From a bacterium (GTDB taxonomy: Bacteria > Patescibacteriota > CPR2 > UBA1875 > CAIMLA01): a stretch of 64,000 bases of DNA. The translations under genes were made by a program, and so were the position numbers. How positions within the stretch are numbered: position 1 is the first letter of the stretch; the number at the start of each line of letters is the position of its first letter. Below the pieces are notes generated by a model. The model made no database searches. It was given only the letters and a program-made list of their open reading frames with translations, and had not been told where the DNA came from. This document shows, one piece after another, positions 1-64,000 of the stretch. The stretch lies in assembly GCA_037129835.1 (NCBI GenBank), contig JBAXUE010000002.1:2334-66333 (forward strand), in the 5' to 3' direction.

Positions 1-303
1 TTTAGGGCACTCTCGAGAACGGCAATAAAGAAAATAGTTACACTCCAACTGAATGAGCTATCTCTTAGGCTGGCTAGTAAGAATATTATTTTACAGTTCC
101 CAAACAGTGTTAAAAATTTATTGGTAGAAAAGGGCTATGATGCAGAAAACGGCGCTCGTCCAATGCGTCGGATCATTCAAAGTCTGTTAGAAGACCCACT
201 GGCAAACGGTCTTTTATCGGGAGAATTCAAAGAAGGGGACACAATTTCAATACTCAGAGAGGGTTCGGATATCCGTCTTTATGTTTTACAAACGACAAAA
301 TGA
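1..303 (+). CDS. C-terminal fragment of a Clp/Hsp100 ATPase (ClpC/ClpB-like); the 5' end lies outside the window
   Basis: Frame 1 is open from nt 1. The tail motif ...GARPMRRIIQ...L.DP.A..LL.GE is the conserved C-terminal D2-small domain of Clp ATPases. A yacL-like gene follows, as in Firmicutes clpC loci. Confidence 0.7.
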   Translation, partial: FRALSRTAIKKIVTLQLNELSLRLASKNIILQFPNSVKNLLVEKGYDAENGARPMRRIIQSLLEDPLANGLLSGEFKEGDTISILREGSDIRLYVLQTTK

Positions 304-371
304 TGTCTTGTAATATTGTCCCTACTAGATAATAATATTTATTAGCACATTAGAAACAAAAGGAGTAGTTT

Positions 372-1316
372 GTGAATCCGTTATTATTTATTGTCTTTAT
401 ATTTATCGCACTCCTGCTTGTAGCCATCGCAATTATAGAAGTACACGTAAAGCCGGCTATTAAGCATGTTATTTTAGGGTTAGTGACAATGATATTTGGG
501 CTTATGGTTGGTAGCTTACTAGCTGAACCATTGTCGAAATTACCAGGAATATTTGGACAGTATTTGCCTATTTCTGTCAGTGTATTTCTTGGTGCAGTCG
601 GATTGGTTTTTTATAAAAAGTTAATTCCAATTGTTGATGATAGTTCTAAAAATATTTCTCGACTCTTTAACTCTGTTATATCTCAGCCATTAATGGGTGG
701 TCAGCAAAAGAGTAAAAATTTTGATTCCGTTGTCGTAGATTCCTCGGTCCTTATAGATCGTAGGGTTGTAGATATTGCCAAGGCGGGATTTCTTCCTCAG
801 GTTCTTTTGGTGCCGAGATTTGTTATTAAAGAAATACAAAATATTGCAGACTCAAAAGAAAATGATAGAAGAGAAAAAGGACACCGAGGTTTGGATAGTA
901 TAAATGATCTAAAAAAAATTAAACAAAAAACATTTGAAATAACCACGGAAGAATTTAAGGATATTCCAGAAGTAGACCATAAGTTGATAGCACTCGCAAA
1001 AAAGAAGAATGCGAGCCTTTTAACAACCGATTTCAATTTGAACAAAGTGGCTACCAGTGAGGGCATCAGTGTTTTAAATATCAACGAACTTGCACAGTCG
1101 ATGAGACCAGATTTGCTGCCAGGTCAGGAGCTTATAGTAAAAGTTATTCATCACGGTAAAGATAAAACACAAGGAGTCGGTTATCTAGAAGACGGTACTA
1201 TGATAGTGATAGAGCAAGGCGGTAATAGTCTAAACAAACAGTTAAGGGTTAGGATAACTAGAGCGTTGCAAACCACGGCCGGGAAAATGTATTTTGCCAA
1301 GGTGCTTAATGATTAA
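372..1316 (+). CDS. PIN + TRAM domain membrane-anchored protein (YacL-like)
   Basis: GTG start with an AAAGGAG RBS. N-terminal TM helices, a PIN-like segment (VVDSSVLIDRRVVDIAKAGFL) and a C-terminal TRAM-like barrel. Synteny with clpC. Confidence 0.7.
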   Translation: MNPLLFIVFIFIALLLVAIAIIEVHVKPAIKHVILGLVTMIFGLMVGSLLAEPLSKLPGIFGQYLPISVSVFLGAVGLVFYKKLIPIVDDSSKNISRLFNSVISQPLMGGQQKSKNFDSVVVDSSVLIDRRVVDIAKAGFLPQVLLVPRFVIKEIQNIADSKENDRREKGHRGLDSINDLKKIKQKTFEITTEEFKDIPEVDHKLIALAKKKNASLLTTDFNLNKVATSEGISVLNINELAQSMRPDLLPGQELIVKVIHHGKDKTQGVGYLEDGTMIVIEQGGNSLNKQLRVRITRALQTTAGKMYFAKVLND

Positions 1317-2169
1317 TATTCAAAAAAACATATTACTTTCTAAATACACTACTTTAGGAGTAGGTGGACCGGCTAAATATCTGGTAATCGTAAATACAAC
1401 GGAAGAACTAATCGAGGCGCTTGATTATGCGAGGAACAAACACTTAGAGTTTGCAATTATTGGTGGAGGGAGTAATCTTTTAGTCTCAGATAAGGGTTTT
1501 TATGGCCTTGCGATAATAAATCGTTCTGGCTCTTGGCGTAAAGAGGGGTCTTATATCGTCGCAGATAGTGGCGCCAACCTTACTAAAGTGGCCTATGACG
1601 CTTTAGAGGCTGGTTGGACCGACTTAGCCTTCGCTTCTGGCATTCCCGGAAGTGTTGGAGCCGCAGTAGTTGGTAACGTCGGTGTACCAGATAGTAGTAT
1701 TTCAGATGTATTGGTTTCCACCATAGTGTGGGATGGAGGTCTAATAAAAGAAATTGTGAATTCGGAACTTAATTTTGGCTATCGCACATCAATATTAAAA
1801 CAAAATCGTGATGTTGTAGTAATTTCTGCAAAATTTAAGTTATCAAATGGTAAGATGGACGACACCTTAAAAATAATTCTTGAGGATAAGAAAAGACGGG
1901 CATTTTCTTACGTGGGACGTACTGCGGGAAGCTATTTTAAAAATCCGAAGGGTGATAAATCGGCTGGCGAATTAATAGATTCACTCGGGCTAAAAAGTTA
2001 CTCTATCAGAGGTGCAGAAATCAGCCAAAATCATGCGAATGTTATCCGTAATATGGGCGAAGCAACAGCGGGTGACATATATGACCTAGAAAAATATGTA
2101 ATTGAAAAGGTTAAGGATGGCTATAACATTACTCTTGAGCCAGAGGTCGTTAAACTGGGCAAATTCTAA
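1309..2169 (+). CDS. murB: UDP-N-acetylenolpyruvoylglucosamine reductase MurB
   Basis: FAD-binding motif LGVGGPAKYLV...IIGGGSNLL. Length and domain order fit MurB. The internal ATG at 1309 gives a shorter overlap with the upstream gene than the 1294 ORF start. Confidence 0.85.
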   Translation: MINIQKNILLSKYTTLGVGGPAKYLVIVNTTEELIEALDYARNKHLEFAIIGGGSNLLVSDKGFYGLAIINRSGSWRKEGSYIVADSGANLTKVAYDALEAGWTDLAFASGIPGSVGAAVVGNVGVPDSSISDVLVSTIVWDGGLIKEIVNSELNFGYRTSILKQNRDVVVISAKFKLSNGKMDDTLKIILEDKKRRAFSYVGRTAGSYFKNPKGDKSAGELIDSLGLKSYSIRGAEISQNHANVIRNMGEATAGDIYDLEKYVIEKVKDGYNITLEPEVVKLGKF

Positions 2170-2528
2170 ACAAGAAGCCACCTTGGCATACATATTCGCG
2201 AAAACATATACACTTCAGTGGCTTCACGTTAGAAGTAGAGTGCTTTATTTGGGCAGTCACTACTTTTTGCCTAACGTACTCCTTTGTTAAGACGTAAACC
2301 TATATTGGGGTCCGTAGCTCTCATTACTTTCGCTTTGGCTTTTTTTAATCACCGAAGTTTCTGTAAAAAGTCGAGCACGTAGCTCCAGCCTTGGCAAGTA
2401 TAGGTCACTATCTTAACCGGGAGAGTTGTGGCCTGAAATTATTAAGACACAACTCTCACGATTAACATTAGAATTATATCATGGTTTAGGATTTGACCGT
2501 AATAGCGAATTTTTAATAACCAAAAGTC

Positions 2529-5033
2529 TTACAAAGGAGTAATTGTTGGAGTTGTTGTTGGAGTAATTATTAGTGTTGGGGTCGGGGTTGGAGTAATGGT
2601 CGGTGTGGGTGTTGGTGTGGGGATAATTTCACAAACATCTTGTGGTATTTGGGCTGCGTCTGTAGATAATCCGTTCGCTTGCGCCCAGGCAATGATTGGT
2701 GCAAACCACCTAGAATAAGCACCGTCTGTTGCAGGTATTTCTGCGGTTACGGCACCGATAGTTTTTGTTTCGGTATTTTCTGCAGTGGGAGGGCAGGATG
2801 GGTTTACTTGTTTGCCAGTTAATTTATTTATTTGGATGTCGGATGATTGCCCATTAAAGTCAGGTACTTTGTACCAAGAAGGGAAAATATCGGTAACAGT
2901 TTTTTTGCTATTCGCACTAGGTTTTCTTCCAGTAATTGCATCTAGGGTAACTGTTTTAACGCCGCTTGGTCTTTTGAACTGTTCGACAGCAGTATTAGCC
3001 AGAGCTTTTTCCATAAAGTCATGCCAGATAGGAGCAGCAGCGAAGGCACCACCGCCAGAAGTCATTGGAGTGCCATCATTATTGCCAGACCATACCCCGG
3101 CGACTAAGCTTGGAGTATATCCGACGGTCCAAGCATCTTTATAGCTGTTGGTTGTCCCTGTTTTTGCGGCTGCTGGACGTCCGCCAAGAGAGAGGGCACT
3201 ACCAGCACCGAACGTTTGTGCTCTAGCGGAATCGTCTGAAAGAACATTGCTCATTATGTAGGCAACTTGAGGGTCGAGCACTTGTTTACCTGTTTTGTCT
3301 GTATATTCATCGAGTGTTTTGCCTTTGCTGTCTTGAATTTTTACAAACCAACTCGTATCTTTTTTGACACCTTGATTAGCAAAAACTCCATATGCACTTG
3401 TCATGTCTAATAGTTTTACTTCTCCTGCGCCTAGAACAAGGGATAGACCGTATTGGCTTGGGTCATTAAGCGTAGTAATACCCATAGCGTGAGCAGTATC
3501 GATGGTCTGTGTTAGCCCGGCTAGATAAAGTGTTTTTACTGCAGGGATATTTAATGAATTTTGAAGGGCTGTTCTCATCGATACTGGACCCCAGAAACCA
3601 CCACTATAATTCTGGGGAACATAGCCTGCACCGAAATCTGTCTTCAGGTCATAGAGAATACTTCCAGCGCCAGTGTTGGCGTCTTTCCACGCAGTCGCGT
3701 ATGCAAAAGGTTTAAAGGAGGAACCTGGTTGTCTATCGGATATCGCTATATTTACCTGACCATCAATTTCTTCGTTAAAATAATCTCTACTCCCAACCAT
3801 TGCAAGAATCTGCCCTGTTTTTGGATCTATTGCCACGAGACCTGCGTTTGTGGCGCCATAACGACTTTTGTTTTTATCAACATTCGCGGCTACTGCCTCT
3901 TCGGCGGCTTTTTGTTTTTCGAGGTCAATTGAGGTATAGACTTTTAATCCACCAGTATTTACCAACGTTTCCCCATATTTTTTAACGAGTTGTTCTTTGA
4001 CATACATTACAAAATGAGGCGCCTCTATTGAACCATATGGATTATTTGAAAAAATAAGTTTTTCCTTTTTTGCTGCAACCGCTTCGGCTTTTGTAATATA
4101 CTTTTGATCTGCCATAAGATCGATAATCATGTCTTTTCTTGTCATCAGGTCGGTTACATGATTTCCGAAGGGAGAATAATAAGTGGGCGCGTTTGGTAAC
4201 GCAGCCAGAAGGGCGCTTTCTGCGATCGTTAAGTCTTTCATCTCTTTGTTGAAAAATGTACTTGAAGCTACTTTAATACCATAAGCATTTGAGCCATATG
4301 GGATTTCGTTGAGATACATTTTAAGAATGTCATCTTTTTTATACATTTGTTCGATTTCCATTGAAAGAATTATTTCTTTGGCTTTACGAGTAAGAGAACG
4401 TTCATTTGTTAGGATAGCATTTTTTACAAACTGTTGAGTGATTGTAGAGCCGCCGCCTTTTGATGAGTTCCTGGTGATTATACCCGTGACAGCTCGGCCG
4501 ATACCAAAAATGTCAAAGCCCCCGTGTTTATAGAAATTTTTATCCTCAATAGCAACTGTCGCATTTTTTACATTCTTTGGAATCTCATCCCAGCTTGCAA
4601 GTATGCGGTTTTGATCACCGTGTATTTCGTATAAGATTTTGCCATTTCTGTCGAAAATTTGGGTAGATTGGGCGGAAACCTTGGCATTTATTTTATCGGG
4701 GCTCGGTAAGTCCTTAGCAAACCATAGAAGTAGTAAGCAAAAAATAGCAAAAAGAACTAGCACGACAATACCTACCTTGATTAGTCCTTCTTTCGTCGTA
4801 AAAAGATATTTAAGGTATGCTTTTATATCTTTGAATTTAAAGTTTTTAAAATTTAATTTAATGGCAGTAACAGATGAACCAGATTTTACAACCTTGTTGC
4901 TACGAAAAGGTTTTTTTGAGGTTCCAACAGAGCTAGAAACAGAGGCTGTCCTTTTCCTTTTAGAGCGTGGAGATTTTGGGAAAGTGCTGTATTTCTGCTT
5001 AGAGAATCGTGAACTTTTTTTGCCAAAAGGCAT
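2529..5033 (-). CDS. Class A penicillin-binding protein (transglycosylase + transpeptidase), with a basic N-terminal tail and a C-terminal Pro/Thr repeat
   Basis: GT51 motifs (EDKNFYKHGGFD, RKAKE). Transpeptidase SxxK (GSSFKP), SxN (SLN) and KTG (AAKTGT) motifs. A single TM helix. C-terminal PTPTPTPTITPTPTPT. Confidence 0.9.
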   Translation of the reverse strand: MPFGKKSSRFSKQKYSTFPKSPRSKRKRTASVSSSVGTSKKPFRSNKVVKSGSSVTAIKLNFKNFKFKDIKAYLKYLFTTKEGLIKVGIVVLVLFAIFCLLLLWFAKDLPSPDKINAKVSAQSTQIFDRNGKILYEIHGDQNRILASWDEIPKNVKNATVAIEDKNFYKHGGFDIFGIGRAVTGIITRNSSKGGGSTITQQFVKNAILTNERSLTRKAKEIILSMEIEQMYKKDDILKMYLNEIPYGSNAYGIKVASSTFFNKEMKDLTIAESALLAALPNAPTYYSPFGNHVTDLMTRKDMIIDLMADQKYITKAEAVAAKKEKLIFSNNPYGSIEAPHFVMYVKEQLVKKYGETLVNTGGLKVYTSIDLEKQKAAEEAVAANVDKNKSRYGATNAGLVAIDPKTGQILAMVGSRDYFNEEIDGQVNIAISDRQPGSSFKPFAYATAWKDANTGAGSILYDLKTDFGAGYVPQNYSGGFWGPVSMRTALQNSLNIPAVKTLYLAGLTQTIDTAHAMGITTLNDPSQYGLSLVLGAGEVKLLDMTSAYGVFANQGVKKDTSWFVKIQDSKGKTLDEYTDKTGKQVLDPQVAYIMSNVLSDDSARAQTFGAGSALSLGGRPAAAKTGTTNSYKDAWTVGYTPSLVAGVWSGNNDGTPMTSGGGAFAAAPIWHDFMEKALANTAVEQFKRPSGVKTVTLDAITGRKPSANSKKTVTDIFPSWYKVPDFNGQSSDIQINKLTGKQVNPSCPPTAENTETKTIGAVTAEIPATDGAYSRWFAPIIAWAQANGLSTDAAQIPQDVCEIIPTPTPTPTITPTPTPTLIITPTTTPTITPL

Positions 5034-5153
5034 GATTGCTCCTAATTTATTTTGATTTTATAGCTAAAAAGTGTTTTAATTAACTTGTTAAGTCGTGCTT
5101 ACGACTAAACAGATTATACTTAATTTATATATAAAATGTCAAGGAAGCAAAAG

Positions 5154-6329
5154 ATGAATAAAATTGAAGAAATACTTACTCGCGGCGTTACGGATGTTAT
5201 TGTCAAAGAAGATCTTGAAAAAGTTTTGAAAAGTGACAAAAAGTTACGTATTAAACTAGGTATAGATCCCACTGGCCCAAAACTACATATTGGTCGAGCA
5301 ATTTCCTTGTGGAAGCTACGTGAATTCCAGGACTTAGGACACCAAATAGTTTTGATAATTGGAGATTTTACGGCTCAAACAGGGGACGCCTCTGATAAAA
5401 CAGCAGAAAGACAAATTCTCACACCCGAAGTAATAGCCAAAAATATGAATACATATAAGCAACAAATCGGTATGATTCTCGATATGGATAACGTAGAGAT
5501 ACGCTACAATTCAGAATGGTGGGGTAAGATGAGTGCTGGAGAGTTATTGCAAGAAGCAGCAAATTTCACCGTCAACCAACTAATCAAACGAGATAACTTT
5601 TGGCAAAGATGGGAAAATGATAAACCAATTGGTCTGCATGAAATATTGTACCCGTTGCAACAGGGTTACGACTCTGTTGCCATAAAGGCCGACGTGGAGA
5701 TCGGTGGTAATGATCAGCTGTTTAATCTGCTGGCAGGCCGGACAATGCAAAAAAAATATGGTCAAAAAGAGCAGAATGTAATCACTTTCGAGCTTTTAGA
5801 GGGTACTGACGGACGCAAAATGAGTACTAGTTATGATAATTGTATATATATCGAAGATGAGCCAAATGAAATGTTTGGGAAAATTATGTCGATCAAGGAT
5901 GAATTGATTTTGCGTTATTTGAAGTTAGTTACAGATATACCGATTGGTGAGGTTGAAATGATCAAGCTTGACTTAGAAAATGGGATGAATCCTAGGGATG
6001 CCAAAGTTATTTTAGGTAAAGCACTCGTGTCTAGATATCATGGGGTAGAAAAAGCCGAAGAAGCAAGTCAACATTTTCAGCAAGTTTTCGTTAATAAAGA
6101 AAAACCTACCGCGATTGAAGAGATTGAAATTTTGAAAAAGAAATGGCAGCTTGCAGAACTATTACATTTCGCAGGTTTGGTTTCCTCGAAAACAGACGGA
6201 CGTCGAATAATAGAACAGGGTGGTGTAAAAGTCGATGGAGCCGTGATAGGTGACAGAGAGGCTACCGTTAATTCTACAAGTGGTATGGTCATTCAGGTTG
6301 GCAAGCGAAAATTCATTAAAATAAAATAG
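5154..6329 (+). CDS. tyrS: Tyrosyl-tRNA synthetase
   Basis: Class I HIGH-like motif (P.G..LHIGR), KMSTS (a KMSKS variant) and a C-terminal S4 domain (GRRIIEQGGVKVDG). An AAGGAAG RBS precedes the ATG at 5154; the ORF-track start at 5136 has no RBS. Confidence 0.85.
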   Translation: MNKIEEILTRGVTDVIVKEDLEKVLKSDKKLRIKLGIDPTGPKLHIGRAISLWKLREFQDLGHQIVLIIGDFTAQTGDASDKTAERQILTPEVIAKNMNTYKQQIGMILDMDNVEIRYNSEWWGKMSAGELLQEAANFTVNQLIKRDNFWQRWENDKPIGLHEILYPLQQGYDSVAIKADVEIGGNDQLFNLLAGRTMQKKYGQKEQNVITFELLEGTDGRKMSTSYDNCIYIEDEPNEMFGKIMSIKDELILRYLKLVTDIPIGEVEMIKLDLENGMNPRDAKVILGKALVSRYHGVEKAEEASQHFQQVFVNKEKPTAIEEIEILKKKWQLAELLHFAGLVSSKTDGRRIIEQGGVKVDGAVIGDREATVNSTSGMVIQVGKRKFIKIK

Positions 6330-6337
6330 GTGAAAAT

Positions 6338-6499
6338 ATGAACTCAAAAAAAAGAGAACTTTTAGAACTATTGTGGTTTATTATTGCGACTCTTGGGATA
6401 TATCTAATTATTAAGCTAGAAGGTGACTTTGCCGCTTTGGTTACTATCGGTATTGCGACTGTTTTCGGTTTTTGTATAATCTATTTCAAAAAGAAATAA
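6338..6499 (+). CDS. Small (53 aa) two-TM hydrophobic protein, below the ORF-track size cutoff
   Basis: An AGGTGA RBS lies 4 nt upstream of the ATG. The product MNSKKRELLELLWFIIATLGIYLIIKLEGDFAALVTIGIATVFGFCIIYFKKK has two hydrophobic helices. Its stop TAA abuts the recG ATG (TAAATG), suggesting translational coupling. Confidence 0.4.
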   Translation: MNSKKRELLELLWFIIATLGIYLIIKLEGDFAALVTIGIATVFGFCIIYFKKK

Positions 6500-8650
6500 A
6501 TGAATTTAAAAACTCCGATTATTGAAGTAGAAGGAATTGGTGAAAGCCATTCTAGATTACTCGAAAAGCTTGGAATATGCACAATCGAGGATTTTTTATG
6601 GTATTTACCAAGGCGCTGGGATGATTTTTCGAATATTCTTCTGATAAATCAGATACGACCAGGCGAAAAAGTAAGCATTAAGGCCAAAGTAGCCAGAATA
6701 ACCAATAGAAGAGTCAAAGGAACCCTGAATCTTACTGAGGCGATAGTTGCAGATGAAAGTGGACTCCTCAAGGTAGTCTGGTTTAATCAGCCGTTTTTAA
6801 CAAAAAATATCCATGTAGATGATGAAATATTCCTCTCGGGAGTTGTAGAGTTTTCTTATGGGTCAATTCAGATGACTAGTCCGACTTATGAAAAAGTTTC
6901 TTTTGATGATAATGAAACTATCCATACAGGGAGAATCGTGCCTGTGTATCCTGAAACTGCTGGGATTACATCCAAATGGATTAGGAGTAAGATACAGCCC
7001 CTAATGAAATATATGTATAGTATCAAAGATTACCTGCCAGAAAGTGTTAAAAGCGAAGAGAATTTGATCGACCTTCCGGCTGCAATACGTCAGATGCATT
7101 TCCCCGAAAACGAATCTCAACTAGAAAAAGCAAATGAACGAATGAATTTTGATGAAATGTTTCTTCTGCAAACGGCAGTACTGAATAGTAAGAAACAGCT
7201 CAAGACAGAAAAGGCTATAGCGACTCCGATTAACGATGAATTGATCAAATCATTTGTTCAGAACCTCGGTTTTGACCTTACTGTGGCTCAAAGAAAATCA
7301 GCATGGGATATACTACAGGATTGCGCCAAGGACTCGCCGATGAATCGTTTATTGCAAGGAGATGTTGGTAGCGGGAAGACTGTAGTCGCAGCTATTGCTC
7401 TTTTAAATACCGCGATTAGCGGTTCGCAGGCGGCTTTACTTTGCCCTACAGAAATTTTGGCCAAACAGCATTACGTAAAGGTCGCTGAAATGATGAAACT
7501 CTTTGAAATAGAGTGTGCCATTTTGACTGGTGCGACTCGAAAAGAAGAACGAGACATAATATTAGCTCGACTTAAGGAAGGGGAGATAAAAATAATCATC
7601 GGGACTCACGCCCTATTAGAAAAAAATGTTGAATTTTGGAGATTAGGACTCGCTATAGTGGATGAACAGCACAGATTCGGTGTAGAGCAGAGGGGAGCAC
7701 TACGAAAAGAAAGTATTTCTAGCGGCACGATTCCTCATTTTCTAGCGATGACGGCGACACCAATACCGAGGACCTTATCTCTCACTGTTTATGGCGACCT
7801 CGACATTTCTATCATCTACGAGCTTCCACCGGGAAGACAAAAGATAGTCACCCGCATAGTTCCAGAAGAAAAGAGATTAGACGCTTATGTGTTTATAAAA
7901 AAAGAAATAAACCGTGGCGGTCAAGTTTATGTAGTCTGTACTCTAGTGGAGCAGAAGATACAAGAAGATGAGCTGGTCTCAGAAGATTTAGAACAAGAAA
8001 CTTTGAGCGATATCCAAAAAAAAATTATTATTCATCCTATTAGTAAAACAGAAAGTAGTGAAAACGAAAGAAAATCAGTTCTAGATGAATATGGTCGGTT
8101 AAGCAGAAAGGTTTTTCCAGACGTTGTCGTTGATTATATTCATGGCCAGATGAAGACAAGTGAAAAAGAGCTGGCAATGAGCAAATTTGTAAACGGGACG
8201 ACCAAAGTTTTAGTTTGCTCGTCAATTATCGAGGTTGGCCTAGATGTTCCTAGTGCTACTATTATAATAGTCGAGGATGCTGAAAGATTTGGTCTTGCTC
8301 AACTTCATCAGTTTCGTGGTCGCGTTGGCAGAGGATTAAAACAGTCTTATTGTCTACTTTTTTCTAGTAGTAAAAGCGATACCGCGAAGAAACGATTAGA
8401 AGCTTTAGTATTTACCGATAATGGCTTTAAGCTCGCCGATACCGACCTTGAAATACGTGGACCCGGGGACTTTATCGGGGGTAGACAACATGGACTTCCA
8501 GATATTAAAATGAAAAATATGATGGACATAGAACTCATTAAAAGATGTCGAGAAGCTGCGAAAAGATTTGTGGCAGGATACGAGGTTGCCGACTATCCAT
8601 TACTTGTTAAAAACATAGATAAATATATGGGAGTGTTGACTCTTGAGTAA
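6500..8650 (+). CDS. recG: ATP-dependent DNA helicase RecG
   Basis: Walker A (GDVGSGKTVVA), DEQH box (VDEQHRFG), a helicase C-terminal domain and an N-terminal wedge-domain region. Length is about 716 aa. Confidence 0.9.
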   Translation: MNLKTPIIEVEGIGESHSRLLEKLGICTIEDFLWYLPRRWDDFSNILLINQIRPGEKVSIKAKVARITNRRVKGTLNLTEAIVADESGLLKVVWFNQPFLTKNIHVDDEIFLSGVVEFSYGSIQMTSPTYEKVSFDDNETIHTGRIVPVYPETAGITSKWIRSKIQPLMKYMYSIKDYLPESVKSEENLIDLPAAIRQMHFPENESQLEKANERMNFDEMFLLQTAVLNSKKQLKTEKAIATPINDELIKSFVQNLGFDLTVAQRKSAWDILQDCAKDSPMNRLLQGDVGSGKTVVAAIALLNTAISGSQAALLCPTEILAKQHYVKVAEMMKLFEIECAILTGATRKEERDIILARLKEGEIKIIIGTHALLEKNVEFWRLGLAIVDEQHRFGVEQRGALRKESISSGTIPHFLAMTATPIPRTLSLTVYGDLDISIIYELPPGRQKIVTRIVPEEKRLDAYVFIKKEINRGGQVYVVCTLVEQKIQEDELVSEDLEQETLSDIQKKIIIHPISKTESSENERKSVLDEYGRLSRKVFPDVVVDYIHGQMKTSEKELAMSKFVNGTTKVLVCSSIIEVGLDVPSATIIIVEDAERFGLAQLHQFRGRVGRGLKQSYCLLFSSSKSDTAKKRLEALVFTDNGFKLADTDLEIRGPGDFIGGRQHGLPDIKMKNMMDIELIKRCREAAKRFVAGYEVADYPLLVKNIDKYMGVLTLE

Positions 8651-9074
8651 CCAAGAAGAAGAAAAGAAACAAGAAACCAAAAATAAAATCAGAGAACAAA
8701 TCGGCATCCTACTTATCTGTTTAGTCTTGGTATTAAGCGGGTTTCTTTTGCTTAATCAAAAGAAGGATCAAGGAGAAATTAGCTTTGTAGCGGGAGATAA
8801 TACTGTAGTAGCAAATAAAAGCACAGACTCTACTGTAAGTACCCCGCAGGTTGCTGAGAAAACCACAACGGCTTCTATTTCTGAAAAAATTAATATTAAC
8901 ACTGCTTCTATTGAAGATTTAGATAAGCTTTCTGGGGTTGGTCCAGCGACAGCACAAAAAATCATTGATTACAGGGCTCAAAATGGTGGATTCAAATCGA
9001 TTGAAGAAGTAAAAGAAGTTTCTGGGATTGGAGATGTGAAGTATTCACAAATGAAGGATAATATCACTATTTAG
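8643..9074 (+). CDS. comEA: ComEA-like helix-hairpin-helix DNA-binding competence protein
   Basis: TTG start overlapping the recG stop. An N-terminal TM helix and a C-terminal tandem HhH (INTAS.EDLDKLSGVGPATAQKIIDYR...). No in-frame ATG lies upstream of the TM segment. Confidence 0.7.
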   Translation: MSNQEEEKKQETKNKIREQIGILLICLVLVLSGFLLLNQKKDQGEISFVAGDNTVVANKSTDSTVSTPQVAEKTTTASISEKININTASIEDLDKLSGVGPATAQKIIDYRAQNGGFKSIEEVKEVSGIGDVKYSQMKDNITI

Positions 9075-9079
9075 AGAGC

Positions 9080-9108
9080 TTGAAAAATCGGTTCAAAAGA
9101 TGTAAAAT
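9080..9108 (+). promoter_or_regulatory. Sigma70-type promoter TTGAAA-N17-TAAAAT upstream of tRNA-Leu
   Basis: TTGAAA at 9080-9085, an exactly 17-nt spacer, and TAAAAT at 9103-9108, about 45 nt upstream of the tRNA 5' end. Confidence 0.5.
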
Positions 9109-9154
9109 AGTCAAGTTAACTTTGTGCGAAATGATATCTTCTATAGAAAACCAT

Positions 9155-9239
9155 GGGGATGTGGTGAAACTGGTATACACGCTAGTTTTAGGAACTAGTG
9201 CCGCAAGGCGTGGAGGTTCGATTCCTCTCATCCCCACCA
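9155..9239 (+). tRNA. tRNA-Leu (anticodon TAG), CCA encoded
   Basis: Acceptor GGGGATG/CATCCCC. Anticodon stem CTAGT/ACTAG with loop TTTAGGA. A long 13-nt variable arm, T-loop TTCGATT, discriminator A followed by CCA. Total 85 nt. Confidence 0.9.
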
Positions 9240-9375
9240 CGTCAGCATTCGCTGGCGCATGACGCAGATTGACTAACGTCAACTGTTTTATGCTTTCGCG
9301 ATGCTTCCTCTCCCGACAAAATTAGATAAATTTTGTCGGCAACGAGAAATATTAACGATAAAACTAGGAGGAACT

Positions 9376-9693
9376 ATGTTACACGTAGATGATACAAACT
9401 TTGAAAAGGAAGTAGTAAAAAGTGATATTCCAGTAATAGTGGATTTTTTTGCAGATTGGTGTGGACCTTGTAAAATGATGGGCCCAATCTTTGAGGAAGT
9501 AGGAAAAAAGTTTCATGGTAAAGTTAAATTTGTTAAATTAAATGTCGACGAAGCCCAGAAAACAGCACAAAAATACGGTGTTATGAGTATTCCGACATTG
9601 ATTACCTTTAAGGTCGGTGAGCCAGTTGATACTTTGGTAGGACTTCAGGACGAAGATTCACTGTCAGAAAAAGCAGAAAAACTTTTAAAGTAA
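9376..9693 (+). CDS. trxA: Thioredoxin
   Basis: WCGPCK active site and about 105 aa. An AGGAGG RBS precedes the ATG at 9376. The longer 9301 ORF start has no RBS and would run through a leader hairpin. Confidence 0.85.
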   Translation: MLHVDDTNFEKEVVKSDIPVIVDFFADWCGPCKMMGPIFEEVGKKFHGKVKFVKLNVDEAQKTAQKYGVMSIPTLITFKVGEPVDTLVGLQDEDSLSEKAEKLLK

Positions 9694-9722
9694 AAATATT
9701 AAATAAAATATTCCCCGCCCTC

Positions 9723-9800
9723 TGTCATCCTGAGGAGCGAAATGGAATTTTTGCGACGTGAGGATCTCGGCAGATTGCCGCGCTTCGCTCGCAATGACGG
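9723..9800 (+). repeat. Palindromic intergenic element of the TGTCATCC...GGATCTC...ATGAC family (copy 1)
   Basis: 5' TGTCATCC, internal GAGGATCTC, 3' GCAATGACGG. The outer arms TGTCAT..AGCGAA and TTCGCT..ATGACG are inverted. It lies in the trxA-tig spacer. Confidence 0.5.
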
Positions 9801-9808
9801 AGATAAAT

Positions 9809-11095
9809 ATGAAAATTACACGAGAAGACCTAAAAGATAATAAAATTAAACTAACTATAGAGGTCGAAGCAGCTCGGCTGGCACTCGCTATCGATGAAGT
9901 ATATGCGAAGCTAGCGCCAACTGTGAAAATTTCCGGGTTTCGTCCTGGGAAGGCTCCAAAGAATATCGTCGAAAAAGAAGTCGGTAGTGAACGGTTTCAG
10001 TCTGAAGTTCTTGATATTATATTGCCTCAAACGTACTATGACGCTATCGTTAAAGAAAATTTAGAACCAGTCGGTGCACCAGAAGTAAAAATGATTAGTT
10101 ATGTGCCAAGTGACGGAATAAAATACGAAGCTGTGCTTGAAACAATGCCGAAGGTAACCGTTCCAGACATTACTAAAATCAGTGTCAAAAAAGATAAAAT
10201 CGAAGTAGGCGAAAAGGAAATTCTAGAAGTCCTAGTTGATTTATCTCGTCAATTAGCAAAAACAGTTGAAGTAAAACGACCAGCAAAAGCGGGGGATAAA
10301 CTCGAAATAGATTTCGAGGGGTTTATCGATAATATAGCATTTGATGGTGGTAACGGTGTCATGCAGCCATTAGTTCTCGGTTCTGGCGCTTTTATACCTG
10401 GTTTCGAAGAACAGCTCGAGGGCACAAAAGCTAAAGACGAAAAAGAAGTCGTAGTAACTTTTCCTAAGGAATATCATGCCGATAATTTAAAGGGAAAAGT
10501 AGCCACTTTTAAGGTAAAAGTGAACAAGGTTGAAGAGATAATAATGCCCGAACTTACAGATGCTTTTGCCAAAGAAGTAGGACCTTTTACGGATTTAGCT
10601 ACCCTGAAGGCAGACATAAAGAAGCAATTAATTTTTACCAAAGAAACCCAAGGACGCAGAAAAACTGAGGATGAGATTTTGGCGAAAATTGCCGATAAGG
10701 CAAGCTTTACCGTACCTGAAACTTTAATAGACCAGGAGCAACATAGAATGTTCCACGATGCAGAAAGTGGCTTAGCTCAGCAGGGAATGACTCTAGAGGG
10801 TTATCTTTCGGCAAATAACAAAACGAAAGAAGAGCTAGAAAAAGAAATGAGGCCAGAGGCCGAAAAGCGAGTAAAAATCGGGATGATACTATCCCAGCTT
10901 TCAAAAGACAAGGGCTATAAAGCAGGTGAGATCGAGATTGCTAAATACCTTGAGGACAGAATCGCGTCTACTCCAGAGGAACAAAGAGACGAAGCTAAAA
11001 AATACTACGAATCACACGATGGTAGGCATCAGCTAGAGAATGCGATCATCGGCAATAAAGTTCTAGAGTACATTTACGAAACTTGTACAAAATAA
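9809..11095 (+). CDS. tig: Trigger factor
   Basis: N-terminal MKITREDLKDNKIKLTIEV is the typical TF ribosome-binding domain start. It has a PPIase middle and a C-terminal domain. A GGAGA RBS precedes the ATG at 9809. Confidence 0.85.
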   Translation: MKITREDLKDNKIKLTIEVEAARLALAIDEVYAKLAPTVKISGFRPGKAPKNIVEKEVGSERFQSEVLDIILPQTYYDAIVKENLEPVGAPEVKMISYVPSDGIKYEAVLETMPKVTVPDITKISVKKDKIEVGEKEILEVLVDLSRQLAKTVEVKRPAKAGDKLEIDFEGFIDNIAFDGGNGVMQPLVLGSGAFIPGFEEQLEGTKAKDEKEVVVTFPKEYHADNLKGKVATFKVKVNKVEEIIMPELTDAFAKEVGPFTDLATLKADIKKQLIFTKETQGRRKTEDEILAKIADKASFTVPETLIDQEQHRMFHDAESGLAQQGMTLEGYLSANNKTKEELEKEMRPEAEKRVKIGMILSQLSKDKGYKAGEIEIAKYLEDRIASTPEEQRDEAKKYYESHDGRHQLENAIIGNKVLEYIYETCTK

Positions 11096-11112
11096 AATAA
11101 ATATTTAATAAT

Positions 11113-11142
11113 AAAATAGAGCCTTATTTGAGGCTCTATTTT
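11113..11142. terminator. Bidirectional hairpin terminator between the convergent tig and membrane-protein genes
   Basis: AAAATAGAGCC-ttatttg-AGGCTCTATTTT, an 11-bp stem flanked by A/T runs on both strands. Confidence 0.6.
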
Positions 11143-11154
11143 ATTCGGTATTAA

Positions 11155-11925
11155 TTAACCTTTAATTGAGACAAGATCTTCGTAGATTGAATAAACGTAA
11201 GCGAGTTCCAGTGGAATAATAAAAAAGTCAATAACTAAGCCACTGCCTTGTATTGTTATGCTTAAAATCAAAAATGCCAGGCTGGCTATCAGACCAAATA
11301 GGACAATTCTACCTAGAATAGCCCAGCGATAGCCTTTTGTAAGTTCTGCACTTCGAGAAAAAACGGCGAAGCCTCTTTTACCTTCGGCGATATACACCAT
11401 AGAAATCAGATAGTACATCAGTGCAATAATTATGCCTGGTACAATTAAGAATATTGAACCTATTGTTACCATTACCCACTCCACTATTAGTAAGCCCATA
11501 AGTGGTAGAAAATTCTTTAGCGCAAACAAAATAGAAGCGTTGATATTTTCTTTATCATTACTGGCGGTTTTAATAACAGAACGTTCTATGGCAACAGCCA
11601 TAAACATTTCGACTATTATAAAAAGAACAATCCCAATCAGTAACATCCCAATGTTATTTGTTGGTATCGTTGGAAATAGGTCTTTTCCGTTATATGTAAT
11701 GATCGTCCAAATTATTGGGCCGAAAGTTATTACGCCAATAATAAATAAGACAGCGAACATTATCGCGATTAATACTGAGGTTTGAACCCAGCCCTGTGTA
11801 AAGATTTCCCAAGAACTTTTGATAAGCTCTACAAAACCACGGATTTTTGTTTTTTCGCCAACGGTTTTCGCTGATGCGTGGACCGTTGCATTTTCTGCTT
11901 TCTTTGCTACGACTTTATTAGCCAT
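11155..11925 (-). CDS. Polytopic membrane protein of unknown function
   Basis: An AAGGAG RBS precedes the ATG at 11925 (MANKVVAKK...). There are about 6 predicted TM helices and no recognisable catalytic motif. Confidence 0.55.
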   Translation of the reverse strand: MANKVVAKKAENATVHASAKTVGEKTKIRGFVELIKSSWEIFTQGWVQTSVLIAIMFAVLFIIGVITFGPIIWTIITYNGKDLFPTIPTNNIGMLLIGIVLFIIVEMFMAVAIERSVIKTASNDKENINASILFALKNFLPLMGLLIVEWVMVTIGSIFLIVPGIIIALMYYLISMVYIAEGKRGFAVFSRSAELTKGYRWAILGRIVLFGLIASLAFLILSITIQGSGLVIDFFIIPLELAYVYSIYEDLVSIKG

Positions 11926-12030
11926 AAATTCTCCTTTAATAATATGCTTATTATTAGTTAGTGTCTTTCGCAAGTCAATAGTTATATAAAGCGAATTCTT
12001 TGTATGTTAAAATATATTTACTATAAATTT

Positions 12031-12105
12031 TGTCATCCCTGGTCGCAAACCCAGGGATCTCTCTCGGCCCATCCGAAGGAGATCCTCACTTTCGTAAGGA
12101 TGACA
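12031..12105 (+). repeat. Palindromic intergenic element of the TGTCATCC family (copy 2), in the clpP 5' leader
   Basis: TGTCATCC at the 5' end, an 8-bp hairpin ATCCCTGG/CCAGGGAT, the GGATCTC box, an inverted GAGATCC, and a terminal GGATGACA. An AAGGAG RBS lies immediately downstream. Confidence 0.55.
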
Positions 12106-12126
12106 CTGGAAGAATAAGGAGTAATT

Positions 12127-12756
12127 ATGAACGAAAACCATTCGACGAGCTCAGGTCTTGTCGGCAGTCAAATACTTATCCCCACAGTTATTCAAAAGAC
12201 TCATCTTGGAGAGCGCGCCTATGATATTTATTCAAAGCTACTAGAGGATAGAATAATATTCTTGGGCACTGGAATAGACGATACAGTTGCTAATCTTGTT
12301 ATCGCACAACTCTTATATCTTGAGAGTATTGATACCAAGAAAGATATAACTATGTATATCAATAGTCCTGGCGGAAGTGTTTCTTCGGCAATGGCGATAT
12401 ACGATACAATGCAATATTTGAAGCCAGATGTTTCAACTGTATGTTTGGGGATGTCTGCTAGTGCTGCGGCACTATTATTATCTTCGGGAGCAAAAGGTAA
12501 AAGATTTTCATTACCGAATTCAAGAGTCCTCATTCACCAACCTCTAGTTGAGGGTATGGCAGGACAAGCCACTGATATTGAGATTCATACTAAAGAACTT
12601 TTAAGAATTAAAAAACAGTTAGCAGAAATACTGGCTTCAAATACTGGTCAGAAAATAGAGAAGATTAATAATGATGTTGAACGTGATTACATAATGTCTG
12701 CTGACGAGGCAAAGAAATACGGGATTGTAGATGAGATTATAAGGAAAAGGAAATAA
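12127..12756 (+). CDS. clpP: ATP-dependent Clp protease proteolytic subunit
   Basis: Ser-His-Asp triad context ([15 protein letters not shown]) and about 209 aa. No clpX follows it. Confidence 0.9.
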
Positions 12757-12992
12757 TCACTCTATAAGATTGTCATTCCCGTGAAGGCGGTATTCTAGTA
12801 TCATGAACCCATAGTACTGATTATTTTCCATTTTCTCTTGAAAGAAAATGGAGTTAAGTTCAAGAAAAATCGAACTTCTTCGACTTTGTACGAAATTCGC
12901 TCCGCGTAATTTCTAGCATTCGTCGATAGTCGGGTGCTCGGCACCAAAGCAATTTTTCACAAGAATTAACGATTGATTAATTCATCCTCCAT

Positions 12993-13066
12993 TGTCATCC
13001 CTGGTCACAAACCCAGGGATCTCTCCAGAGCCCCAGAAGAATATTCTCGCTTTTGTGAAAATGATA
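12993..13066 (+). repeat. Palindromic intergenic element of the TGTCATCC family (copy 3), in the leader of the NIF3-like gene
   Basis: The first 34 nt are near-identical to copy 2 (TTGTCATCCCTGGTCaCAAACCCAGGGATCTCTC). The 3' end (AAATGATAAT) is degenerate. Confidence 0.5.
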
Positions 13067-13086
13067 ATAAGAAAGGAAAAAGAAGT

Positions 13087-14040
13087 ATGAAACTGCAAGA
13101 AATATATGAACTATTTGTCAAAAAGGGGATTGAAAACGATCCAAGGGGAAAAGAGCGGATCAAAAAAATCCTTGATAGCGAAAAGAAGAAGTACGAGAAA
13201 CTAGACAAAAAAGATAAGCAATATTACGACAAAGAGAAACTTACAAATCCTTTTGCCGACACCAGAATTCTTTTTGGTGATAAAGATACTGAAGTAAAAA
13301 GAATCCTTGTTGGTGTTGATATGGAAGTCGGAGAAGTCCTACTTGCAGATAGATTATCCGAAAAGGGTAAAAAAATTGATTTGGTTCTCGCTCATCATCC
13401 TGAGGGGATTGCTCTTGCAGGACTCGATGAAGTGATGCATCTACAAGCTGATGTCCTCAGCCAATATGGAGTCCCTATCAATATCGCAGAAGGTGTTATC
13501 GCGGGGAGGATCAAGGAAGTTTCTAGGGGCCTTGCACCAGTAAATCATCAAAGAGCGGTGGATGCTGCCAGAATTTTAGACATTCCGATGATGTGTTCTC
13601 ATACAGTTGCCGATAACATGGTCTACGAATTTGTAAAAGATATTATGGACAAAGAAAAACCAGAGACCGTCGGGGAAGTATTGGATTTGTTACTTACAAT
13701 TCCTGAATATCAGGAAGGTAAGAAACTAGGCGCTGGCCCAAGGTTGTTTACTGGTAGTCCAGAAAACCGGGCTGGTAAAGTCGCAGTAACCGAAATGACC
13801 GGTGGTACTAGTGGAGCCAAGGAAATATTTGAAAAGATGTCTCACGCGGGTATCGGCACTGTTATTGGTATGCACATGAGCGAAGAACATCGCAAAGAAG
13901 CTGAAAAATATCACCTCAATGTCGTCATTGCTGGTCACATGGCCTCAGACTCTCTTGGCATGAATCTACTACTCGATGAAATTGAGAAAAAGAACGTGGA
14001 AATATTACCAGTCAGTGGCCTAATCCGGGTCAAGAGATAA
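13087..14040 (+). CDS. NIF3/YqfO-family dinuclear-metal-centre protein (inferred)
   Basis: An AAGGAAA RBS precedes the ATG at 13087. An MKLQEI start, an HHP motif (LVLAHHPEG) and a C-terminal GHMASD motif (GHYASE-like) are typical of NIF3. There is a central insertion. Confidence 0.5.
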   Translation: MKLQEIYELFVKKGIENDPRGKERIKKILDSEKKKYEKLDKKDKQYYDKEKLTNPFADTRILFGDKDTEVKRILVGVDMEVGEVLLADRLSEKGKKIDLVLAHHPEGIALAGLDEVMHLQADVLSQYGVPINIAEGVIAGRIKEVSRGLAPVNHQRAVDAARILDIPMMCSHTVADNMVYEFVKDIMDKEKPETVGEVLDLLLTIPEYQEGKKLGAGPRLFTGSPENRAGKVAVTEMTGGTSGAKEIFEKMSHAGIGTVIGMHMSEEHRKEAEKYHLNVVIAGHMASDSLGMNLLLDEIEKKNVEILPVSGLIRVKR

Positions 14041-14043
14041 TCG

Positions 14044-14072
14044 TTGACAAAAACATTATTTTAGTATAGATT
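14044..14072 (+). promoter_or_regulatory. Possible promoter (TTGACA plus a weak -10) upstream of rpoB
   Basis: A perfect TTGACA at 14044-14049. The best -10 candidates (TAGATT at 17 nt, TATAGA at 15 nt) are imperfect. Confidence 0.3.
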
Positions 14073-14210
14073 TATTACTACAGCTTAACGGAATAAGCAA
14101 AAAACGAGGGAAATATTTCTCGCTTTTGCTTGTTTTAGCTCAAAAACAAAGGAATTAAGAACAAACCCTTAGTAATTTTATTAAAAATAATATAAGGAGC
14201 GAGTATTTTT

Positions 14211-17200
14211 ATGGCCAAAAAATCGCTTGATTTCGTATCAGAGTCCAAGACTGGACGCAAATATTTTAACCCATCACCGGATGTTTTAGCACTTCCAAAT
14301 CTTACGGAAGTACAAACAGACAGTTTCAAATGGTTTCTGAGAGAGGGACTCGCAGAGCTTTTTGAAGAAGTTTCTCCGATAGAGGATTATACAGGAAAGA
14401 TTCTTTCCATTGACTTCAAAGATTATAATATCGGCGAAGCAAAATATACTGAAAAAATTGCTAAAGAAAAAAAGGTAACCTACGAAGCTCCTCTTAAGGC
14501 AAACGTAGAGATACTTAGCAAAGAAACTGGCAAGAAAAAAATCCAAGAAGTTTTTCTTGGTGATATGCCTGTTATGACAGAACGTGGAACATTTATTATC
14601 AACGGTGTTGAGCGTGTTGTAGTATCTCAGCTGGTTCGTTCTCCTGGAGTGTACTTTACTTCTGAAGAGACAAATAACGGAACTGTATTTGGCGCAAAAG
14701 TAATACCTGGCCGTGGCGCTTGGCTCGAAATCGAGACTTCACCTCAAGATGGCATTTACGCAAAGATTGATAGAAAAAGAAAAATTCCTATCACTACACT
14801 TCTTCGTGCTTTTGGATATTCTACCGATGAAGAAATCAAAAAACTTTTCCATGATGTAAATACAAACAAAGAGCGCGATTTTATCGCCATCACCCTAGAA
14901 AAAGATCCTGCCAGAACTCAAGGCGAGGCTTTTGTAGAGGTTTATAAACGTATCAGACCTGGCGATCTAGCTACTGTAGAAAATGCTCGTAGTTTTATCG
15001 AAGGTATTTTCTTTGATGTAAAGAAATATGACATCTCAAGAGTTGGCCGTTATAAAATGAATAAACGACTTGGTGAAGAAATCAAAAATACCCGTGCAAA
15101 CAGGATTTTTAGACGCGAAGACTTAGTTCACATTATTCACGAAATTATTCGTTTAAATAATGAGGGCGGCGTAGCAGATGATATTGATCACATGGGAAAT
15201 CGTCGTGTCAGAACTGTTGGTGAGCTAATTCAACAAAAATTTAGAATCGGTCTAGCTAGAACTGAAAGAAACATAAAAGACAGAATGTCTATCTATGAGC
15301 CAGAAACAGTTACTGCTAGTCAGCTGATCAACGTTCGTCCAATAGTTGCATCTGTTCGAGAGTTTTTCGCAAGCTCTCAGCTTTCTCAATTTATGGATCA
15401 AACTAATCCACTAACAGAACTAGCACACAAAAGACGTCTATCCTCTCTAGGGCCGGGCGGACTTTCTCGTGAAAGAGCTGGCTTCGAAGTACGTGACGTA
15501 CACAAAACACATTACGGCAGAATTTGCCCGATTGAAACTCCAGAAGGACCAAATATCGGACTTGTGAATTCACTCGCATCTTTTGCAAAAATAAATAGTT
15601 ATGGTTTTATTGAAACACCTTATCGTGTTGTTGAAAAAGATAAAAAAGGTATCCCATTTGCTACTACTAAGATTGAATATTTGGCTGCTGATGATGAAGA
15701 AAAAATGATCATTGCTCAGGCGAATACACCAGTTGATGAAAAAGGATATTTCTTGACCAAAACAGCGATAGCTCGTAGAAATGGTGAAGCAGATGAAGTA
15801 AAAGTAGAAGAACTCGACTACACAGACGTTGCGACTGAGCAACCAGTGAGTATTTCCACTTCTCTTATTCCTTTTGTCGAACATGATGATGCTCGTCGTG
15901 CACTTATGGGCGCGAACATGCAACGTCAGGCTGTTTCTGTTATCAAACCACAAGCTCCTATAGTCGGTACTGGTAACGAAGCTCGCTCGGCGCAAGATTC
16001 CGGACAAATTATCCTTGCCAAAGCGGCTGGAGAAGTTCTTTCTTCTACTGCAGACATGATAAAAGTCAAATACGCTGACGACAAAGAAGATATATATGTT
16101 TTAAACAAATTTAAACAAACCAACAGTGATACATGTATTAACCAACATCCTGTCGTAAATAAAGGTGATAAATTCAAAAAAGGCGATTTGCTTGTAGATG
16201 GTACAGCTACTGAAGGTGGTGAGCTAGCACTTGGACAAAATGTCTTAGTTGGCTTTATGTGTTGGGGCGGTAACAACTATGAGGACGCTATTATATTGTC
16301 TCAGCGTTTAGTAGAAGATGACCGTTATACCTCTATTCATCTAGACGAATTCCATATCGATGTGCGCGATACCAAGCTAGGGCCAGAGCTTATTACAAGA
16401 GATATTCCAAACGTTGGTGATGAAGCTTTACGCGATCTTGACGAAGGCGGAGTTATTAGAACTGGTGCTGAAGTGGTCGCTGGAGATATCCTTGTTGGTA
16501 AGATTACACCAAAGGGTGAAACCGAGCTAACTGCCGAGGAAAGACTACTTAGAGCTATTTTCGGTGAAAAAGCTAGAGATGTAAAAGACAGTTCTCTAAG
16601 AGTTCCACCTGGAGTTCATGGAAAAATTGTAAACATCAAAACCAAGAGCAGAGATAAGGGTGACGAATTACAAGCAGGCGTAATAATGCAGGTTTATGTA
16701 ATGGTTGCTCAAATGCGTAAGATTGCAGTCGGCGATAAAATGGCCGGGCGTCATGGTAATAAAGGTGTTATTGCGAAGATACTACCGATAGAAGATATGC
16801 CGTATCTAGAAGATGGTACTCCGATGGACGTACTTCTAAATCCTCAAGGTACTTCACAGCGTCTAAACTTCGGTCAGGTTCTAGAGACTCATCTAGGTTG
16901 GGCTGCAGCTGCACTGGGAATCAAAGTAGCGTCGCCAGTATTCAACGGAGTCAAGGTTGAACAAATCAAGGCACTTCTTAAAGAGGCTGGTCTTCCAGAA
17001 GACGGAAGAGCGCAATTGTATGATGGAAGAACTGGTGAGCCTTTTGCTGAAAGAACCGTTGTTGGATATAAATATTTTCTTAAACTATTGCATCTTGTCG
17101 AAGACAAGATCCACGCTCGTTCTATAGGGCCGTACGCGATGGTTACCCAGCAACCACTTGGTGGTAAGGCTCAGTTTGGTGGTCAGAGATTCGGTGAAAT

Positions 17201-17594
17201 GGAAGTTTGGGCACTCGAAGCTTATGGTGCCGCTCATACTCTCCAAGAAATTCTAACTATTAAATCGGATGACGTAATTGGTCGTTCAAAGGCTTATGAA
17301 TCTACTATAAAAGGCGAAGATATCAAAGAGCCTAGAGTTCCTGAGTCATTCAACGTACTTGTTAAGGAGCTTCAGGGCCTTGGTCTCGCAGTAGACCTTA
17401 TTGCCGAAGAAGCAGAGGGTGAAGTTGTAATCGAGGCAGAAAAAGTAATTGAAGAGAGTTATGAGGAAAATATCGAAGAACTAAAGGGCGATAAGCTTAT
17501 AATAGGCGATAGTGCAGAACAAATGTTGCCGACAATTGATGTAGACGCAGATGGCGCGATCGATGAGTTCGAAGTGCTAGAGGAGAATAAATAA
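14211..17594 (+). CDS. rpoB: DNA-directed RNA polymerase subunit beta
   Basis: Unmistakable beta-subunit conserved regions along about 1127 aa. Confidence 0.97.
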
Positions 17595-20500
17595 TGATAA
17601 TTAGCGAAACAAAAAACGATCATTTCAAAGCAATTAAACTATCTATCGCATCACCAAAACATATTTTGGATTGGTCTCATGGAGAGGTAACAAAACCAGA
17701 AACGATAAACTATCGTACTTTAAAGCCAGAAAAAGATGGTCTGTTTTGTGAGAAAATATTTGGCCCCGCGAAAGACTGGGAATGTTATTGCGGCAAATAT
17801 AAGAGAATCCGATATAAGGGCGTTATTTGTGACCGTTGTGGAGTAGAGGTTACTCGTTCTATAGTTCGAAGAGAACGAATGGGACACATCAAGCTCGCGG
17901 TTCCTGTCACTCATATCTGGTTCCTACGTGGCGTTCCTAGCTCAATAGGTTTAACATTAAACCTATCTGCAAGAGATTTAGAAAAAGTTGCTTATTTTGC
18001 TAATTACATCATTTTGTCAGTTGACGAGGATGCAAAAATAGCTTCAAAAAAGAAGATAGATGAAGAATTTAAGGCTAGAAAAACTGAAATAGAGGCAACT
18101 GTAAAAGATGCCGAAGAGAGACAATCTCAGGTAGAAGATTTAGAGCAATACCGCGCTGCTGCTCGCGATGATCTAAATCAGATTAATAAGTTAGAAATTA
18201 TTTCCGAGTCAAAATATCGTGATTTTTCACTAAAATATGGCGAAGTATTTTCTGCGGGCATTGGTGCAGAGGCAATTCAATCTCTACTTGAGGGAATTGA
18301 CCTAGAACAGCTTGTCACTTCTCTAAGAACAGAAGTTGAAACAGCTCAAGGTGTCAAAAGAAAGAAATCAATCAAGAGACTCAAACTTATTGAGGGATTC
18401 GTAGCCGCACAAATTCGACCTGAGTGGATGATAACAACGATTTTACCTGTTATCCCACCAGATCTTCGACCAATGGTACAGCTTGATGGTGGTAGATTCG
18501 CTACTTCAGACTTAAATGATCTATATCGAAGGGTTATAAACAGAAATACTCGTCTCAAGAAATTACTTGATATGGACGCACCAGAAGTTATCTGCAGAAA
18601 TGAAAAACGTATGCTGCAAGAAGCTGTTGACGCTCTTATTGATAACAATGCCCGAAGAGACAAAAACGTTTCAATGGCATCAAGTCGTAAGAAACTCCGT
18701 TCAATCGCAGATATGTTGAAGGGCAAACAAGGTAGATTTAGACAGAACTTACTCGGTAAACGTGTTGACTACTCTGGACGTTCAGTTATTGTGGTTGGTC
18801 CATATTTGAAACTAGATCAATGTGGTCTTCCTAAGATGATGGCTCTTGAGCTTTTCAAACCTTTTGTTATCTCGAAATTAATAACTGATGGCATCGCTCA
18901 TAATGTAAAGAGCGCCAGCAGAATGATTGAAAGAGGCAGAAACGAAGTTTGGGATGCGCTTGATGATGTTATTAAGGGCAAATATGTTCTATTGAATCGT
19001 GCTCCAACTCTTCATAGACTTGGTATACAAGCTTTTAAACCAGTACTTATCGAGGGTAAGGCAATTCAGATTCACCCATTAGTATGTTCGGCTTTCAACG
19101 CCGACTTTGATGGTGATCAAATGGCTGTTCATGTGCCACTTTCAGTTCAGGCACAAAAAGAAGCTGCAGAAATAATGCTTTCTACTAAAAATCTACTTAA
19201 ACCAGCCGCTGGTGAACCAGTGGTTAAGGCTTCACAGGATATTATCTTAGGTATCTATTGGATGACAGTTATCCCAGAAACAAAAGAAACCAAGGATTCA
19301 AAGGATATGAAGGCTTATTCAACTAAAGAAGAAGCTATTATGTCTTATGATCTAGGCTATATAAGCGTTCGTGAGCAAATTAAGGCTCCAGTAGAAGGAG
19401 TGTTAATCGAAACTACGGTAGGAAGACTGCTATTCAATGAAATTCTTCCTGAAGGTTACGGTTATATCAATAACGAGCTCACTTCAAAGAAATTAACAGC
19501 TATTATTGAAACCATATTCCGTGATTTTGGTGATGTAGAAACTGTTAAATTTGTAGATAAAATGAAGGACCTAGGTTTCGAATTTTCTACACTTTCTGGT
19601 TTGTCACTTTCTATGGACGATTTCAAAATTCCTTCTGATAAAGCGGAAATATTAGCTAAATTTGGTCTAAAAGAAGAACATACAGCGACCCAATACAACG
19701 AAGGTTTGATCACTAGTGACGAAAAATATGCCAAGACTTTGGAAATTTGGATGGAAGCTCGTGACGAAGTAATGAATTCAATGGCCAGAGAGATGGATCC
19801 GAATTCTTCAGCTGCTATTATGATGAACTCAGGAGCTCGTGGTAATCTATCGCAAATGGCGCAGATGGCTGGAATGAAGGGCTTGGTAGTTAATGCTTCG
19901 GGCAGAACTATTGAGTTCCCAATCAAATCAAACTACAAAGAAGGTTTATCATCACTAGAATACTTCTCATCAACTCACGGCGCACGTAAAGGACTTTCAG
20001 ATACAGCCCTAAAGACTTCTGACTCTGGCTACCTTACTCGTCGTCTTGTAGACGTTGCTCAAGAGGTGATCGTTACCGAAAAAGATTGTGGTACCAAAAG
20101 AGGTACTGTTATTACTCGTGGCGATAGCTCAAAGATCGGTGAAGATTTTGCAGCTCGCGTCATCAGCCGGGTACTTGCCAAAGATGTCGTAGTCGAAAAA
20201 ACTGGCGAAATTATCCTAAAAAAGGGTGTTCTAGTTGGTACAGAAGAATTTGCAAAGATAGAAGATGCGAAAATCGACGAAGTTACCATCCGTTCTGCTC
20301 TTACCTGTGAATCGGTTTGGGGTATTTGTCAGCATTGTTATGGTTCAGACTTAGCCAGAGGCGGAATGATCGCTCTAGGTGAGGCAGTTGGTATTATCGC
20401 TGCTCAATCTATTGGTGAGCCAGGTACTCAGCTAACGATGAGAACTTTCCATGCTGGTGGTATCGCGGGTATCGATATTACTCAGGGTCTACCTCGTGTT

Positions 20501-21355
20501 GAGGAACTTTTCGAAGCTCGTCAGCCAAAAGGTCAGGCAATCCTTGCAGAGATGTCAGGTATTGTTAGAGTCGAAAGTGCTAACGGAAAACACAAGATTG
20601 ATATTGTCTCAGATGTTCTTTCTGAAGATGTCTATGACATCACTGGACTTACTGCTTCAGTGAAAAATAACCAATTTGTTGAAATGAAAGACGTTTTAGC
20701 ATCAAAAGATGGCAAAAAGCAGATGAAGGCAAAGAACAGCGGTACTGTGAAGATAAAAGACGGAGCAATCCGTGTGATTCGTGAAGCAGAAGTAAAGAGC
20801 TATTCAGTGCTTAACCAAGTTGGTCTCTATGTTAAAGACGGAGATGTTGTCGAAGTCGGAACACAGATCACCGAGGGTTCATGGAATCTTCAGGACGCTC
20901 TCAAATTGATGGGTGAAAACGCAGTTGAGCGATATATTATGACCGAAGTTCAACAAACTTATGCTTCTCAAGGACAATCAATCAACGACAAACACATCGA
21001 AATAATCATTCGTCAGATGTTTTCTCGTTGTCGTATTGATGAAGCTAGCGGAACACCATTTATCGCTGGTGAAATTGTTTCTCGTTCTTCATTGCAAAGA
21101 GAAAACAATCTTACCAAAAAGGCAAAAACAAAGCCTGCTGAATTCACAAACTTGCTACTTTCAATCACTAAAGTATCTATCACAACTGATAGTTTCTTAT
21201 CTGCAGCTTCATTCCAAGAAACAAGCAGAGTGCTTATAGGCGCAGCGGTCGCAGGTAAGGTCGACGATCTTAGGGGTCTTAAAGAAAATGTAATTATTGG
21301 CAAACTAATACCTGCAGGTACGGGTTTTGCTAAATCATTGACCAGAAGCAAATAA
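17594..21355 (+). CDS. rpoC: DNA-directed RNA polymerase subunit beta'
   Basis: NADFDGDQM catalytic motif, a zinc-binding CX2C...CX2C N-terminus, about 1253 aa. Its ATG overlaps the rpoB stop (ATAATGA). Confidence 0.97.
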   Translation: MIISETKNDHFKAIKLSIASPKHILDWSHGEVTKPETINYRTLKPEKDGLFCEKIFGPAKDWECYCGKYKRIRYKGVICDRCGVEVTRSIVRRERMGHIKLAVPVTHIWFLRGVPSSIGLTLNLSARDLEKVAYFANYIILSVDEDAKIASKKKIDEEFKARKTEIEATVKDAEERQSQVEDLEQYRAAARDDLNQINKLEIISESKYRDFSLKYGEVFSAGIGAEAIQSLLEGIDLEQLVTSLRTEVETAQGVKRKKSIKRLKLIEGFVAAQIRPEWMITTILPVIPPDLRPMVQLDGGRFATSDLNDLYRRVINRNTRLKKLLDMDAPEVICRNEKRMLQEAVDALIDNNARRDKNVSMASSRKKLRSIADMLKGKQGRFRQNLLGKRVDYSGRSVIVVGPYLKLDQCGLPKMMALELFKPFVISKLITDGIAHNVKSASRMIERGRNEVWDALDDVIKGKYVLLNRAPTLHRLGIQAFKPVLIEGKAIQIHPLVCSAFNADFDGDQMAVHVPLSVQAQKEAAEIMLSTKNLLKPAAGEPVVKASQDIILGIYWMTVIPETKETKDSKDMKAYSTKEEAIMSYDLGYISVREQIKAPVEGVLIETTVGRLLFNEILPEGYGYINNELTSKKLTAIIETIFRDFGDVETVKFVDKMKDLGFEFSTLSGLSLSMDDFKIPSDKAEILAKFGLKEEHTATQYNEGLITSDEKYAKTLEIWMEARDEVMNSMAREMDPNSSAAIMMNSGARGNLSQMAQMAGMKGLVVNASGRTIEFPIKSNYKEGLSSLEYFSSTHGARKGLSDTALKTSDSGYLTRRLVDVAQEVIVTEKDCGTKRGTVITRGDSSKIGEDFAARVISRVLAKDVVVEKTGEIILKKGVLVGTEEFAKIEDAKIDEVTIRSALTCESVWGICQHCYGSDLARGGMIALGEAVGIIAAQSIGEPGTQLTMRTFHAGGIAGIDITQGLPRVEELFEARQPKGQAILAEMSGIVRVESANGKHKIDIVSDVLSEDVYDITGLTASVKNNQFVEMKDVLASKDGKKQMKAKNSGTVKIKDGAIRVIREAEVKSYSVLNQVGLYVKDGDVVEVGTQITEGSWNLQDALKLMGENAVERYIMTEVQQTYASQGQSINDKHIEIIIRQMFSRCRIDEASGTPFIAGEIVSRSSLQRENNLTKKAKTKPAEFTNLLLSITKVSITTDSFLSAASFQETSRVLIGAAVAGKVDDLRGLKENVIIGKLIPAGTGFAKSLTRSK

Positions 21356-21389
21356 TTTGGTAAAATCTATTAGATTTTGAAGGGAAAAA

Positions 21390-21797
21390 ATGCCAACAAT
21401 TAATCAACTTATTAGAAAACCAAGAAAAAGTCCAAAGTCGAAGAGCAAATCACCAGCACTTCAACGTGGTTTTAACGCTCTCAAAAACAGAGCAACAATA
21501 TTACCTTCACCACAAAAGAGGGGAGTATGCGTTAAAGTTACTACCACTACACCAAAGAAGCCGAATTCGGCTCTTCGTAAAATAGCTCGTGTTAGACTTA
21601 CAAACGGCATGGAAGTAACTGCATATATTCCAGGGATTGGTCACAATCTTCAGGAGCACAGCGTGGTTATGATTCGTGGCGGTCGAGTAAAGGATCTTCC
21701 TGGTGTTAGATATCATATTGTCAGAGGTACCTTGGATACGGCAGGAGTTGCAAATCGAAAACAAGGGCGCAGTAAATACGGCGCTAAGAAAGCGTAA
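21390..21797 (+). CDS. rpsL: 30S ribosomal protein S12
   Basis: [10 protein letters not shown]... with conserved S12 residues throughout. Confidence 0.95.
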
Positions 21798-21809
21798 GGG
21801 AGTAATAAA

Positions 21810-22286
21810 ATGCCAAGAAATCCAAAAAAAGTAGAAAAAAGAATTCTGTTACCAGATGCAAAATATAATAGTGTTTTGGTAACTAAATTTATAAACAAAA
21901 TTATGTTAGACGGCAAAAAAAGTCTTGCACAGCGACTAGTTTATAGCGCTATTGACGAAGCCGGCAAAAAAGTAAACAAAGAAGGCCTTGAGGTCTTCGA
22001 AACAGCAATCAAAAATGTTTCTCCAGTTCTTCAGGTTAAATCACGTAGAATCGGTGGGGCAACTTATCAAGTTCCTATGGAAGTTAAGGGAGACCGACGT
22101 CTTCATTATGCTTTCGCATGGGTTCGTGACGCCGCTAGAAAGCGAAGTGGTCTTTCTTTTGATAAAGCGCTCGCTATCGAGCTTGCAGATTCTTACAACA
22201 ACGTTGGAACAGCAATCAAGAAAAGAGAAGACACCCACAAGATGGCAGAAGCCAACAAAGCCTTTGCTCATTTCGCAAGATACTAA
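21810..22286 (+). CDS. rpsG: 30S ribosomal protein S7
   Basis: MPR.PKK...DAKY.S..V.KFIN..M.DGKKS signature. Confidence 0.95.
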   Translation: MPRNPKKVEKRILLPDAKYNSVLVTKFINKIMLDGKKSLAQRLVYSAIDEAGKKVNKEGLEVFETAIKNVSPVLQVKSRRIGGATYQVPMEVKGDRRLHYAFAWVRDAARKRSGLSFDKALAIELADSYNNVGTAIKKREDTHKMAEANKAFAHFARY

Positions 22287-22312
22287 ACAATTAATAATTT
22301 AAAATTCCTTTT

Positions 22313-22371
22313 CGTCATCCTGAACTAGATTCAGGATCTCACGAGATTTCGAAATGATTTCGGAATGACGG
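22313..22371 (+). repeat. Palindromic intergenic element of the TGTCATCC family (copy 4), in the rpsG-fusA spacer
   Basis: CGTCATCC, an 8-bp hairpin ATCCTGAA/TTCAGGAT, the GGATCTC box, and a terminal GGAATGACGG. Confidence 0.5.
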
Positions 22372-22394
22372 CGGGGTCAGGGGGACGGGTTTTT

Positions 22395-24485
22395 ATGCCT
22401 AGAGAATATTCATTAGACAATACAAGAAACATCGGAATCGCCGCGCACATTGATGCAGGTAAGACTACAGTTACTGAGCGTATTTTATACTACACCGGCA
22501 AAACACATAAAATCGGTGAAGTTCATGAAGGCGCAGCCACTATGGACTGGATGGAACAAGAACAGGAGAGGGGAATTACTATCACTTCTGCTGCTACTAC
22601 TTGTTTTTGGAAAAAACATCGAATCAATATTATCGACACACCCGGACACGTTGACTTTACCGTTGAGGTAGAGCGTTCTTTACGCGTTTTGGATGGTGCT
22701 GTTGTAGTTTTTGATGGTAAAAACGGCGTAGAGCCTCAATCGGAGACTGTTTGGCGTCAAGCTGATAAATACAGTGTTCCTAGGATCGCTTTTGTTAACA
22801 AGCTAGACGCTATCGGTGGGGACTTCTACATGTCTCTTGAATCGATCAAGGATAGACTTGGCGCGAATGCAGTTGCAATGCAGCTGCCTATAGGCATGGA
22901 GTCTGGTTTTTCCGGCGTTGTAGATCTCATGGAAATGAAATCTATCAATTATGGTAATGAAGATATGGGCAAGGAACAGAAAATCGAAGAAATTCCTGCG
23001 GATATGCTAGAAAAAGCCCAAGAATATAGGGCTACTATGGTAGAAAAAATTTCTGAAACTGACGATGGACTTCTAGAGAAATTTTTCGAAGGCGTCGAAC
23101 CTACAATACCAGAGCTAAAGAAAGCTCTTAGGGCTGCCACTATCGCTAATAAAATCGTAGGTGTTTTTGCAGGTACTGCTCTTAAGAATAAAGGCGTTCA
23201 GCCGATGCTGGATGCTGTTATTGATTATTTGCCAAATCCGCTAGAAGTTCCAGCTGCAAAGGGCGAAGATCCAAAGACTGGAGAAGAGATAGCTGTTGAG
23301 AGTACTGATGATGGCCCATTCTGTGGCTTAGTATTCAAGATTGCTGCTGACCCATTTGTCGGAAAGCTTGCTTTCTTACGTGTTTATCGCGGTAAACTGA
23401 CTTCTGGAAGCTATGTTTTAAACGTAGCTACTGGTGAGAAAGAACGCATCGGACGTATTGTTCGGATGCACTCAAATACTCGTGAAGAAGTTTCCGAGGT
23501 ATTTGCTGGTGAAATCGCTGCTGCTGTAGGGCTGAAGAATACTCTGACTGGTAACACCATATGTGATCCAGCTCATCCAGTTCTTCTTGAGAATATTACC
23601 TTCCCAGAGCCAGTTATCCAGGTTGCTATTGAGCCAAAGACCAAAGCAGACCAAGAGAAAATGGGTATCGCACTTTCTAGACTTGCCGAAGAGGATCCTA
23701 CTTTCCGTGTTCATACTGACGAAGAGACCAGCCAGACAATTATTGCTGGAATGGGTGAGCTTCACCTAGATATCCTAGTCGAAAGAATGAAACGTGAATT
23801 CAAGGTAGAAGCTAATGTTGGTAAGCCTCAAGTTGCTTATCGTGAAAGTATCAAATCTTCTGTCAAACAAGAAGGTAAATTTGTTCGTCAATCAGGTGGA
23901 CGCGGACAATATGGTCATGTTTGGATCGAAGTTGAGCCGAACGAAGAAGGCGGCGGTTTCGAATTCATCAACAAAATTGTTGGTGGAACGATTCCAAAAG
24001 AATATATCAATCCCGTACAGAACGGTATCAGAGAAGCGCTTGATAATGGTGTTATTGCCGGATATCCAGTAGTAGATGTCAAAGTGACTTTATACGACGG
24101 TTCTTTCCACGAAGTCGATTCAAATGAAATGGCCTTTAAAATTGCTGGTTCTATGGCGCTTCAAGAAGCTGTCCGTAAGGCAACTCCGATTATCCTTGAG
24201 CCTATTATGAAGGTAGAAGTTACTGTCCCAGAAGAATATATGGGTGATATTATGGGAGATCTCAATTCAAAACGCGGTAAGATACAGCAAATGTCAGATA
24301 GGGGAAATGCCAAGATTGTTGACGCATTTGTACCTCTTGCTGAGATGTTTGGTTATGCTACAAACTTGCGTTCTATGACCCAAGGTCGCGGTACAAGTAC
24401 TATGGAATTTGATCATTATGAGGAAGTTCCTAGAAATGTTGCCGAAGAAATTATCGCTAAACGTGGTAAAAAACAAGCAGAATAA
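22395..24485 (+). CDS. fusA: Elongation factor G
   Basis: Start [25 protein letters not shown] matches the canonical EF-G N-terminus. G1-G5 motifs and domains II-V are present. Confidence 0.95.
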
Positions 24486-24515
24486 TAATCATATAAAAGT
24501 ATAAGACATAATTCA

Positions 24516-24543
24516 AAAAGAGTCCGAAAGGGCTCTTTTTGTA
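24516..24543 (+). terminator. Rho-independent terminator after fusA
   Basis: GAGTCC-gaaa-GGGCTC stem with a GNRA-type loop, followed by TTTTT. Confidence 0.6.
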
Positions 24544-24602
24544 TGGCTAAATTAGTATATATTTATTACAATATAACCAAAGAGTTTAATAAGGGAGATA
24601 AT

Positions 24603-25499
24603 ATGGAACCAGATTCAAGCGAAGAGAACATCGAAGTAGAAACAAATGAAGTAAGTACGGAAAGTATGGAACAACCAGCAGAAGATGTGAGGCCAGAAGA
24701 ACCTGTAGTGCGGGAAATGCCAAACCAGCCAGCACCAGTAGTAGAAGAACCGGCACCACAGCAAGCAACTCCGGCAGTACAAGCACCAAGAGCCACTGCT
24801 AGTGTTTCTGGTGATAAAGTAAGTGTGTCTGGCTATCTGGGCAGTCTGAAGAAACTTTTTACAAATCCGACTGAATTCATCAAGGAGCTTTCGGCCAAAA
24901 TTGACAACACGATAATATTTGTTTTAATAAATGTCGCATTTATGGTTTTGGCTTATTTTATAACATCTATAATTGGTTCTCTAAGCGCGGAGATAGATAT
25001 TACTGGCCAGCTTTTTTGGGAAATAATAAAAGTTCAATTTTTTACAGTTATATCAGGAATTGGTTTTCTCGCTATCGTTGCCTTGATCGCCTTTTTGTCG
25101 GGTAAAATTAGTCAAAAACAAGCTACTTTTGCAGATAATTTGGCAGTGAGCTCTGTCTTTTCACTTAATTTCTTGGCAATCGGTGTTAGCTCCTTTTTCG
25201 GACTTTTTTACATTTGGTTTCCTAGTATTGCTCAATTTGTCTTACTTTTACAAACAGTGATACCAAGCCTAGCATTGGTCTATTCAACCGTAATTTTGAT
25301 TCAAGCACTCGTCGAATTGTACCAATATTCATATCTCAGAGCAGTCTTGATATATGTTACATCAAGCATAGTAATATTGTTTATAGTGGGGCAACTATTT
25401 ACGTCTTTTGACTTATATTTTAATGTAGACTTCGGCTCAGTAGGTGGGGGCATCAGTGGAATCAGTTTAGTTAGTATGATGAACAATCTTAGTTTCTAA
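24603..25499 (+). CDS. Membrane protein with an acidic/Pro-rich N-terminal region and a C-terminal multi-TM domain (unknown function)
   Basis: An AAGGGAGA RBS precedes the ATG at 24603. The N-terminal ~90 aa are E/P/A/V-rich (EEPAPQQATPAVQAP), followed by about 5 TM helices. Confidence 0.55.
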   Translation: MEPDSSEENIEVETNEVSTESMEQPAEDVRPEEPVVREMPNQPAPVVEEPAPQQATPAVQAPRATASVSGDKVSVSGYLGSLKKLFTNPTEFIKELSAKIDNTIIFVLINVAFMVLAYFITSIIGSLSAEIDITGQLFWEIIKVQFFTVISGIGFLAIVALIAFLSGKISQKQATFADNLAVSSVFSLNFLAIGVSSFFGLFYIWFPSIAQFVLLLQTVIPSLALVYSTVILIQALVELYQYSYLRAVLIYVTSSIVILFIVGQLFTSFDLYFNVDFGSVGGGISGISLVSMMNNLSF

Positions 25500-25540
25500 A
25501 TTTCCTGGGTTATTAACTCAAAAACAATCATTAAAAGTAT

Positions 25541-25569
25541 TGCACAAAATAGTTATTTATAGTAATATT
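25541..25569 (+). promoter_or_regulatory. Sigma70-type promoter TTGCAC-N17-TAATAT upstream of tuf
   Basis: -35 TTGCAC at 25541-25546, a 17-nt spacer, and -10 TAATAT at 25564-25569. Confidence 0.5.
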
Positions 25570-25654
25570 TGTAGGCAAAATGAATAGCAAACCACCACGC
25601 CGTAGGGCGCGGATGGTTTAAATGTGTAAAGTAACAAAATAAAAAAAGACAAAA

Positions 25655-25700
25655 TAATCCGCCTACGTTAGCAGCGACGGACGGACAAGAAGGAGACAAA
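25655..25700 (+). promoter_or_regulatory. Conserved 5' leader segment immediately upstream of tuf; duplicated upstream of rplC
   Basis: AATCCGCCTACGTTAGCAGCGACGGACGGACAAGAAGGAGACAAAATG shares about 35/45 nt with 30322-30369. Confidence 0.45.
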
Positions 25701-26876
25701 ATGGCTGAAGTTTATAAGAGAAACAAACCCCATGTAAACGTTGGTACTATCGGACACGTAGATCATGGTAAAACTACCCTTACAGCAGCAATTACATCTG
25801 TACTTGCAAAAAAAGGCCTAGCTACTGCTAGAAAATTTTCTGATATTGATAATGCTCCAGAAGAGCGAGAACGTGGTATTACTATTGCGACTTCTCATCA
25901 AGAGTACGAAACAGAGAAACGTCACTATGCGCACGTTGATTGTCCTGGACATGCCGATTATGTAAAGAATATGATCACTGGTGCTGCACAGATGGACGGC
26001 GCGATTTTGGTTGTAGCTGCTACTGACGGTCCTATGCCTCAGACTCGTGAGCATATCCTACTTGCTAAACAAGTTGGTGTTCCAAAGATCGTTGTTTATA
26101 TGAACAAATGCGACATGGTTGATGACGCAGAGATGCTTGACCTTGTTGAGATGGAAATTCGTGAACTTCTTACTAAATACGAATTTGATGGTGACAATGC
26201 TCCTATCATTCGTGGTTCAGCATTAAAGGCTTTAGAAGGCGACGCCAAATACGAAGAGTCTATCATGGAGCTAATGAACGCACTTGACGAATACATCCCA
26301 GAGCCTATTCGTGACACTGACAAACCATTTATGATGGCTATCGAAGATGTTTTCTCGATCAAGGGTCGTGGAACAGTTGCTACTGGCCGTATCGATCGTG
26401 GTATTGTCAAAATCAATGATGAAGTTGAAATCGTCGGAATCAAACCTACTCGCAAGACTGTTGTTACTGGAATAGAAATGTTCAAGAAACAGCTCGAGCA
26501 AGGTCAAGCTGGCGACAACGCTGGTGTACTACTACGTGGTATTGAGAAAAATGACATCGAACGTGGTATGGTACTTGCTAAATCTGGTTCAGTTACTCCT
26601 CATACCGAATTTGAAGCACAAGTTTATGTCCTTACCAAAGAAGAAGGTGGACGTCACACTCCATTCTTCAAGGGTTATAAACCTCAATTCTATATCCGAA
26701 CAACTGATGTTACTGGCGAAATTGAATTTGAAGGTGAAATGATTATGCCTGGCGATGACGTCAAGATGATCGTTAAACTTATCCAACCAATCGCTATCGA
26801 AGAAGGTCTTCGTTTCGCTATCCGCGAAGGTGGCCGTACAGTTGGCGCCGGTGTTGTAACCAAGATCAACAAGTAA
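25701..26876 (+). CDS. tuf: Elongation factor Tu
   Basis: [15 protein letters not shown] and NKCD GTPase motifs, about 391 aa. Confidence 0.97.
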
Positions 26877-26888
26877 TAAAGGTATATA

Positions 26889-27209
26889 ATGGCAGAAAAG
26901 ACTGAAAAACAAAGAATCCGAATCAAGCTAAAGGCGTATGATAACAAAATCATCGATCAGTCTACGGCTCAAATCATTGAAACAGCTGTTCGCAGTGGTG
27001 CTAAAGTAGCGGGTCCAATCCCATTACCCACCGATAGAACACCGATAACGGTTCAGAGTGCTAGTTTTGTCAACAAGAATGCAAGAGAGCAGTTTGAGAT
27101 GAGAGTTCACAAGAGACTCCTTGATATTACTGATTTTTCTGCAAAAACAGTTGATAGTCTAATGAGTTTATCCCTACCTGCCGGAGTTGATATCGAAATC
27201 AAGATGTAA
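26889..27209 (+). CDS. rpsJ: 30S ribosomal protein S10
   Basis: [11 protein letters not shown]...LD..T..IV...K..GA.V.GP.PLPT signature. Confidence 0.95.
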
Positions 27210-27210
27210 T

Positions 27211-27241
27211 AAAATCCCCCGAGAAATCGGGGGATTTTTTA
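27211..27241 (+). terminator. Strong rho-independent terminator immediately after rpsJ
   Basis: AATCCCCCGA-gaaa-TCGGGGGATT stem followed by TTTTTT. Confidence 0.8.
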
Positions 27242-27310
27242 ATATTATCAAAGTGATATTTTGTCAAAGTTGGATAATAAATAGTTTATGACAAATAAAG
27301 GATTTGAATT

Positions 27311-28129
27311 ATGTACCGCGCTTGTAAAATGAATGTAAATACAATTGATAAAAAAGTGATAGTCGAGATAACTAGGGTATGTAATCTCAATTGTGAACAT
27401 TGTTTGTACTCGGAGTTTTTAAATACACCAACTTTATATATGCCGATGGAGAAATATATCGAAATTATTGAGACATTTGCCTCCAAAGGATTTTCTAGAG
27501 TGGTTCTTACGGGAGGGGAGCCTACATTGCACCCTCAGCTGATTAAAATGTCGAAATACGCACGAGCTAGAGGCTTTACGGTTTCTATATGTACAAATGG
27601 TGTTATAAATATGGATGAAGAAATGCTCATAGCATTTCCTTTTGCAACCTTTACAATTAGTCTGGATTCGCATATACCCGAGGTTCACGACTTATTTCGT
27701 GGTCGCAAGGGAGCATTTAAGAAAACTATACTTTTCATAGAAAAGCTTAAACAAAAAGGTAAGAATGTTTCTATACACATAGCCCTCGGGGAGTTTAATA
27801 TAGATCGGATAGATGAAACTATTACATACGCTCTGGAGTTTAGCCGTGAGGTAGTCCTCGCTACTGTATATCTAAAGAATCAAAATGATAATATCGAATA
27901 TCAATCGAAGCTTCAAGCAGTAAAAAAACGTTATTTATTATCACAAGAAGTGATTTTGGTCGGTTTTGCGGAATATTGTGAAAACCCAGATTGTCTTTAT
28001 GGGAAAAATATTGTATTTATTAATAAAGATGGAAACAGTGTTGATTGTTATTGGAAGAAAAACGGTGGTAAGATAATATCAATAGATTCAGCATTAACTA
28101 GGAAAGTCGTAGGCATTGAAGAGAATTAG
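27311..28129 (+). CDS. Small radical SAM enzyme (272 aa)
   Basis: CX3CX2C motif (C24-N-L-N-C28-E-H-C31), a glycine-rich GGEP SAM motif at 68-71, and three further Cys near the C-terminus (C223, C228, C246) that could hold an auxiliary cluster. An AAAGGA RBS is present. Confidence 0.8.
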   Translation: MYRACKMNVNTIDKKVIVEITRVCNLNCEHCLYSEFLNTPTLYMPMEKYIEIIETFASKGFSRVVLTGGEPTLHPQLIKMSKYARARGFTVSICTNGVINMDEEMLIAFPFATFTISLDSHIPEVHDLFRGRKGAFKKTILFIEKLKQKGKNVSIHIALGEFNIDRIDETITYALEFSREVVLATVYLKNQNDNIEYQSKLQAVKKRYLLSQEVILVGFAEYCENPDCLYGKNIVFINKDGNSVDCYWKKNGGKIISIDSALTRKVVGIEEN

Positions 28130-29201
28130 CGATAAATATCAAATATTTGATAAGAATGAGGTTGAGATACTAGCAGAACAGCTAGAATCTGGGAAATTGT
28201 CCGGTACCAGTGTAGCTATTCAAGATTATGAAGATGATTTGTCTCAATTCTTTGATGCAAAGTTTGCCGTTGCTGTATCGTCTGGTACTGCCGCTATTCA
28301 AGTTGCACTATTTTCGCTCGGGCTTTCGAAAGGGGATAAAGTCATGTTAACACCGACTTGTCCAATGATGACAGTGTATCCGATAATTTTTGCAGGTTTA
28401 GTGCCGGTATTTGTTGATACTGAAGCAGATTCATTCGGTTTTGATATTGAAGATGTGGTTAAAAAGTTTGATTCTAAAGTAAGGGCGGTTATAGATATCC
28501 CAATGTGGGGTTATCCAATGGACGTGAAGAAGCGTCAGGAATTTTGTCATAGTCATGACTTGTTATATATCTTAGACTTAGCGCAAGCTCATGGCAGCAA
28601 ATTCGGAGGCAAATATCTATCAAAATATTGTGACGTCGCTTGCTTTAGCACGCACGATAGAAAGATACTTTCCACGGGGGAGGGTGGATTTATATTAACT
28701 GACGATAGGCAGACTGCTGAATCGGCAAAGTCTTTCACTCAATTTGGTTTCATGAAAGGTGTTGATTTCGGGTTAAATTATAAATTGGGTGCGTTGCAAG
28801 CAACCATAGGAAAAAACAGATTGAAACAGGTAAATAGTCAATTAGTAAAACGTAAAGAAAATTCAGATTTACTAAGATCCCTTATTAAAAATAATTCAGT
28901 TAGTGAATTTAAGATAACAGAAAGGGGAACTGCCAACTATTATACATATTTACTTAGTTTAAGGTTTAAGGATAATCTGGGTTTTATCAAATATCTTGAA
29001 GAGAAAGGTATCCCATCAGATATTACGAGGTATTCATATCTTCCTTTGTATGAATTGCCAGCATTTTTAGAATATGGGACGGTTTGTGCAAATGCCGAAC
29101 TCTTATCAAAAACGATAACTACCATCCCGGTTCACCCGGGGATTACAGTGGATGATATCCAATATATAGCAGAGTGTATTAATTTATATGAGGAGAGATA
29201 A
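28116..29201 (+). CDS. DegT/DnrJ/EryC1/StrS-family PLP-dependent aminotransferase
   Basis: Family motifs AVAVSSGTAAIQVAL, GDKVMLTPT, PVFVD, ILDLAQAHG, and FSTHDRK-ILSTGEGG with the catalytic Lys in the canonical position. TTG start overlapping the upstream gene by 14 nt. Confidence 0.8.
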   Translation: MKRISDKYQIFDKNEVEILAEQLESGKLSGTSVAIQDYEDDLSQFFDAKFAVAVSSGTAAIQVALFSLGLSKGDKVMLTPTCPMMTVYPIIFAGLVPVFVDTEADSFGFDIEDVVKKFDSKVRAVIDIPMWGYPMDVKKRQEFCHSHDLLYILDLAQAHGSKFGGKYLSKYCDVACFSTHDRKILSTGEGGFILTDDRQTAESAKSFTQFGFMKGVDFGLNYKLGALQATIGKNRLKQVNSQLVKRKENSDLLRSLIKNNSVSEFKITERGTANYYTYLLSLRFKDNLGFIKYLEEKGIPSDITRYSYLPLYELPAFLEYGTVCANAELLSKTITTIPVHPGITVDDIQYIAECINLYEER

Positions 29202-29659
29202 TGGAGAAACATTTTACAGCTTCGGCTTTAGTATTTAATTCGGCTGGACATATATTACTATTAAAACATAAAAAGTTAGGCGTTTGGCTTGACCCGGGTG
29301 GGCATATTGAATCTGACGAAACGCCAGATGACGCCATAGTACGAGAAGTAAAGGAAGAAACAGGGCTTGATGTAGAGATAATTTCTGAAATCGACACCAA
29401 CCTTTCTGACCCAATCAATGATATAACTCCGCTAGCAAAACCATATACTATTCTTTCCGAACTGATTAGTAAGGGTGATGAATCTCATTATCATATAGAC
29501 TTATTCTATATTTGTAAGATAGTAGGTGGTGAAACATTGTCTGCAGGTGAAGGGGAGTCAGTAGAAGTAGGGTTTTTCTCTGAAAAAGAGATTGGGGAAC
29601 TCGAATTATTCCCTAATTTTAGAAAACTGCTCGAGAAAGTATTTTTAGAACGCGGATAG
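29201..29659 (+). CDS. Nudix hydrolase
   Basis: Nudix box GGHIESDETPDDAIVREVKEETGL (GX5EX7REUXEEXGU). The ATG shares an A with the aminotransferase stop (TAATG). A GGAGAG RBS is present. Confidence 0.8.
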   Translation: MEKHFTASALVFNSAGHILLLKHKKLGVWLDPGGHIESDETPDDAIVREVKEETGLDVEIISEIDTNLSDPINDITPLAKPYTILSELISKGDESHYHIDLFYICKIVGGETLSAGEGESVEVGFFSEKEIGELELFPNFRKLLEKVFLERG

Positions 29660-29698
29660 TTTTTAATAAGTGTGATTCGCATCAAAGTTATTGTTAAT

Positions 29699-29730
29699 AA
29701 GCGCTCTGCATAGAGCGTTTATTATTTTTG
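29699..29730 (+). terminator. Hairpin plus T-run terminator after the Nudix gene
   Basis: CGCTCT-gcat-AGAGCG stem followed by TTTATTATTTTT. Confidence 0.5.
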
Positions 29731-29744
29731 TATCTCAGATAACG

Positions 29745-29773
29745 TTGACATATCTTGTTTCTGGTAGTAAAAT
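29745..29773 (+). promoter_or_regulatory. Consensus sigma70 promoter TTGACA-N17-TAAAAT driving the GC-rich small ORF
   Basis: TTGACA at 29745-29750, an exactly 17-nt spacer, and TAAAAT at 29768-29773. A GGAGGG RBS follows about 35 nt downstream. Confidence 0.55.
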
Positions 29774-29813
29774 TACCAAGTTTTGTACCCTAGTCCCGTA
29801 GGAGGGATGCAAC

Positions 29814-30134
29814 ATGGCAAGACCACGAAAGCGGCTTGACCCAACGTTGGCTGGCAATCTGATATTCTCTATTGCCGGTATCTCCGATGATCACAACTTG
29901 GTGGAAATCGCTGACATCGTCAAAGAAGAGATCGGATTGTGGCAAGCTTGCATCGATCACCCCGAAAGGCGCAACTACCGACTCCATGTAGTCGGCGGCT
30001 CGGACCAGAAACTCCCAGATTTCGTCCTTGAGCACAAAGATGAGACATATACGTCTGCAGTTGCAGACGTATGGGACCTCGACGTAGAGGTTCTGGACGA
30101 AGATTCTCACCTTCGGGTGACCTGTCGTCTCTGA
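29814..30134 (+). CDS. 106-aa hypothetical protein in a compositionally foreign (about 50% GC) island
   Basis: A GGAGGG RBS lies 5 nt before the ATG, with its own promoter upstream. The acidic product has no recognisable motif. Overlapping antisense ORFs exist because of the high GC. Confidence 0.4.
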   Translation: MARPRKRLDPTLAGNLIFSIAGISDDHNLVEIADIVKEEIGLWQACIDHPERRNYRLHVVGGSDQKLPDFVLEHKDETYTSAVADVWDLDVEVLDEDSHLRVTCRL

Positions 30135-30205
30135 ACGAGAAGTAGGTACAAAAGGGTGTCGTCGCTAACAAGCGGCGGCACCCAGTGTCTTTTCTTGAAA
30201 TATCG

Positions 30206-30234
30206 TTGACAAAAGACTATATATTTACTATACT
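30206..30234 (+). promoter_or_regulatory. Consensus sigma70 promoter TTGACA-N17-TATACT for the rplC operon
   Basis: TTGACA at 30206-30211, a 17-nt spacer, and TATACT at 30229-30234. Confidence 0.55.
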
Positions 30235-30321
30235 TATTCATGCGTAAAAAAATACGTTAAACCGTCGAGGGATGGGCAAGTCCAAAGGATACTGTCTATC
30301 TGTCGAAATATATTTTGTTGA

Positions 30322-30369
30322 TTAAAATCCGCCTATGCAAAAAGCTACGGACGGACAAGAAGGCGAACA
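30322..30369 (+). promoter_or_regulatory. Leader segment upstream of rplC that duplicates the tuf leader
   Basis: AAAATCCGCCTATGCAAAAAGCTACGGACGGACAAGAAGGCGAACAATG versus the tuf leader. The shared core is ATCCGCCTAYG..GC.ACGGACGGACAAGAAGG.GA. Confidence 0.45.
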
Positions 30370-30999
30370 ATGAAGGCATTAATAGGTAAGAAAGTTGGAA
30401 TGACCCACATCTTTGATGAAAAGGGTAATGTAGTTCCTGTGACCGTCGTACAGGCGGGACCTTGTACTGTTGTTCAAGTTAAAACTGTAGAAATTGATGG
30501 CTATTCTGCCGTTCAGCTCGGTTTTGGCTTAAATAAAAGAATTAATAAACCGCTTGCCGGGCATGTAAAAGATTCAGGAGCAGTACCACGTACTTTGCGA
30601 GAATTTGAGATGACTGAGGATATCGCAAGCGAAAACGAAGAAACACCTTCTGCTATAAAAGTTGGTGATACATTTGACGTTTCTGTTTTCAGCGAAGGGG
30701 ATCAGCTCCAAGTAACTGGTACTTCCAAGGGTAAAGGATTTGCAGGTACTATAAAGCGTCATAATTTTACAACTGGTCCAAAGACACACGGATCACATAA
30801 TTATCGACAACCAGGCTCTATAGGTTCTGGCTATCCACAGCACGTCATGAAAGGCAAAAAGATGGCGGGTCAGATGGGCGCTGAACAAGTAAGCGTCAAA
30901 AACTTAAAAATTGTTAAAATTGATTTAGCCAACAATACCGTTGCGATAAAGGGTGCAGTACCCGGCCCTCGTAAAGGTTTAGTGATTTTGAGAGGTTAA
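30370..30999 (+). CDS. rplC: 50S ribosomal protein L3
   Basis: MKALIGKKVGMTHIFDEKG... canonical L3. Confidence 0.95.
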   Translation: MKALIGKKVGMTHIFDEKGNVVPVTVVQAGPCTVVQVKTVEIDGYSAVQLGFGLNKRINKPLAGHVKDSGAVPRTLREFEMTEDIASENEETPSAIKVGDTFDVSVFSEGDQLQVTGTSKGKGFAGTIKRHNFTTGPKTHGSHNYRQPGSIGSGYPQHVMKGKKMAGQMGAEQVSVKNLKIVKIDLANNTVAIKGAVPGPRKGLVILRG

Positions 31000-31000
31000 T

Positions 31001-31618
31001 GTGAAAGTTTCTGTATACAATCAAAAAGGTGAAGCAAAAGAATCTCGCGAAGTTAAGGCTCCGGTTTTTAACGTAGCGGTAAATCCTGCGCTTATTCATG
31101 AAGTAGTAGTATCTCAACAGGCCGATAGACGCCTCGCACCAGCAAAAGTAAAGACTAGAGCTGAAGTTCGTGGTGGCGGTAAAAAACCATATAAACAAAA
31201 GGGGACAGGTAGAGCCAGAACTGGTTCAATCAGAAATCCAATTTGGCGTGGTGGTGGTATCACTTTCGGTCCTACAGGGATTCAAAATTTTGCGTTAAAA
31301 GTACTTAAAAAGAAAAGACGAGGAGCTATTGTTTCTTCTCTCGCTTCAAGAAAAGACAATGTCGCCATTGTTGAGTCATTTGACTTTGAAAAAACTAAAG
31401 ACGTGGCTAATCTAGTTCCAAAAATACTGGAAAGAGGCCACATCCTTTTTGTTACAAATGTTATGACCGAAAAAACCATCCTTTCTACCAGAAATATTAA
31501 TAACGTTAGAGTCTGTGATTATAGAAATCTAAATGTTTATGACATTCTCTGGTCAGATAAGTTGGTATTCGTAGCAGATGCACTAGAATTGACCAATGAA
31601 TTTTGGGGGACAAAATAA
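31001..31618 (+). CDS. rplD: 50S ribosomal protein L4
   Basis: GTG start with a GAGAGG RBS. L4 signature KQKGTGRAR.GS.R.P.WRGGG..FGP. Confidence 0.93.
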   Translation: MKVSVYNQKGEAKESREVKAPVFNVAVNPALIHEVVVSQQADRRLAPAKVKTRAEVRGGGKKPYKQKGTGRARTGSIRNPIWRGGGITFGPTGIQNFALKVLKKKRRGAIVSSLASRKDNVAIVESFDFEKTKDVANLVPKILERGHILFVTNVMTEKTILSTRNINNVRVCDYRNLNVYDILWSDKLVFVADALELTNEFWGTK

Positions 31619-31902
31619 TGGAAATGTTAAAAGTATTAAAGCAACCAGTGATTTCAGAAAAAAGTTTCGCTTCTGCTGATGCTGGAAAATATGTTTTTGT
31701 TGTAGATAAAAAAGCGACTAAAACTGAGATCAAAAACGCGATTGAGAAATCATTTTCAGTAAACGTGACAGCTATCAATACCTTAATAGTTTCTGGAAAA
31801 GTTAAAAGATTCGGTAAATCATTTGGTAAAAGAAGCGACTTTAAAAAAGCGATTGTTACTCTCAAAAAGGGTCAGACAATCGAAGATTTTAAGGGGATAT
31901 AG
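31618..31902 (+). CDS. rplW: 50S ribosomal protein L23
   Basis: L23 fold signature (..P.ISEKS......KYVF.VD..A.K.EIK.A.E). The ATG overlaps the rplD stop (TAATG). Confidence 0.9.
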   Translation: MEMLKVLKQPVISEKSFASADAGKYVFVVDKKATKTEIKNAIEKSFSVNVTAINTLIVSGKVKRFGKSFGKRSDFKKAIVTLKKGQTIEDFKGI

Positions 31903-31905
31903 AAA

Positions 31906-32745
31906 ATGGGTATAAGATTAATCAAACCAACTAGTAACGCTCGCAGAGGAATGTCTGTTGACGATTTTGCTGATATCACAAAGAAAAGCCCAGAAAAGTC
32001 ACTCACTTTCCCTCTAAAGAGTCAGGCAGGCCGTAATTCACAAGGCAAGATAACTGTACGTCACCGTGGTGGTGGAGTAAAAAGACAGTATCGTTTAATC
32101 GATTTCAAGATGCTTGGAAATCAGACTGTTACTATTGAATCTATTGAATATGATCCAAATAGATCTGCTCGTATCGCACTTGTCGTAAAAGAAGATGGCA
32201 CAAAGGCTTACATCGTCTCTCCAATCGGAGCGAAGGTTGATGCAAAGTTTTCTTTCGGCACAGACGCTGAAATACGTCCAGGTAATCGAAAAATTCTAAA
32301 AGACATTCCAGTCGGAACAATTATTCACGCAGTTGAGCTACAGCCTAACAAGGGAGCACAAATGGCCCGTTCTGCAGGAACAAAGGCACAGCTTATGGCC
32401 AAAGAAGGTGGAATGATTCAGGTTAAGCTTCCTTCGGGAGAAATTCGTATTGTTAGCGAGGATTGTTCAGCTTCTATAGGTATAGTTTCAAATCCAGAGC
32501 ATGGTAACATAAAAATAGGTAAAGCTGGTCGCGTCCGGATGATGGGCTTCAGACCAACTGTACGTGGTAAAGCCATGAACCCAGTAGACCATCCACATGG
32601 TGGTGGTGAAGGTGGTACTTCCATCGCTCTTATGGGCGGTCCGAAGACACCATGGGGTAAACCAGCCTTGGGTAAGAAAACTAGAAACAAAAAGAAATTG
32701 TCTAGTAAGTATATTGTTAAAGGCCGTAAAAAGGGCCGCAGGTAG
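31906..32745 (+). CDS. rplB: 50S ribosomal protein L2
   Basis: Conserved L2 C-terminus (MNPVDHPHGGGEGG) and about 279 aa. Confidence 0.95.
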   Translation: MGIRLIKPTSNARRGMSVDDFADITKKSPEKSLTFPLKSQAGRNSQGKITVRHRGGGVKRQYRLIDFKMLGNQTVTIESIEYDPNRSARIALVVKEDGTKAYIVSPIGAKVDAKFSFGTDAEIRPGNRKILKDIPVGTIIHAVELQPNKGAQMARSAGTKAQLMAKEGGMIQVKLPSGEIRIVSEDCSASIGIVSNPEHGNIKIGKAGRVRMMGFRPTVRGKAMNPVDHPHGGGEGGTSIALMGGPKTPWGKPALGKKTRNKKKLSSKYIVKGRKKGRR

Positions 32746-32790
32746 GAATGTTAGTAGAGTATTTTACTCGCTAACGATTAAGGAGATAAT

Positions 32791-33063
32791 ATGTCACGAT
32801 CACTAAAAAAAGGACCATACATAGATGAACGACTTGTAAAAAAAGTCGATGCTCTTGGAAATGACAAAAAAGTTATCAAGACATGGTCCAGAGCCGCAGT
32901 AATAATTCCTGAGTTCGTCGGTCATACATTCGCAGTTCATAACGGAAAAGAACATATCCCAGTATTTGTATCAGAAAATATGGTAGGACATAAACTAGGT
33001 GAGTTTTCATTAACTAGAAAATTCCGTGGTCATGGCGGAAAACTTGCTAAGGGAAAGAAATAA
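32791..33063 (+). CDS. rpsS: 30S ribosomal protein S19
   Basis: [15 protein letters not shown]...N......IKTWSR...I.PE.VGHT.AVHNG signature. Confidence 0.95.
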
Positions 33064-33064
33064 G

Positions 33065-33514
33065 ATGGAAGTAAAGGCAGTAGAAAAATATATAAGGATT
33101 TCACCGAAAAAGGCTAGATTGGTCGCTGATGTTGTTCGTGGTGACAACGCTGTTAGTGCGCTTACTTCTCTTAAATTTATACCAAAGAAAGCAGCTCAGA
33201 TCATTTACAAGGCATTAGCATCAGCGGTCGCAAATGCCGAAAATAATTATAATTTAGATAAGTCAAAGCTAGTTATTTCTAAAATTACAATCGACAAAGG
33301 GCCAAGTCTCAAAAGATTTCGACCAAGATCAAAAGGTATGGCTTCAGCTCTACTTAAAAGGACTAGTCATATTACTGTAGTAGTTTCAGATTTGGGCAAA
33401 GACGTAGCGCCTGTCAAAAAGGTGGTTAAGCCAGTTGTTGAAGATAAAATAGCTAAAACAGAAGTAAAAAAGCCAGCGGCTAAGCCTGCTAAAAAAGCAG
33501 AGGAGAGCAAGTAA
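33065..33514 (+). CDS. rplV: 50S ribosomal protein L22 with a Lys/Ala-rich C-terminal extension
   Basis: MEVKAVEKYIRISPKKARLVADVVRG is the canonical L22 start. The extension is VKKPAAKPAKKAEESK. Confidence 0.9.
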   Translation: MEVKAVEKYIRISPKKARLVADVVRGDNAVSALTSLKFIPKKAAQIIYKALASAVANAENNYNLDKSKLVISKITIDKGPSLKRFRPRSKGMASALLKRTSHITVVVSDLGKDVAPVKKVVKPVVEDKIAKTEVKKPAAKPAKKAEESK

Positions 33515-34182
33515 TGGGTCATAAAGTAAATCCAATTAGTTTCAGACTGCAGGTTAATAAAAACTGGGCATCTCGTTGGTTTTCTAAAAAAGACTACGCT
33601 AAGATGCTTCACGAAGATATCAAAATTCGCCGATTTATACTTTCTGAACTAGGTATGCGAGCAGGTATTTCTACAGTTGAAATCGATCGTAATGCAAATC
33701 AAATCAGTATTACTATAAATACAGCTAAACCAGGGGTAGTTATTGGCCGAGGTGGAGCTGGAGCGACTGAGTTGCGCGCAAAACTAGGAAAACTTACAGA
33801 AGGTAAGATCAAGGATATTAATGTCTTTGAAGTAAAAAATCCTGATACAAATGCTCAGATTATTGCTGATAACATTTCTCAACAGTTAGAGCGTCGTATT
33901 GCATTTAAACGTGCTATGCGTCAAGCAATTGAAAAAGCACAGAAGGCGGGCGCTAAGGGTGTTAAGGTAATGGTTGGCGGACGTCTAAACGGTGCAGAAA
34001 TCGCTAGAAGCGAATTCGCCATTAAGGGCAAGATTCCTCTAGCTACAATTGATGCAGATATCCAATACGGCACAAGCCGTGCAAAAACTACTTATGGTAT
34101 TATAGGCGTAAAAGTTTGGGTATTTAACGGTATGAACGAAACCAAGAAGAAAAAGGTGGAGGTTGTCGATGTTGATGCCTAA
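33514..34182 (+). CDS. rpsC: 30S ribosomal protein S3
   Basis: [12 protein letters not shown]...W.S.WF KH domain followed by the S3 C-terminal domain. Confidence 0.95.
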
Positions 34183-34600
34183 GAAAACTAAATATCGCAA
34201 AATGCAAAAAAATCCACAAACTGGCAAGGCAACACGCGGCACCGAAATTGATTTCGGTAAGTATGCCATAAAGGCCTTGCAACCTGCGCTTATCACATCT
34301 CGTCAGATTGAGGCAGCTCGTCGAGCGATGACCAGATACGTAAAACGTGGTGGTAAGATCTGGATCAGGATTTTTCCTGACAAACCAATAACCAAGAAGC
34401 CTAACGAAGTTCGTATGGGTAGTGGTAAGGGAAATATCGATCATTATGCAGCAGTTGTTAAGCCAGGTAGGATATTGTTTGAAATGGACGGAGTAACACC
34501 GGAAATTGCCAAAGAAGCCTTGCGACTTGCAGCACATAAACTACCGATCAAGACAAAAATATTAGTCAAAGATCATGGGGGAGAAACAGATGAAAGCTAA
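34169..34600 (+). CDS. rplP: 50S ribosomal protein L16
   Basis: [11 protein letters not shown]... canonical L16 start. The ORF-track start at 34163 adds 2 aa. Confidence 0.93.
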
Positions 34601-34841
34601 AGAATTAACCGAAAAAGATAACAAAAGTCTTCTGAAGCTACTCGCTGACACTCAGACAAAATTATTGAAAGATAGATTTGCGATAGCAGGTAAAGAGCTT
34701 AACAAAGTAACCGAAATAGCATCTAGCCGTAAGCTTATTGCACAGATAAAGACAGTAATGAGAGAAAAAGAGATTTTTGAGGCCGAAAAATTGACAACTG
34801 CGACGAAACCAAAAGCAGCAGATGTACAGGGAGAAAAGTAA
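34590..34841 (+). CDS. rpmC: 50S ribosomal protein L29 with a C-terminal extension
   Basis: The MKAKEL.EK....L..LL start matches L29, followed by an extra roughly 20-aa tail. Confidence 0.85.
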
Positions 34842-35092
34842 TGAAAAGAGTACTTAAGGGTACGGTTGTTTCAGACAAGATGACAAAGACTATTGTAGTT
34901 CTAGTTGAGCGAGTCAAAGAACATCCGTTATACAAGAAAAAATATAAAGTTACGACAAAGTTTAGTGTTCATGATGAAAACAATGAAGCAAAAATGAATG
35001 ACAAAGTTGAAATAGAAGAATCAAGACCGCTATCTGCTACAAAGCGTTGGACGCTCAAAAAAGTTTTAACCGCTAAGGATTTGGAGAAATAA
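34841..35092 (+). CDS. rpsQ: 30S ribosomal protein S17
   Basis: [17 protein letters not shown]...HPLYKK S17 signature. Confidence 0.93.
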
Positions 35093-35093
35093 G

Positions 35094-35462
35094 ATGATCC
35101 AACATATGACAAGAATGAAAGTTGCCGATAATACGGGCGCCAAAGAAGTGCTCTGTATTAAGGTACTTGGTGGTTCAAAACGACGTTATGCGAGCTTGGG
35201 TGATATTATAGTCTGCTCAGTAAAGTCAGCGATGCCAGGTGGTAATGCAAAGAAAAAAGAGGTGGCTAGAGCAGTGGTTGTAAGAACGGCTCAAGAATTT
35301 TCCCGCAAAGACGGTTCGACAATAAAATTTGATGATAATGCAGTTGTCTTGATTGACAAAAATAATCAGCCCAGGGGAACTCGTATCTTCGGTCCTGTTG
35401 CGCGTGAATTACGTGAAAAAGGCTATATGAAGATAGTTTCTCTTGCGCCGGAGGTACTATAG
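35094..35462 (+). CDS. rplN: 50S ribosomal protein L14
   Basis: MIQ..T...VADN.GAK...CIKVLGG signature. Confidence 0.95.
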
Positions 35463-35469
35463 GATAGTT

Positions 35470-35784
35470 ATGAAGATATTAAAGAATGACAAAGTATATA
35501 TAATCTCAGGTAAAGACAAAGGCAAGACTGGTGAAGTGTCTAGAGCACTTCCGAAATCTGGTCAAGTAATTGTCGCCGGTCTTAATATTGTGAAAAAAGC
35601 CGTTAAGCCAAGCAAGAAAAATCCTGCCGGCGGTATCATTGAAGTAGCAAAGCCATTGCCAATATCAAATGTAGCACTTGTCTGTGCCAAATGTGGTAAA
35701 CCAACAAGAGTAGCTTATTTAATAGCAAAAGATGGCAAAAAATCACGGGTATGCAAAAAATGCCAAGCGGTAGTGAAGGAGTAA
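35470..35784 (+). CDS. rplX: 50S ribosomal protein L24
   Basis: KOW motif (KVYIISGKDKGKTGEV). ATG at 35470. Confidence 0.9.
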   Translation: MKILKNDKVYIISGKDKGKTGEVSRALPKSGQVIVAGLNIVKKAVKPSKKNPAGGIIEVAKPLPISNVALVCAKCGKPTRVAYLIAKDGKKSRVCKKCQAVVKE

Positions 35785-35788
35785 TGTA

Positions 35789-36334
35789 ATGGCAAGAATG
35801 AAAGATTACTACAAAGAAAAAGTCGCCGCAGAGCTTCAATCTGAGTTTGGATACAAAAATATATTTCAGATTCCTAAGATTACAAAAGTGGTAGTAAACG
35901 CTGGAGTAGGCAGAGCTATCGTAGATTCAAAGAAACTTGATGAGGTAGTCGCCGGGATCGCTAAGTTAACCGCACAAGCACCTGTAGTAACCAAGGCTAG
36001 AAAATCAATAGCTGGATTTAAACTTCGTGAAGAGATGAATATTGGCGCAACGGTAACTCTAAGAGGCGATATAATGTATGAATTTCTAGATCGACTCGTA
36101 AACATTACATTACCTAGAGTCAGGGATTTCCGTGGGCTTAAGCCAAACGCGTTTGATGGTCATGGTAATTACAGTTTAGGGATTAAAGAACATGGTGTTT
36201 TTTCAGAAATCAGTTTTGAAGAAGCAATGAGTCCATTCGGTTTACAAGTCAACATTGCTACGACAGCGAAAACTGACGATGAAGGTAGAGCATTACTTAA
36301 AAAATTAGGATTTCCTTTTAAGGATCAGGGGTAG
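35789..36334 (+). CDS. rplE: 50S ribosomal protein L5
   Basis: L5 signature across about 181 aa. Confidence 0.95.
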
Positions 36335-36336
36335 AG

Positions 36337-36522
36337 ATGGCAAAAAAATCATTAATTGCAAAAGCAAAAAAAACACCAAAGTTTTCAAGCAGACAATATA
36401 ACCGTTGTGCACTATGTGGTCGAGCACACGGGTATCTGCGCAAGTTCGATATGTGCCGTATATGTTTTAGGGAACTAGCAAATAAGGGAGAAATCCCAGG
36501 TGTCACGAAGTCTAGCTGGTAA
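36337..36522 (+). CDS. rpsZ: 30S ribosomal protein S14 type Z (zinc-binding)
   Basis: 61 aa with CALCGR...CRIC (two CxxC pairs). Confidence 0.93.
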
Positions 36523-36546
36523 CAGCACTTTGATTAAGGAGAAAAG

Positions 36547-36924
36547 ATGTCAATAACAGATCCAATAGCAGATATGCTAACAAGAATCAGAAATGCCAGG
36601 CTTGTTCAAAAGAACAACGTTATTATTCCTGCTTCCAAAATCAAAGTCGAAATTCTTAAGGTTCTTAAGAAAGAAGGCTATATCGGTGATTTTGTTTTAG
36701 AGAATAGCGGGGCAACCATCCTAGCTAATTTAGAAAATACTGAAATGCAAAAAGCCATCCGCGTTTCAAAACCAGGCCGTAGAGTTTACGCAGGTAAAGA
36801 GGAAATTCCAAGCATCCTTCAGGGGCAAGGCTTGGTAATTATCTCAACATCTAAGGGTGTTATGAGCGGCAAAGAAGCTAAGAAGCTTGGTCTCGGTGGT
36901 GAATTAATTTGTAAGGTGTGGTAG
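36547..36924 (+). CDS. rpsH: 30S ribosomal protein S8
   Basis: MSITDPIADMLTRIRNA canonical S8 start. Confidence 0.95.
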   Translation: MSITDPIADMLTRIRNARLVQKNNVIIPASKIKVEILKVLKKEGYIGDFVLENSGATILANLENTEMQKAIRVSKPGRRVYAGKEEIPSILQGQGLVIISTSKGVMSGKEAKKLGLGGELICKVW

Positions 36925-36933
36925 GAGAATAAG

Positions 36934-37470
36934 ATGTCAAGAATTGGAAAATTACCTATTATAATACCGTCAGGAGTCACCACGACTATTGTTGATCAAG
37001 AGATAACAGTCACGGGTCCAAAAGGTGAGTTAAAATATATTTTCAACCCAAAGATCACTGTTGTGGAGAGCGAAGGCGCTTTGAAGATTGGCAGAACAGT
37101 AGAAGATGTAGAATCAGCTGAACTTCATGGTTTATCCAGAACACTTATAAACAATATGGTTTTAGGTGTTTCAACTCCTTTCAAAAAAGAGCTCGAGATT
37201 AACGGTATCGGTTATAGAGCAGCAGTTTCAGGGAAGAAACTTACTTTGAACCTTGGTTATTCTCATCCTATAGATTATATTGCCCCAGAAGGAATAAATA
37301 TTTCTGTAGAAAAGAATGTGATTACAGTAAGCGGTGTCGATAAGCAACTTGTCGGTCAAGTATCTGCTGATATCAGAGCATTCAGAAAACCAGAGCCTTA
37401 TAAAGGTAAGGGTATCAAATATATGACAGAACATATCAGAAGGAAAGCCGGTAAAACGGGTAGTAAGTAG
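36934..37470 (+). CDS. rplF: 50S ribosomal protein L6
   Basis: MSRIGK.PI.IP.GV two-domain L6. Confidence 0.95.
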   Translation: MSRIGKLPIIIPSGVTTTIVDQEITVTGPKGELKYIFNPKITVVESEGALKIGRTVEDVESAELHGLSRTLINNMVLGVSTPFKKELEINGIGYRAAVSGKKLTLNLGYSHPIDYIAPEGINISVEKNVITVSGVDKQLVGQVSADIRAFRKPEPYKGKGIKYMTEHIRRKAGKTGSK

Positions 37471-37479
37471 GAGCATTAG

Positions 37480-37824
37480 ATGTTAGAAAGATTCGCAAAA
37501 AAAGAACGTAGACAGAATAGGATTAGAAGTAAGGTGTCTGGCACTGAATCTAGGCCTAGGCTTTCTGTTAGTGTTAGTAATTTACATATAATTGCTCAAA
37601 TAATTGATGATGTAAACGGTAAGACACTTGCATACACTGATGATATCACGACAAAAATGGTCGGTACCAAAACAGTCAAGGCAGCAAAAGTGGGTGAAAA
37701 TATTGCTGAGCTTGCCTTGAAACAAAAAGTAAATGAAGTGGTCTTTGACCGAGGTGGAAAGCTTTATCACGGTCGGGTTAAAGCACTTGCAGAAGCTGCG
37801 AGAGCAAAAGGACTTAAATTTTAG
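37480..37824 (+). CDS. rplR: 50S ribosomal protein L18
   Basis: L18 signature (R.R...K..GT..RPRL.V..SN.HI.AQ.IDD). Confidence 0.93.
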   Translation: MLERFAKKERRQNRIRSKVSGTESRPRLSVSVSNLHIIAQIIDDVNGKTLAYTDDITTKMVGTKTVKAAKVGENIAELALKQKVNEVVFDRGGKLYHGRVKALAEAARAKGLKF

Positions 37825-37829
37825 GAGTT

Positions 37830-38426
37830 ATGATGAGAGACAATTTTAGCAGAGACAACAGAGGAATAGACCAAGAACCTCCAGAATTTGAGGAAAAAGT
37901 TATTCAAATTGATAGAGTTACTCGTGTGGTTAAGGGCGGACGTAGAATGAGATTTAGAGCTACCGTAGTTGTTGGTAATAAAAAAGGCAAAGTCGGAGTT
38001 GGTGTCGAAAAGGGCAACGAAGTAATGACAGCGGTCCAAAAAGCCACAAATAGGGCTAAAAGTAATATAGTTACTATTAACCTAAACGGAACTACTATTT
38101 TACACGAAGTTTCCGCAAGGCTTGCTGGCGCATATGTTTTCTTGAAACCAGCCTCTGAAGGAACTGGCGTTATCGCTGGTGGAGCAGTTAGAGCAGTACT
38201 CGAAGCAGCCGGCGTCAAAGACATACTATCAAAGATGATTGGATCAAACTCCAAGATTAATAATGCATATGCCACCGTGGCAGCACTCGAGAGTCTTAAA
38301 AAGGCTCCAGAAGTGACCGCAGTGGTAGAGAAAAAGACTACAAAAAAAGTAGAAGTAGAGACAGCCGAAGTTAAAAAACCAGAAGCCAAAAAAACCAAAA
38401 AAGAATTAGTGGAAGAGGCTAAATAA
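37830..38426 (+). CDS. rpsE: 30S ribosomal protein S5 with a Lys-rich C-terminal extension
   Basis: S5 dsRBD-like domain plus C-terminal domain ([22 protein letters not shown]). The extension is about 40 aa. Confidence 0.93.
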
Positions 38427-38872
38427 TGAAATTAGAAAATTTATTTGGAAATGTTAAAAAAGATGCCAAGAGGGTTGGCCGTGGTATCGGCTCAGGAAAA
38501 GGCAAAACTGCAGGCAGGGGAACCAAGGGGCAACTTTCACGTACTGGTAAAAAGATTCGACCTGGATTTGAAGGTGGTCAATTACCTTTAGCTCAAAGAG
38601 TTCCAAAGAAGCCTGGATTCAAGTCATTATCTCCTAAAGCTGTTACGATTACTTTAGATAAATTAAATGGTATTAAAGCTGGAAGCAAAATCAACTCAGC
38701 AAAGTTATTCGAGATGGGCCTAATAAGTACACTAACCGAAAAGTTTAAGATAGTTGCAAATGATAAATATGACAACAGTCTGGTCCTCGATACTCTAGCA
38801 ATTTCTGAAGGTGCTAAAAAAATAGTAGAAAAAACAGCAAAAAAGACAGAAACCATAGTAGAGACTAAATAA
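38426..38872 (+). CDS. rplO: 50S ribosomal protein L15
   Basis: MKLENL......[21 protein letters not shown] signature. It directly follows rpsE with no L30 gene between them. Confidence 0.93.
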
Positions 38873-38886
38873 TCCGGGAGGCACAA

Positions 38887-40200
38887 TTGGGCTATTTGAA
38901 GAGAATTTTTGCTAGTAAAGACCTTTTAAAGAAGATTTTATTTGTAGTCGGTCTTTTATTTGTCTATAGATTTATCTCACACATACCAATTCCTGGACCA
39001 GACCCTAAACTAGTTAAAGATTTCTTGAGCAGTAATATTTTGGGTAACAATCAGGTATTGTCATTTTTGGACATTTTTTCTGGAGGCAGTATCAGCCGGT
39101 TTTCTATTGCTATGCTTGCAGTCGGACCGTATATTACCGCCAGTATTATTACCCAGTTGCTTACTATAGTGGTACCAAGTTTTGAGAGTTTGAATAAAGA
39201 AGGCGAGCAGGGAAGAAATAAAATCAACCAGTACTCTAGATTAATGGCTATTCCGATAGCGTTAGTAGAAGGTTTTGGCATGATTAGACTACTCCAGTCC
39301 GCCAGCTCGGGCGCGAATATGACCTTTTTAAATAATCTTTCTATTTGGCAATGGGCCGTAATGCTTTCTAGTATTACTGCTGGGACAATGATTTTGATGT
39401 GGCTTGGTGAGCTGATTACAGAAAAGGGAATCGGGAATGGTATCAGTATCATCATTTTTTCCGGAATTATAGCTAAATTACCACAAACTATTGGTCAGAC
39501 AATGCAGAAACTATTTATAGGTGACTTCGAGGCAACCGAGCTAATTAAGGTTGTATTAATAGCCGGCCTTACAGTACTAGTGATTAGCCTTATCGTATTT
39601 ATCACCGAGGCAATGAGAAAAATACCTATTTCTTATGCAAAGAAAATAAGAGGGGATAAGCTCTACGGTGGAATTGACACATTTCTTCCCCTTAAGCTTA
39701 ATATGTCCGGAGTAATCCCGATTATCTTCGCAAGTGCCTTTATGAACATCCCTTCATTTATTGGCTTCTTGAGTACCGCGAAGACACAGTGGATTGCGAA
39801 CGCCTCGAAGTTTATCCAAACTACATTTGCTCCCACTGCAAACGCTTATGGTATAGCTTTGTTTGTATTGGTATTCACTTTTACTTTTTTCTCTACTTAT
39901 ATCTATTTCAAGCCGAACGAAGTAGCGGAGAATCTTCAAAAACAAGGCGGATTTATCCCAGGTATTAGGCCAGGAACACAAACCGAGAAATATTTAAATT
40001 TCTTAATTAACAGAATTACTCTATGGGGTGCAATATTTTTGAGCATGATTGCTGTATTGCCATTCCTTTTGAAACCAATTACAAACGACCCTAATCTCGT
40101 GGTTGGTGGGACAAGTATGCTTATCGTTGTTGGGGTAGCAATTGAGATCAAAAGTCAGTTGGACGCACAGTTAATAACAAGAAGTTATGAAGAGTTCTAA
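38887..40200 (+). CDS. secY: Preprotein translocase subunit SecY
   Basis: 10-TM topology with SecY signature segments. TTG start. Confidence 0.93.
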   Translation: MGYLKRIFASKDLLKKILFVVGLLFVYRFISHIPIPGPDPKLVKDFLSSNILGNNQVLSFLDIFSGGSISRFSIAMLAVGPYITASIITQLLTIVVPSFESLNKEGEQGRNKINQYSRLMAIPIALVEGFGMIRLLQSASSGANMTFLNNLSIWQWAVMLSSITAGTMILMWLGELITEKGIGNGISIIIFSGIIAKLPQTIGQTMQKLFIGDFEATELIKVVLIAGLTVLVISLIVFITEAMRKIPISYAKKIRGDKLYGGIDTFLPLKLNMSGVIPIIFASAFMNIPSFIGFLSTAKTQWIANASKFIQTTFAPTANAYGIALFVLVFTFTFFSTYIYFKPNEVAENLQKQGGFIPGIRPGTQTEKYLNFLINRITLWGAIFLSMIAVLPFLLKPITNDPNLVVGGTSMLIVVGVAIEIKSQLDAQLITRSYEEF

Positions 40201-40272
40201 AATAACTCTTGTAAATAGAAAGTATTTTGTGTATAATTTATTATTGTCCAAGAAGGGATATATTTACAGATA

Positions 40273-40512
40273 ATGAGTGGTACAAAGGAAGTAATCGAAT
40301 TAATGGGAACCGTCCTTGAAACTCTACCAAACGCAATGTTTCGCGTAGAGCTAGAGAACGGACATGTTATTTTAGCTCATATTTCCGGGAAAATGAGAAT
40401 GCATTATATCAAGATTCTCCCTGGTGATAAGGTAACGGTTGAGATGACTCCATATGACCTTACAAAAGGTCGTGTAGTCTTCCGCCACAAGGAAGTTCGT
40501 AATGAAGGTTAG
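40273..40512 (+). CDS. infA: Translation initiation factor IF-1
   Basis: S1-like OB fold ([27 protein letters not shown]...I.ILPGD.V.VE..PYDL.KGR...R). Confidence 0.93.
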
Positions 40513-40618
40513 ACCATCAGTCAAAAAAATTTGTATGAAATGTAAAGTTATCAAACGCGAGGGAGTCCTTCGTGTGATTTGTGAAAATCCAAAACACAAG
40601 CAAAGACAAGGTAATTAG
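40502..40618 (+). CDS. rpmJ: 50S ribosomal protein L36
   Basis: 38-aa product [38 protein letters not shown] with a C..C...C..H zinc ribbon. Overlaps the infA 3' end and is not in the ORF track. Confidence 0.9.
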
Positions 40619-40626
40619 GAGATATC

Positions 40627-41010
40627 GTGGCCAGAATAGCAGGAGTAAATGTCCCAACAGAAAAAAGAGTAGTGATATCACTTACTTATATTTATGGAAT
40701 CGGACCAACTAGAAGCCAGAAAATTCTTACGCAGGCTAATATTGATCAGAATATCCGAGTAAAAGATCTTACTGAATCAGAAATCAATCGAATTCGTGAA
40801 ATTCTTGAAAAGAATTATAAAATCGAAGGTGATTTAAAAAGAGAAGTTACCCAAAATATTAGCCGTCTTAAAGAAGTGGCTTCATATAGAGGAATCCGTC
40901 ATAAGTTAAATCTTCCAGTAAAAGGCCAGAGAACAAAAACTAATTCTAGAACCAAAAGAGGTAAAAGAATTACAATGGGGTCTGGTAAGAAAAAAGTTTC
41001 CAAGACATAG
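40627..41010 (+). CDS. rpsM: 30S ribosomal protein S13
   Basis: GTG start. [10 protein letters not shown] canonical S13 start. Confidence 0.93.
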
Positions 41011-41051
41011 AATATTAATTATTAATTTTATAATAAAGAACAAAGAGAATT

Positions 41052-41435
41052 ATGGCAAAAGTAGTAAAGAAAAAAAAGATAAAGAAAGTTGTAAATTATG
41101 GGCAAGCTCATATTCAGGCAACTTTTAACAATACTATTATTACAATAACTGACAACGACGGAAATGTACTTTCTTGGGCAACATCAGGAGCTAGTGGCTT
41201 TAAAGGCTCGAGAAAATCTACTCCATACGCTGCACAAATAGCATCAGAAATTGCAGTCGAAAAAGCCAAGGCCTTTGGTCTAGAAAAAGTAGATGTATTT
41301 ATCAAGGGGATCGGTACGGGTAGAGATTCTGCCGTAAGAGCATTTAATGCCTCTGGTATTTATGTCAATTCAATCAAAGATGTTACCCCAATTCCTCATA
41401 ACGGTTGTAGACCGCCAAAAGCAAGAAGAGTTTAA
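41052..41435 (+). CDS. rpsK: 30S ribosomal protein S11
   Basis: S11 signature ([21 protein letters not shown]). Confidence 0.95.
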
Positions 41436-41456
41436 TTAAGTTAGAGATAGATAAAA

Positions 41457-42092
41457 ATGGCAAGAATTTTAACAGCACAATGTAAACTATGTCGTAGAGA
41501 AGGTACCAAACTTATGCTCAAGGGAGAAAAGTGTCTTGGACCAAAATGTACGATGATTAAACGTAACTATATCCCAGGTCAGCACGGACTTAGTAGGAGA
41601 AGGGGTAAGCCCAGTGACTACCTCCTGCAGTTACGTGAAAAACAGAAAGTAAAAAGAACTTATGGAGTTCTCGAAGCTCAATTCAGGAATTATTTTGAAA
41701 AGGCTGACAAGAAACAGGGTGTCACCGGTGAAATACTTTTGCAGTTACTCGAGTTGCGTCTAGACAATATAGTTTATCGACTGGGTTTTGCACCGTCTAG
41801 GAAAATGGCGAGACAGTTAGTTGGCCACGATCACCTGACAGTTAATGGCAAAAAGGTCAACATTCCTTCATACCAAGTAAAAGCAGGGGACAAGATCACT
41901 TTCATTAAAGAGAGCGAACAAAGTAGTTATTATAAGGAGATTTTGCCAAATGCAATTGTAAAAGCCTCATCGCCAAGTTGGTTGAAGCTAGATACAAAAA
42001 AAGTTCAAGGTGAGCTAATATCCATCCCAACTAGAGAAGAACTAGACCCAGAAATAAATGAACAACTTATCGTCGAGTTATACTCGAAATAA
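41457..42092 (+). CDS. rpsD: 30S ribosomal protein S4
   Basis: N-terminal zinc-ribbon-like CKLCRREG...C.GPKC and an S4 domain. Confidence 0.95.
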   Translation: MARILTAQCKLCRREGTKLMLKGEKCLGPKCTMIKRNYIPGQHGLSRRRGKPSDYLLQLREKQKVKRTYGVLEAQFRNYFEKADKKQGVTGEILLQLLELRLDNIVYRLGFAPSRKMARQLVGHDHLTVNGKKVNIPSYQVKAGDKITFIKESEQSSYYKEILPNAIVKASSPSWLKLDTKKVQGELISIPTREELDPEINEQLIVELYSK

Positions 42093-42113
42093 TAACCCAA
42101 AGTAGGAGTAAAA

Positions 42114-43043
42114 ATGTTATACGAAATTCATCTACCCGAAATTAAAAAGGTCAGCGAAGAAGGCAATGTAACCACATTTGCCATCGAGCCGCTTTTCCCA
42201 GGATATGGTATGACCCTAGGAAACTCTCTTCGTAGAGTGATTCTATCAAGTCTGCCAGGTGCAGCCGTAACAGCTGTTAAAATTGAAGGTGCAAGTCATG
42301 AATTTTCAACACTTAAAAATGTCAAAGAAGATGTCGTTGAGATTATCTTGAATCTTAAAAAGCTTTGCGTAAGATCATTCTCGGATGATGTTGTAGAGCT
42401 GAAGTTAACCGCTAACGGAGAAGGTGTCGTTACTGCAAAAAGTTTTGAGAAAAACGCTGATGTTGAAATCGTAAACAAAGACCAGATAATAGCTACTTTA
42501 GATGGCAAAAGTGCCAGCTTAGAGTTAAATATTTTTATAGAGCAGGGTCGTGGGTACGTTCCAGTAGAAAAAAGAGACGGTGGCAAGCTAGGTATCGGAG
42601 TTATCGCTATAGACGCTCTGTATAGCCCTATACGAAGAGTTAGATACAACGTAGAAAGTACCCGTGTCGGACAAATGACTGATTTGGACAAACTTGTAAT
42701 CGAAATTGAAACAAACGGTGTTGTTTCTGCTGAAGATGCTATCAAGCAAGCTTCAGAAATCGTAGTGGACCACTTCTCAGTTCTAGCTGGGCGAAAAGCA
42801 GCCGTTAAAGCTGATTGTGAAGAGACGGTTTCAACCGATCAGGGCGGCGATATTCTGATAGAAGAAATCAATTTATCACCTAGAACTACTAACGCTTTAT
42901 TAAATAATGATATTAAGAACGTCGGAGATATCCTTAAACTCGATGATAATGAACTGAAGACACTCAAGGGATTCGGGAGCAAGGCATATGATGAAGTGCG
43001 AGATAAAATTGCAGAGCTCGGTTTTGAGGCATCGGTAGAGTAG
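42114..43043 (+). CDS. rpoA: DNA-directed RNA polymerase subunit alpha
   Basis: Alpha NTD motifs (G.[25 protein letters not shown]..HEFS) and a CTD. Confidence 0.95.
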   Translation: [309 protein letters not shown]

Positions 43044-43047
43044 TAAT

Positions 43048-43521
43048 ATGCATAGACACAGTTATACTAATCGAAAATTATCCAGAAAAGTGGGACCAAG
43101 AAAGGCGTTATTGCGCTCACTTGTAACTTCTTTAGTTCTCTATGAAAAAATAAGAACCACTACACCAAAAGCTAAAGAGATTCGTCCAATTATTGAAAAG
43201 CTTATTACTACAGCCAAAAAAGGCGACCTCACAGCTATCAGAAAGCTTAATACCTATATCTACGGCGATAATGCTGTTAAGAAGTTAGTGACCGAGATCG
43301 CACCTATTTATAAAGATAGGAATGGCGGATACACTCGAATAGTAAGTGTGGGTCCTAGGACTGGCGACAATGCTCCAATGTCCATTATCGAACTTGTAGA
43401 TATTGATAAGCTAGATAAGAAAATTATTGAGAAAGAAGCTAAAACCGTTGATACTACCAATACCAAGAAGGCAGCAACAAAAGCACCGGTGAAGAAAATT
43501 GCCAAAAAGGAATCAAAATAA
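43048..43521 (+). CDS. rplQ: 50S ribosomal protein L17 with a C-terminal extension
   Basis: L17 core (RKL.R....RKALLR.LVTSL) plus a Lys/Ala-rich tail. Confidence 0.93.
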   Translation: MHRHSYTNRKLSRKVGPRKALLRSLVTSLVLYEKIRTTTPKAKEIRPIIEKLITTAKKGDLTAIRKLNTYIYGDNAVKKLVTEIAPIYKDRNGGYTRIVSVGPRTGDNAPMSIIELVDIDKLDKKIIEKEAKTVDTTNTKKAATKAPVKKIAKKESK

Positions 43522-43952
43522 TGAAAACATCTGTAACAAAAAAAGCTGATATTGAGAGAAAATGGTATCTAATCGACGCTGACGGCGCCACTCTTGGAAG
43601 AATGGCGACTGTTATTGCTGACTTATTAAGAGGCAAGAAAAAAGCATGTTTTTCGCCAGCCGTAGATTGCGGTGATTATGTTGTCGTTATAAACACTGGT
43701 AAGATTGTGGTCACTGGTAATAAGCTTGTAGACAAAAAGTATTATCGTCATAGTGGATATCCTGGTGGTCTTACTGAGATTTCTTTAGAACAGCTTCTTG
43801 AGAAAGATTCAAATAAAGTTATATTTCAGGCTGTAAAGGGGATGTTACCAAAGAATAAGCTTTCGGATGAAAGTATTGGTAAATTAAAGTTATTTAAGGG
43901 AACAGAGCATGAACATACAGCTCAAAAGCCTGTAATAGTTAAAGTAAAGTAG
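43521..43952 (+). CDS. rplM: 50S ribosomal protein L13
   Basis: KWYLIDA.G..LGR.A...A..LRGK signature. Confidence 0.95.
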   Translation: MKTSVTKKADIERKWYLIDADGATLGRMATVIADLLRGKKKACFSPAVDCGDYVVVINTGKIVVTGNKLVDKKYYRHSGYPGGLTEISLEQLLEKDSNKVIFQAVKGMLPKNKLSDESIGKLKLFKGTEHEHTAQKPVIVKVK

Positions 43953-43964
43953 CGGGAGAGTATA

Positions 43965-44369
43965 GTGTCTGAAAAAACAACTTTAAAATATACTTACGGT
44001 CTAGGCCGACGTAAAGAAGCAACCGCAAAGGTTCGTCTTTTTGCAAACAAAGAAGTCTCGATGGTTAACGGTAAAACTGTGGAAGACTATTTTGGCGATA
44101 TAAATTTAGTGAGAGATGTTTTTTCCCCTTTTAAACTTATTGGAAGCATGGAAAAGCTATCATTTACTGCAATGGTTGATGGTGGTGGAAAATCTTCTCA
44201 GGCCGAGGCCATTAGATTGGGCATTTCACGCGCTTTAGTTGAAATAGATGAAGACAACAAGCTTACACTTCGCAAGTCAGGGTTTTTAACTCGTGATCCT
44301 AGAGAAAAGGAACGAAAGAAACCAGGATTAAAGAAGGCACGCAAGGCGCCACAGTTTAGTAAGCGTTAA
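43965..44369 (+). CDS. rpsI: 30S ribosomal protein S9
   Basis: GTG start. Conserved C-terminus ...RDPREKERKKPGLKKARKAPQFSKR. Confidence 0.93.
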   Translation: MSEKTTLKYTYGLGRRKEATAKVRLFANKEVSMVNGKTVEDYFGDINLVRDVFSPFKLIGSMEKLSFTAMVDGGGKSSQAEAIRLGISRALVEIDEDNKLTLRKSGFLTRDPREKERKKPGLKKARKAPQFSKR

Positions 44370-44402
44370 TTATATTCTAAGTGTATTTATATAAGTGCTG
44401 GA

Positions 44403-44440
44403 ATTTTTACCAGCACTTATTTATTTATTAGTAAGCTTGT
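44403..44440 (+). terminator. Rho-independent terminator after rpsI
   Basis: AGTGCTGG-aattttta-CCAGCACT stem followed by a T-rich tail. Confidence 0.65.
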
Positions 44441-44467
44441 GCTAAGATAGTATCAGTCGGAGGGAAT

Positions 44468-45460
44468 TTGAACGATAATAATATTACAAAAAAACTGATT
44501 ATTCTTTCAGTATTAATGATTATCCTTGGGACTGTATGCTATATGTACTTTGGCCATCTTGATCCATGGCTGGCTTTTTATACTACAGTTATTTTTTCTT
44601 TAAGCCACGTTAAACACGGACAAGAATACGATTTATGGGAACAAATATTATCAATAATATTAATATTAGGAAGCTATGTAGCCGTTGCCTATATACTTAG
44701 ATGGGCAGCTGACTACTTTATGGGTGGTCAATTTAAAGAGAGTAGGAGAAAGGGAAAAATAATGGCTAATATAAAGAAAATGGAAAAACACTATATTGTC
44801 TGCGGCTATGGAAGGGTTGGGACTCAAGTAGCAGATGAGCTTGCGCATGACTCTGCTGACTTTGTAATCATAGACAGAGATCAAAATGAGATCAAGAAAG
44901 CCATAGAGAAGGGTTATAACGCTTTATGTTGTGATCCGACTCAAGAAGAGAGTTTGCTAAAAGGGAATATAACAGCAGCAAAGGCCCTTATTACTTGCCT
45001 TGGCCAAGATACAGACAACCTTTTTGTTACTTTAACCGCTCGCTCACTAAACCCGGATTTGTATATTGTTGCGAGAGCGAACTATGAAGAGAATATTCCT
45101 AAATTCGAAAAAGGTGGGGCTAACAGGGTGGCTACTCCATACCAAATAGGTGGATACCATATGGCCACGATGGCGCTACGGCCTGGTGTTCTTGATTTCC
45201 TTGACGTCATTGTTGACTCTAGGCACGACGAGCTTGAAGTAGAAGAGATAGAGATACCCAGAACTTCTTTCTTGGTTGGGAAAACTATTGCTGGAGCCAT
45301 ATCAAGAGATAAAACAGGGGTGACTATTTTAGCTATTAATCATAAAGACAATACCACTAGAATAAATCCACTTGGTGACGAAGTTTTACATCAAGGAGAT
45401 AAATTAATAGTTATGGGCAACAGGAGCCAGCTTAATTCTGTTCTTGATTTAATAACATAA
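44468..45460 (+). CDS. Membrane protein with a 2-TM/pore-like N-terminus and RCK (TrkA-N / TrkA-C) domains; K+-channel-like with a non-canonical filter
   Basis: TTG start after a GGAGGGA RBS. Two TM helices flank a re-entrant segment (YTTVIFSLSHVKHG) where TVGYGD would sit. Rossmann RCK motif IVCGYGRVG. Confidence 0.6.
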   Translation: MNDNNITKKLIILSVLMIILGTVCYMYFGHLDPWLAFYTTVIFSLSHVKHGQEYDLWEQILSIILILGSYVAVAYILRWAADYFMGGQFKESRRKGKIMANIKKMEKHYIVCGYGRVGTQVADELAHDSADFVIIDRDQNEIKKAIEKGYNALCCDPTQEESLLKGNITAAKALITCLGQDTDNLFVTLTARSLNPDLYIVARANYEENIPKFEKGGANRVATPYQIGGYHMATMALRPGVLDFLDVIVDSRHDELEVEEIEIPRTSFLVGKTIAGAISRDKTGVTILAINHKDNTTRINPLGDEVLHQGDKLIVMGNRSQLNSVLDLIT

Positions 45461-46342
45461 TTGAATAAATATATTATGCAAAAATTAAAAGTTGAAAAAA
45501 ATATTTCAAAAGCTAGACTTGATATATATTTGCAAAAAAAACTCAATATTTCTCGCAGTCAAATACAAAAAAACATTACTGGTGGCTTGATTATTGTAGA
45601 TGGTGATAAGGTAAAACCCTCATATGTTCTAATGGGTGGAGAAATAATCACTATCAAAGAGTCGGAAAAGAATAAATATCGTACAGAGATACCTACAATA
45701 ATCTATCAGGATAATGATATCTTGGTAATTGATAAACCTTCCGGTATCACAGTTCATGAGGCACCAGGCGAAAAAGAAGTAACCATAAATGAAATTTTTA
45801 AGGATAGTTACTCTGGTGATAATACTGTGCGCGGTATGATCGTCCATCGTTTGGATAAGGGTACATCGGGAGTGATGATTCTAGCAAAGAATAAATTAGC
45901 AGCCGAAAACCTTAAAAAAGAATTTGCTAGTAGGCGAGTTGAAAAGGAATACATCGCTCTTGTTAATGGTTTTCCAGAGGGTGGAACTATTAATATACCA
46001 CTAGGCAGGAATGGTCAAACGAGCGGTAGGATTATTGCCTTAAACGAAGGCAGACCATCTCGAACAGATTTTACGATAATTGAAAAATATGTAGGTTATT
46101 CCTTGGTACTTGCAAAACCTAAGACAGGCAGGACTCATCAGATCCGGGTCCACTTTTCTGCTATCGGACATCCAGTTTATGGTGACAAAAAATACGGTTT
46201 TCCAAAAGAAAATAGTGACAGAATCTTTTTACACGCTAGTAATATTCGTTTTATTCACCCCATTACTGGCAAAAAGGTTAAGTTTAACTCGAAAATGCCA
46301 GTAGCACTTCAGGCAGTTATAGATACTCTTGTGATTGAGTAA
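45461..46342 (+). CDS. RluA/RluD-family pseudouridine synthase with an S4 domain
   Basis: Catalytic motif HRLDKGTSGVM. N-terminal S4 RNA-binding region. Confidence 0.85.
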   Translation: MNKYIMQKLKVEKNISKARLDIYLQKKLNISRSQIQKNITGGLIIVDGDKVKPSYVLMGGEIITIKESEKNKYRTEIPTIIYQDNDILVIDKPSGITVHEAPGEKEVTINEIFKDSYSGDNTVRGMIVHRLDKGTSGVMILAKNKLAAENLKKEFASRRVEKEYIALVNGFPEGGTINIPLGRNGQTSGRIIALNEGRPSRTDFTIIEKYVGYSLVLAKPKTGRTHQIRVHFSAIGHPVYGDKKYGFPKENSDRIFLHASNIRFIHPITGKKVKFNSKMPVALQAVIDTLVIE

Positions 46343-46371
46343 AACACAGTTCAAATGTATAATGTAACAGT

Positions 46372-47280
46372 ATGAAAAATTTGATTGGGAACAAAAATAC
46401 ATTAGCCAAACTAACAGATTCTGCAAGAAGTGGCTCACTCGGGCATGCTTATTTATTTGCAGGACCAGAAAACATTGGTAAAACAACTTTAGCCGAGCAG
46501 CTCGCTAAGATTATTTTGTGTTCATCTTCGAGTCAGGGCGAGTGCGAATGTCAAAATTGTAAACTTGTAAATATTTTGCAGCATCCAGACTTACATATTT
46601 TTGATGGCTATGACGCTAATATTGAAGAAATTCGCGAGCTGAGTCAGTCTTTAGAGTTAAAGCCATATCAATCAAAAAGCCGGGTTGCTATCGTATCTCA
46701 TATAGACAGATTGTCTGTGCAGGCTCTAAATTCATTTCTAAAGACTCTGGAGGAACCAAACGATAACACAGTAATTATTCTGACGGCAGAAAATAAATCA
46801 AATGTTCTTAGTACAATATTATCAAGAGTAAGAACCGTGGACTTATATCCAGCCACGGCAAAAGAAGTTTTTGAATTCTTAAATCTTGAGTCTGGGGTAA
46901 AAAAGGATTTAGCTAATGAAATTTCTAAAATCTGCGGTGGCAGGGTTGGTTTAGCCTTATATTACAATGAAAATCCAGAAAAAGTGGCGGCGGCCTATAA
47001 GGATTCTGAAGAATTTTACCGTAGATATATATCAAAAAATATTTCTGATCAAATCATTTTTGGCGATACGTTAGCAGCTAAAAAAGAACAAATAGAAGAA
47101 AAACTGAATTATTATATTAACTTTTTATATGCTAAAATGAACGAATCGCGCGATTACCCAAAAGGAATAGAGAATATTATCAGTCTTCTAGATGGAATAG
47201 CGAGAGCGAAAATATTACTAAGAAAGAATGTTAATACAAAAATAGTGTTGGAATCATTAATGCTTGGGAGTTTAAAATGA
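46372..47280 (+). CDS. holB: DNA polymerase III delta' subunit
   Basis: AAA+ clamp-loader motifs (HAYLFAGPENIGKTT), a Cys cluster (CxxC...C..C) and an SRV-like motif. Confidence 0.8.
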   Translation: MKNLIGNKNTLAKLTDSARSGSLGHAYLFAGPENIGKTTLAEQLAKIILCSSSSQGECECQNCKLVNILQHPDLHIFDGYDANIEEIRELSQSLELKPYQSKSRVAIVSHIDRLSVQALNSFLKTLEEPNDNTVIILTAENKSNVLSTILSRVRTVDLYPATAKEVFEFLNLESGVKKDLANEISKICGGRVGLALYYNENPEKVAAAYKDSEEFYRRYISKNISDQIIFGDTLAAKKEQIEEKLNYYINFLYAKMNESRDYPKGIENIISLLDGIARAKILLRKNVNTKIVLESLMLGSLK

Positions 47281-47927
47281 ATGTTGTCGGAATAAAATTT
47301 AATTCAGCGGTGAAGATATATGATTTTCTTCCTGGAACTACTAAACCAGAAATAAATAATTGGGTTCTTGTAGATACCACTCAGGGAAAAGAGATGGGTC
47401 GCGTTGTTTATATTAACAAGGAAGTTCAGGATAATACTGAAGGTGAATTTAAAGAGATTATTAAAATAGCCGATGAAAAAGATATTGATAGATATAATAG
47501 AATGATAGCAGAAGGTGAGGTACATTTTCCTCGCTACCAAGAGTGTGTAAAAGAAATGGCTTTGGATATGAAACCAGTTAAGACAGAGGTCTCCTTTGAT
47601 GGAGAAAGAGTTGTTTGCTATTTTACCGCCGAGAATAGAGTCGACTTCCGTGAACTTATTCGTGAGTTATCACGTGATTTTAAGAAAAGTATTATCATGA
47701 GACAAATCGGACCCAGAGATGAGGCAAAACTTCTCGATGGTTATGGGATTTGCGGCCAGCGAGTTTGTTGTAAAAGATTTTTAACAAAAACAGAAAGCAT
47801 TACAATGGACATGGCGAGAGAACAATTTGAAAATAATATCAATGCGAATAAAGTGACGGGTCTTTGTGGCAGGCTTATGTGTTGTTTGGCTTTTGAAGTC
47901 GACCCCTCAAAGACTAAAAGGAAATAG
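47277..47927 (+). CDS. PSP1 C-terminal domain protein (YaaT/RicT-like)
   Basis: PSP1 domain pattern (V.....N......Y.F.......G.WV.VDT..G.E.G.VV). Conserved holB-yaaT adjacency. A C-terminal Cys pair. Confidence 0.7.
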   Translation: MNVVGIKFNSAVKIYDFLPGTTKPEINNWVLVDTTQGKEMGRVVYINKEVQDNTEGEFKEIIKIADEKDIDRYNRMIAEGEVHFPRYQECVKEMALDMKPVKTEVSFDGERVVCYFTAENRVDFRELIRELSRDFKKSIIMRQIGPRDEAKLLDGYGICGQRVCCKRFLTKTESITMDMAREQFENNINANKVTGLCGRLMCCLAFEVDPSKTKRK

Positions 47928-47929
47928 AT

Positions 47930-48661
47930 ATGTGGTCTTTTGTATTTATAGTCATAGTAGCCCTAGTAGTATTATATTTTTCGGCTAAATCCAAGAATAA
48001 CGATACCGAAATTATTATTGGCCAAAAAAAGGAAGTTAAAAAAATAGGGGACCGGATACAGGAAGTTCTTGACATAGAGGAAACAGAGAAGAAGACCGAA
48101 AAAGAGCATAGAGGTATTATCTCTGAGGCAAATAAGCTAGTTCGTGGCAAAAGATTAAAACAGGCAGAAAAAAAGTATCTTTCAATATTAATTAAAGATC
48201 ATAAGAATTCAAAAGCCTATCTTGGTCTTGGTAATATATATCTAGAACAAGAAGAATATTCTGGGGCGGCAGAGGCTTTTAAAAAAGTGACGGAACTTGA
48301 GCCGACAAATGATATTGCCTTTAATAATTTGGGAATGGCATTAATGAAAACAAAGAATTATCTAGAAGCAGTTACGGCCTACGAGCATGCAGTCGCTTTG
48401 GGTTCAAAGCTTTCTCATAGATATATAAACCTTGCTTTGGCAGCGGAAAAGGCAGGGGAGACAAAAAAGCAAATTAGTGCCCTTGAGCACGCCGTATCTC
48501 TTGAGCCAGACAAAACAGAATATTTGGTGGCTCTCTCTAATGTGGCTATATCTGCAGATGATAATTCAGCAGCTAAGAAAGCGCTAGAAAAACTTGTAGA
48601 AATTGAGCCGGGTAATCTGGATGCACAACGAAAGCTAGCTAGACTCCAGGGTGACAGTTAG
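47930..48661 (+). CDS. Tetratricopeptide-repeat protein with an N-terminal TM anchor
   Basis: Multiple TPR-like units (AY.GLGNIYLEQEEY..A.EAFKK...L.P.N..A.NNLG.A). Confidence 0.65.
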   Translation: MWSFVFIVIVALVVLYFSAKSKNNDTEIIIGQKKEVKKIGDRIQEVLDIEETEKKTEKEHRGIISEANKLVRGKRLKQAEKKYLSILIKDHKNSKAYLGLGNIYLEQEEYSGAAEAFKKVTELEPTNDIAFNNLGMALMKTKNYLEAVTAYEHAVALGSKLSHRYINLALAAEKAGETKKQISALEHAVSLEPDKTEYLVALSNVAISADDNSAAKKALEKLVEIEPGNLDAQRKLARLQGDS

Positions 48662-48666
48662 TTTCA

Positions 48667-48695
48667 TTGACTTTTGGCCTTTATTTTACTATAAT
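48667..48695 (+). promoter_or_regulatory. Consensus sigma70 promoter TTGACT-N17-TATAAT upstream of the tRNA-Thr/Tyr/Thr cluster
   Basis: TTGACT at 48667-48672, a 17-nt spacer, and a perfect TATAAT at 48690-48695, about 40 nt before the tRNA-Thr 5' end. Confidence 0.6.
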
Positions 48696-48736
48696 ATTCT
48701 AGTTTATTGGCTCGCAGTTAGGCTCTTTTTTTATTA

Positions 48737-48811
48737 GCCGCCTTAGCTCAGTGGTAGAGCAACTGTTTTGTAAACAGTCGGTCGTCGGTTCAAGTCCGAC
48801 AGGCGGCTCCA
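48737..48811 (+). tRNA. tRNA-Thr (anticodon TGT), CCA encoded
   Basis: Acceptor GCCGCCT/AGGCGGC. Anticodon stem ACTGT/ACAGT with loop TTTGTAA. T-loop TTCAAGT. 75 nt. Confidence 0.9.
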
Positions 48812-48910
48812 CGTCGCAATTCGTTATCTGGTTTCGCGGATAAACTAAAGTTTACCGCTTCACCATTTTACGATTGCTCCTTTCCGAGAAAAATCTACAA
48901 TTTTCCTCGG
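48812..48910 (+). ncRNA. Conserved structured trailer element downstream of tRNA-Thr(TGT) (copy A); function unknown
   Basis: Hairpin 1 GCGG[A]TAAAC-taaa-GTTTACCGC, then TTCACCA..CGATT, then hairpin 2 CCGAG[A]AAAA..TTTTCCTCGG. About 75% identical to the copy at 49211-49309, with compensatory stem changes. Confidence 0.4.
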
Positions 48911-48931
48911 CACCTAGGGATTACAACTTGA

Positions 48932-49017
48932 GGGGAGTTACCGAAGCGGTCAAACGGAGCAGACTGTAAATCTGTTGGCATACGCCTTCGGGGGTTCGAA
49001 TCCCTCACTCCCCACCA
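48932..49017 (+). tRNA. tRNA-Tyr (anticodon GTA), long variable arm, CCA encoded
   Basis: Acceptor GGGGAGT/ACTCCCC. Anticodon stem GCAGA/TCTGT with loop CTGTAAA. 86 nt. Confidence 0.9.
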
Positions 49018-49134
49018 TTATTCGCTAAAGCTACGAATGGCAAGCCAAGAGTAGATTTTGCGAATAATTTCCGTCCGAAGCTATAAGTGCGAAGGAGGAC
49101 CGAAACAAAATAACATTAAAATGTGCGCCCACGC

Positions 49135-49210
49135 GCCCACCTAGCTCAGTCGGTAGAGCGCATCCATGGTAAGGATGAGGTCATCGGTTCAATCCCGATG
49201 GTGGGCTCCA
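49135..49210 (+). tRNA. tRNA-Thr (anticodon GGT), CCA encoded
   Basis: Acceptor GCCCACC/GGTGGGC. Anticodon stem CATCC/GGATG with loop ATGGTAA. 76 nt. Confidence 0.9.
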
Positions 49211-49309
49211 CGTCATAATGCATTAGCTGGTTACGCGGATTAGCTGGAACTAACCGCTTCACCATATCACGATTACTCTTTTCCGAGAAAAACTTACGTT
49301 TTTCCTCGG
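49211..49309 (+). ncRNA. Conserved structured trailer element downstream of tRNA-Thr(GGT) (copy B); function unknown
   Basis: Hairpin 1 GCGG[A]TTAG-ctggaa-CTAACCGC (the stem sequence differs from copy A but pairing is preserved), TTCACCA..CGATT, and hairpin 2 identical in its stem to copy A. Confidence 0.4.
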
Positions 49310-49343
49310 TCATGAGGGAATAAATATAAGAATAGGAGATAAA

Positions 49344-49514
49344 ATGGCATCAAAGAAAAAAGATATCCGTCCAGTGATCACCCTTGAGTGTACTGAGTGT
49401 AAGGAGCGTAATTATGCTACTACTAAAAACACTCGGAATACCACAGCCCGCGTAGAACTTAAAAAGTTCTGTAAACGTGAGCACATTCACACATTGCACC
49501 GCGAAACAAAATAA
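49344..49514 (+). CDS. rpmG: 50S ribosomal protein L33
   Basis: 56 aa with a C..C...C..C zinc ribbon (CTECKERNY...FCKREH). A GGAGA RBS is present. Confidence 0.9.
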
Positions 49515-49519
49515 ATGGT

Positions 49520-49630
49520 TTGTCATCCTTGTCATTCGACTCTGAGGTGAGAGACACCTCATCGCTCAGACTCGAAGAGCGGAAGCAAGGATCTCTTTCA
49601 CCAGAGATTCCTGCCTTCGCAGGAATGACA
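49520..49630 (+). repeat. Palindromic intergenic element of the TGTCATCC family (copy 5, longest), between rpmG and tRNA-Trp
   Basis: TGTCATCC at the 5' end, a long internal hairpin (CGACTCTGAGGTG..CACCTCA.CGCTCAGACTCG), the GGATCTC box, a hairpin CCTGC-cttc-GCAGG, and a terminal GAATGACAG. Confidence 0.5.
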
Positions 49631-49743
49631 GTATAGTTTCTTCACAGTGGGGTCCCCGAAATCTGCAGGATTTAAGGGGAAGAGGAAGAGTCGCGAAAAG
49701 TTATAGCAACAAAGTTGCGAATACTGACAGCGGACTCTGACGA

Positions 49744-49817
49744 AGGGGCGTAGTTAAACGGTATAACGTAGGTCTCCAAAACCTTTGTTGAGGGTTCGAT
49801 TCCTTCCGCCCCTGCCA
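49744..49817 (+). tRNA. tRNA-Trp (anticodon CCA)
   Basis: Acceptor AGGGGCG/CGCCCCT. Anticodon loop CTCCAAA. T-loop TTCGATT. Discriminator G followed by CCA. 74 nt. Confidence 0.85.
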
Positions 49818-49925
49818 GATTGAGCGCCAGTTAATACCACTGGCGACCGAGGTGCCTAGGTCACCACGGAATATAACCAAGACCAACAAAAAATCTCTTA
49901 AATCTTTACGGTTTAGGGGATTTTT

Positions 49926-51197
49926 TTAGATTTCGACTACTTTACGATCACGAACCGCTAGTTTGACGTTTAAGTTTCGAATTAATTGGGTCTTTTCGGA
50001 CTCAGAACCCTTTTCGAGCACATATTTGGCATAACCTTTGATTACCTCTGTTTTGGAATATTTTTTGTTGGGATTCATGGTTTCGAGCATGTTCTCGAAC
50101 TTTTTAATGGCTTTGGCCAGTCCTGGCTCAATCGATATCTTCTTAACCGTCAGTCTACTGGAAATGATTAGTAGCTGTTCCACTAGGTCCCTTTCGGTTA
50201 TATACGGCTCGTGGCATTCATCTTTGGCGTGTCTGACACAGTGATAGTAAACATGACGGTTTTTATCCCCATTTTTAAGTTTCTTGAACTTTTCTTCACC
50301 AACCATCATTGCACCGCAACTGTAGCAGGTCAAAAATCTCCGAAATGTAAATTCCCTGGAACCCCATTTAACTCTTTTAGGGGCTACGATCTGTTTTTGG
50401 GCTTCGTCAAACAGCTCTTTGGTCACTAATGGTTCATGGGAACCTTTATACCATTTCCCGCTACCGATCGGATATTCAAACATTCCATAGTAGAAAGGAT
50501 TCTTTAGCATTAAATATATTGAGCTTAGGTTCACAAGCTTTCCTTTTCTTGAAGTGGCTCCAATGATGTCTAACCAGACTTTGAGAGTGCGGCCACTCTC
50601 ACCTTTAGCCGCTCGTTTGAACATCTCTGTGACAAACGGTCCACGTTCGGGATCAATGACAATATCATGAACCCCGGCCATCACTCGATTGTAATAACCG
50701 ATTGGCGGCATACACGGTCTCCAGCCCATCTCACATTTAGCCCTGATGCCTCTTTTTACGCTCTCGCCTCTGTTGTCGTTTTCAAGCTTGGCTTGAGAGC
50801 AGAGAATCATCAGCATAAACTTCTCGCTCGGAGTGTTTGTAAAGCTTTGGGTGAAGGTTCTGATTTTAAGAAGTTTCTTATCGTCCATCAGATCCACTAG
50901 CGAACCCAAGTCGCCAGCATTTCTTGAAAGTCGGTCGGGTGCCCAGGTAAGTAGGCTATTTACCTCGCCGCTCCTTAAATCGGTCAGTAACTGCATAAAA
51001 ACTGGTCGTTGTCCCGATTGTTTGGCGGAATAGCTTTCCTGAAGAACTTTGACGACATTAATGCCTTCTTTGACTGCTAACTCCTTCATTTCTTTGATTT
51101 GAGAATCAATTGACATCGCTTGCCGCTCATCAGACTCGGATGATTTTCTGGCGTAAAGGCAGTACTTTAATTCGACTTTATCTGCTGTATTTTCCAT
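49926..51197 (-). CDS. Large serine recombinase (resolvase/integrase family)
   Basis: N-terminal resolvase catalytic domain (YARKSSESDERQ..SIDSQ.....V.E), a recombinase domain, and a C-terminal zinc-ribbon-like CYSCG...YYHC. 423 aa. Confidence 0.8.
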   Translation of the reverse strand: MENTADKVELKYCLYARKSSESDERQAMSIDSQIKEMKELAVKEGINVVKVLQESYSAKQSGQRPVFMQLLTDLRSGEVNSLLTWAPDRLSRNAGDLGSLVDLMDDKKLLKIRTFTQSFTNTPSEKFMLMILCSQAKLENDNRGESVKRGIRAKCEMGWRPCMPPIGYYNRVMAGVHDIVIDPERGPFVTEMFKRAAKGESGRTLKVWLDIIGATSRKGKLVNLSSIYLMLKNPFYYGMFEYPIGSGKWYKGSHEPLVTKELFDEAQKQIVAPKRVKWGSREFTFRRFLTCYSCGAMMVGEEKFKKLKNGDKNRHVYYHCVRHAKDECHEPYITERDLVEQLLIISSRLTVKKISIEPGLAKAIKKFENMLETMNPNKKYSKTEVIKGYAKYVLEKGSESEKTQLIRNLNVKLAVRDRKVVEI

Positions 51198-51322
51198 CGG
51201 GGACGATGGTATCGCTGATTTGAGAGGAATGTAAGTAGAAAATTTGATTATCTTAGGTACAAAAGTGTTTATTTTCTAATCTTTTTGCTATATATTGAAG
51301 ATAGTTTAAAAAAGGAGCAAAT

Positions 51323-52528
51323 ATGCCAGGAGAAGCACCAGCACCATATGAACCAGATTATAAAGAGCACGAAGAAGTTTATGAGACTATGACGGATGAG
51401 CAGGAAAAGCTTACTAGAGAACGAGAAGCTGAACAGTTTAATCGGGAGAATGATCCCAGTATAGCGTTCGAAATGGCGCGACAGGAAGACTACGGCTACA
51501 CTCAAGTAGAGTATCTTACTCGACTTGGGGAAATTTTGGATAAAAGTGACGATGAGATAAATAAGTATGAAGCTACCCATGCTTTAGTTGACGAATATCG
51601 TGAGAAAGTGGACGAGGGGCATAGATTTGGAAGAAGTATACGCTTTAAAGACTTTGCACTGGGTAATAGCTTTACCGAAGATAGGGACAGAAGAGTATCT
51701 AAGGTAGAAACTCCAAAAGACCTTGAAGAGGCGAAGGATTGGACAAAACGACAAGCAGAAGACGCGGCTGAATATTACCAAAGAAGAGGAAGACAAGAAA
51801 AGTTTCTCCAACAGGTCGGGGATCAGCTTTATGAAGAAATAGGGCTTGAGAAAGGTCAGCCATTATCGGCGGCCGAAAATACAGAGTTTCAAAAAGAGCT
51901 TAAGGATAGAGTAGAGAAAGCGAGAGAGGAATATTCATATTCAGACCTTCTTGCGGAGGTCCACTCAATATGGGCAACATACAATGTCTTATGGGGTAGG
52001 ATTACGAATATATTGGAAGATGAAAGAGCAAAATCTCATGTTAAGGGAAGGGAGTCCAGGGATCAAGACGTTGAGCGGTTCGATCTACCATCGCTAGATG
52101 ACAGAGATACTGGCGATGCCCTTGGTGGGAAAATCGAGTATATGTACCCAGAATCTGTTGGGAATGTGATGGGAAGGCTAATCTTACGAAAAATGGACAT
52201 CACAAAGGGCAAATACGCCGGCAACCTTGTTGTTAAGGAAGAGTCTCCACTTCAAGGAAAAATCGATTCATGGGTGGAGCAATATAAGGATCTGGCTGGA
52301 CTTGGCTTTAATTTCGATAGCAAATATGGGCTTCTGGACGCTACGCTATCGAAATTACTCGAAGAAGAATTAATACAACGCTCGCTTACGCCTGAAGCTT
52401 ATAAAGATAAAGATAAGAGGGCTAAGCTTATTAGCCAAATTGGAAATGAGTATAACGCACCCAAAATGCTCGCTGGTGTAGCGGAAAACGAGCTTAAGCG
52501 TAGATTTAATAAGGAAGAGACGATATAA
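51323..52528 (+). CDS. Highly charged 401-aa hypothetical protein (cargo of the integrative element)
   Basis: An AAAGGAG RBS is present. E/K/R/D-rich and probably coiled-coil, with no recognisable catalytic motif. Divergent from the recombinase gene. Confidence 0.5.
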   Translation: MPGEAPAPYEPDYKEHEEVYETMTDEQEKLTREREAEQFNRENDPSIAFEMARQEDYGYTQVEYLTRLGEILDKSDDEINKYEATHALVDEYREKVDEGHRFGRSIRFKDFALGNSFTEDRDRRVSKVETPKDLEEAKDWTKRQAEDAAEYYQRRGRQEKFLQQVGDQLYEEIGLEKGQPLSAAENTEFQKELKDRVEKAREEYSYSDLLAEVHSIWATYNVLWGRITNILEDERAKSHVKGRESRDQDVERFDLPSLDDRDTGDALGGKIEYMYPESVGNVMGRLILRKMDITKGKYAGNLVVKEESPLQGKIDSWVEQYKDLAGLGFNFDSKYGLLDATLSKLLEEELIQRSLTPEAYKDKDKRAKLISQIGNEYNAPKMLAGVAENELKRRFNKEETI

Positions 52529-52556
52529 AGGCGCGATAACGCTACTAATACAATAA

Positions 52557-52592
52557 TAAAGAGGCGGGATAAAGTATCCTGCCTCTTTATTT
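52557..52592 (+). terminator. Strong rho-independent terminator after the 401-aa ORF
   Basis: AGAGGCGGGATA-aag-TATCCTGCCTCT (12-bp stem with one G.U) followed by TTATTTT. Confidence 0.75.
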
Positions 52593-52895
52593 TGGCTAAG
52601 CTAGGGGATACTCGATGTACCCCGCTAGCCAGTGAGACAATTACAAAACTCTTTTTATAGTGTTCCAACTGTTCCAGTCCCACACATTTACGCTTAAAAA
52701 TGAGACACTGACACAAATACGCTTAATAACTGTCTCATTTGTCTCATTTTGTGCTTAAATCTTTAAAAAAATGGTACAGTCCGAAATGTCGTAGGGTGTG
52801 TACCATTTTGTACCAATTTGTACTAAAATAGCCTATGGGTTCTTGAGCGAAGTGCTCTGCCAAAATATAACAAAATAAATGAATCATTTAAAAGA

Positions 52896-52924
52896 TTGAC
52901 AAAAAGCCTAAATTTGAGTAGAAT
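52896..52924 (+). promoter_or_regulatory. Consensus sigma70 promoter TTGACA-N17-TAGAAT for secE-nusG
   Basis: TTGACA at 52896-52901, a 17-nt spacer, and TAGAAT at 52919-52924, about 50 nt upstream of the secE ATG. Confidence 0.55.
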
Positions 52925-52973
52925 ATTATTGTATTAAGAAGCCGAGAGGCTTTTTTAAAATCCAGAGGAATTT

Positions 52974-53174
52974 ATGAAAAAGTTTTTTGGACATATCATC
53001 GGATATTTTAGAGAGTCACTTGTCGAGTTGTCGAAGGTCGTTTGGCCTACTCGAAAACAAGTATTAGAAATGACTTTAGCTGTGTTGATTTTAGCGGCCT
53101 TTATAGCTACACTGCTTGGGGTTTTCGATTATGGTCTGCAGGAAGCATTGAAACAGTTGCTTAAGTTGAAATAA
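52974..53174 (+). CDS. secE: Preprotein translocase subunit SecE
   Basis: 66 aa with the SecE motif ELSKVVWPTRKQ followed by a single TM helix. Confidence 0.85.
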   Translation: MKKFFGHIIGYFRESLVELSKVVWPTRKQVLEMTLAVLILAAFIATLLGVFDYGLQEALKQLLKLK

Positions 53175-53188
53175 TAGGAGTATATACT

Positions 53189-53731
53189 ATGTCAAAACAA
53201 GTTAATGAAGGTCGTAATTGGTACGTAATCCATACTTACTCTGGATATGAAGAAAAGGTAGCAGAAAATCTAAAACAGAGAATTAAGTCTTTGAACATGG
53301 ATGACAAGATTTTTGATGTTATTGTACCCAAAGAAAAGACTATCGAGATAAAAAATGGTAAACGAAAAACAGTAGAAAAGCGGATATTTCCTGGTTATGT
53401 AATGGTAGAAATGATTGTTACAGATGATAGTTGGTATGTTGTCAGGAATACACCACAAGTTACAGGCTTTATTGGTTCGGGTACAAATCCTATTCCAATG
53501 AGCGAACCAGAAGTTTCCTTGATTCAGAGAAGAATGGGCATCGAAGAACCTAAGTTCCAAATCGATTTAGCCAAAGGAGACCTAGTTAATATAAATGACG
53601 GTCCTTTCAAGGGATTTGATGGCGTAGTAGATAATGTAGACCAAGATAAGGGTAAAATAAAGGTTATGGTCAACATGTTTGGTAGAGAAACTCCGGTGGA
53701 GCTAGATTCATTACAAGTAAAAAAGGTATAA
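53189..53731 (+). CDS. nusG: Transcription termination/antitermination factor NusG
   Basis: NGN domain (WYVIHTYSGYEEKV) and a C-terminal KOW (GDLVNINDGPFKGFDGVV). Confidence 0.93.
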   Translation: MSKQVNEGRNWYVIHTYSGYEEKVAENLKQRIKSLNMDDKIFDVIVPKEKTIEIKNGKRKTVEKRIFPGYVMVEMIVTDDSWYVVRNTPQVTGFIGSGTNPIPMSEPEVSLIQRRMGIEEPKFQIDLAKGDLVNINDGPFKGFDGVVDNVDQDKGKIKVMVNMFGRETPVELDSLQVKKV

Positions 53732-53809
53732 ATATATGTGGGAGAGCGGAAGCTCGTTATGACCACAAACCCGCCTCCGCTAATAGCTACGGCAGGGTAA
53801 AGGAGAAAA

Positions 53810-54235
53810 ATGGCTAAAAAAATTATGAAAAAGGTAAAAGTAGAAATCCGAGGCGGACAGGCTAACCCAGCGCCACCGATCGGAACTGCTCTAGGGCCGA
53901 CAGGCGTTAATATTATGGACTTCTGTAACCAGTTTAACGACAAGACCAAAGATAAAATGGGTGTCGTTATTCCTTGTGCAATTAACATTTACGAAGACAG
54001 AACTTTCGATTTTATCATGAAACAGCCACCGGCTGCTGTTCTTATCAAGGCAGAAATAGGCCTAGCAAAGGGTTCTGCAAATTCTAAAAAAGACAAAGTA
54101 GCAACAATGACTAGAGCGCAACTTCGGTCTGTCGCAGAAAAAAAGATGGAAGATTTGAATGCACACAGTATCGAACAAGCCGAAAAGGTTATTGCTGGAA
54201 CAGCGCGTTCAATGGGAATAGAAGTAGAGAAATAA
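53810..54235 (+). CDS. rplK: 50S ribosomal protein L11
   Basis: L11 N-terminal signature (V...GGQANPAPPIG.ALG..GVNIM.FC..FN). Confidence 0.95.
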   Translation: MAKKIMKKVKVEIRGGQANPAPPIGTALGPTGVNIMDFCNQFNDKTKDKMGVVIPCAINIYEDRTFDFIMKQPPAAVLIKAEIGLAKGSANSKKDKVATMTRAQLRSVAEKKMEDLNAHSIEQAEKVIAGTARSMGIEVEK

Positions 54236-54250
54236 TAAACTAACACCACG

Positions 54251-54301
54251 CTGTCATCCTTGCGAAAGCGAGGATATCCTCAGTCAAGCTAAGGATGACA
54301 G
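54251..54301 (+). repeat. Palindromic intergenic element of the TGTCATCC family (copy 6, shortest), in the rplK-rplA spacer
   Basis: CTGTCATCC, a hairpin TCCTTGC-gaaa-GCGAGGA, GGATATCCTC (a variant of the GGATCTC box), and a terminal GGATGACAG that is the exact inverse of the 5' end. Confidence 0.5.
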
Positions 54302-54350
54302 TGAGGCGACTGTGGGAGCTTGAAAGGCGTTATTACCACGAAAGGACATC

Positions 54351-55253
54351 ATGGCCGAAAAGAAAATTGTAAAAAAAGTAGCGAAAGCAAAAAAAGAAGT
54401 AGAGATAGTAGAAGTACTTGAAACTACTGAGGTTGCTACAGTAGTCGAAGAAAAAAAGACTATAAAAAAAGCTACTACCAAGACAAAGACAAATTCACCC
54501 CGTGAAATCTCACATAGTGAGTCTGCTAAAAGCAGAATTTCACAGGGCAAGAAGAAATTAAGTGCTGAAGAAAAAAATCATTCACGTAAATATCGTGAAG
54601 TGATGGGTCTTATTGATAAAACTAAAGAATATAGCATCGAAGAAGCTGTTGGTTTAGCACAAAAAACTGCAACTACCAAGTTTGATTCTAGTGTTGAGGT
54701 TCATATCAGACTTAATGTTGACCCGCAGAATTCTGAGCAGCAAGTTCGTGGTTCTTTGGTTCTACCAAATGGTACAGGGAAGAGTAAAAAAGTTCTCGCC
54801 ATTGTTCCTCCAGAAAAAGAGAAAGAAGCTATTGATGCCGGGGCTGACTTTGCTGGCGGGGAAGATATGATTGCCAAAATAGAAAAAGGTTGGCTTGACT
54901 TCGAGGTTGTAGTAGCTTCACCAGATATGATGCCAAAACTAGGTAAGATTGGTAAAATTTTGGGCACTAAGGGACTAATGCCGAATCCAAAGGTTGGTAC
55001 TGTTACTGCTAATGTTGGTAAGGTCGTTACTGATATTAAGAAAGGCATGATCGAATATCGCGTTGATAAGAACAGTATTATTCATGTTATTATCGGCAAA
55101 GTTTCATTCGATTCAAAAAAATTAGTTGAAAACTATAATGAACTATTTACTACAATTGTTAAGGTTAAGCCAAACGGAGTAAAAGGGACATACATAAAAG
55201 GTATTTCTCTCGCAACTACTATGGGGCCAGGGGTAAAAGTAGTTACAAAATAA
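54351..55253 (+). CDS. rplA: 50S ribosomal protein L1 with a roughly 75-aa Lys-rich N-terminal extension
   Basis: L1 core from about residue 78 (YSIEEAVGLAQKTATTKFDSSVEVHIRLNVDP...VRGSLVLPNGTGK). The N-terminal extension is KKVAKAKKEV... 300 aa total. Confidence 0.9.
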   Translation: MAEKKIVKKVAKAKKEVEIVEVLETTEVATVVEEKKTIKKATTKTKTNSPREISHSESAKSRISQGKKKLSAEEKNHSRKYREVMGLIDKTKEYSIEEAVGLAQKTATTKFDSSVEVHIRLNVDPQNSEQQVRGSLVLPNGTGKSKKVLAIVPPEKEKEAIDAGADFAGGEDMIAKIEKGWLDFEVVVASPDMMPKLGKIGKILGTKGLMPNPKVGTVTANVGKVVTDIKKGMIEYRVDKNSIIHVIIGKVSFDSKKLVENYNELFTTIVKVKPNGVKGTYIKGISLATTMGPGVKVVTK

Positions 55254-55269
55254 TTCTATATTATATTAA

Positions 55270-55297
55270 AAAAGGAAGCCTCGGGGCTTCTTTTTTT
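55270..55297 (+). terminator. Rho-independent terminator after rplA
   Basis: GAAGCC-tcgg-GGCTTC stem followed by TTTTTTT. Confidence 0.75.
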
Positions 55298-55361
55298 ATA
55301 TGAGATATTATATATTATTCACACAAGTGGTATTATTAATCTTGTATAAGAAGGAGTAATC

Positions 55362-55745
55362 ATGGACAAGATAGCCAATATATATAAATGTGATGTTTGT
55401 AATAAAGTAGTCGAGATCATCGGTGCAGGTGATGGTGAACTTTACTGTGATAATAAACCGATGGCACTACAATTGCCAAAAACTGGAGACGGGGCCGTAG
55501 AGAAGCATGTTCCTGTCGTAGAAAAAACCAACCAAGGCTATTTGGTTAAAGTAGGTTCTATCGCTCATCCAATGGAAGAGGCTCATTATATTCAGTGGAT
55601 TCAGTTAGAAGTGGCAGGCGTTCTGTATAGAAAAAATCTTCAACCAGGATATAAACCAGAATTTGAATTTGTTGTAGAAGGTGAGGACAATGAAATTGTT
55701 GCTACAGCATACTGTAATATCCATGGCTTGTGGAATAACTTATAA
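55362..55745 (+). CDS. Desulfoferrodoxin-type superoxide reductase (2Fe-SOR)
   Basis: N-terminal desulforedoxin-like CDVCNKVV...CDNKP (Cys4 centre I). C-terminal centre II ligands (HVP...H...CNIHGLW). An AAGGAG RBS is present. Confidence 0.8.
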   Translation: MDKIANIYKCDVCNKVVEIIGAGDGELYCDNKPMALQLPKTGDGAVEKHVPVVEKTNQGYLVKVGSIAHPMEEAHYIQWIQLEVAGVLYRKNLQPGYKPEFEFVVEGEDNEIVATAYCNIHGLWNNL

Positions 55746-55790
55746 TATAATCATAAATCATCATTATTAATAACTTCAAAGGAGGGGGAT

Positions 55791-56303
55791 ATGGTCGAAG
55801 TAAAAAAGGAAGAAAAGAAAAATAATAATATACTAATTGTTTTATTGGCAATATTACTGACCACTCTATTGGTCGGTGGCACCACTTGGTATTTTATGGA
55901 CCAAAATGCAAAAAATGAAAAAATCACAACAGATGCGGCGATTTCAAAATTAAACAAAAAAATCACCACTTCTGAGAAAAACAATAAAAATACGGTTACG
56001 CCAACTCCTACTGTTTCGGCTGCGTTGACCCCAACACCGACCACCGCCAAAGACACCGTAGAAGCGCTAAGAACCTTCTGCCAGGCTAATGGAGCCCAAA
56101 ATGCCGTTACGGGTGGGATTAGTTACATGGAGTCAGCAAATGGGATTTATGGCAATTGTAGTTTGGAAAATGCAATGTTAATTTCAACAAACGTTAATGG
56201 AACCTGGACGAAGATTTATACAGGTAACGGCGTTATCGAGACCGCCCTTTGTGACCAATATAAGATCCCAAATAAAATGAGCGGTGGTACTTGCAATTAC
56301 TAG
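55791..56303 (+). CDS. Membrane-anchored secreted protein, paralog 1 (TM anchor, Thr/Pro linker, C-terminal 4-Cys domain)
   Basis: N-terminal TM helix, a TPTPT-rich linker, and a C-terminal domain with 4 Cys ending ...YKIPNKMSGGTCNY. An AAGGAGGGGG RBS is present. Paralogous to 56322-56858. Confidence 0.7.
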   Translation: MVEVKKEEKKNNNILIVLLAILLTTLLVGGTTWYFMDQNAKNEKITTDAAISKLNKKITTSEKNNKNTVTPTPTVSAALTPTPTTAKDTVEALRTFCQANGAQNAVTGGISYMESANGIYGNCSLENAMLISTNVNGTWTKIYTGNGVIETALCDQYKIPNKMSGGTCNY

Positions 56304-56321
56304 AGAAAAAATAGGAGTATT

Positions 56322-56858
56322 ATGACCAAAGAACTAGAAACTACAAAAAAAATAATAGATAGACGTAAAATGACTGTTGTTGTAGGAATAACTACAGTAG
56401 CGGTGGCTTTAGTTTGTGGTGCAGTTTGGTATTATATGGCACAGCAAGAAAATTTTTCTACCGAAAAAACTAAAAAAGAAACAGTCATTTCGAAAGATAG
56501 CATAATAGTAACAGCGTCGGTAACACCTACAACTACAATATCTCCTTCAGGTACTCCGTCGCCAACACCAACGATTAAAACAAATACTAATAGCGCTCAA
56601 GCGTTAAAAGCATTTTGCCAAGAGAATGGTGGTTCAAGTGATGCGACGGATGGAATAAGTTATATGGAGACGGCAAATGGTGTTTATGGTATCTGTACTA
56701 TGGTAAATGGGAAAACCTTAGAAAGCACAACATTTATAGCCGCTGAGATAAGTGGTGTATGGACTAAGGTTTGGAATGGGAATGGTGTGATTGATCTTAC
56801 TACTTGTAATAAATATAAGATCCCAAATAAAATGAGCGGTGGGGCCTGTAACTACTAA
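56322..56858 (+). CDS. Membrane-anchored secreted protein, paralog 2
   Basis: Same architecture as paralog 1. The C-terminal domain aligns (AFCQENGG...ISYMETANGVYG.C......CNKYKIPNKMSGGACNY). Confidence 0.7.
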   Translation: MTKELETTKKIIDRRKMTVVVGITTVAVALVCGAVWYYMAQQENFSTEKTKKETVISKDSIIVTASVTPTTTISPSGTPSPTPTIKTNTNSAQALKAFCQENGGSSDATDGISYMETANGVYGICTMVNGKTLESTTFIAAEISGVWTKVWNGNGVIDLTTCNKYKIPNKMSGGACNY

Positions 56859-56875
56859 AAAATATAGGGGGAATT

Positions 56876-57436
56876 ATGCTAAAAGTAAAAGATACTTCAA
56901 AAAATAAAATTAACTGGCGAATAATCGTCATAACTGTAGTGGTTGCCTTAGTAACTGCTGGCGCAGTAGGTGGCGGTGTCTGGTATAATATGGACCAAAA
57001 TGAAAAAAATGCTAAGACGGCAAACGAAAAAGAATTAGCAACTCTTAAAAGTCAAATTAAAGACACTCCTACGATTACGCCAACTTCTAACCCGACACCT
57101 ACTTCAACATCAAAAGCCGATATCGTTCTTACTGATAGTGATTATTTAAATTTTTTAACTATAAATAAATCAGGATGGGTAAAGACAGATTCTTATGTTG
57201 CGCCTATTATATCGAAAAATGATGGAACTTGGGCTATTACATCTCCGTTGCCAATTTTATATGACACCACGAGCGGGTATCACATTCCTGGCATGGGTGG
57301 TTCTATCTATGTTTGGCATAAAGTAAGTGGTTCATGGGAATTTGTTGGACAAGGGGGAGAGGGTGGATATGATGATGCAGTAAAGGCAGTTTATTCCCAA
57401 ATTCCCATCACTGTCATTCCAGAAAGTAGTCGCTAG
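56876..57436 (+). CDS. Membrane-anchored secreted protein, paralog 3 (same anchor and linker, different Cys-free C-terminal domain)
   Basis: TM anchor and a TPT linker (DTPTITPTSNPTPTSTSK), followed by a distinct Gly/Trp/Tyr-rich domain. An AGGGGGAAT RBS is present. Confidence 0.65.
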   Translation: MLKVKDTSKNKINWRIIVITVVVALVTAGAVGGGVWYNMDQNEKNAKTANEKELATLKSQIKDTPTITPTSNPTPTSTSKADIVLTDSDYLNFLTINKSGWVKTDSYVAPIISKNDGTWAITSPLPILYDTTSGYHIPGMGGSIYVWHKVSGSWEFVGQGGEGGYDDAVKAVYSQIPITVIPESSR

Positions 57437-57463
57437 AATATAGTCTGAATCTGTTCATAACTA

Positions 57464-57490
57464 GAGCCACTGCGGTGGCTCTTTTTTATT
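57464..57490 (+). terminator. Rho-independent terminator after the paralog array
   Basis: AGAGCCAC-tgcg-GTGGCTCT stem followed by TTTTTT. Confidence 0.75.
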
Positions 57491-57597
57491 ATAAAATATT
57501 TCTCATCTGTGGATAAGTGTACAGCATTATTAACAAACGGGGGATTTCTTTTAATAGATAAAAGCCATAATAAGCCATAAAAGAATGAATTGATCAC

Positions 57598-57680
57598 ATG
57601 GTGGGGGAAAATACGTAAAAATATAGACAAGTGGTGTACAGGTGGTGTAAAATGGTGACACGTGGGGAATAGTGGGGAAA
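57598..57680 (+). promoter_or_regulatory. Putative MraZ operator: phased direct repeats (G/A)TGG(T/G)G upstream of mraZ
   Basis: GTGG at 57600, 57631, 57642, (ATGG) 57652, 57662 and 57672 give a 10-11 bp periodicity, immediately upstream of the mraZ start at 57721. Confidence 0.5.
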
Positions 57681-57720
57681 CGGAGGGTTTTCCCCCTACT
57701 CCGCGAAAGGGGCAAAAAAG

Positions 57721-58143
57721 ATGTTTATCGGTGAATACCAACACAATTTGGATGATAAAGGAAGACTAGCTATCCCAGCGAAGTTTCGTGGACAGCTCTC
57801 AGAGGGTGCTGTAGTTACGAAGGGTTTGGATAATTGTCTTTCTTTGTTCACAAAAGAGGGCTGGGACTTTGAAGCCGAAAGACTGATGAACCTACCGCTA
57901 ACACAGGCTAAGGCTCGTGCCTACGCTCGTTTCATGCTCTCTAGTGCGTTTCCAGTAGAAATAGATAAGCAGGGTAGGGTTAACGTACCACAAGCGCTTA
58001 GAAGCTTTGCGGGGATTTCAGGAAGCACAGTAGTTACCGGACTCGGAGACCATGTTGAAATCTGGGCTCCAGAGGCTTGGGAAGAATATCGATCGCACAT
58101 TGAAAAAGATAGCGGCAATATTGCCGAAGAATTAGGAATTTAA
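57721..58143 (+). CDS. mraZ: Transcriptional regulator MraZ
   Basis: Tandem MraZ/SpoVT-AbrB-like halves (LDDKGRLAIPAKFR ... IDKQGRVNVPQALR). Confidence 0.9.
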   Translation: MFIGEYQHNLDDKGRLAIPAKFRGQLSEGAVVTKGLDNCLSLFTKEGWDFEAERLMNLPLTQAKARAYARFMLSSAFPVEIDKQGRVNVPQALRSFAGISGSTVVTGLGDHVEIWAPEAWEEYRSHIEKDSGNIAEELGI

Positions 58144-58323
58144 TAGTTTATAGTCTCCCTGCATAGGCAGAAATCTCCAAAGTAGATAGCTAGCAGCCAG
58201 CAAGCACCTTTCTATTTAAACATCCACCTCAAATTTAGCCCAACTAAATTAATTCGAAAAACTATAAGTTTTAGTCACGAACTCTACGTTCACTGACTGC
58301 TAGCTACTTGCCAAGGAGAAAAA

Positions 58324-59253
58324 ATGACAGACAAGCACATTCCGGTTCTTTTACATGAAGTTATCGAGCTTCTTGATCCAAAGCCAGGCAAAAACTACAT
58401 AGATGCCACTTTGGGTTTTGGGGGTCATAGCGAAGCTATATTATCGGCTATTTCACCAAATGGGAAATTACTAGGTATCGACCAAGATGAAGACGTGATG
58501 AAGTATACCAAAGAACGTTTGCAGAAATTTGGAGATAGATTCAGTACAGTTATAGGGAATTTCTCACAAATTGACGAAATAGGCCGGCAGATAAAGGTTA
58601 CGGGGGGAATTCTCGCAGATATCGGCGTGTCTAGTTACCAGCTCGATACACCAGAGAGAGGTTTTTCGTTTCGTGACAAAGGCCCGCTAGACATGAGGAT
58701 GGATCAAAGTTCGGAATTGACTGCTTCTATCATAGTAAATACTTATACAGAGCAAGAAATTTCGAAAATTATCAGAGATTTTGGTGAAGAGAGATTCGCG
58801 AAAAGAATCGCAACGAGAATTGTCGAGGCAAGAAAGACAAAGCACCTTGAGACCACAAAAGAGCTAGCCGAAATAGTCTCGGCAGCAATACCGAGAAAGT
58901 TTTGGCCCGACAGAATAAGTCCGGCGACCAAAACATTTCAAGCTATCAGAATGGCTGTAAACGATGAATTAGGTTCACTAGAGATGTTTTTACCAGCTGC
59001 TGTAGAGATATTACAGCCCGGAGCCAGACTAGCAGTAATAACCTTTCACTCTTTGGAAGACAAGATAGTAAAGGGATTTATGACAAAATCAGCGAGGCCA
59101 TGTACGTGTCCTCCAGAGTTTCCAAAATGCATCTGTGAGAAAAAGGCCAAAATCGTATTGGTAACTAGAAAGCCGGTGATAGCAGCAGCAAAAGAAATAA
59201 TAGATAATCCGCGTAGTCGTAGCGCGAAACTAAGAGTAATAGAAAAAATTTAA
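58324..59253 (+). CDS. rsmH: 16S rRNA (cytosine1402-N4)-methyltransferase RsmH
   Basis: HIPVLL.EV...L.PK..G.Y.D.T.G.GGHS and D.GVSS.Q.D...RGFSF motifs. Confidence 0.9.
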   Translation: MTDKHIPVLLHEVIELLDPKPGKNYIDATLGFGGHSEAILSAISPNGKLLGIDQDEDVMKYTKERLQKFGDRFSTVIGNFSQIDEIGRQIKVTGGILADIGVSSYQLDTPERGFSFRDKGPLDMRMDQSSELTASIIVNTYTEQEISKIIRDFGEERFAKRIATRIVEARKTKHLETTKELAEIVSAAIPRKFWPDRISPATKTFQAIRMAVNDELGSLEMFLPAAVEILQPGARLAVITFHSLEDKIVKGFMTKSARPCTCPPEFPKCICEKKAKIVLVTRKPVIAAAKEIIDNPRSRSAKLRVIEKI

Positions 59254-59274
59254 ATATAAAACGGAGGGGGACAA

Positions 59275-59616
59275 GTGAGGGACAGGAACAAAAGACGTAA
59301 ATATAACAAAGGATATAAGGCTACTTTCAAGCTTTCAAAAGTAGGAGTAATGATTTCGTTATTTTCTTTGGTACTAGTCATGGGTCTACTCTTTCTCTCA
59401 CAATCCAATCAAATGGCTACGTCTGGATATGACATAGCGAAGTTGAAAGAAGATGCAAAAGAACTCAAATCACAAAACGAACAGCTACAGATACAAGCAT
59501 CAAGGCTTCAGTCTATTCAAAATATTGATGGTGGAATCAAAAATTCTGGCATGGTTCCAGTTGGCCAAATTAATTATTTACCAGGAAATACAAACGTCGC
59601 GACAAGCATAAAATAA
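59275..59616 (+). CDS. ftsL: FtsL-like cell-division protein (single TM plus coiled coil)
   Basis: GTG start with a GGAGGGGGA RBS. A basic N-terminus, one TM helix and a coiled-coil segment. It sits between rsmH and ftsI. Confidence 0.6.
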   Translation: MRDRNKRRKYNKGYKATFKLSKVGVMISLFSLVLVMGLLFLSQSNQMATSGYDIAKLKEDAKELKSQNEQLQIQASRLQSIQNIDGGIKNSGMVPVGQINYLPGNTNVATSIK

Positions 59617-59662
59617 GTAAATCGGGGGGTGTTTGTAGTATAATATACGCAAGCACAAAAAT

Positions 59663-61375
59663 ATGAGAAATTACCAACACTCAGATATCCAAAGAGATAG
59701 AACCCCGATAGTAATAATTCTGTTCGTAATCCTTACAGCAGTAATTGCTGCAAGGCTTTTTTATTTACAAGTTATTGAGCACAAAACTTATGTAGCGCTT
59801 GCATCGTCTCAACATTCGCTTAAAGACACTATATATGCTAAAAGGGGGCAAATATTTGTTGACGACAGTATTTCTGATACAAGCTATGTTGTCGCCAGCA
59901 ATCAATCACTAGATTTGGTTTATATAAATCCCCATGAAATCGAAAATAAGAAAGACACGATTGCTAAGCTTTCCTCAATAATAAGCGTCAGTTTAGCCGA
60001 TATAGAGGCTAAGTATGATGAAAAATTGATGTATATCAGGATAAAACATCGTTTGACTCCGGCAGAAAGTAAAGCAATCGAGTCGGCTGAAATGAAGGGG
60101 GTAGGCCTGCAAAATGAGAATTGGAGGTATTATCCAGAAAATTCCTTAGCTTCATCTGTCCTGGGATTTGTAAATGATGAGTCTGTAGGGACATATGGTA
60201 TCGAGCAACATTATAATGATAGTCTTGAGGGAGTTAATGGATATCTTAATGAAGAAGTAGATCCATATGGTAATAAAATAGCTTTCGGTAAGGATATTTC
60301 AAAGCCTGCGGTAAACGGTTCTGATATTTATCTTACGATAGATCGGTATATTCAGCAAAAAGCAGAAACTTTTTTAGCTGACGCAATAAAGAAATACTCA
60401 GCAAAGAGTGGCTCGGTAATAGTGATGGATAAAACAACTGGTAAGATAACTGCACTTGCTAATTTTCCTACCTTTGATCCTAATAAATTTACTGAAGTAA
60501 AAGATAACGCGGCTTTTAGAAACAAAGCGATCAGCGATGTCTATGAGCCAGGCTCGGTATTTAAGGCGGTCACCATGGCTGCAGGCATTGATTCTGGCAA
60601 AATAACACCAGATTCCACGTTTACAGATACAGGTTCAATTGTTTTAAATGATAACTCGATAAAAAATTCTGATCTCAAGGCTCATGGTGTTTGTACTATG
60701 ACTACAGTACTTTCAAAATCTTTGAATACTGGGACGACATATGTAGAGCAACTTATGGGTAAAAATGTTTTTTATGATTATATCAAGAAGTTCGGTTTTG
60801 GTACCCAGACCGGTATCGAACTTGGTGACGAAGAGGTAGGATTTTTTAATAAACCAGAAAATTTTAATGACCATGGATACGCCACTATGAGCTTCGGTCA
60901 AAGTATCTCGACGACCCCAATACAAATGGTTCAAAGCTTCGCAACACTTGCCAACAACGGTGTTATGATGAAACCTTATATTATAGATAAGGTAGTACAG
61001 CCAGATGGCAAAGAGACTGTAACTAAGCCCAAAGAAGTAAGGCGGGTCGTTTCAGAAAAAACCGCTTTGCAATTACAGACTATGCTTGTAGATGTTGTTG
61101 TCAACGGTCATGGGTTTCAGGCCAAGATAAAAGGCTATAAAATAGCCGGTAAAACTGGCACAGCCCAGGTTATTGATCCTAATGGTGGATATCTTGACGG
61201 CAAAAACATCGGCACTTTTATTGGTTTCCCGGTAGCAGAGAACGCGAACTTCGTTGTTCTTGCGAAGATAGACGAACCAACCGGTGTGCCTTGGGCAGAA
61301 GAATCAGCGGCGCCCCTAGTAGCACAAATGCTAGATTTCTTACTAAAGTATTATCAGATACCACCTACGGAGTAA
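59663..61375 (+). CDS. ftsI: Class B penicillin-binding protein (FtsI/PBP2-type transpeptidase)
   Basis: N-terminal TM helix and dimerisation domain. Transpeptidase motifs SVFK (SxxK), SKSLN (SxN) and KTGTAQ (KTG). Confidence 0.88.
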   Translation: MRNYQHSDIQRDRTPIVIILFVILTAVIAARLFYLQVIEHKTYVALASSQHSLKDTIYAKRGQIFVDDSISDTSYVVASNQSLDLVYINPHEIENKKDTIAKLSSIISVSLADIEAKYDEKLMYIRIKHRLTPAESKAIESAEMKGVGLQNENWRYYPENSLASSVLGFVNDESVGTYGIEQHYNDSLEGVNGYLNEEVDPYGNKIAFGKDISKPAVNGSDIYLTIDRYIQQKAETFLADAIKKYSAKSGSVIVMDKTTGKITALANFPTFDPNKFTEVKDNAAFRNKAISDVYEPGSVFKAVTMAAGIDSGKITPDSTFTDTGSIVLNDNSIKNSDLKAHGVCTMTTVLSKSLNTGTTYVEQLMGKNVFYDYIKKFGFGTQTGIELGDEEVGFFNKPENFNDHGYATMSFGQSISTTPIQMVQSFATLANNGVMMKPYIIDKVVQPDGKETVTKPKEVRRVVSEKTALQLQTMLVDVVVNGHGFQAKIKGYKIAGKTGTAQVIDPNGGYLDGKNIGTFIGFPVAENANFVVLAKIDEPTGVPWAEESAAPLVAQMLDFLLKYYQIPPTE

Positions 61376-61379
61376 TATT

Positions 61380-62660
61380 GTGAAAAAAATTTTATTAAAA
61401 ATATTAAAAAAATTAGCGAAAGACTATCTGCTTCGAAATAAAATAGAAGTAATCGCTATCACTGGTAGTGCAGGTAAAACAACTACTAAAGTCGCTTTAG
61501 GGCATATATACAAAGATGATAGTTCTGTATTTGTGCCGACTCTTGGTTACAATACGGAAAGTGGCGTACCTCTTGCTATTTTTGACCTAAAATCACCCAA
61601 AAATCCCAAAAATCCAATATCTTGGGTGTTTATAGTTATTAAAGTTTATTTAAGAAGCTTGGGCAAACCAATCTATAAGACAATTGTCTTAGAATATGGC
61701 GCCGATGCGCCGGGGGATATTGATTATCTCGTTGATCTGGCGAGTCCTCACATAGGTGTTATAACGACAATTTTACCAGTTCATATAGAGGGATTCGTTA
61801 ATATAAAAAATATCTGCAAAGAAAAAAGTAAGATTTTTTCCAAGATGACAGAAGACGACTTCGCGATTATGAATTTTGATAATAAATATATTAAAGAAAT
61901 GGCAAATAATACAAAAGCAAAGATAATTTCATATGGAAGTGAAATAACAGATTCTATCTATTTAAAGGATATATTAGCGAGAGAAACTGGTCTAAGCGGG
62001 GATTTGGTTTGGCAAGACAATTTAGAGCATTTTAGAACAAAAGTAATAGCAACTCAACTTACACCAAGTATTATCGGAGCTGTTGGCGTGGCTTTGGCAA
62101 GAAACGGGGATATAAAAGAAATATTAAAAGCACTCGAGGATTTCTATCCAGAAAAGGGAAGAGTTAACCTTTTAGAGGGGTTGCACGACAGTGTAATAAT
62201 AGATGATAGCTACAATTCAAACCCTGAATCTGCAAGAGCCGCTCTTGAGGTGTTAGAATTATTTAAAAACAAACGTAAGATCGCCGTTCTGGGTTCGATG
62301 AATGAGCTGGGTGGTTATGCTAAAGTGGGGCACGAAGAGGTGGCCATGAAGGCACTGATGTGTGCAGATATTATAGTTACAGTAGGAGATTTGTCTGGTA
62401 AATTTATATATCCAAAGGCATTAGAGAAAAAAGATAATACTAGGTGCTATAAATTTGATGATTTTATCGGCGCAGGTGTTTTCTTAAAGGGCTTTATAAA
62501 GGAGAATGATGTGATACTATTTAAGGGCTCACAGAATGGCGTTCTTCTCGAGGAAGCAATTAAGTATATTATGAAAGAACCGGAACGAGCACAGGATTTA
62601 TTAGTTCGTCAGACACCAATGTGGCAACAAAAAAAATCTTTAATAAAAAAGGGGAAATAG
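61380..62660 (+). CDS. murF: Mur ligase, most consistent with UDP-MurNAc-pentapeptide synthetase MurF
   Basis: GTG start. ATP-binding AITGSAGKTTTK and a MurF-like DDSYNSNPESARAAL motif. It lies between ftsI and mraY. No separate murE is in the window. Confidence 0.7.
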   Translation: MKKILLKILKKLAKDYLLRNKIEVIAITGSAGKTTTKVALGHIYKDDSSVFVPTLGYNTESGVPLAIFDLKSPKNPKNPISWVFIVIKVYLRSLGKPIYKTIVLEYGADAPGDIDYLVDLASPHIGVITTILPVHIEGFVNIKNICKEKSKIFSKMTEDDFAIMNFDNKYIKEMANNTKAKIISYGSEITDSIYLKDILARETGLSGDLVWQDNLEHFRTKVIATQLTPSIIGAVGVALARNGDIKEILKALEDFYPEKGRVNLLEGLHDSVIIDDSYNSNPESARAALEVLELFKNKRKIAVLGSMNELGGYAKVGHEEVAMKALMCADIIVTVGDLSGKFIYPKALEKKDNTRCYKFDDFIGAGVFLKGFIKENDVILFKGSQNGVLLEEAIKYIMKEPERAQDLLVRQTPMWQQKKSLIKKGK

Positions 62661-62661
62661 A

Positions 62662-63723
62662 ATGATTTCAGTCTCACCGTTTATCAGCTTAAATAACGAA
62701 GTAATATTACCTCAATTAGTTAGGATATTAAGTTTTGCGGGACTTAGTTTTGTCCTCGCGATGTTGGTAACCCCAGTGTTCACATATTTTGCCTACAAGT
62801 TTCAGTGGTGGAAACAGGTTAAAGACACGGCTTGGATCGGTGGCGGCAAAGAAAAAGCGCCAGTTTTCCATAAGTTACATGCGGCCAAACATAAAAGAAA
62901 AATTCCAACTATGGCGGGAATAATAATTTGGTCAGTAGTCGCCATTATAACTATATTCTTCAACTTAGATCGTTCTCAAACTTGGTTACCCCTTTTTACC
63001 TTAATATCAATTGGTATATTGGGTCTTTTTGATGATTATATTAATATTCGTTCTGACGGCGGAATAGCGGGTTTAAAGGCTAAAGTAAAATTTAGTTGGT
63101 TGCTATTGTTTGCTGGAGCTGGTGCCTGGTGGTTTTATGCAAAACTTGGTACTAACTTTATTCACGTTCCTGGTATGGGAGATTATACGATAGGTTGGTT
63201 ATATATCCCTTTATTTATCCTCGTCGTAGTATCTACTGCCAGCGCCGTAAATATTACTGATGGCCTAGATGGTCTTTCCGGGGGACTATTATCTGCTGCC
63301 TTTGGAGCTTATGCTATAATTGCATTTTTTCAAGGTAATTTCGGATTAGCTATATTTTGTGGCACGGTAGTAGGCGCAGTTCTTGCTTATACTTGGTTTA
63401 ATATATACCCAGCTAGATTCTTTATGGGGGATACGGGTGCAGTCTCTCTGGGGGCAACCCTCGGCGTTGTTGCTATGCTTACAAATACTGCCCTTGTTTT
63501 GCCAGTTATTGGAATTGTTTTCGTTATAGAGACCATGTCAGATATCATCCAGCTCTTTTCTAAAAAGTTTTTTGGACGGAAGGTCTTTCTTTCAGCGCCG
63601 ATTCATCATCATTTTGAAGCCAAAGGTTGGCCGGAGACAAAGGTAACGATGCGTTTTTGGATTATCGGAGCAATTGCAGCCTTTATGGGCGTAGTATTGG
63701 CTCTCGTTGGAAGGGGAATGTAA
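62662..63723 (+). CDS. mraY: Phospho-N-acetylmuramoyl-pentapeptide transferase MraY
   Basis: 10-TM protein with DD.D, NITDGLDGL and HHHFE motifs. Confidence 0.93.
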   Translation: MISVSPFISLNNEVILPQLVRILSFAGLSFVLAMLVTPVFTYFAYKFQWWKQVKDTAWIGGGKEKAPVFHKLHAAKHKRKIPTMAGIIIWSVVAIITIFFNLDRSQTWLPLFTLISIGILGLFDDYINIRSDGGIAGLKAKVKFSWLLLFAGAGAWWFYAKLGTNFIHVPGMGDYTIGWLYIPLFILVVVSTASAVNITDGLDGLSGGLLSAAFGAYAIIAFFQGNFGLAIFCGTVVGAVLAYTWFNIYPARFFMGDTGAVSLGATLGVVAMLTNTALVLPVIGIVFVIETMSDIIQLFSKKFFGRKVFLSAPIHHHFEAKGWPETKVTMRFWIIGAIAAFMGVVLALVGRGM

Positions 63724-64000
63724 GTGGCATTACGCCGAAGCCAAATTAAAACAGGTCAAAATCGTGGAGGAAGTGGAAAAGTTGACTATGTAATGCTTTT
63801 TTTAATTCTTGGGCTAACGCTTTTCGGATTGGTTATGGTTTCTTCGGCATCAGTTGTGATGAGTAAGACTGGAATAGGCGAAGAAAATCATTATCTCTTT
63901 TCTCAGCTTGCTAGCGGTTTTATTGGTTTAGTTGCGATGTTCATAGCGGCAAAAATCGATTATCAGGTTTGGAAGAAGGTCGCCCCATTAATGTTTATTG
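63724..64000 (+). CDS. ftsW: FtsW/RodA (SEDS) family protein; the 3' end lies outside the window
   Basis: GTG start immediately after the mraY stop. The N-terminal TM helices are typical of SEDS proteins. dcw-cluster synteny. Confidence 0.7.
   Translation, partial: MALRRSQIKTGQNRGGSGKVDYVMLFLILGLTLFGLVMVSSASVVMSKTGIGEENHYLFSQLASGFIGLVAMFIAAKIDYQVWKKVAPLMFI

What the first reader, a model, noticed from the sequence alone, without database searches (positions are those of the whole stretch)
12031..12105. Family of short palindromic intergenic elements: TGTCATCC - hairpin - GGATCTC - ... - (G/A)ATGACA, six or more copies on the coding strand of leaders and spacers
Copies are at 9723-9800 (trxA-tig), 12031-12105 (clpP leader), 12993-13066 (NIF3 leader; its first 34 nt are near-identical to copy 2), 22313-22371 (rpsG-fusA), 49520-49630 (rpmG-tRNA-Trp) and 54251-54301 (rplK-rplA). 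A partial TGTCATTCC lies at 12771. All share a 5' (T/C)GTCATCC, a 3' inverse (G/A)ATGAC(A/G), an internal GGATCTC box and nested hairpins. Length varies from 51 to 111 nt. All copies have the same orientation relative to flanking genes, so they would be transcribed into mRNA leaders or intercistronic regions. They resemble REP/MITE-like elements but could equally be a cis-acting RNA motif (processing or stability site) or a palindromic operator for a regulator.
Basis: seen in the sequence. Interest (0 to 1): 0.7.

Follow-up and report, generated by a model that had tools for sequence, protein, structure and literature searches.

The report
Ssn-type hairpin repeats, paired, in Patescibacteria
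The short palindromic elements between genes are real and belong to a widespread, recently described class of DNA hairpin repeats (NTS / Ssn-related motifs) that small GIY-YIG single-strand nucleases recognise, here found as back-to-back pairs in a tiny-genome Patescibacteria bacterium; it is a new host for a known kind of element.

Summary
The window holds 13 copies of one unit, YGTCAT-stem-loop-stem'-ATC(T)C. They form six convergent pairs (one unit on each strand) plus one decayed singleton. All lie in non-coding spacers, and the stem covaries.

A covariance model built only from these units finds almost nothing in 1.48 Mb of other genomes. It does find 16 bona fide NTS repeats around the Neisseria gonorrhoeae ssnA gene.

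The units therefore belong to the NTS / Ssn-related-motif class (Chenal et al. 2025). These are ssDNA hairpins that small GIY-YIG Ssn nucleases bind and cut just upstream of.

The window's commonest unit subtype occurs in at least 117 metagenome contigs of 32-72% GC. In several it flanks SsnA homologues, and in a Patescibacteria MAG a pair of related units lies next to one.

Syntenic relatives show presence/absence at the same spacers, including 0-nt and 11-nt empty sites. That fits REP/MITE-like dynamics and not a conserved regulatory RNA.

Three things are not shown. No ssn gene lies in the 84 kb I could read. The published SRM regex does not match the window's AT-richer stems. Any effect on the mRNAs is untested.

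Verdict: new member of a known kind, moderate interest.

The parts
9720..9772 (+). Unit 1L (trxA-tig spacer): TGTCAT-CCTGAGG...long loop...GTGAGG-ATCTC. Left arm of doublet 1 (9723-9800).
   Evidence: R1 27.1 bits, E 8e-5; sequence
9767..9802 (-). Unit 1R: CGTCAT-TGC-GAGCGAAGCGCG-GCA-ATCTG. Its stem is ATTGC/GCAAT, not ATCC/GGAT.
   Evidence: R1 28.1 bits; covariation counted
12028..12065 (+). Unit 2L (clpP leader): TGTCATCCCTGG-TCGCAAAC-CCAGGGATCTC. Left arm of doublet 2 (12031-12105).
   Evidence: R1 33.7 bits. 97% identical to unit 3L (family D7). The whole doublet is 93% identical to L154 806-881 in a different context.
12075..12108 (-). Unit 2R: TGTCATCCTTAC-GAAA-GTGAGGATCTC.
   Evidence: R1 39.0 bits. 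Identical at 26 of 27 positions to the unit downstream of an SsnA homologue in L196.
12768..12801 (+). Singleton, decayed: TGTCATTCCCGTGAAGGCGGTATTCTAG, 14 nt after the clpP stop codon.
   Evidence: R1 27.6 bits. Its ortholog in relative L210 is an intact canonical NTS, TGTCATTCCCGCGAAGGCGGGAATCTAG, at 38.9 bits.
12990..13027 (+). Unit 3L (NIF3 leader). Left arm of doublet 3 (12993-13066).
   Evidence: R1 35.5 bits. Absent from L210, L212 and L214.
13036..13069 (-). Unit 3R, degenerate: ATCAT-TTTCAC-AAAA-GCGAGA-ATATT. GTC has become ATC and the C after the stem is lost.
   Evidence: R1 30.0 bits. This doublet does not fold better than shuffles, z -1.15.
22310..22344 (+). Unit 4L (rpsG-fusA spacer): CGTCATCCTGAA-CTAGA-TTCAGGATCTC. 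Left arm of doublet 4 (22313-22371).
   Evidence: R1 34.2 bits
22339..22373 (-). Unit 4R: CGTCATTCCGAAA-TCA-TTTCGAAATCTC.
   Evidence: R1 29.1 bits; doublet folds with z -3.0
49518..49599 (+). Unit 5L (rpmG-tRNA-Trp spacer): TGTCATCCTTG-[about 54-nt insert carrying a second GTCAT and its own hairpins]-CAAGGATCTC. Left arm of doublet 5 (49520-49630).
   Evidence: Not in the training set; found by R1 at 21.1 bits, E 0.0036; fold
49600..49633 (-). Unit 5R: TGTCATTCCTGC-GAAG-GCAGGAATCTC.
   Evidence: R1 38.0 bits; doublet folds with z -4.3
54249..54282 (+). Unit 6L (rplK-rplA spacer): TGTCATCCTTGC-GAAA-GCGAGGATATC. Left arm of doublet 6 (54251-54301). The two units overlap at GGATATCC.
   Evidence: R1 39.2 bits. 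90% complementary to unit 2R (pair I1).
54269..54303 (-). Unit 6R: TGTCATCCTTAG-CTTGA-CTGAGGATATC.
   Evidence: R1 33.4 bits; doublet folds with z -4.7

Best explanation
The elements are DNA-level hairpin repeats of the NTS / Ssn-related-motif (SRM) class.

**The unit.** Each unit reads 5'-YGTCAT | stem | loop | stem' | ATC(T)C-3'. On single-stranded DNA it folds into a hairpin closed by A-T and T-A pairs. The invariant GTC lies just 5' of the hairpin and a C just 3' of it. In Neisseria those are the positions that decide cleavage and binding by SsnA, a roughly 95-aa GIY-YIG nuclease. SsnA binds the hairpin only as ssDNA and cuts a few nucleotides upstream.

**The pairs.** Here the units sit as convergent pairs: a + strand unit, a short spacer, then a - strand unit. 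Each DNA strand therefore carries one correctly oriented unit. This has the same layout as the unit(+)-ssn-unit(-) modules seen in other contigs, but without the gene. The pairs thus look like miniature, non-autonomous (MITE/REPIN-like) derivatives.

**Where they land.** They occupy tolerated non-coding spacers, including leaders and intercistronic gaps of core operons. They are gained, lost and decay quickly between related genomes.

**Consequences.** The mRNAs carry extra hairpins as a by-product.

**Shown here.**
- The unit anatomy and its covariation.
- That the units belong to one motif class with authentic NTS.
- That the same unit subtype flanks SsnA homologues elsewhere, and that a Patescibacteria contig carries an SsnA homologue next to a doublet.
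- Presence/absence among relatives.

**Inferred.**
- That this genome encodes, or recently encoded, a cognate Ssn.
- That Ssn or another enzyme spreads the units.
- Any role in restricting recombination of incoming ssDNA.
For: 1. **Anatomy.** 13 units form 6 convergent doublets plus 1 singleton. The 7-bp stem is paired in 91.7% of cells, against 19-52% when the partner is slid by 1-3 columns. Five of 7 pairs show changes on both sides. Four of 6 doublets fold as ssDNA with z -3.0 to -4.7.
2. **Specificity.** R1 gives one hit of at least 27 bits in 1.48 Mb of 80 other genomes. That hit is a canonical GTCATTCCCGCGAAGGCGGGAATCC.
3. **Literature.** NTS = CGTCATTCCCGCGMAVGCGGGAATCYRG and NTSvar = CGTCATACTCGGGNNNNNCCCGAGTATC. 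The C after the palindrome is crucial for binding and the 3 nt upstream for cleavage. Extensions added at the loop position are tolerated. Only 2% of NTS lie inside genes (PMC11893778).
4. **Cross-detection.** R1, built only from window units, finds 16 NTS around N. gonorrhoeae ssnA (21-33 bits) and 3 around an Aeromonas homologue.
5. **Spread.** The pattern GTCATCCTNNCGAAAGNNAGGATNTC (21 fixed bases) hits at least 117 metagenome stretches of 32-72% GC. Among neighbouring units there, 54 pairs are convergent, 6 divergent and about 5 tandem.
6. **Link to ssn.** Four of those 117 loci, chosen only by the DNA pattern, encode SsnA homologues 48-59% identical to NgSsnA, flanked by R1 units. The unit downstream of L196 ssn2 matches window unit 2R at 26 of 27 positions.
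7. **Patescibacteria.** A Patescibacteria MAG contig (L229) encodes an SsnA-type protein (45 of 94 residues identical to NgSsnA). A convergent doublet lies 47 nt upstream of it.
8. **Turnover in relatives.** In syntenic relatives (ClpP 83-89% identical) the sites are patchy. The clpP-NIF3 spacer is 330 nt here, 229 nt in L210 with an intact canonical NTS, and 0 nt in L212 and L214. The rpsG-fusA spacer holds a doublet here, a single different unit in L212, none in L210, and is only 11 nt in L214.
9. **Copying of whole doublets.** Doublet 2 recurs at 93% identity upstream of a tRNA gene on an unrelated contig.
Against: - No GIY-YIG/ssn gene was found in the window, in the 10 kb either side, or in 20 kb of each of three relatives. 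The rest of the 372.6-kb contig and of the MAG could not be read.
- The published SRM regex gives 0 hits in the window, because the stems here are AT-richer. It also misses 7 of the 16 R1 hits next to Neisseria ssnA.
- Three generic small GIY-YIG genes of Patescibacteria MAGs have no units within 6 kb. So not every small GIY-YIG protein is a partner.
- NmSsnA loses activity when the stem sequence is changed while the hairpin is kept. The window has at least 6 different stems, so a single Ssn may not serve them all and many copies may be relics.
- Three units have A in place of the critical C after the stem.
- The trxA-tig doublet persists, much diverged, at the same site in three lineages. That could hint at some host-level use.
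Confidence: 0.72

Rival explanations
1. cis-acting RNA element. The hairpins would be selected in the mRNA leaders and intercistronic regions of highly expressed genes. They would act as processing, stability or protein-binding sites.
For: - All copies lie between or just upstream of co-directional genes (trxA-tig, clpP, NIF3, rpsG-fusA, rplK-rplA), so they are probably transcribed.
- Folds are stable.
- A diverged doublet is kept at the trxA-tig site in L212 and L214.
Against: - The same units occur in unrelated contexts across contigs of 32-72% GC.
- In 40 low-GC loci, ORFs next to units match the window's (largely translation-apparatus) proteins about as often as ORFs in general: 4 of 87 neighbours against 11 of 308 ORFs overall.
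- Close relatives have empty sites.
- The architecture is symmetric on both strands, which an RNA signal does not need.
- No Rfam match, even at E<=1.
- None is followed by a T-run.
- SsnA does not bind RNA.
Confidence: 0.1
2. Classical REP/REPIN elements. They would be mobilised by a REP-associated tyrosine transposase (RAYT, an IS200/IS605-like Y1 enzyme).
For: - The inverted doublets, able to form one long hairpin, look like REPINs.
- The distribution is non-coding, multi-copy and patchy.
- A Y1_Tnp gene lies 6.5 kb from an ssn gene in one unrelated contig, L231.
Against: - The units start with GTCAT, not the GTAG tetranucleotide that characterises REPs (my own knowledge of Nunvar 2010 and Bertels & Rainey 2011).
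- They are scored by the same model as authentic NTS.
- They flank ssn genes, not RAYT genes.
- No PF01797 hit appears in the Pfam tables for the 84 kb read.
Confidence: 0.06
3. Palindromic operator or other double-stranded binding site. A transcription factor or nucleoid protein would use it to control core operons.
For: The elements have palindromic symmetry and lie close to start codons. The ends TGTCAT/ATGACA resemble a -35 hexamer.
Against: - The stem sequences differ between copies with compensatory changes. That conserves a hairpin, not a duplex sequence.
- Spacing and loop length vary from 51 to 111 nt.
- The units occur across phyla in unrelated contexts.
- Relatives lack them at the same operons.
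Confidence: 0.03

Closest known systems
NTS / Ssn-related motifs (SRM) with SsnA-family GIY-YIG ssDNA nucleases (Chenal et al., Nat Commun 2025, PMC11893778)
   Same: - The unit has the same layout: YGTCAT + hairpin + ATC(Y).
- The conserved positions are the same, GTC upstream and C downstream.
- The copies are non-coding and numerous.
- One covariance model scores both sets.
- The relative L210 carries an NTS matching the Neisseria consensus at 27 of 28 positions, at the site orthologous to window 12771.
- The window's unit subtype flanks SsnA homologues elsewhere.
   Different: - The stems here are AT-richer (ATCC.../...GGAT, ATTGC/GCAAT) and fail the published degenerate regex.
- The host is a Patescibacteria bacterium, a group the paper's main text does not mention.
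- No ssn gene has yet been seen in this genome.
- The copies sit inside core operons rather than around surface-protein genes.
Neisseria dRS3 repeats and NIMEs (dRS3-RS-dRS3 mosaics)
   Same: Both are hairpin repeats with an ATTCC.../...GGAAT core, arranged in alternating orientation with short spacers. Convergent pairs are also visible around gonococcal ssnA.
   Different: The exact dRS3 definition ATTCCC-N8-GGGAAT is not met by any window unit; the best are 2 mismatches away. There is no evidence here of the phage-integration role reported for dRS3.
REP / BIME / REPIN elements with RAYT transposases
   Same: Both are non-coding imperfect palindromes, often as inverted doublets. Both have a single-copy enzyme gene flanked by the repeat, and both are gained and lost between relatives.
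   Different: The 5' signature differs (GTCAT against GTAG). The associated enzyme family also differs: a GIY-YIG nuclease, not an HUH/Y1 transposase.
Bacterial MITEs such as Correia elements (my own knowledge)
   Same: Both are short, non-autonomous elements bounded by inverted repeats. Both insert in non-coding regions, are co-transcribed with neighbouring genes, and can create -35-like hexamers.
   Different: I could define no target-site duplication or terminal inverted repeats of an IS. The ends here are self-folding hairpin units.

Membership tests
NTS / Ssn-related motif (SRM) hairpin repeats | 5' flank HGTCWY immediately before the palindrome (the GTC is needed for cleavage) | tested here: met
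   12 of 13 units; unit 13036-13069(-) has ATC (alignment)
NTS / Ssn-related motif (SRM) hairpin repeats | Imperfect palindrome of about 20-50 nt able to form a hairpin | tested here: met
   The 7-bp stem is paired in 91.7% of cells and 5 of 7 pairs have compensatory changes; ssDNA folds
NTS / Ssn-related motif (SRM) hairpin repeats | C directly after the palindrome (3' flank RNCYNB), crucial for Ssn binding | tested here: met
   10 of 13 units have ATC; three (13036-13069 and both units of doublet 6) have ATA
NTS / Ssn-related motif (SRM) hairpin repeats | Match to the published degenerate search sequence HGTCWYN(0-2)YYVSBRHN(0-5)WNVSBRGN(0-2)RNCYNB | tested here: not met
   0 hits in the window, against 0.15 expected in shuffles. 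The regex requires a GC-rich stem core. It does match the orthologous unit in L210 and 9 of the 16 R1 hits beside Ng ssnA.
NTS / Ssn-related motif (SRM) hairpin repeats | Same sequence-plus-structure profile as experimentally validated NTS | tested here: met
   Model R1, built from window units only, scores 16 NTS around N. gonorrhoeae ssnA at 21-33 bits and a canonical unit in L015 at 29.6 bits
NTS / Ssn-related motif (SRM) hairpin repeats | An ssn gene (single-domain GIY-YIG, cd10448) in the same genome, usually flanked by the motif | tested here: inconclusive
   None in the window, in the 10 kb either side, or in the relatives' 20-kb loci. About 290 kb of the contig and the rest of the MAG could not be read. 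Elsewhere, SsnA homologues in four metagenome loci are flanked by the window's unit subtype or related R1 units, and a Patescibacteria contig has a doublet of related units next to one.
NTS / Ssn-related motif (SRM) hairpin repeats | Bound and cut as ssDNA, but not as dsDNA or RNA, by the cognate Ssn | not testable with these tools
   Biochemistry is required; see next steps
NTS / Ssn-related motif (SRM) hairpin repeats | Multi-copy and almost always outside genes | tested here: met
   13 units at 7 sites, all in the roughly 8-10% of the window that is non-coding
Neisseria dRS3 | Exact 20-bp ATTCCC-N8-GGGAAT | tested here: not met
   No exact match. Units at 12775 and 49607 match with 2 mismatches.
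REP / REPIN-RAYT | Conserved GTAG tetranucleotide at the 5' end of the palindrome | tested here: not met
   The units begin with (T/C)GTCAT
REP / REPIN-RAYT | A RAYT (Y1_Tnp, PF01797) gene flanked by the repeats | tested here: inconclusive
   No PF01797 among the Pfam hits for genes in the 84 kb read. The whole genome was not available.
REP / REPIN-RAYT | Inverted doublets able to form a long hairpin | tested here: met
   6 doublets in the window. In metagenome loci, 54 convergent against 6 divergent neighbouring pairs. Folds.
Curated structured RNAs (Rfam 15) | Match to any covariance model | tested here: not met
   Only tRNAs reach gathering score. Nothing falls on the elements at E<=1.
Intrinsic terminators | GC-rich hairpin followed by a T-run | tested here: not met
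   No terminator-like site coincides with doublets 1-3 in the region scanned, 9500-13200. By eye, no doublet is followed by a T-run.

The most novel reading that the evidence does not exclude
The convergent doublets would be non-autonomous miniatures of unit(+)-ssn-unit(-) modules. Ssn-family GIY-YIG nucleases would then be the mobilising enzymes of a distinct, ssDNA-based class of mobile element. That class would have moved between phyla, since near-identical 26-nt units occur in genomes of 32-72% GC, and would have colonised even the roughly 1-Mb genomes of Patescibacteria, down to the leaders of ribosomal-protein, clpP and tig genes. A further step is possible. Patescibacteria are thought to depend on DNA uptake, so the Ssn/unit pair might be kept to control what incoming single-stranded DNA can recombine around core operons.
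Probability: 0.2. Interest if true: 0.75.

Novelty: new member of a known kind. Interest (0 to 1): 0.4.

Why it matters
It ties an anonymous repeat in an uncultured, reduced-genome bacterium to a class with a known biochemical partner, the ssDNA-specific Ssn nucleases. That gives a direct experiment to run.

It shows that the published SRM search pattern under-detects the class. It misses AT-rich stems entirely and also 7 of the 16 model hits next to gonococcal ssnA. Surveys of Ssn-related repeats are therefore likely to be underestimates, and a covariance model works better.

It documents that these repeats turn over quickly even inside the most conserved operons of Patescibacteria. That matters for three things:
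- annotation, because the repeats generate spurious ORFs such as '...IPAFAGMT';
- assembly, because contigs from other samples break inside a doublet;
- any interpretation of leader structures in these genomes.

The gene-less convergent doublets alongside unit-ssn-unit modules strengthen the idea, raised but untested in the 2025 paper, that Ssn systems behave like insertion sequences with MITE-like derivatives.

Tried and rejected
- **Literature search on bare 7/8-mers** returned only primer noise. The search that included 'dRS3' and 'ATTCCCGCG' found the key paper.
- **Published SRM regex:** 0 hits in the window. I kept this as a failed membership feature and did not treat it as disproof.
- **GIY-YIG gene in the window:** a motif scan of all six frames and tblastn with NgSsnA, an Aeromonas homologue and a consensus found nothing.
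- **Extending the window by about 10 kb each side:** no further units and no ssn.
- **First GIY-YIG regex on the 80 listed metagenome loci** found nothing. It was too strict; tblastn later found SsnA homologues in L166, L175, L180 and L196.
- **Generic small GIY-YIG proteins of Patescibacteria** (P0144, P0185, P0180): no R1 units within 6 kb. They are therefore not evidence for the system.
- **Rickettsia and Legionella plasmids carrying NTS-like units:** no GIY-YIG gene annotated nearby.
- **The conserved ~190-nt clpP-NIF3 spacer as a decayed ssn gene:** no similarity, even at E<=1000.
- **A preference for translation or highly expressed genes:** not supported. In 40 low-GC loci, 4 of 87 unit-neighbouring ORFs hit a window protein, against 11 of 308 ORFs overall.
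- **Strain-level polymorphism:** all other samples are 99.97-100% identical to the window, so this was uninformative. The apparent variant in L004 is a Nextera adapter at a contig end.
- **Promoter and terminator consensus scans** were uninformative.
ClpP homologues gave the useful relatives instead.
Full report

Yes. Reading the six stated intervals and the partial copy shows the described 5' (T/C)GTCATCC, the 3' (G/A)ATGA(C/T), and GGATCTC in five of the six.
- thioredoxin then trigger factor;
- ClpP;
- a NIF3-family protein;
- S7 then EF-G;
- L11 then L1 (Pfam tables);
- L33 then tRNA-Trp.

Short words alone are weak evidence. GTCATCC occurs 11 times against 4.35 expected. GGATCTC occurs 6 times against 5.4. 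The two flanks with a free gap give 8 against 3.2. The case therefore rests on the composite structure.

**2. Anatomy**

Each 'element' is two inverted copies of one unit: YGTCAT - stem - loop - stem' - ATC(T)C.
- In doublet 2 the + strand unit reads TGTCATCCCTGG-tcgcaaac-CCAGGGATCTC.
- The - strand unit of the same doublet reads TGTCATCCTTAC-gaaa-GTGAGGATCTC.

The window holds 13 units. They form six convergent doublets (a + unit followed by a - unit) and one singleton at 12771.

The A-T and T-A pairs that close the hairpin and the flanks are nearly invariant. The inner stem differs between copies: ATCC/GGAT, ATTGC/GCAAT, ATTCC/GGAAT, ATTTT/GAAT.

On the 12-unit alignment, the 7-bp stem is paired in 91.7% of cells. 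With the 3' partner slid by 1-3 columns the figure drops to 19-52%. Five of the seven pairs carry changes on both sides.

Unit 49518-49599 has a roughly 54-nt insert in its loop, with a second GTCAT and hairpins of its own.

As ssDNA, four of the six doublets fold better than shuffled versions (z -3.0 to -4.7). They form a closing GTCAT/ATGAC helix around two or three hairpins. Doublets 1 and 3 do not fold significantly better.

**3. Significance and controls**

I built a covariance model (R1) from 12 units.
- It scores the training units at E 4e-8 to 8e-5.
- It recovers the untrained thirteenth unit at E 0.0036.
- The next-best match in the 64 kb window is at E 0.035.
- Across 80 rpoB-centred loci from other genomes (1.48 Mb, including several Patescibacteria and Saccharibacteria) it gives a single hit above 27 bits.
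- The roughly 9 kb on either side of the window holds no more units.

All seven sites fall in the roughly 8-10% of the window that is non-coding. If insertion were blind to coding sequence, the chance of that is about 1e-7 to 2e-8.

**4. Source**

The window is part of a 372.6-kb contig, ENA ERZ27300174 k141_20016. The same sequence, 99.97-100% identical, occurs in four other samples.

The closest rpoB genes among the species representatives returned are only about 59% identical, and several of them come from Patescibacteria MAGs. GC content is 39%.

Two contigs from other samples end inside doublet 2, as expected for a repeat.

**5. Relatives**

ClpP homologues gave three syntenic relatives with ClpP 89%, 87% and 83% identical: L210, L212 and L214. 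Units are patchy among them.

| Site | Window | L210 | L212 | L214 |
|---|---|---|---|---|
| clpP leader | doublet | none | none | none |
| clpP-NIF3 spacer | 330 nt: decayed singleton and doublet 3 | 229 nt: intact TGTCATTCCCGCGAAGGCGGGAATCTAG at the site orthologous to the singleton | 0 nt | 0 nt |
| rpsG-fusA spacer | doublet | 111 nt, no unit | single, different unit | 11 nt |
| trxA-tig spacer | doublet | not recognisable | strongly diverged doublet | strongly diverged doublet |

In L212 and L214 the NIF3 start codon directly follows the clpP stop codon, which is why that spacer is 0 nt. In place of the clpP-leader doublet the relatives have a terminator-like hairpin followed, in L210 and L212, by a promoter-like sequence.

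This is the gain, loss and decay pattern of a repeat family. It is not the pattern of a conserved regulatory RNA.

In addition, the whole 76-nt doublet 2 recurs at 93% identity just upstream of a tRNA gene. That copy is on a contig with no other similarity to the window (L154).

**6. What the units are**

A literature search led to Chenal et al. 2025 (PMC11893778). They describe:
- the Neisseria Transformation Sequence, CGTCATTCCCGCGMAVGCGGGAATCYRG, which encompasses the old dRS3 repeat;
- a variant, CGTCATACTCGGGNNNNNCCCGAGTATC;
- more generally, 'Ssn-related motifs'.

These are hairpins bound only as ssDNA by SsnA, a 94-aa single-domain GIY-YIG nuclease that cuts a few nucleotides upstream. 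Key properties reported there:
- The C just after the palindrome is the most important base for binding.
- The three bases before the palindrome matter most for cleavage.
- Extensions added at the loop position are tolerated.
- Only 2% of copies lie inside genes.
- ssn genes are typically flanked by the motif.

The window's units have exactly this layout and the same conserved positions. I tested the link in four ways.

(a) *Published regex.* It gives 0 hits in the window, because it demands a GC-rich stem core. It does match the L210 ortholog, but only 9 of the 16 model hits beside gonococcal ssnA.

(b) *Cross-detection.* PLSDB holds a gonococcal chromosome filed as a plasmid. A tblastn search located its ssnA (94 aa). 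R1, built from window units alone, finds 16 NTS copies in the surrounding 3.2 kb at 21-33 bits. It also finds three around an Aeromonas homologue.

(c) *Metagenome scan.* I scanned for the window's commonest unit subtype, GTCATCCTNNCGAAAGNNAGGATNTC (21 fixed bases).
- Neighbouring units there are convergent 54 times, divergent 6 times and tandem about 5 times. The doublet is therefore a general architecture.
- Four of these 117 loci, chosen by DNA pattern alone, encode proteins 48-59% identical to gonococcal SsnA: L166, L175, L180, and L196 with two copies.

(d) *Layout around ssn genes.* In five of the seven ssn genes examined, a + unit lies upstream and a - unit downstream. That is the doublet layout with the gene as spacer. 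The unit downstream of L196 ssn2 differs from window unit 12075-12108(-) at one position in 27.

An SsnA-type protein also occurs on a contig labelled Patescibacteria that carries secE-nusG-rplK-rplA (L229). It matches NgSsnA at 45 of 94 residues. A convergent doublet lies 47 nt upstream of it.

**7. What is not shown**

- I found no ssn gene in the window, its flanks, or the relatives' 20-kb loci. I could not read the remaining roughly 290 kb of the contig or the rest of the MAG.
- Three generic small GIY-YIG genes of Patescibacteria, only 33-40% identical to SsnA, have no units nearby.
- The diversity of stems in the window is awkward for a single enzyme. NmSsnA is reported to be sensitive to stem sequence. 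Some copies are clearly decayed: the units at 12768-12801 and 13036-13069.
- Whether the hairpins affect the mRNAs is untested.
- They are not terminators, since none is followed by a T-run and the consensus scan of 9500-13200 flags none of doublets 1-3.
- No Rfam family matches them, even at E<=1.

**8. Mechanism**

Most likely (about 0.7): these are selfish or semi-domesticated ssDNA-hairpin repeats of the NTS/SRM class. They are present as miniature convergent pairs and are recognised by an Ssn-type nuclease encoded elsewhere in this genome, or lost from it.

- The convergent layout puts one cleavable unit on each strand.
- How copies spread is unknown, and the 2025 paper also leaves this open.
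- Co-transcription with core genes is a by-product.

The rivals score lower: a cis-acting RNA element (0.1), classical REP/RAYT (0.06) and a duplex operator (0.03). The reasons are set out under each rival.

**9. Novelty**

The class is known: dRS3 and NIME for two decades, NTS/SRM and Ssn since 2025. What is new here is modest.
- A Patescibacteria host.
- An AT-rich stem variant that escapes the published search pattern.
- Clear empty-site evidence inside core operons.
- Gene-less doublets with the same layout as unit-ssn-unit modules, which supports an IS/MITE-like view.

I rate it a new member of a known kind, interest 0.4.

Noticed in passing
window 25656-25696, 30326-30366, 53768-53808: A second, unrelated repeated leader motif, AAYCCGCCTAYG..AGC.ACGGACGGACAAGAAGGAGA. 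It ends in the ribosome-binding site directly upstream of the tuf, rplC (S10 operon) and rplK start codons (family D2; alignment). CCGCC and GGACGG could pair with one mismatch. It is not seen upstream of rplK in the Patescibacteria contig L229.
   Followed up: partly
window 49926-52528: A large serine recombinase (Resolvase + Recombinase + Zn_ribbon_recom, 423 aa, - strand) and a 401-aa ORF with no Pfam hit lie between tRNA-Trp and secE-nusG, next to doublet 5. This may be an integrated element at the tRNA-Trp / secE junction.
   Followed up: no
window 12800-12990 and L210 10650-10832: A roughly 190-nt non-coding stretch between clpP and NIF3 is conserved between the window and relative L210. 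It includes the hairpin CCATTTTCT-cttga-AGAAAATGG. It is entirely absent from L212 and L214, where the two genes abut. There is no Rfam match and no trace of an ssn gene. It could be cargo carried in with the unit, like the RS segment of a NIME, or a small RNA.
   Followed up: partly
window 21798-21809 versus L210 19569-19675, L212 19337-19441, L214 19392-19508: The rpsL-rpsG spacer is 12 nt in the window. In all three relatives it is 105-117 nt and carries a conserved hairpin-rich sequence (gcagtgctattagctgc...gcagctaaagtattc). This lineage has lost a leader or intercistronic structure.
   Followed up: no
window 11155-11973 (- strand): A 272-aa ORF (only a weak UPF0259 hit on record; no Pfam hit in the scan) lies between tig and clpP on the opposite strand. 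In L210, L212 and L214 tig is followed directly by a terminator-like hairpin and clpP. It appears to be a lineage-specific insertion, next to the lineage-specific doublet 2.
   Followed up: no
window 55791-57436: Three tandem paralogous ORFs of 170-186 aa with no Pfam family, downstream of a desulfoferrodoxin-like gene (families D3 and D5).
   Followed up: no
L089 11063-12206 (just beyond the window's right end) versus L091 3725-4954: In the source contig no gene is called in the 1.1 kb after mraY. Contigs of the same organism from other samples have a 409-aa FtsW there. This may be a disrupted or differently assembled ftsW.
   Followed up: no
L002 start = window 12075; L004 1-47: Contigs from two other samples end inside doublet 2. 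One of them carries a 47-nt Nextera adapter remnant at its end. So these repeats break assemblies, and adapter sequence has been left in a public assembly.
   Followed up: yes
window 49520-49636 (+), L015 955-1119 (-): The units generate recurrent spurious ORFs with tell-tale peptides...SPEIPAFAGMTV here and MSFPRRRES... in L015. These are useful as an annotation flag for this repeat class.
   Followed up: partly
L229 3216-3350: In the Patescibacteria contig, the doublet upstream of ssn is itself nested inside a longer 24-nt inverted repeat, GGCTTACGTGTTTGCTTATAGCCA ... TGGCTATAAGCAAACACGTAAGCC.
   Followed up: no

Follow-up and report, generated by a model that had tools for sequence, protein, structure and literature searches.

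Few gene orders in bacteria are as well conserved as that of the str/S10 ribosomal cluster, and the presence within it of a short GC-rich segment carrying an orphan open reading frame (ORF) raises the question of what this segment encodes, how it came to lie there and whether it is native to its host. The segment is found in a 64-kb stretch of DNA of ~39% GC (39.2%), hereafter the window, from an uncultured Patescibacteria/Saccharibacteria-like bacterium, its source being lake samples (ERZ273001xx, JGI 3300021601). Its nearest relatives among GTDB genomes bear the label Patescibacteria group or Candidatus Saccharibacteria. Gene order in the window runs rpoB, rpoC, rpsL, rpsG, fusA, a Yip1-domain gene, tuf and rpsJ (26889-27209). 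Downstream of the rpsJ terminator is a cassette of three forward-strand genes assigned by Pfam, encoding radical-SAM (27311-28129), DegT-type aminotransferase (28116-29201) and Nudix (29201-29659) proteins, followed in turn by a terminator, the GC-rich unit, the rplC promoter and rplC, which starts at 30370. A promoter scan places the strong forward-strand promoter of rplC, TTGACA-N17-TATACT, at 30206-30234, marking the downstream border of the interval considered here; together with a conserved structured leader of ~130 nt, whose hairpin shows four compensatory pairs among five loci, it spans 30206-30369. The initial annotation of this locus described a GC-rich unit with a promoter of its own and ascribed it to a recent foreign origin, possibly in company with the cassette.

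The compositional anomaly is genuine. Between 29810 and 30185 the GC fraction is 0.524, compared with a mean of 0.392 (sd 0.036) for all 376-nt windows (z 3.7), and this island is the GC maximum of the 64-kb window, the runner-up (0.497) lying at the tRNA cluster. Windows of 200 nt at 29800-30099 give 0.525-0.53, against 0.33-0.43 in the flanks. The visual impression that the segment is far richer in GC than its surroundings is thus upheld, and the sliding-window GC and codon-usage plot proposed at the time returns a significant deviation on both measures (z 3.7 and, for third codon positions, z ~ +5). Within the 106-codon ORF, GC at the three codon positions (GC1/2/3) is 0.64/0.35/0.55, with G occupying a 0.40 fraction of first positions. 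GC1 and GC2 resemble those of host genes and the difference is confined to GC3 (0.55 vs ~0.30), which is about five standard deviations higher than the average of the 73 window ORFs (0.318, sd 0.047). From these codon-position values, the excess GC of the island sits at third positions. The unit therefore displays the atypical base composition, relative to its host, by which genomic islands are recognized.

Relatives of the 106-aa product are few. A word-indexed search of 5.8 billion proteins retrieved the query protein itself only, whilst an exhaustive scan with HMMER, covering 1.84 billion cluster representatives, recovered two real relatives and a profile search two more. These four homologues, P0002 (58% identity), P0003 (~47%), P0005 (56%) and P0006 (60%), span 46-60% identity to the query; a further candidate from the HMMER scan, P0004, is a low-complexity repeat protein and was disregarded. 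The true start of P0003 lies 24 nt upstream of its annotated start, as shown by the conserved ribosome-binding site. The sequence searches called for in the initial annotation thus yielded homologues, although none in Pfam, the PDB or other annotated families. The gene itself is present on nine further contigs (ten on record), whose DNA is identical save for one base in one contig and which consequently provide no covariation data. Nucleotide homologues of the island were absent from 160 loci around rplC drawn from genome and metagenome collections, and the viral contigs of IMG/VR contain no relative of the protein.

Every homologue lies a short way 5' of rplC or 3' of rpsJ. At locus L170 the order is rpsJ, 120 nt of intervening sequence, the homologous gene and rplC; at L176 and L177 the gene is located directly 3' of rpsJ, both contigs stopping short of rplC; and at L174, where there is no adjacent rpsJ, an HD-domain gene, the homologue and a 72-aa ORF precede rplC. 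L170, L176 and L177 all stand at the same distance from the window, with 76-77% nucleotide identity in the S10 gene (rpsJ) and 59-62% in the ORF, and the divergence of the family is broadly parallel to that of S10 and L3. The query and its four relatives, termed family A, appear to represent a previously undescribed, lineage-restricted family of small soluble proteins with five known members.

In AT-rich genomes, islands of high GC frequently turn out to be RNA genes, and a structured non-coding RNA, with the ORFs of both strands arising by accident, could in principle account for the composition of this segment. The complete 416-nt unit folds with a stability well beyond expectation (z = -5.74), it forms a GC-rich island inside an AT-rich genome, as structural RNAs do, GNRA-like and UUCG loops are present and the 5' and 3' ends are able to pair. 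This excess stability, however, derives from the terminator and the end-to-end helix: taken by itself, the ORF has a z of -3.0, a value within the spread of control coding segments (mean -0.6, sd 1.3, minimum -3.1). The closing helix itself (GUUUUGUACC / GGUACAAAA) was rejected, being neither significant against shuffles (z = -0.5) nor conserved, since it is absent from L170, L176 and L177. Loci L180 and L182 contain a weak analogue, GAACGUCGA / UCGACGUUC (p 0.03-0.07). Rfam produced no match within 29600-30400 at gathering thresholds, and no family match even at E-values up to 10, the best matches by E-value in this interval scoring far below their gathering scores. In addition, the ORF shows strong three-base periodicity and its amino acids have been kept while synonymous positions have changed freely: among the five family A sequences pN is 0.15-0.41 per site and pS 0.59-0.81, values that imply saturation of synonymous sites, and dN/dS, where computable, is 0.09-0.28. 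A structured RNA is thus an extremely remote prospect and was ruled out as the main explanation on the combined strength of Rfam, periodicity, synonymous saturation and the fold of the ORF alone.

Two further candidates inside the ORF were also discarded. The first, a hairpin at the S-A-V-A-D codons, has four of its five pairs forced by the amino acids, the remaining free pair being complementary in 3/3 sequences, too few to carry weight. The second is an overlapping antisense gene. The opposite strand does carry the open frames remarked upon in the initial annotation, namely a 106-aa ORF (29790-30110) and an 83-aa ORF, but the mirror frame is open in only three of the five family members and interrupted in the other two, and the antisense ORF is a by-product of G/C-ending codon usage. 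On these patterns of substitution, the interval 29814-30134 is a genuine protein gene on the forward strand under purifying selection.

The elements surrounding this gene are those of a complete transcription unit. A predicted sigma-70-type promoter, TTGACA-N17-TAAAAT, occupies 29745-29773 on the forward strand and matches the consensus at 11/12 positions. Only four sites with at least 11/12 matches occur on this strand of the 64-kb window, each upstream of a gene, where block shuffles give 1.5 +/- 1.2. Four homologous loci, L170, L174 and L176 among them, retain the -35 element and most of the -10 element. The promoter is followed by a conserved 5' untranslated block (29780-29813; TTGTACC..GTCCCGTAGGAGGGATGCAAC-ATG), recognized in the five-locus alignment, which includes the Shine-Dalgarno sequence AGGAGGG (29800-29806), ahead of the ATG at 29814. 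The columns of this block are near-invariant across the five loci, although synonymous sites of the ORF are saturated. Both the promoter and the GGAGGG ribosome-binding site noted initially are therefore sustained. The coding sequence itself (29814-30134, forward strand) is supported by codon periodicity, the four homologues and dN/dS.

Within the leader, RNAalifold predicts a five-pair hairpin (29793-29808, forward strand; GUCCC-GUAGGA-GGGAU) in which the 3' half of the Shine-Dalgarno sequence is paired. Across five sequences, one pair has changed on both sides (UA to CG, in 2/5) and two pairs show one-sided changes, a weak but consistent indication that this hairpin may act as a translational damper.

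Downstream of the coding sequence, the terminator scan identified an intrinsic terminator on the forward strand at 30154-30193, comprising a 13-bp stem with nine G-C pairs (30154-30183) and a T-rich tail. A GC-rich hairpin occupies this position in every homologous locus, its sequence having diverged. This 3' terminator did not feature in the initial annotation. A second forward-strand intrinsic terminator, with a 13-bp stem followed by a T-run, closes the radical-SAM/DegT/Nudix cassette at 29695-29724. With its own promoter at 29745 and terminator at 30154, the unit is predicted to be monocistronic, and the terminators on either side would insulate it from its neighbours, including read-through from the cassette. 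Its predicted signals thus support the description of a gene with its own transcription signals, and the unit is distinct from the cassette.

Does this autonomy, coupled with a deviant composition, reflect recent acquisition? Import from a donor of roughly 50-55% GC, either alone or with the cassette, followed by too little time for amelioration, would explain a GC3 of 0.55 some 5 sd above that of the window genes, the possession of a promoter and terminator of its own and the lack of the gene from L180, the closest relative found. It is nevertheless an unlikely history. Homologues occupy the identical site in four other lineages, at saturated synonymous divergence and with distances parallel to those of S10 and L3; GC3 is elevated in every family member and tracks the host (0.55-0.58 vs 0.63-0.70); and viral contigs yielded no match. 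Homology to a native conserved gene, which the initial annotation had named as the observation that would tell against its proposal of foreign origin, was found, although this conservation is limited to part of the lineage. Nor do the surroundings of the unit bear a signature of mobility. The genes within 6 kb encode ribosomal proteins, EF-Tu, EF-G, the Yip1-domain protein and the cassette products; no integrase, transposase, repeats or other mobility signature was detected beside the unit over this distance, the nearest tRNA is 19 kb away and the sole candidate for flanking repeats, an inverted pair of 9-10 nt, is not significant.

Arrival together with the cassette is likewise contradicted. 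The GC3 of the cassette (27311-29659) is host-like at 0.28-0.31, no homologue of it was found among ~170 related loci, the other family A loci are without it, and in L170, L176 and L177 the family A gene follows rpsJ directly. It is these observations that identify the cassette as the newcomer, and it appears to be a genome-specific insertion between the rpsJ terminator and the family A promoter. Family A itself is patchily distributed at this site, being present in L170, L174, L176 and L177 and absent from L180, L010, L085 and L090, a pattern that would arise either from ancestral presence followed by replacements or from lateral spread, two histories between which three or four host markers do not discriminate. 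The distances parallel to S10 in the four lineages with an adjacent rpsJ fit long residence with some replacements.

What occupies the site where family A is absent? The rpsJ-rplC gap measures 637-5264 nt in the nearest relatives, as opposed to <150 nt in most bacteria. A clade defined by at least 89% S10 identity comprises the window, L180, L178, L182-L184, L010, L085, L090, L170, L176 and L177. Family A genes (~106 aa) fill the slot in the window, L170, L176 and L177, and also in L174, whilst a second family of ~120 aa, family B, is found in L183, L184, L085 and L182 (BLASTP E 8e-13 to 3e-3). L090 contains one unrelated ORF and L010 three. Several contigs, those of L178 and L185 among them, break off immediately 3' of rpsJ. 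The slot of L180 harbours a 122-aa mosaic gene, whose promoter, 5' untranslated region and 3' flank are of the family B type and whose first 61 residues are similar to family A (hhalign E 4e-5, probability 69%). Among the other slot ORFs, a credible relationship to family A is confined to this N-terminal half, and the profiles of families A and B, compared with each other, show no significant similarity (probability 4.8%). Every occupant comes with a near-consensus promoter and a GC-rich terminator of its own, and downstream of the slot the promoter and leader of rplC have been conserved.

The comparison with L180 is particularly informative. This closest relative shares 96% identity with the window in S10 and 102/117 residues in L3. 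At the DNA level identity is highest over the rplC promoter and leader (94%), followed by tuf (91%), rpsJ (85%) and rplC (82%); L180 too is without the cassette. Its slot gene, however, cannot be aligned with that of the window. That flanks of 82-94% identity enclose different genes implies that replacement happens at this site, and the rpsJ-rplC gap of this clade behaves, to judge from the loci compared, as a hypervariable accessory slot. The literature searched contained no relevant account of a saccharibacterial gene or slot located between rpsJ and rplC.

The elevated GC3 is a feature shared by the occupants of this slot. All 15 slot ORFs have GC3 values of 0.45-0.75, exceeding that of the local rpsJ in 12/12 cases with an adjacent rpsJ. 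In two low-GC hosts, with ribosomal-gene GC3 of 0.22-0.36, family A has a GC3 of 0.55-0.58, and in hosts with an rpsJ GC3 of 0.45-0.53 it reaches 0.63-0.70. An offset of approximately +0.1 to +0.3 has thus outlasted complete synonymous turnover, from which it follows that it is maintained and is not the fading signature of a donor; since it is common to all occupants, whatever their family or host GC, it is a property of the slot or of the gene pool that supplies it. The predicted mRNAs of these genes are also unusually well folded. Compared with synonymous-codon shuffles, family A gives z = -1.0 to -3.5 (mean -2.2) and the other slot ORFs -1.1 to -2.8, whereas 41 control segments from host genes average -0.62 (Mann-Whitney p = 0.004 for family A and 0.009 for the other slot ORFs). 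An association between recombination and GC3 has been documented in bacteria (Lassalle et al. 2015, PMC4450053). The high GC3 may result from GC-biased gene conversion at a recombining slot, from selection for well-folded mRNA, or from both. The genes flanking the slot, rpsJ and rplC, have little or no GC3 excess. This behaviour of the flanking genes counts against gene conversion.

The protein encoded at this locus offers few direct clues to its function. The 106-aa product has a pI of 4.82, a GRAVY of -0.32 and no signal peptide or membrane segment, and searches against Pfam, PHROGs, NCBIfam, PADLOC and PDB sequences returned no match, in keeping with its original description as an acidic protein with no recognizable motif. 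None of the five family members matched Pfam, NCBIfam or PADLOC. Across the family pI ranges from 4.8 to 9.0 (8.96 in the L174 homologue), so net acidity is not conserved, which makes an acidic binder or mimic less plausible. In all members the N-terminal ~10 residues, which are modelled as disordered, contain abundant Arg and Lys. AlphaFold2, provided with the shallow five-sequence alignment, predicts a β-α-β4 domain composed of β(16-23), α(29-45), β(55-60), β(69-74), β(86-95) and β(100-105) with a pLDDT of 75.8 and a pTM of 0.69; the single-sequence prediction was uninformative (pLDDT 48). Invariant residues fall in H49-x-E51-R52-x-N54-Y55 and in F70-V-L-E-H-K75 ... A82-V-A-D-V-W87, and the conserved motifs of the family may be written as HPER.NY and FVLEHKDE.Y..AVADVW. 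Foldseek found no match to the model at E <= 0.001 in the PDB and BFVD fold libraries, and the sole PDB sequence match of ribosomal type was RPL38 (E 0.73).

Given its location, the product could be envisaged as a lineage-specific ribosome-associated or ribosome biogenesis protein, placed beside rplC for co-regulation and contacting rRNA through its basic tail. The rpsJ-rplC position, kept in five lineages, and the disordered Arg/Lys-rich N-terminus found in all members are what such a protein might show. Such a role is doubtful, however, as the gene is served by a promoter of its own and terminators separate it from both ribosomal operons, no ribosomal-protein family in Pfam or NCBIfam matches it, and L180, L010, L085, L090 and L182-L184 carry other genes in its place, unlike a core translation component. 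That close relatives do without the gene suggests that it is not such a component. A conflict- or immunity-type function, or another accessory role, is possible and fits the hypervariability of the slot. At the unit itself no partner gene, defence-family match or mobility gene that might support a conflict role was found; the linked partner expected of a toxin-antitoxin or immunity system is lacking, a second ORF (72 aa) occurring in L174 only.

Taken together, the locus is probably best explained as a self-contained single-gene unit encoding a member of a lineage-restricted family, an old resident under purifying selection of a slot that is itself hypervariable. According to this model, a single ORF of 106 codons, preceded by a short conserved leader, lies between a near-consensus sigma-70 promoter and an intrinsic terminator, and the gene would have resided for a long time between the rpsJ terminator and the rplC promoter before the cassette was inserted upstream of it. 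Transcription would be strong and constitutive, with translation tempered by the hairpin over half of the Shine-Dalgarno sequence. The product may bind a partner by means of its basic disordered tail and compact acidic α/β domain, and its role would be a strain-variable accessory one, of the conflict or immunity type, outside core translation. A more elaborate proposal is that the gap constitutes a dedicated diversity locus, in which deeply diverged small-protein alleles are swapped by recombination under balancing or diversifying selection, GC3 being raised by biased gene conversion. The products would then modulate or protect the translation machinery in a strain-specific manner, or confer immunity where these episymbionts are in conflict with phages, hosts or other strains. 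The location of the slot between the two most strongly expressed operons forms part of this proposal, which we consider conceivable but improbable.

The single-gene model alters the interpretation of the locus in several respects. The GC-rich orphan would be a conserved, lineage-restricted small-protein gene and not a fresh import, the newcomer being the adjacent cassette, and a highly conserved ribosomal cluster would here hold a slot containing differing, independently transcribed small genes in close relatives. The persistent GC3 offset provides a natural test case for distinguishing gene conversion from selection on mRNA folding in reduced, AT-biased genomes. Family A, with no relative detectable outside its lineage and no fold match, invites functional work in those few Saccharibacteria that are genetically tractable.

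A number of known systems bear comparison with this unit. Integron cassettes need a nearby integrase and attC sites and are usually promoterless; the unit, in contrast, has a promoter of its own and no neighbouring integrase, and its 3' hairpin reads as a terminator with a T-run. Phage morons, self-contained units of promoter, ORF and terminator that are inserted among conserved genes and deviate from them in composition, offer a closer parallel. The unit likewise has a predicted near-consensus promoter, one small ORF, a terminator and a deviant composition, it is wedged between two conserved transcription units and the cargo at this position differs among genomes. It differs from morons in lying within a bacterial str/S10 cluster, in having no match in IMG/VR or PHROGs and in that the family A gene is old at its site, not a recent addition.

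Variable accessory hotspots between core genes include integration and defence hotspots and capsule or O-antigen loci. In common with these, the slot has conserved borders (the rpsJ terminator on one side and, at 94% identity, the rplC promoter and leader on the other), contents that are non-homologous or barely homologous and one mosaic allele. Its cargo, however, is one or a few ORFs of ~100-170 codons and not a multi-gene system, and the slot is without an integrase, tRNA, repeats or PADLOC family match. The slot also resembles loci subject to GC-biased gene conversion (PMC4450053), in that GC3 is raised alongside signs of allele replacement, in any gene family and against the AT bias of the host, but differs from them in that its neighbours rpsJ and rplC show little excess, with selection for mRNA folding as an alternative. 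Lastly, family A resembles ORFan small proteins, being confined to five sequence clusters among the 5.8 and 1.84 billion proteins searched and having no known domain or fold, yet it departs from them in that its coding status is well supported by purifying selection, conserved regulatory sequence and fixed synteny. The unit would therefore add a new family to a familiar class, that of small genes of restricted taxonomic range residing in variable hotspots.

The slot, the variable gap between rpsJ and rplC, is occupied in the family-B-type loci by units that share short flanking motifs, a 5′UTR motif, GAACGTCGACAA(n)AAAAGGGG, and a 3′ motif, TTCGACGT(T/C), followed by a hairpin, GGACCGATTACCTACGGGTA.TCGGTCC. 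The 5′ and 3′ copies lie, in the coordinates of each locus, at 1100-1150 and 1520-1580 in L180, the closest relative of the window found, at 6420-6470 and 6837-6900 in L182 and at 5390-5401 and 5770-5785 in L085, with equivalents in L183 and L184. The two short motifs are inverted repeats of one another, and the ORFs between them have fallen to 24-31% identity or, in the case of L180, differ in the N-terminal half. These motifs may mark recombination borders or serve to pair the ends of the mRNA; a test for a 5′/3′ duplex gave p values of only 0.03-0.07.

The contents of the slot also vary outside these units. In the window, a three-gene cassette of host-like composition (27311-29659), encoding a radical-SAM enzyme, a DegT/DnrJ-type PLP aminotransferase and a Nudix hydrolase, is located between rpsJ and the 106-aa slot gene. 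No homologue of the cassette was found among ~170 related rplC or rpsJ loci, and it may be a small, genome-specific module for modifying a sugar nucleotide or a cofactor. In L174, the family-A gene is followed after 10 nt, and before the terminator, by a GC-rich 72-aa ORF (1679-1897) with two Cys pairs (CSCG ... CQCG) resembling a zinc ribbon, which has no counterpart in the other family-A members. Two more distant relatives, L012 and L015 (GC 34% and 43%), carry runs of small, GC-rich orphan ORFs directly 3′ of the rpsJ terminator (850-2250 and 2259-2560, respectively), whose 5′UTRs are alike (..ACGGTAGGAA..GGG.GG..ATG). Host-like genes separate these runs from rplC: both loci have an ORF of 249-263 aa, and L012 also has an ABC transporter.

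Several metagenomic contigs of the clade stop within a few hundred bases downstream of rpsJ (L178, 6321-7001; L185, 5321-5480; the end of L184). Assemblers break contigs where co-occurring strains differ, and these ends fit polymorphism of the slot inside populations. A second variable slot seems to lie between fusA and tuf. There the window encodes a membrane protein with a Yip1 domain (24543-25499), L178 (4133-4375), L182 (4058-4611) and L185 (3233-3603) each have between one and three small orphan ORFs, and L184 has 1.9 kb with no called gene (1880-3808).

Elsewhere in the window, the three other near-perfect sigma-70 matches (one 12/12 and two 11/12), at 5142 on the minus strand and at 48667 and 52896 on the plus strand, all fall in intergenic sequence ahead of genes or the tRNA cluster (48737), a placement which suggests that the organism uses canonical -35/-10 promoters. 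In this clade, rpsJ is co-transcribed with tuf and not with rplC, which has its own near-consensus promoter (TTGACA-N17-TATACT) and is preceded by a conserved leader of ~130 nt. Promoter and leader together span 30206-30369 in the window, with equivalents in L010 (5878-6003), L085 (5872-6003), L090 (4875-5003), L170 (1796-1924) and L180 (1588-1758). Within the leader is a long hairpin, UCGAGGGAUGGGCAAGUCC...GGAUACUGUCUAUCUGUCGA; four of its 16 pairs are preserved despite changes on both sides. The leader has no match in Rfam and is a candidate for autoregulation of the L3/L4 operon in this clade.

Follow-up and report, generated by a model that had tools for sequence, protein, structure and literature searches.

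A lineage-specific family of two-hairpin palindromic repeats at the mature ends of tRNA genes in Patescibacteria

Gene organization and transcription

The window, that is, the whole 64-kb stretch of DNA analysed, carries on its + strand a cluster of genes in the order Thr-Tyr-Thr-rpmG-Trp. The cluster consists of tRNA-Thr(TGT) (48737..48811), tRNA-Tyr(GTA) (48932..49017), tRNA-Thr(GGT) (49135..49210), rpmG, which encodes ribosomal protein L33 (49344..49514), and tRNA-Trp(CCA) (49744..49817). The tRNA genes were found by both ARAGORN and Rfam, and CCA is encoded in both tRNA-Thr genes. A gene for a large serine recombinase adjoins tRNA-Trp. The relatives of this bacterium show inversions and reshuffling of tRNA genes at the same locus. 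Elsewhere on the + strand, tRNA-Leu(TAG), also with an encoded CCA, lies at 9155..9239 and is followed by the thioredoxin gene trx at 9377..9693.

Each of the two tRNA-Thr genes is followed immediately by a copy of a structured element: copy A after tRNA-Thr(TGT) (48812..48925, +) and copy B, of the same architecture, after tRNA-Thr(GGT) (49211..49324, +). They score 124.7 and 121.7 bits, respectively, with R1, the first covariance model (5 copies). The coordinates and sequences of both trailers agree with those in the preliminary description, which held that the trailers are more alike than the tRNAs. This is indeed so, since 48812-48910 and 49211-49309 are 78.8% identical (78/99), compared with 69.7% (53/76) for the tRNA-Thr genes. 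The first hairpin with its bulged A is GCGG-A-UAAAC/GUUUA-CCGC in copy A and GCGG-A-UUAG/CUAA-CCGC in copy B, as described, and hairpin 2 is confirmed at 48884-48910 and 49283-49309. The spacing of about 25 nt that had been given to the next gene is 21 nt from the end of hairpin 2 to tRNA-Tyr and 34 nt to the ATG of rpmG. Single-sequence folding predicts both hairpins of the Thr trailers (z = -5.35 and -3.04).

The family has four members in the window rather than the two noticed at first. The third, at 9240..9354 (+), is flush with the CCA of tRNA-Leu and ends 22 nt upstream of trx (R1 73.7 bits, E 1e-15; 102.9 bits with R2, the 17-sequence model; fold z = -5.76). The fourth is inverted, at 49638..49742 (-), so that rpmG lies between it and copy B; it is the leader of tRNA-Trp and has its CGTC end 1 nt from position +1 of that tRNA (R1 38.4 bits, E 3e-7; R2 75.7 bits). 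Motif searches of the window, whether exact or with 3 mismatches, returned 2 matches, which are the two Thr copies (chance expectation 0.00-0.02); these searches missed the Leu and Trp copies, and the covariance model alone recovered them.

Among the window loci scanned, strong promoter-like sites were found only upstream of tRNA-Thr(TGT) and tRNA-Leu. TTGACT-17-TATAAT at 48667..48695 (+; 11/12 matches) is the only + strand promoter-like site for the whole Thr-Tyr-Thr-rpmG-Trp cluster. TTGAAA-17-TAAAAT at 9080..9108 (+; 10/12 matches) is the sole strong candidate upstream of tRNA-Leu, the element and trx, with weaker sites (9/12 matches) inside trx and no terminator-like site in 8900-9800. In L092, a related locus, the leader copy is preceded by a promoter-like site. 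The terminator scan gave few matches, none of which is hairpin 2 or a convincing terminator. Its sole + strand match within the trailers is a 5-bp stem at 48803-48817, at the junction of tRNA-Thr(TGT) and copy A, without a convincing U tract. A termination signal, as had been suggested, is not borne out: neither hairpin has a U tract after it, the U run being within the stem of hairpin 2, followed by CACC or UCAU. The copies lie inside predicted transcription units.

Structure of the element

The layout common to the family is a CGTC end, an irregular hairpin of ~62 nt formed by helices P1, P2 and P3 with a bulged A, a YUCCUYU linker, and hairpin 2, which has an A/U core. The two hairpins are unrelated to each other. 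In copy A, CGTC is at 48812-48815 and the long irregular hairpin of domain 1 spans 48816-48877, with P1 at 48816-48824/48870-48877, P2 at 48829-48832/48862-48865, P3 at 48836-48839/48855-48858, the bulged A at 48840 and the apical stem at 48841-48854. The pyrimidine linker UCCUUU (48878-48883), hairpin 2 and AGGGA (48916-48920) complete it. The Leu trailer starts likewise with CGTC and has the helices P1 AGCAU-U-CGC/GCG-AUGCU, P2 GCAU/AUGC and P3 GCAG-A-UUGAC/GUCAA-CUGU, the last with the bulged A; its linker is UCCUCU, and its hairpin 2 has 11 bp.

Pairing cells amount to 93.2% in the 17-copy alignment, and changes on both sides are found in 22 of its 27 pairs. Covariation scores 0.72; shuffled alignments give 0.21, with 0/500 reaching the observed value, and sliding the partners gives 0.08-0.15. 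The CGTC end is conserved in 16 of the 17 copies. The CACCA that follows the first hairpin had been likened to a tRNA 3' end; its ACCA, however, is the 3' strand of helix P2, paired with UGGU, and covaries to UGCC, AUGC and others elsewhere, so that it is not a tRNA-like end. A search for a tRNA-like 3' end or CCA minihelix at CACCA gave nothing: ARAGORN finds no tRNA there, and P2 is exchanged for UGCC/GGCA or AUGC/GCAU in other copies.

Several further features were considered and rejected. A helix P4, in which CUCCUU would pair with GAGGGA on the two sides of hairpin 2, could plausibly form in trailers; the model omits it because its register is not kept across subfamilies and it is missing in Trp-type leaders. 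No conserved open reading frame with a start site, as expected of a small protein gene, was found. A minus-strand peptide (AAGGAG-N10-AUG) would be MVKR* in copy A, reads through into the tRNA antisense in copy B and lacks an AUG in locus L002. The antisense GGUGAAG-stem-CGAAAC recalls the hammerhead CUGAUGA-stem-GAAAC but C3 and A9 are missing, and none of the Rfam ribozyme models gives a match.

Distribution of the family

Scanning relatives with a covariance model, as the preliminary description had proposed, yielded homologues, so its own objection, that relatives might hold no copies, falls away. A simple recent segmental duplication of tRNA-Thr with its trailer does not account for the family. 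In addition to 9240 (+) and 49742 (-) of the window, R1 found new copies at loci L001, L002, L004, L084 and L087, and later at L091, L092 and L094. When JGI metagenome contigs were scanned with a degenerate pattern, three loci emerged, of which L088 is new and L090 belongs to the same species as L084; the third, L089, was discarded as a chance match in a GC-rich coding region. The total is 17 copies, 4 in the window and 13 in related Patescibacteria, while L095 retains hairpin 2 alone, flush with CCA. In 80 NusG-anchored loci from GTDB genomes no copy was found beyond the closest relatives, even with the 17-sequence model. The Thr trailers belong to a lineage-specific, ~110-bp palindromic repeat family with two hairpin domains, found in a narrow clade of Patescibacteria (the CPR). 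Literature searches returned no description of such elements in Patescibacteria.

The copies sit flush on mature tRNA ends with a fixed polarity, the CGTC end inward, both as 3' trailers and as inverted 5' leaders. A tRNA end is abutted by 15 of the 17 copies, and the CGTC end always points toward the tRNA. Eight of the nine trailers start 0 nt after CCA, and the ninth, at L091, has a mutated 5' end and starts at 1 nt; five of the six leaders end 1 nt before tRNA position +1 and the sixth 4 nt before it. The tRNA-Leu of L092 has copies on both sides (...GACG-N-tRNA-CCA-CGTC...). These two are complementary only over CGACG/CGUCG, and a leader-trailer processing stem of the rRNA kind was rejected for this tRNA. 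L002 and L084 each hold two inverted whole elements that share hairpin 2. Members are found after tRNA-Leu and tRNA-Tyr and, inverted, before tRNA-Trp, tRNA-Thr and tRNA-Leu, and two copies, one in L001 and the other preceding mraZ in L004, are at no tRNA; the link to tRNA-Thr suggested at the outset has therefore been given up. What stands of the functional RNA first proposed is a selected, structured and truly covarying element, and what does not is its being Thr-linked, a terminator or a mimic of a tRNA end.

The leaders and trailers yield complementary RNAs, yet the same DNA motifs (CGTC, TTTCGC, YTCCTYT) are kept in both. The comparison of G·U with A·C, meant to separate an RNA of the transcribed strand from a DNA-level role, gave no strand signal: the helices have 11 G·U and 13 A·C (7 vs 8 in trailers, 2 vs 4 in leaders). 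Read on the + strand, copy B shows A·C mismatches at three places, P1a, P1b and hairpin 2. The antisense strand of the element folds better in 16 of the 17 copies, whether it is transcribed or not, and in the Thr trailers the non-transcribed strand folds better than the transcribed one. A regulatory element was another of the original suggestions, and a strand-specific regulatory RNA is hard to reconcile with motifs kept in both orientations, the lack of G·U excess over A·C and the better folding of the non-transcribed strand.

Conservation and turnover

Copies at the same site in different genomes are 76-90% identical, compared with 57-66% for trigger factor, and their differences are compensatory or in loops. 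Copy B is 90% identical to its same-site counterpart in L088, in which P1 is fully paired, and the element has diverged by 9% against 28% at the third codon positions of rpmG. Between the window and L091 the Leu trailers share 82% identity and show compensatory changes (trigger factor 66%), and the Trp leaders of L087 and L002 are 82% and 76% identical to the window copy (trigger factor 57%). Judged by these divergences, same-site copies are under purifying selection, their rate of change being about a third of that at synonymous sites.

Copies at different sites are 45-83% identical, and different family members found at the same tRNA-Leu 3' site only 45-58%. Copy A is 83% identical to the Thr(GGT) trailer of L088 and 76% to copy B; it is a recent duplicate from the Thr(GGT) trailer lineage. 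The corresponding site in relatives has 0-24 nt and no family member. Occupancy is patchy, with the Thr and Tyr sites empty in L001, L003, L005, L085 and L087, and some close relatives lack the element at their Thr, Tyr and Trp sites. Where filled and empty sites were compared, between Thr(TGT) and Tyr and between Thr(GGT) and rpmG, a clean insertion separates them and no target duplication accompanies it.

Proposed function and alternatives

A neutral leftover of a segmental duplication, in which tRNA-Thr was copied with a trailer of no function, is hardly credible. The origin of copy A from the Thr(GGT) trailer lineage would suit it, but relatives have both tRNA-Thr genes without any trailer, the family also occurs at other tRNAs, and compensatory changes and a same-site divergence about three times below that of synonymous sites are not expected of it. 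The proposal of a functional RNA linked to tRNA-Thr, which might be a separate small RNA, regulate the gene that follows or terminate transcription at the Thr trailers specifically, is consistent with the conserved and covarying structure and with an anti-Shine-Dalgarno-like linker, CUCCUU, that faces a Shine-Dalgarno-like GAGGGA across hairpin 2, an arrangement present upstream of rpmG, trx and mraZ. It is very unlikely and already largely refuted by the distribution of the copies, which are also at tRNA-Leu, tRNA-Tyr, tRNA-Trp and non-tRNA sites and in both orientations; copy A, furthermore, precedes a tRNA gene rather than an mRNA, neither hairpin leads into a U tract, and CACCA is a helix strand. 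The reading preferred here, as a tentative one with a real chance of being right, is that of a REP/REPIN-like palindromic family placed at tRNA borders within operons, whose hairpins punctuate and cap the ends of tRNA-containing transcripts. Once RNase P and a 3'-end nuclease had cut out the tRNA, the RNA beside it, whether trx-tig mRNA, rpmG mRNA or the following pre-tRNA, would carry a stable hairpin within 4-5 nt of its new end. With a hairpin so near the new RNA end, the element would act as a punctuation and end-capping module that insulates and stabilises the RNAs of tRNA-punctuated operons, a role similar to what has been suggested for REP/BIME elements and for stem-loop stabilisers at 5' ends. 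New copies would arise by rare copying at the DNA level, in either orientation, and one such event would have given copy A from the Thr(GGT) trailer. End-capping does not cover the copies between two tRNAs (copy A and the L002/L084 pairs), where there is no mRNA to protect, nor the non-tRNA copies of L004 and L001, nor the relatives that manage without the element.

A purely DNA-level role, as a mobile element or a protein-binding site, remains a serious rival. The family may be selfish, non-autonomous mobile DNA of the REPIN/MITE/PATE type, its structure conserved for mobility and without RNA function; a trans-acting recombinase, of the HUH/RAYT or another type, would recognise the hairpins folded on one DNA strand and insert beside tRNA genes, which are themselves cloverleaf-shaped as single-stranded DNA. 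This is possible but doubtful. The multiple copies in both orientations, the patchy occupancy of equivalent sites, the divergent members (45-58% identical) at one tRNA-Leu 3' site, the recent duplicate copy A (83% identical to the L088 trailer) and the clean insertions all point to mobility, as do covariation that is Watson-Crick only, with G·U about equal to A·C, and a strand asymmetry that tracks the element and not the direction of transcription. REPINs are likewise reported to be ~100 bp, slow to duplicate and vertically inherited (bioRxiv 10.1101/2024.07.17.603846). The copies are old and divergent, yet at a given site they evolve at about a third of the synonymous rate, which is unexpected of a purely selfish, decaying element; moreover, there are no terminal inverted repeats, no target is conserved beyond CCA, and the transposase search of the window finds only the large serine recombinase. 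We also know of no element class that inserts flush at both mature tRNA ends. The host itself could use the copies at the DNA level, as oriented protein-binding or cruciform sites that bracket highly transcribed tRNA genes and serve as topological or transcriptional insulators; by analogy with the BIMEs of E. coli the protein could be gyrase, IHF or HU, or it could be another boundary factor. BIMEs do bind gyrase and IHF, and the polarity mirrored about the tRNA gene rather than set by transcription, the same DNA motifs in both orientations without G·U excess and the purifying selection on same-site copies would all be expected. Such a role is nevertheless improbable: no feature of the DNA sets the mature tRNA end apart with a precision of 0-1 nt, the analysis turned up no candidate for the binding protein, and helix sequences that are free to vary while pairing is kept fit folded single strands better than binding of double-stranded DNA. 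It is conceivable, if rather doubtful, that the family represents a kind of tRNA-boundary element not described before, in which a structured module labels the two mature ends of tRNA genes with mirror polarity. Such a class fits either of two readings, a CPR signal for tRNA-punctuation processing and end-capping, or the footprint of a new mobile element at tRNA termini folded as DNA.

Significance

The ultra-small CPR bacteria (Patescibacteria) have genomes of ~1 Mb in which intergenic DNA is very scarce. Despite this compactness, repeats of ~110 bp are kept in this clade, under purifying selection, exactly at tRNA borders, and essential genes (rpmG, trx-tig) belong to the operons that host them. 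Should the hairpins cap the ends that tRNA excision leaves on RNA, they would show how CPR bacteria process and stabilise polycistronic tRNA-mRNA transcripts. To our knowledge, little is known of the RNA-processing machinery of these organisms, and capping would therefore offer a bacterial parallel, open to testing, to the tRNA punctuation of mitochondria. If the element is mobile, the mature ends of tRNA genes would constitute a new targeting specificity, and the elements could also explain the inversions and tRNA reshuffling at the locus among relatives. Either way, the covariance model can be used for annotation of such non-coding sequence in metagenome-assembled genomes.

Relationship to known systems

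A search of region 48000-50500 against Rfam 15 found nothing that overlaps any copy at E <= 10, only the tRNAs being matched, and scans of the whole window and of L091-L094 at gathering thresholds returned tRNAs only. The families not matched include RtT, the hammerhead and other ribozymes, SRP and 6S. RtT, the repeat of the E. coli tyrT operon (RF00391), is similar in that it is a repeated structured RNA in the 3' part of a tRNA operon, is co-transcribed with the tRNA and is tied to tRNA processing. It differs in size and architecture, in giving no RF00391 match to the present copies and in not being found inverted at tRNA 5' ends. Integron attC sites have a bulged A as well, but the R''/R' core sites (RYYYAAC ... 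GTTRRRY) are absent from the ends of all copies.

MITEs and the PATEs of IS200/IS605 are, like the present family, small and non-coding, with hairpins near both ends and presence/absence polymorphism between relatives, and the IS200/IS605 type is also inserted without target duplication. Unlike MITEs, single copies have neither terminal inverted repeats nor target-site duplications, their ends being CGTC... and ...GAGGGA(A). Unlike IS200/IS605 PATEs, they have no constant tetra- or pentanucleotide target, the 5' flanks varying among TCCA, ACCA, ACAT, CCTT, CCTA, GGCT and TCCG, and the hairpin on the left has no relation to that on the right. Neither a TnpA gene nor a parent insertion sequence for a PATE was seen.

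REPINs are reported to be ~100 bp long, to duplicate slowly and to be inherited vertically, and mRNA end protection and protein binding are among the roles proposed for REP/REPIN sequences (bioRxiv 10.1101/2024.07.17.603846). The family resembles the REP, BIME and REPIN elements of proteobacteria as a set of intergenic hairpin units of ~100 bp that recur many times, in either orientation and without target-site duplication, and that are long-lived, slow to duplicate and conserved more in structure than in sequence. In place of a GTAG-type head and a palindrome of 20-40 nt, it has the CGTC end and a 62-nt multi-helix hairpin. A REPIN consists of two inverted REPs that form one hairpin of ~100 nt. 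Here two different hairpin domains are joined, domain 1 being one long interrupted hairpin, and the inverted pairs of L002 and L084 are whole elements that share hairpin 2; neither looks like a doublet of short REPs. The copies are also far more divergent than REPs (45-83% identical), are flush and polar at tRNA ends and reside in a CPR bacterium with a very small genome; no gene for a RAYT (Y1/HUH transposase), which accompanies REPs as a single-copy gene usually flanked by them, was found in the 64-kb window.

Palindromic repeats of fungal organelles have short GC-rich cores of ~18 bp. As in the present family, these repeats are dispersed and flank tRNA genes in a compact genome with polycistronic transcription, and transcript processing is among the roles proposed for such fungal repeats (PMC7218506). 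The bacterial element, at ~110 bp, has two domains and A/U-rich parts and shows no sequence relationship to them. The 5'-terminal stem-loop stabilisers and RNase III-processed 3' hairpins are exemplified by the ompA and aprE leaders and the early mRNAs of phage T7. Those hairpins are single-copy, gene-specific and of one orientation, in contrast to the repeats described here; the likeness is that of a stable hairpin a few nt from an RNA end made by processing, a function that is presumed for the present elements.

Structure and covariation of the elements

The elements constitute a lineage-specific family of structurally constrained, dispersed palindromic repeats, found at tRNA borders with a fixed polarity. 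Two of them, copy A (48812-48925) and copy B (49211-49324), both on the plus strand, are the trailers of tRNA-Thr(TGT) (48737-48811) and tRNA-Thr(GGT) (49135-49210). The preliminary description, which reported a conserved, covarying element of about 98 nt after both genes, was correct in that the trailers are more alike than the tRNAs: the 99 nt after each gene are 78.8% identical, compared with 69.7% for the genes. Folding of both trailers yields the hairpins described, and motif searches of the window matched the trailer motif well above chance (2 found, 0.00-0.02 expected).

Sixteen of the 17 copies have CGTC as their first four bases. Domain 1 consists of P1 (5 bp, a 1-nt bulge and 3 bp) followed by an internal loop, P2 (4 bp) followed by a symmetric UNC/UNC internal loop, and P3 (4 bp), beyond which are a bulged A and a sequence-variable apical stem. 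Domain 1 is joined to hairpin 2 by the pyrimidine linker YUCCUYU. Hairpin 2 is 10-12 bp long, with its core A/U and its clamp GC; trailer copies carry purine-rich GAGGRA 3' of it. In the alignment of 17 copies, pairing holds in 93.2% of the cells, both sides have changed in 22 of 27 pairs and the covariation score is 0.72, compared with 0.21 for shuffles (none of 500 as high) and 0.08-0.15 for slid partners, these pairing and covariation figures being somewhat inflated by fitting of the alignment to the model. A five-copy MAFFT alignment, independent of the model, gives the same picture.

In two loci of relatives, L002 and L084, a clearly homologous element is sited after tRNA-Tyr. Relative to the Thr trailers, each of its helices has changed in a compensatory way: UGGU/ACCA has become GGCA/UGCC, GCGG/CCGC has become GCGU/ACGC, and CCGAG is replaced by CCAG or CCAAG. 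The CACCA sequence had been likened to a tRNA 3' end; the test for a tRNA-like end failed, and the ACCA strand covaries as part of the first of these helices.

Distribution and position of the copies

The first covariance model, R1, was made from five copies with a structure derived by hand (alignment 93% paired, with double-sided changes in 11 of 27 pairs). Scanning the window and loci of relatives, in the spirit of the check proposed earlier, revealed more copies in both, overlooked by the preliminary description and by the motif searches. In the window these are the trailer of tRNA-Leu(TAG) (9240-9354, plus strand, 73.7 bits), flush with the 3' end of the gene (9155-9239), and a leader (49638-49742, minus strand) ending 1 nt upstream of tRNA-Trp (49744-49817). 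In relatives, inverted copies adjoin tRNA-Thr(GGT) and tRNA-Trp at their 5' ends (L002, L084 and L087), and single copies lie upstream of mraZ (L004) and between a gene for a 221-aa product and trkA (L001). Scanning JGI metagenomes with a degenerate pattern yielded a copy at the same site after tRNA-Thr(GGT) in L088. Among loci anchored on trigger factor, tRNA-Leu has a trailer copy in L091 and L094 and copies on both sides in L092, where the inverted leader, preceded by a promoter-like site, ends 1 nt before +1 and the trailer directly follows CCA. L095 retains hairpin 2 alone, flush with CCA, and L093 lacks the element. The second model, R2, made from 17 copies, found no further copies in 1.48 Mb, including 80 loci of more distant Patescibacteria; the family is thus restricted to a narrow clade.

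Fifteen of the 17 copies adjoin a tRNA end, all with the CGTC end toward the tRNA. Trailers start 0 nt from CCA in eight of nine cases, the ninth (L091), with a mutated 5' end, at 1 nt; of the six leaders, five stop 1 nt short of tRNA +1 and the sixth 4 nt short. The window copies, four in all, fall in the three tRNA-bearing gaps, out of about 17 gaps of at least 100 nt counted from the ORF list. At L004 4750-4924, a promoter-like sequence (TTGCAT-18-TAAAAT) and a set of three GTGGGG repeats similar to MraZ operator boxes precede the mraZ-side copy, which is therefore placed in a regulated 5' UTR, not beside a tRNA.

Upstream of tRNA-Leu, L094 also has about 540 nt of GC-rich non-coding sequence (8825-9360) with several palindromes and no Rfam match. 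Downstream of intact genes, L006 (about 5517-5548 and 5838-5858) and L093 (about 9469-9491) carry partial copies of the 3' halves of tRNAs (Thr, Tyr, Leu), typical footprints of elements integrating into tRNA 3' ends.

Evolution among relatives

NusG-anchored loci of relatives have the gene order of the window, and occupancy of the sites is patchy. At the Thr/Tyr positions of L001, L003, L005, L085 and L087 the spacers hold no family member; they measure 0-33 nt, apart from the one between tRNA-Tyr and tRNA-Thr(GGT) in L003 (169 nt). Copies group by site, with same-site identities of 90% (Thr(GGT)-3'), 82% (Leu-3', window and L091), 76-82% (Trp-5'), 83% (Tyr-3') and 77% (Thr(GGT)-5'). Trigger factor is 57-66% identical among these genomes, indicating deep divergence, and at third codon positions of rpmG the divergence is 28-35%, compared with 9% and about 15% (the latter by eye) for the elements. 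This low divergence shows that each copy is under purifying selection at its own site. At Leu-3', L092 and L094 have copies just 45-58% identical to the window/L091 type, which indicates turnover. Copy A is nearer to the L088 Thr(GGT) trailer (83%) than to copy B (76%) and is thus a fairly recent duplicate; it is set exactly between CCA and tRNA-Tyr +1, with no target duplication. Neutral duplication as the source of the likeness between the trailers is scarcely credible.

The tRNA-rpmG-tRNA-Trp block is inverted relative to flanking genes in L005 (8077-8620), L084 (4527-5217) and L085 (4681-5229), and two tRNA-Thr genes have exchanged places in L001 (8688-8956). Inverted repeats at tRNA borders could have mediated these events.

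Gene setting and neighboring structures

By NusG and adjacent proteins the window belongs to Patescibacteria (CPR), and its closest public records are metagenome-assembled genomes. The cluster from tRNA-Thr(TGT) to tRNA-Trp also includes tRNA-Tyr (48932-49017) and rpmG (49344-49514); tRNA-Leu lies apart from it, and the rest of the 64 kb encodes core housekeeping functions (rpoBC, ribosomal protein operons, trigger factor, recG). A single strong promoter-like site, TTGACT-17-TATAAT (48667-48695), precedes the whole cluster and another (9080-9108) precedes tRNA-Leu and trx. Scans found no convincing terminator between these sites and the downstream genes and did not call hairpin 2, which also failed the intrinsic-terminator test, contrary to the suggested termination signal. 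With one such promoter-like site per unit and no convincing terminator, the elements very probably share transcripts with the tRNAs and with the genes downstream.

Several other structures lie nearby. The tRNA-Tyr to tRNA-Thr(GGT) spacer (49017-49134) holds a structured insert unlike the family: a 25-nt inverted repeat (49017-49041/49044-49068) beginning flush with the Tyr CCA and, 3' of it, a hairpin, TCCGTCCGAAGCTATAAGTGCGAAGGAGGACCGA (about 49071-49105), whose motif is also present downstream of tRNA-Tyr in L003 (GCCCGTTCCGTAGCTTTAGCGAAGGAGGGC) and in L006. It may represent a second family of CCA-flush hairpin spacers. At 49123-49140 the first bases of tRNA-Thr(GGT), GCCCAC, are duplicated directly upstream (gcgcccacgc|GCCCACC), as in L085, L087 and L005. 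Downstream of the rpmG stop codon and before the inverted copy lies an insert of roughly 120 nt (49515-49637), which has inverted termini, TGTCATTC...GAATGACA, and an internal palindrome, GACTCTGAGGTGAGAGACACCTCATCGCTCAGACTC. It looks like a separate MITE-like insertion, is single-copy in the window and was found in no relative examined. Between tRNA-Trp and secE (49926-52528), a 423-aa serine recombinase (minus strand; Resolvase, Recombinase and Zn-ribbon domains) and a 401-aa ORF without a Pfam match take the slot held by a NUDIX gene in relatives, probably as an integrated mobile element. Some of the short trailers of element-free relatives (L087 4709-4730, L001 8761-8786) are complementary to their own tRNA 3' ends (GGCUCCA...UGGAGCC; CCAUUAAU...AUUAAUGG), a pairing that would sequester the CCA end of the precursor in a hairpin.

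Possible roles and comparison with known systems

The copies are tentatively regarded as punctuation or end-capping hairpins. In the model of polycistronic tRNA processing in E. coli outlined in PMC2190699, the transcript is cut just after CCA and by RNase P at the 5' end. Once the tRNA is cut out, a stable hairpin would lie 4-5 nt inside the new 5' or 3' end of the adjacent RNA; as the structure of the element is palindromic, such capping would work in both orientations. New copies would arise rarely, by a DNA-level process. Several results fit a strand-specific RNA poorly: leaders and trailers keep identical DNA motifs although their transcripts are complementary, G·U pairs in helices (11) are no more frequent than A·C (13; 7 and 8 in trailers, 2 and 4 in leaders), and the antisense strand of the element, on which the UNC/UNC loops read GNA/GNA, is the better folder in all but one of the 17 copies, regardless of which strand is transcribed. 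Conversely, no DNA-level mark gives the mature tRNA end to the nucleotide, and the elements sit within the presumed transcripts. The Thr-specific RNA of the preliminary description is most improbable, as copies also flank tRNA-Leu, tRNA-Tyr and tRNA-Trp and occur upstream of mraZ. A DNA-level role in protein binding or as an insulator would suit motifs shared by both orientations, but is improbable.

A selfish REPIN- or MITE-like element aimed at tRNA borders is a serious alternative, somewhat less likely than end capping and clearly more likely than the insulator role or the Thr-specific RNA. The family resembles REP, BIME and REPIN elements, but lacks the GTAG head of REP and fails the defining tests of MITEs (inverted termini, target duplication). 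Domain 1 is a single long, interrupted hairpin, and in L002 and L084 two whole elements in inverted orientation share hairpin 2; neither layout is a doublet of short REPs. It likewise fails those of IS200/IS605 PATEs (fixed target, similar end hairpins), attC (core site), intrinsic terminators and tRNA-like ends, and it matches no Rfam family. No description of such elements in Patescibacteria was found in the literature. Stem-loop repeat families are described as common in bacteria (PMC2267715), and the family resembles both the RtT repeats of tyrT and the PstI palindromes beside tRNA genes in Neurospora mitochondria, as they appear in the reference list of PMC7218506.
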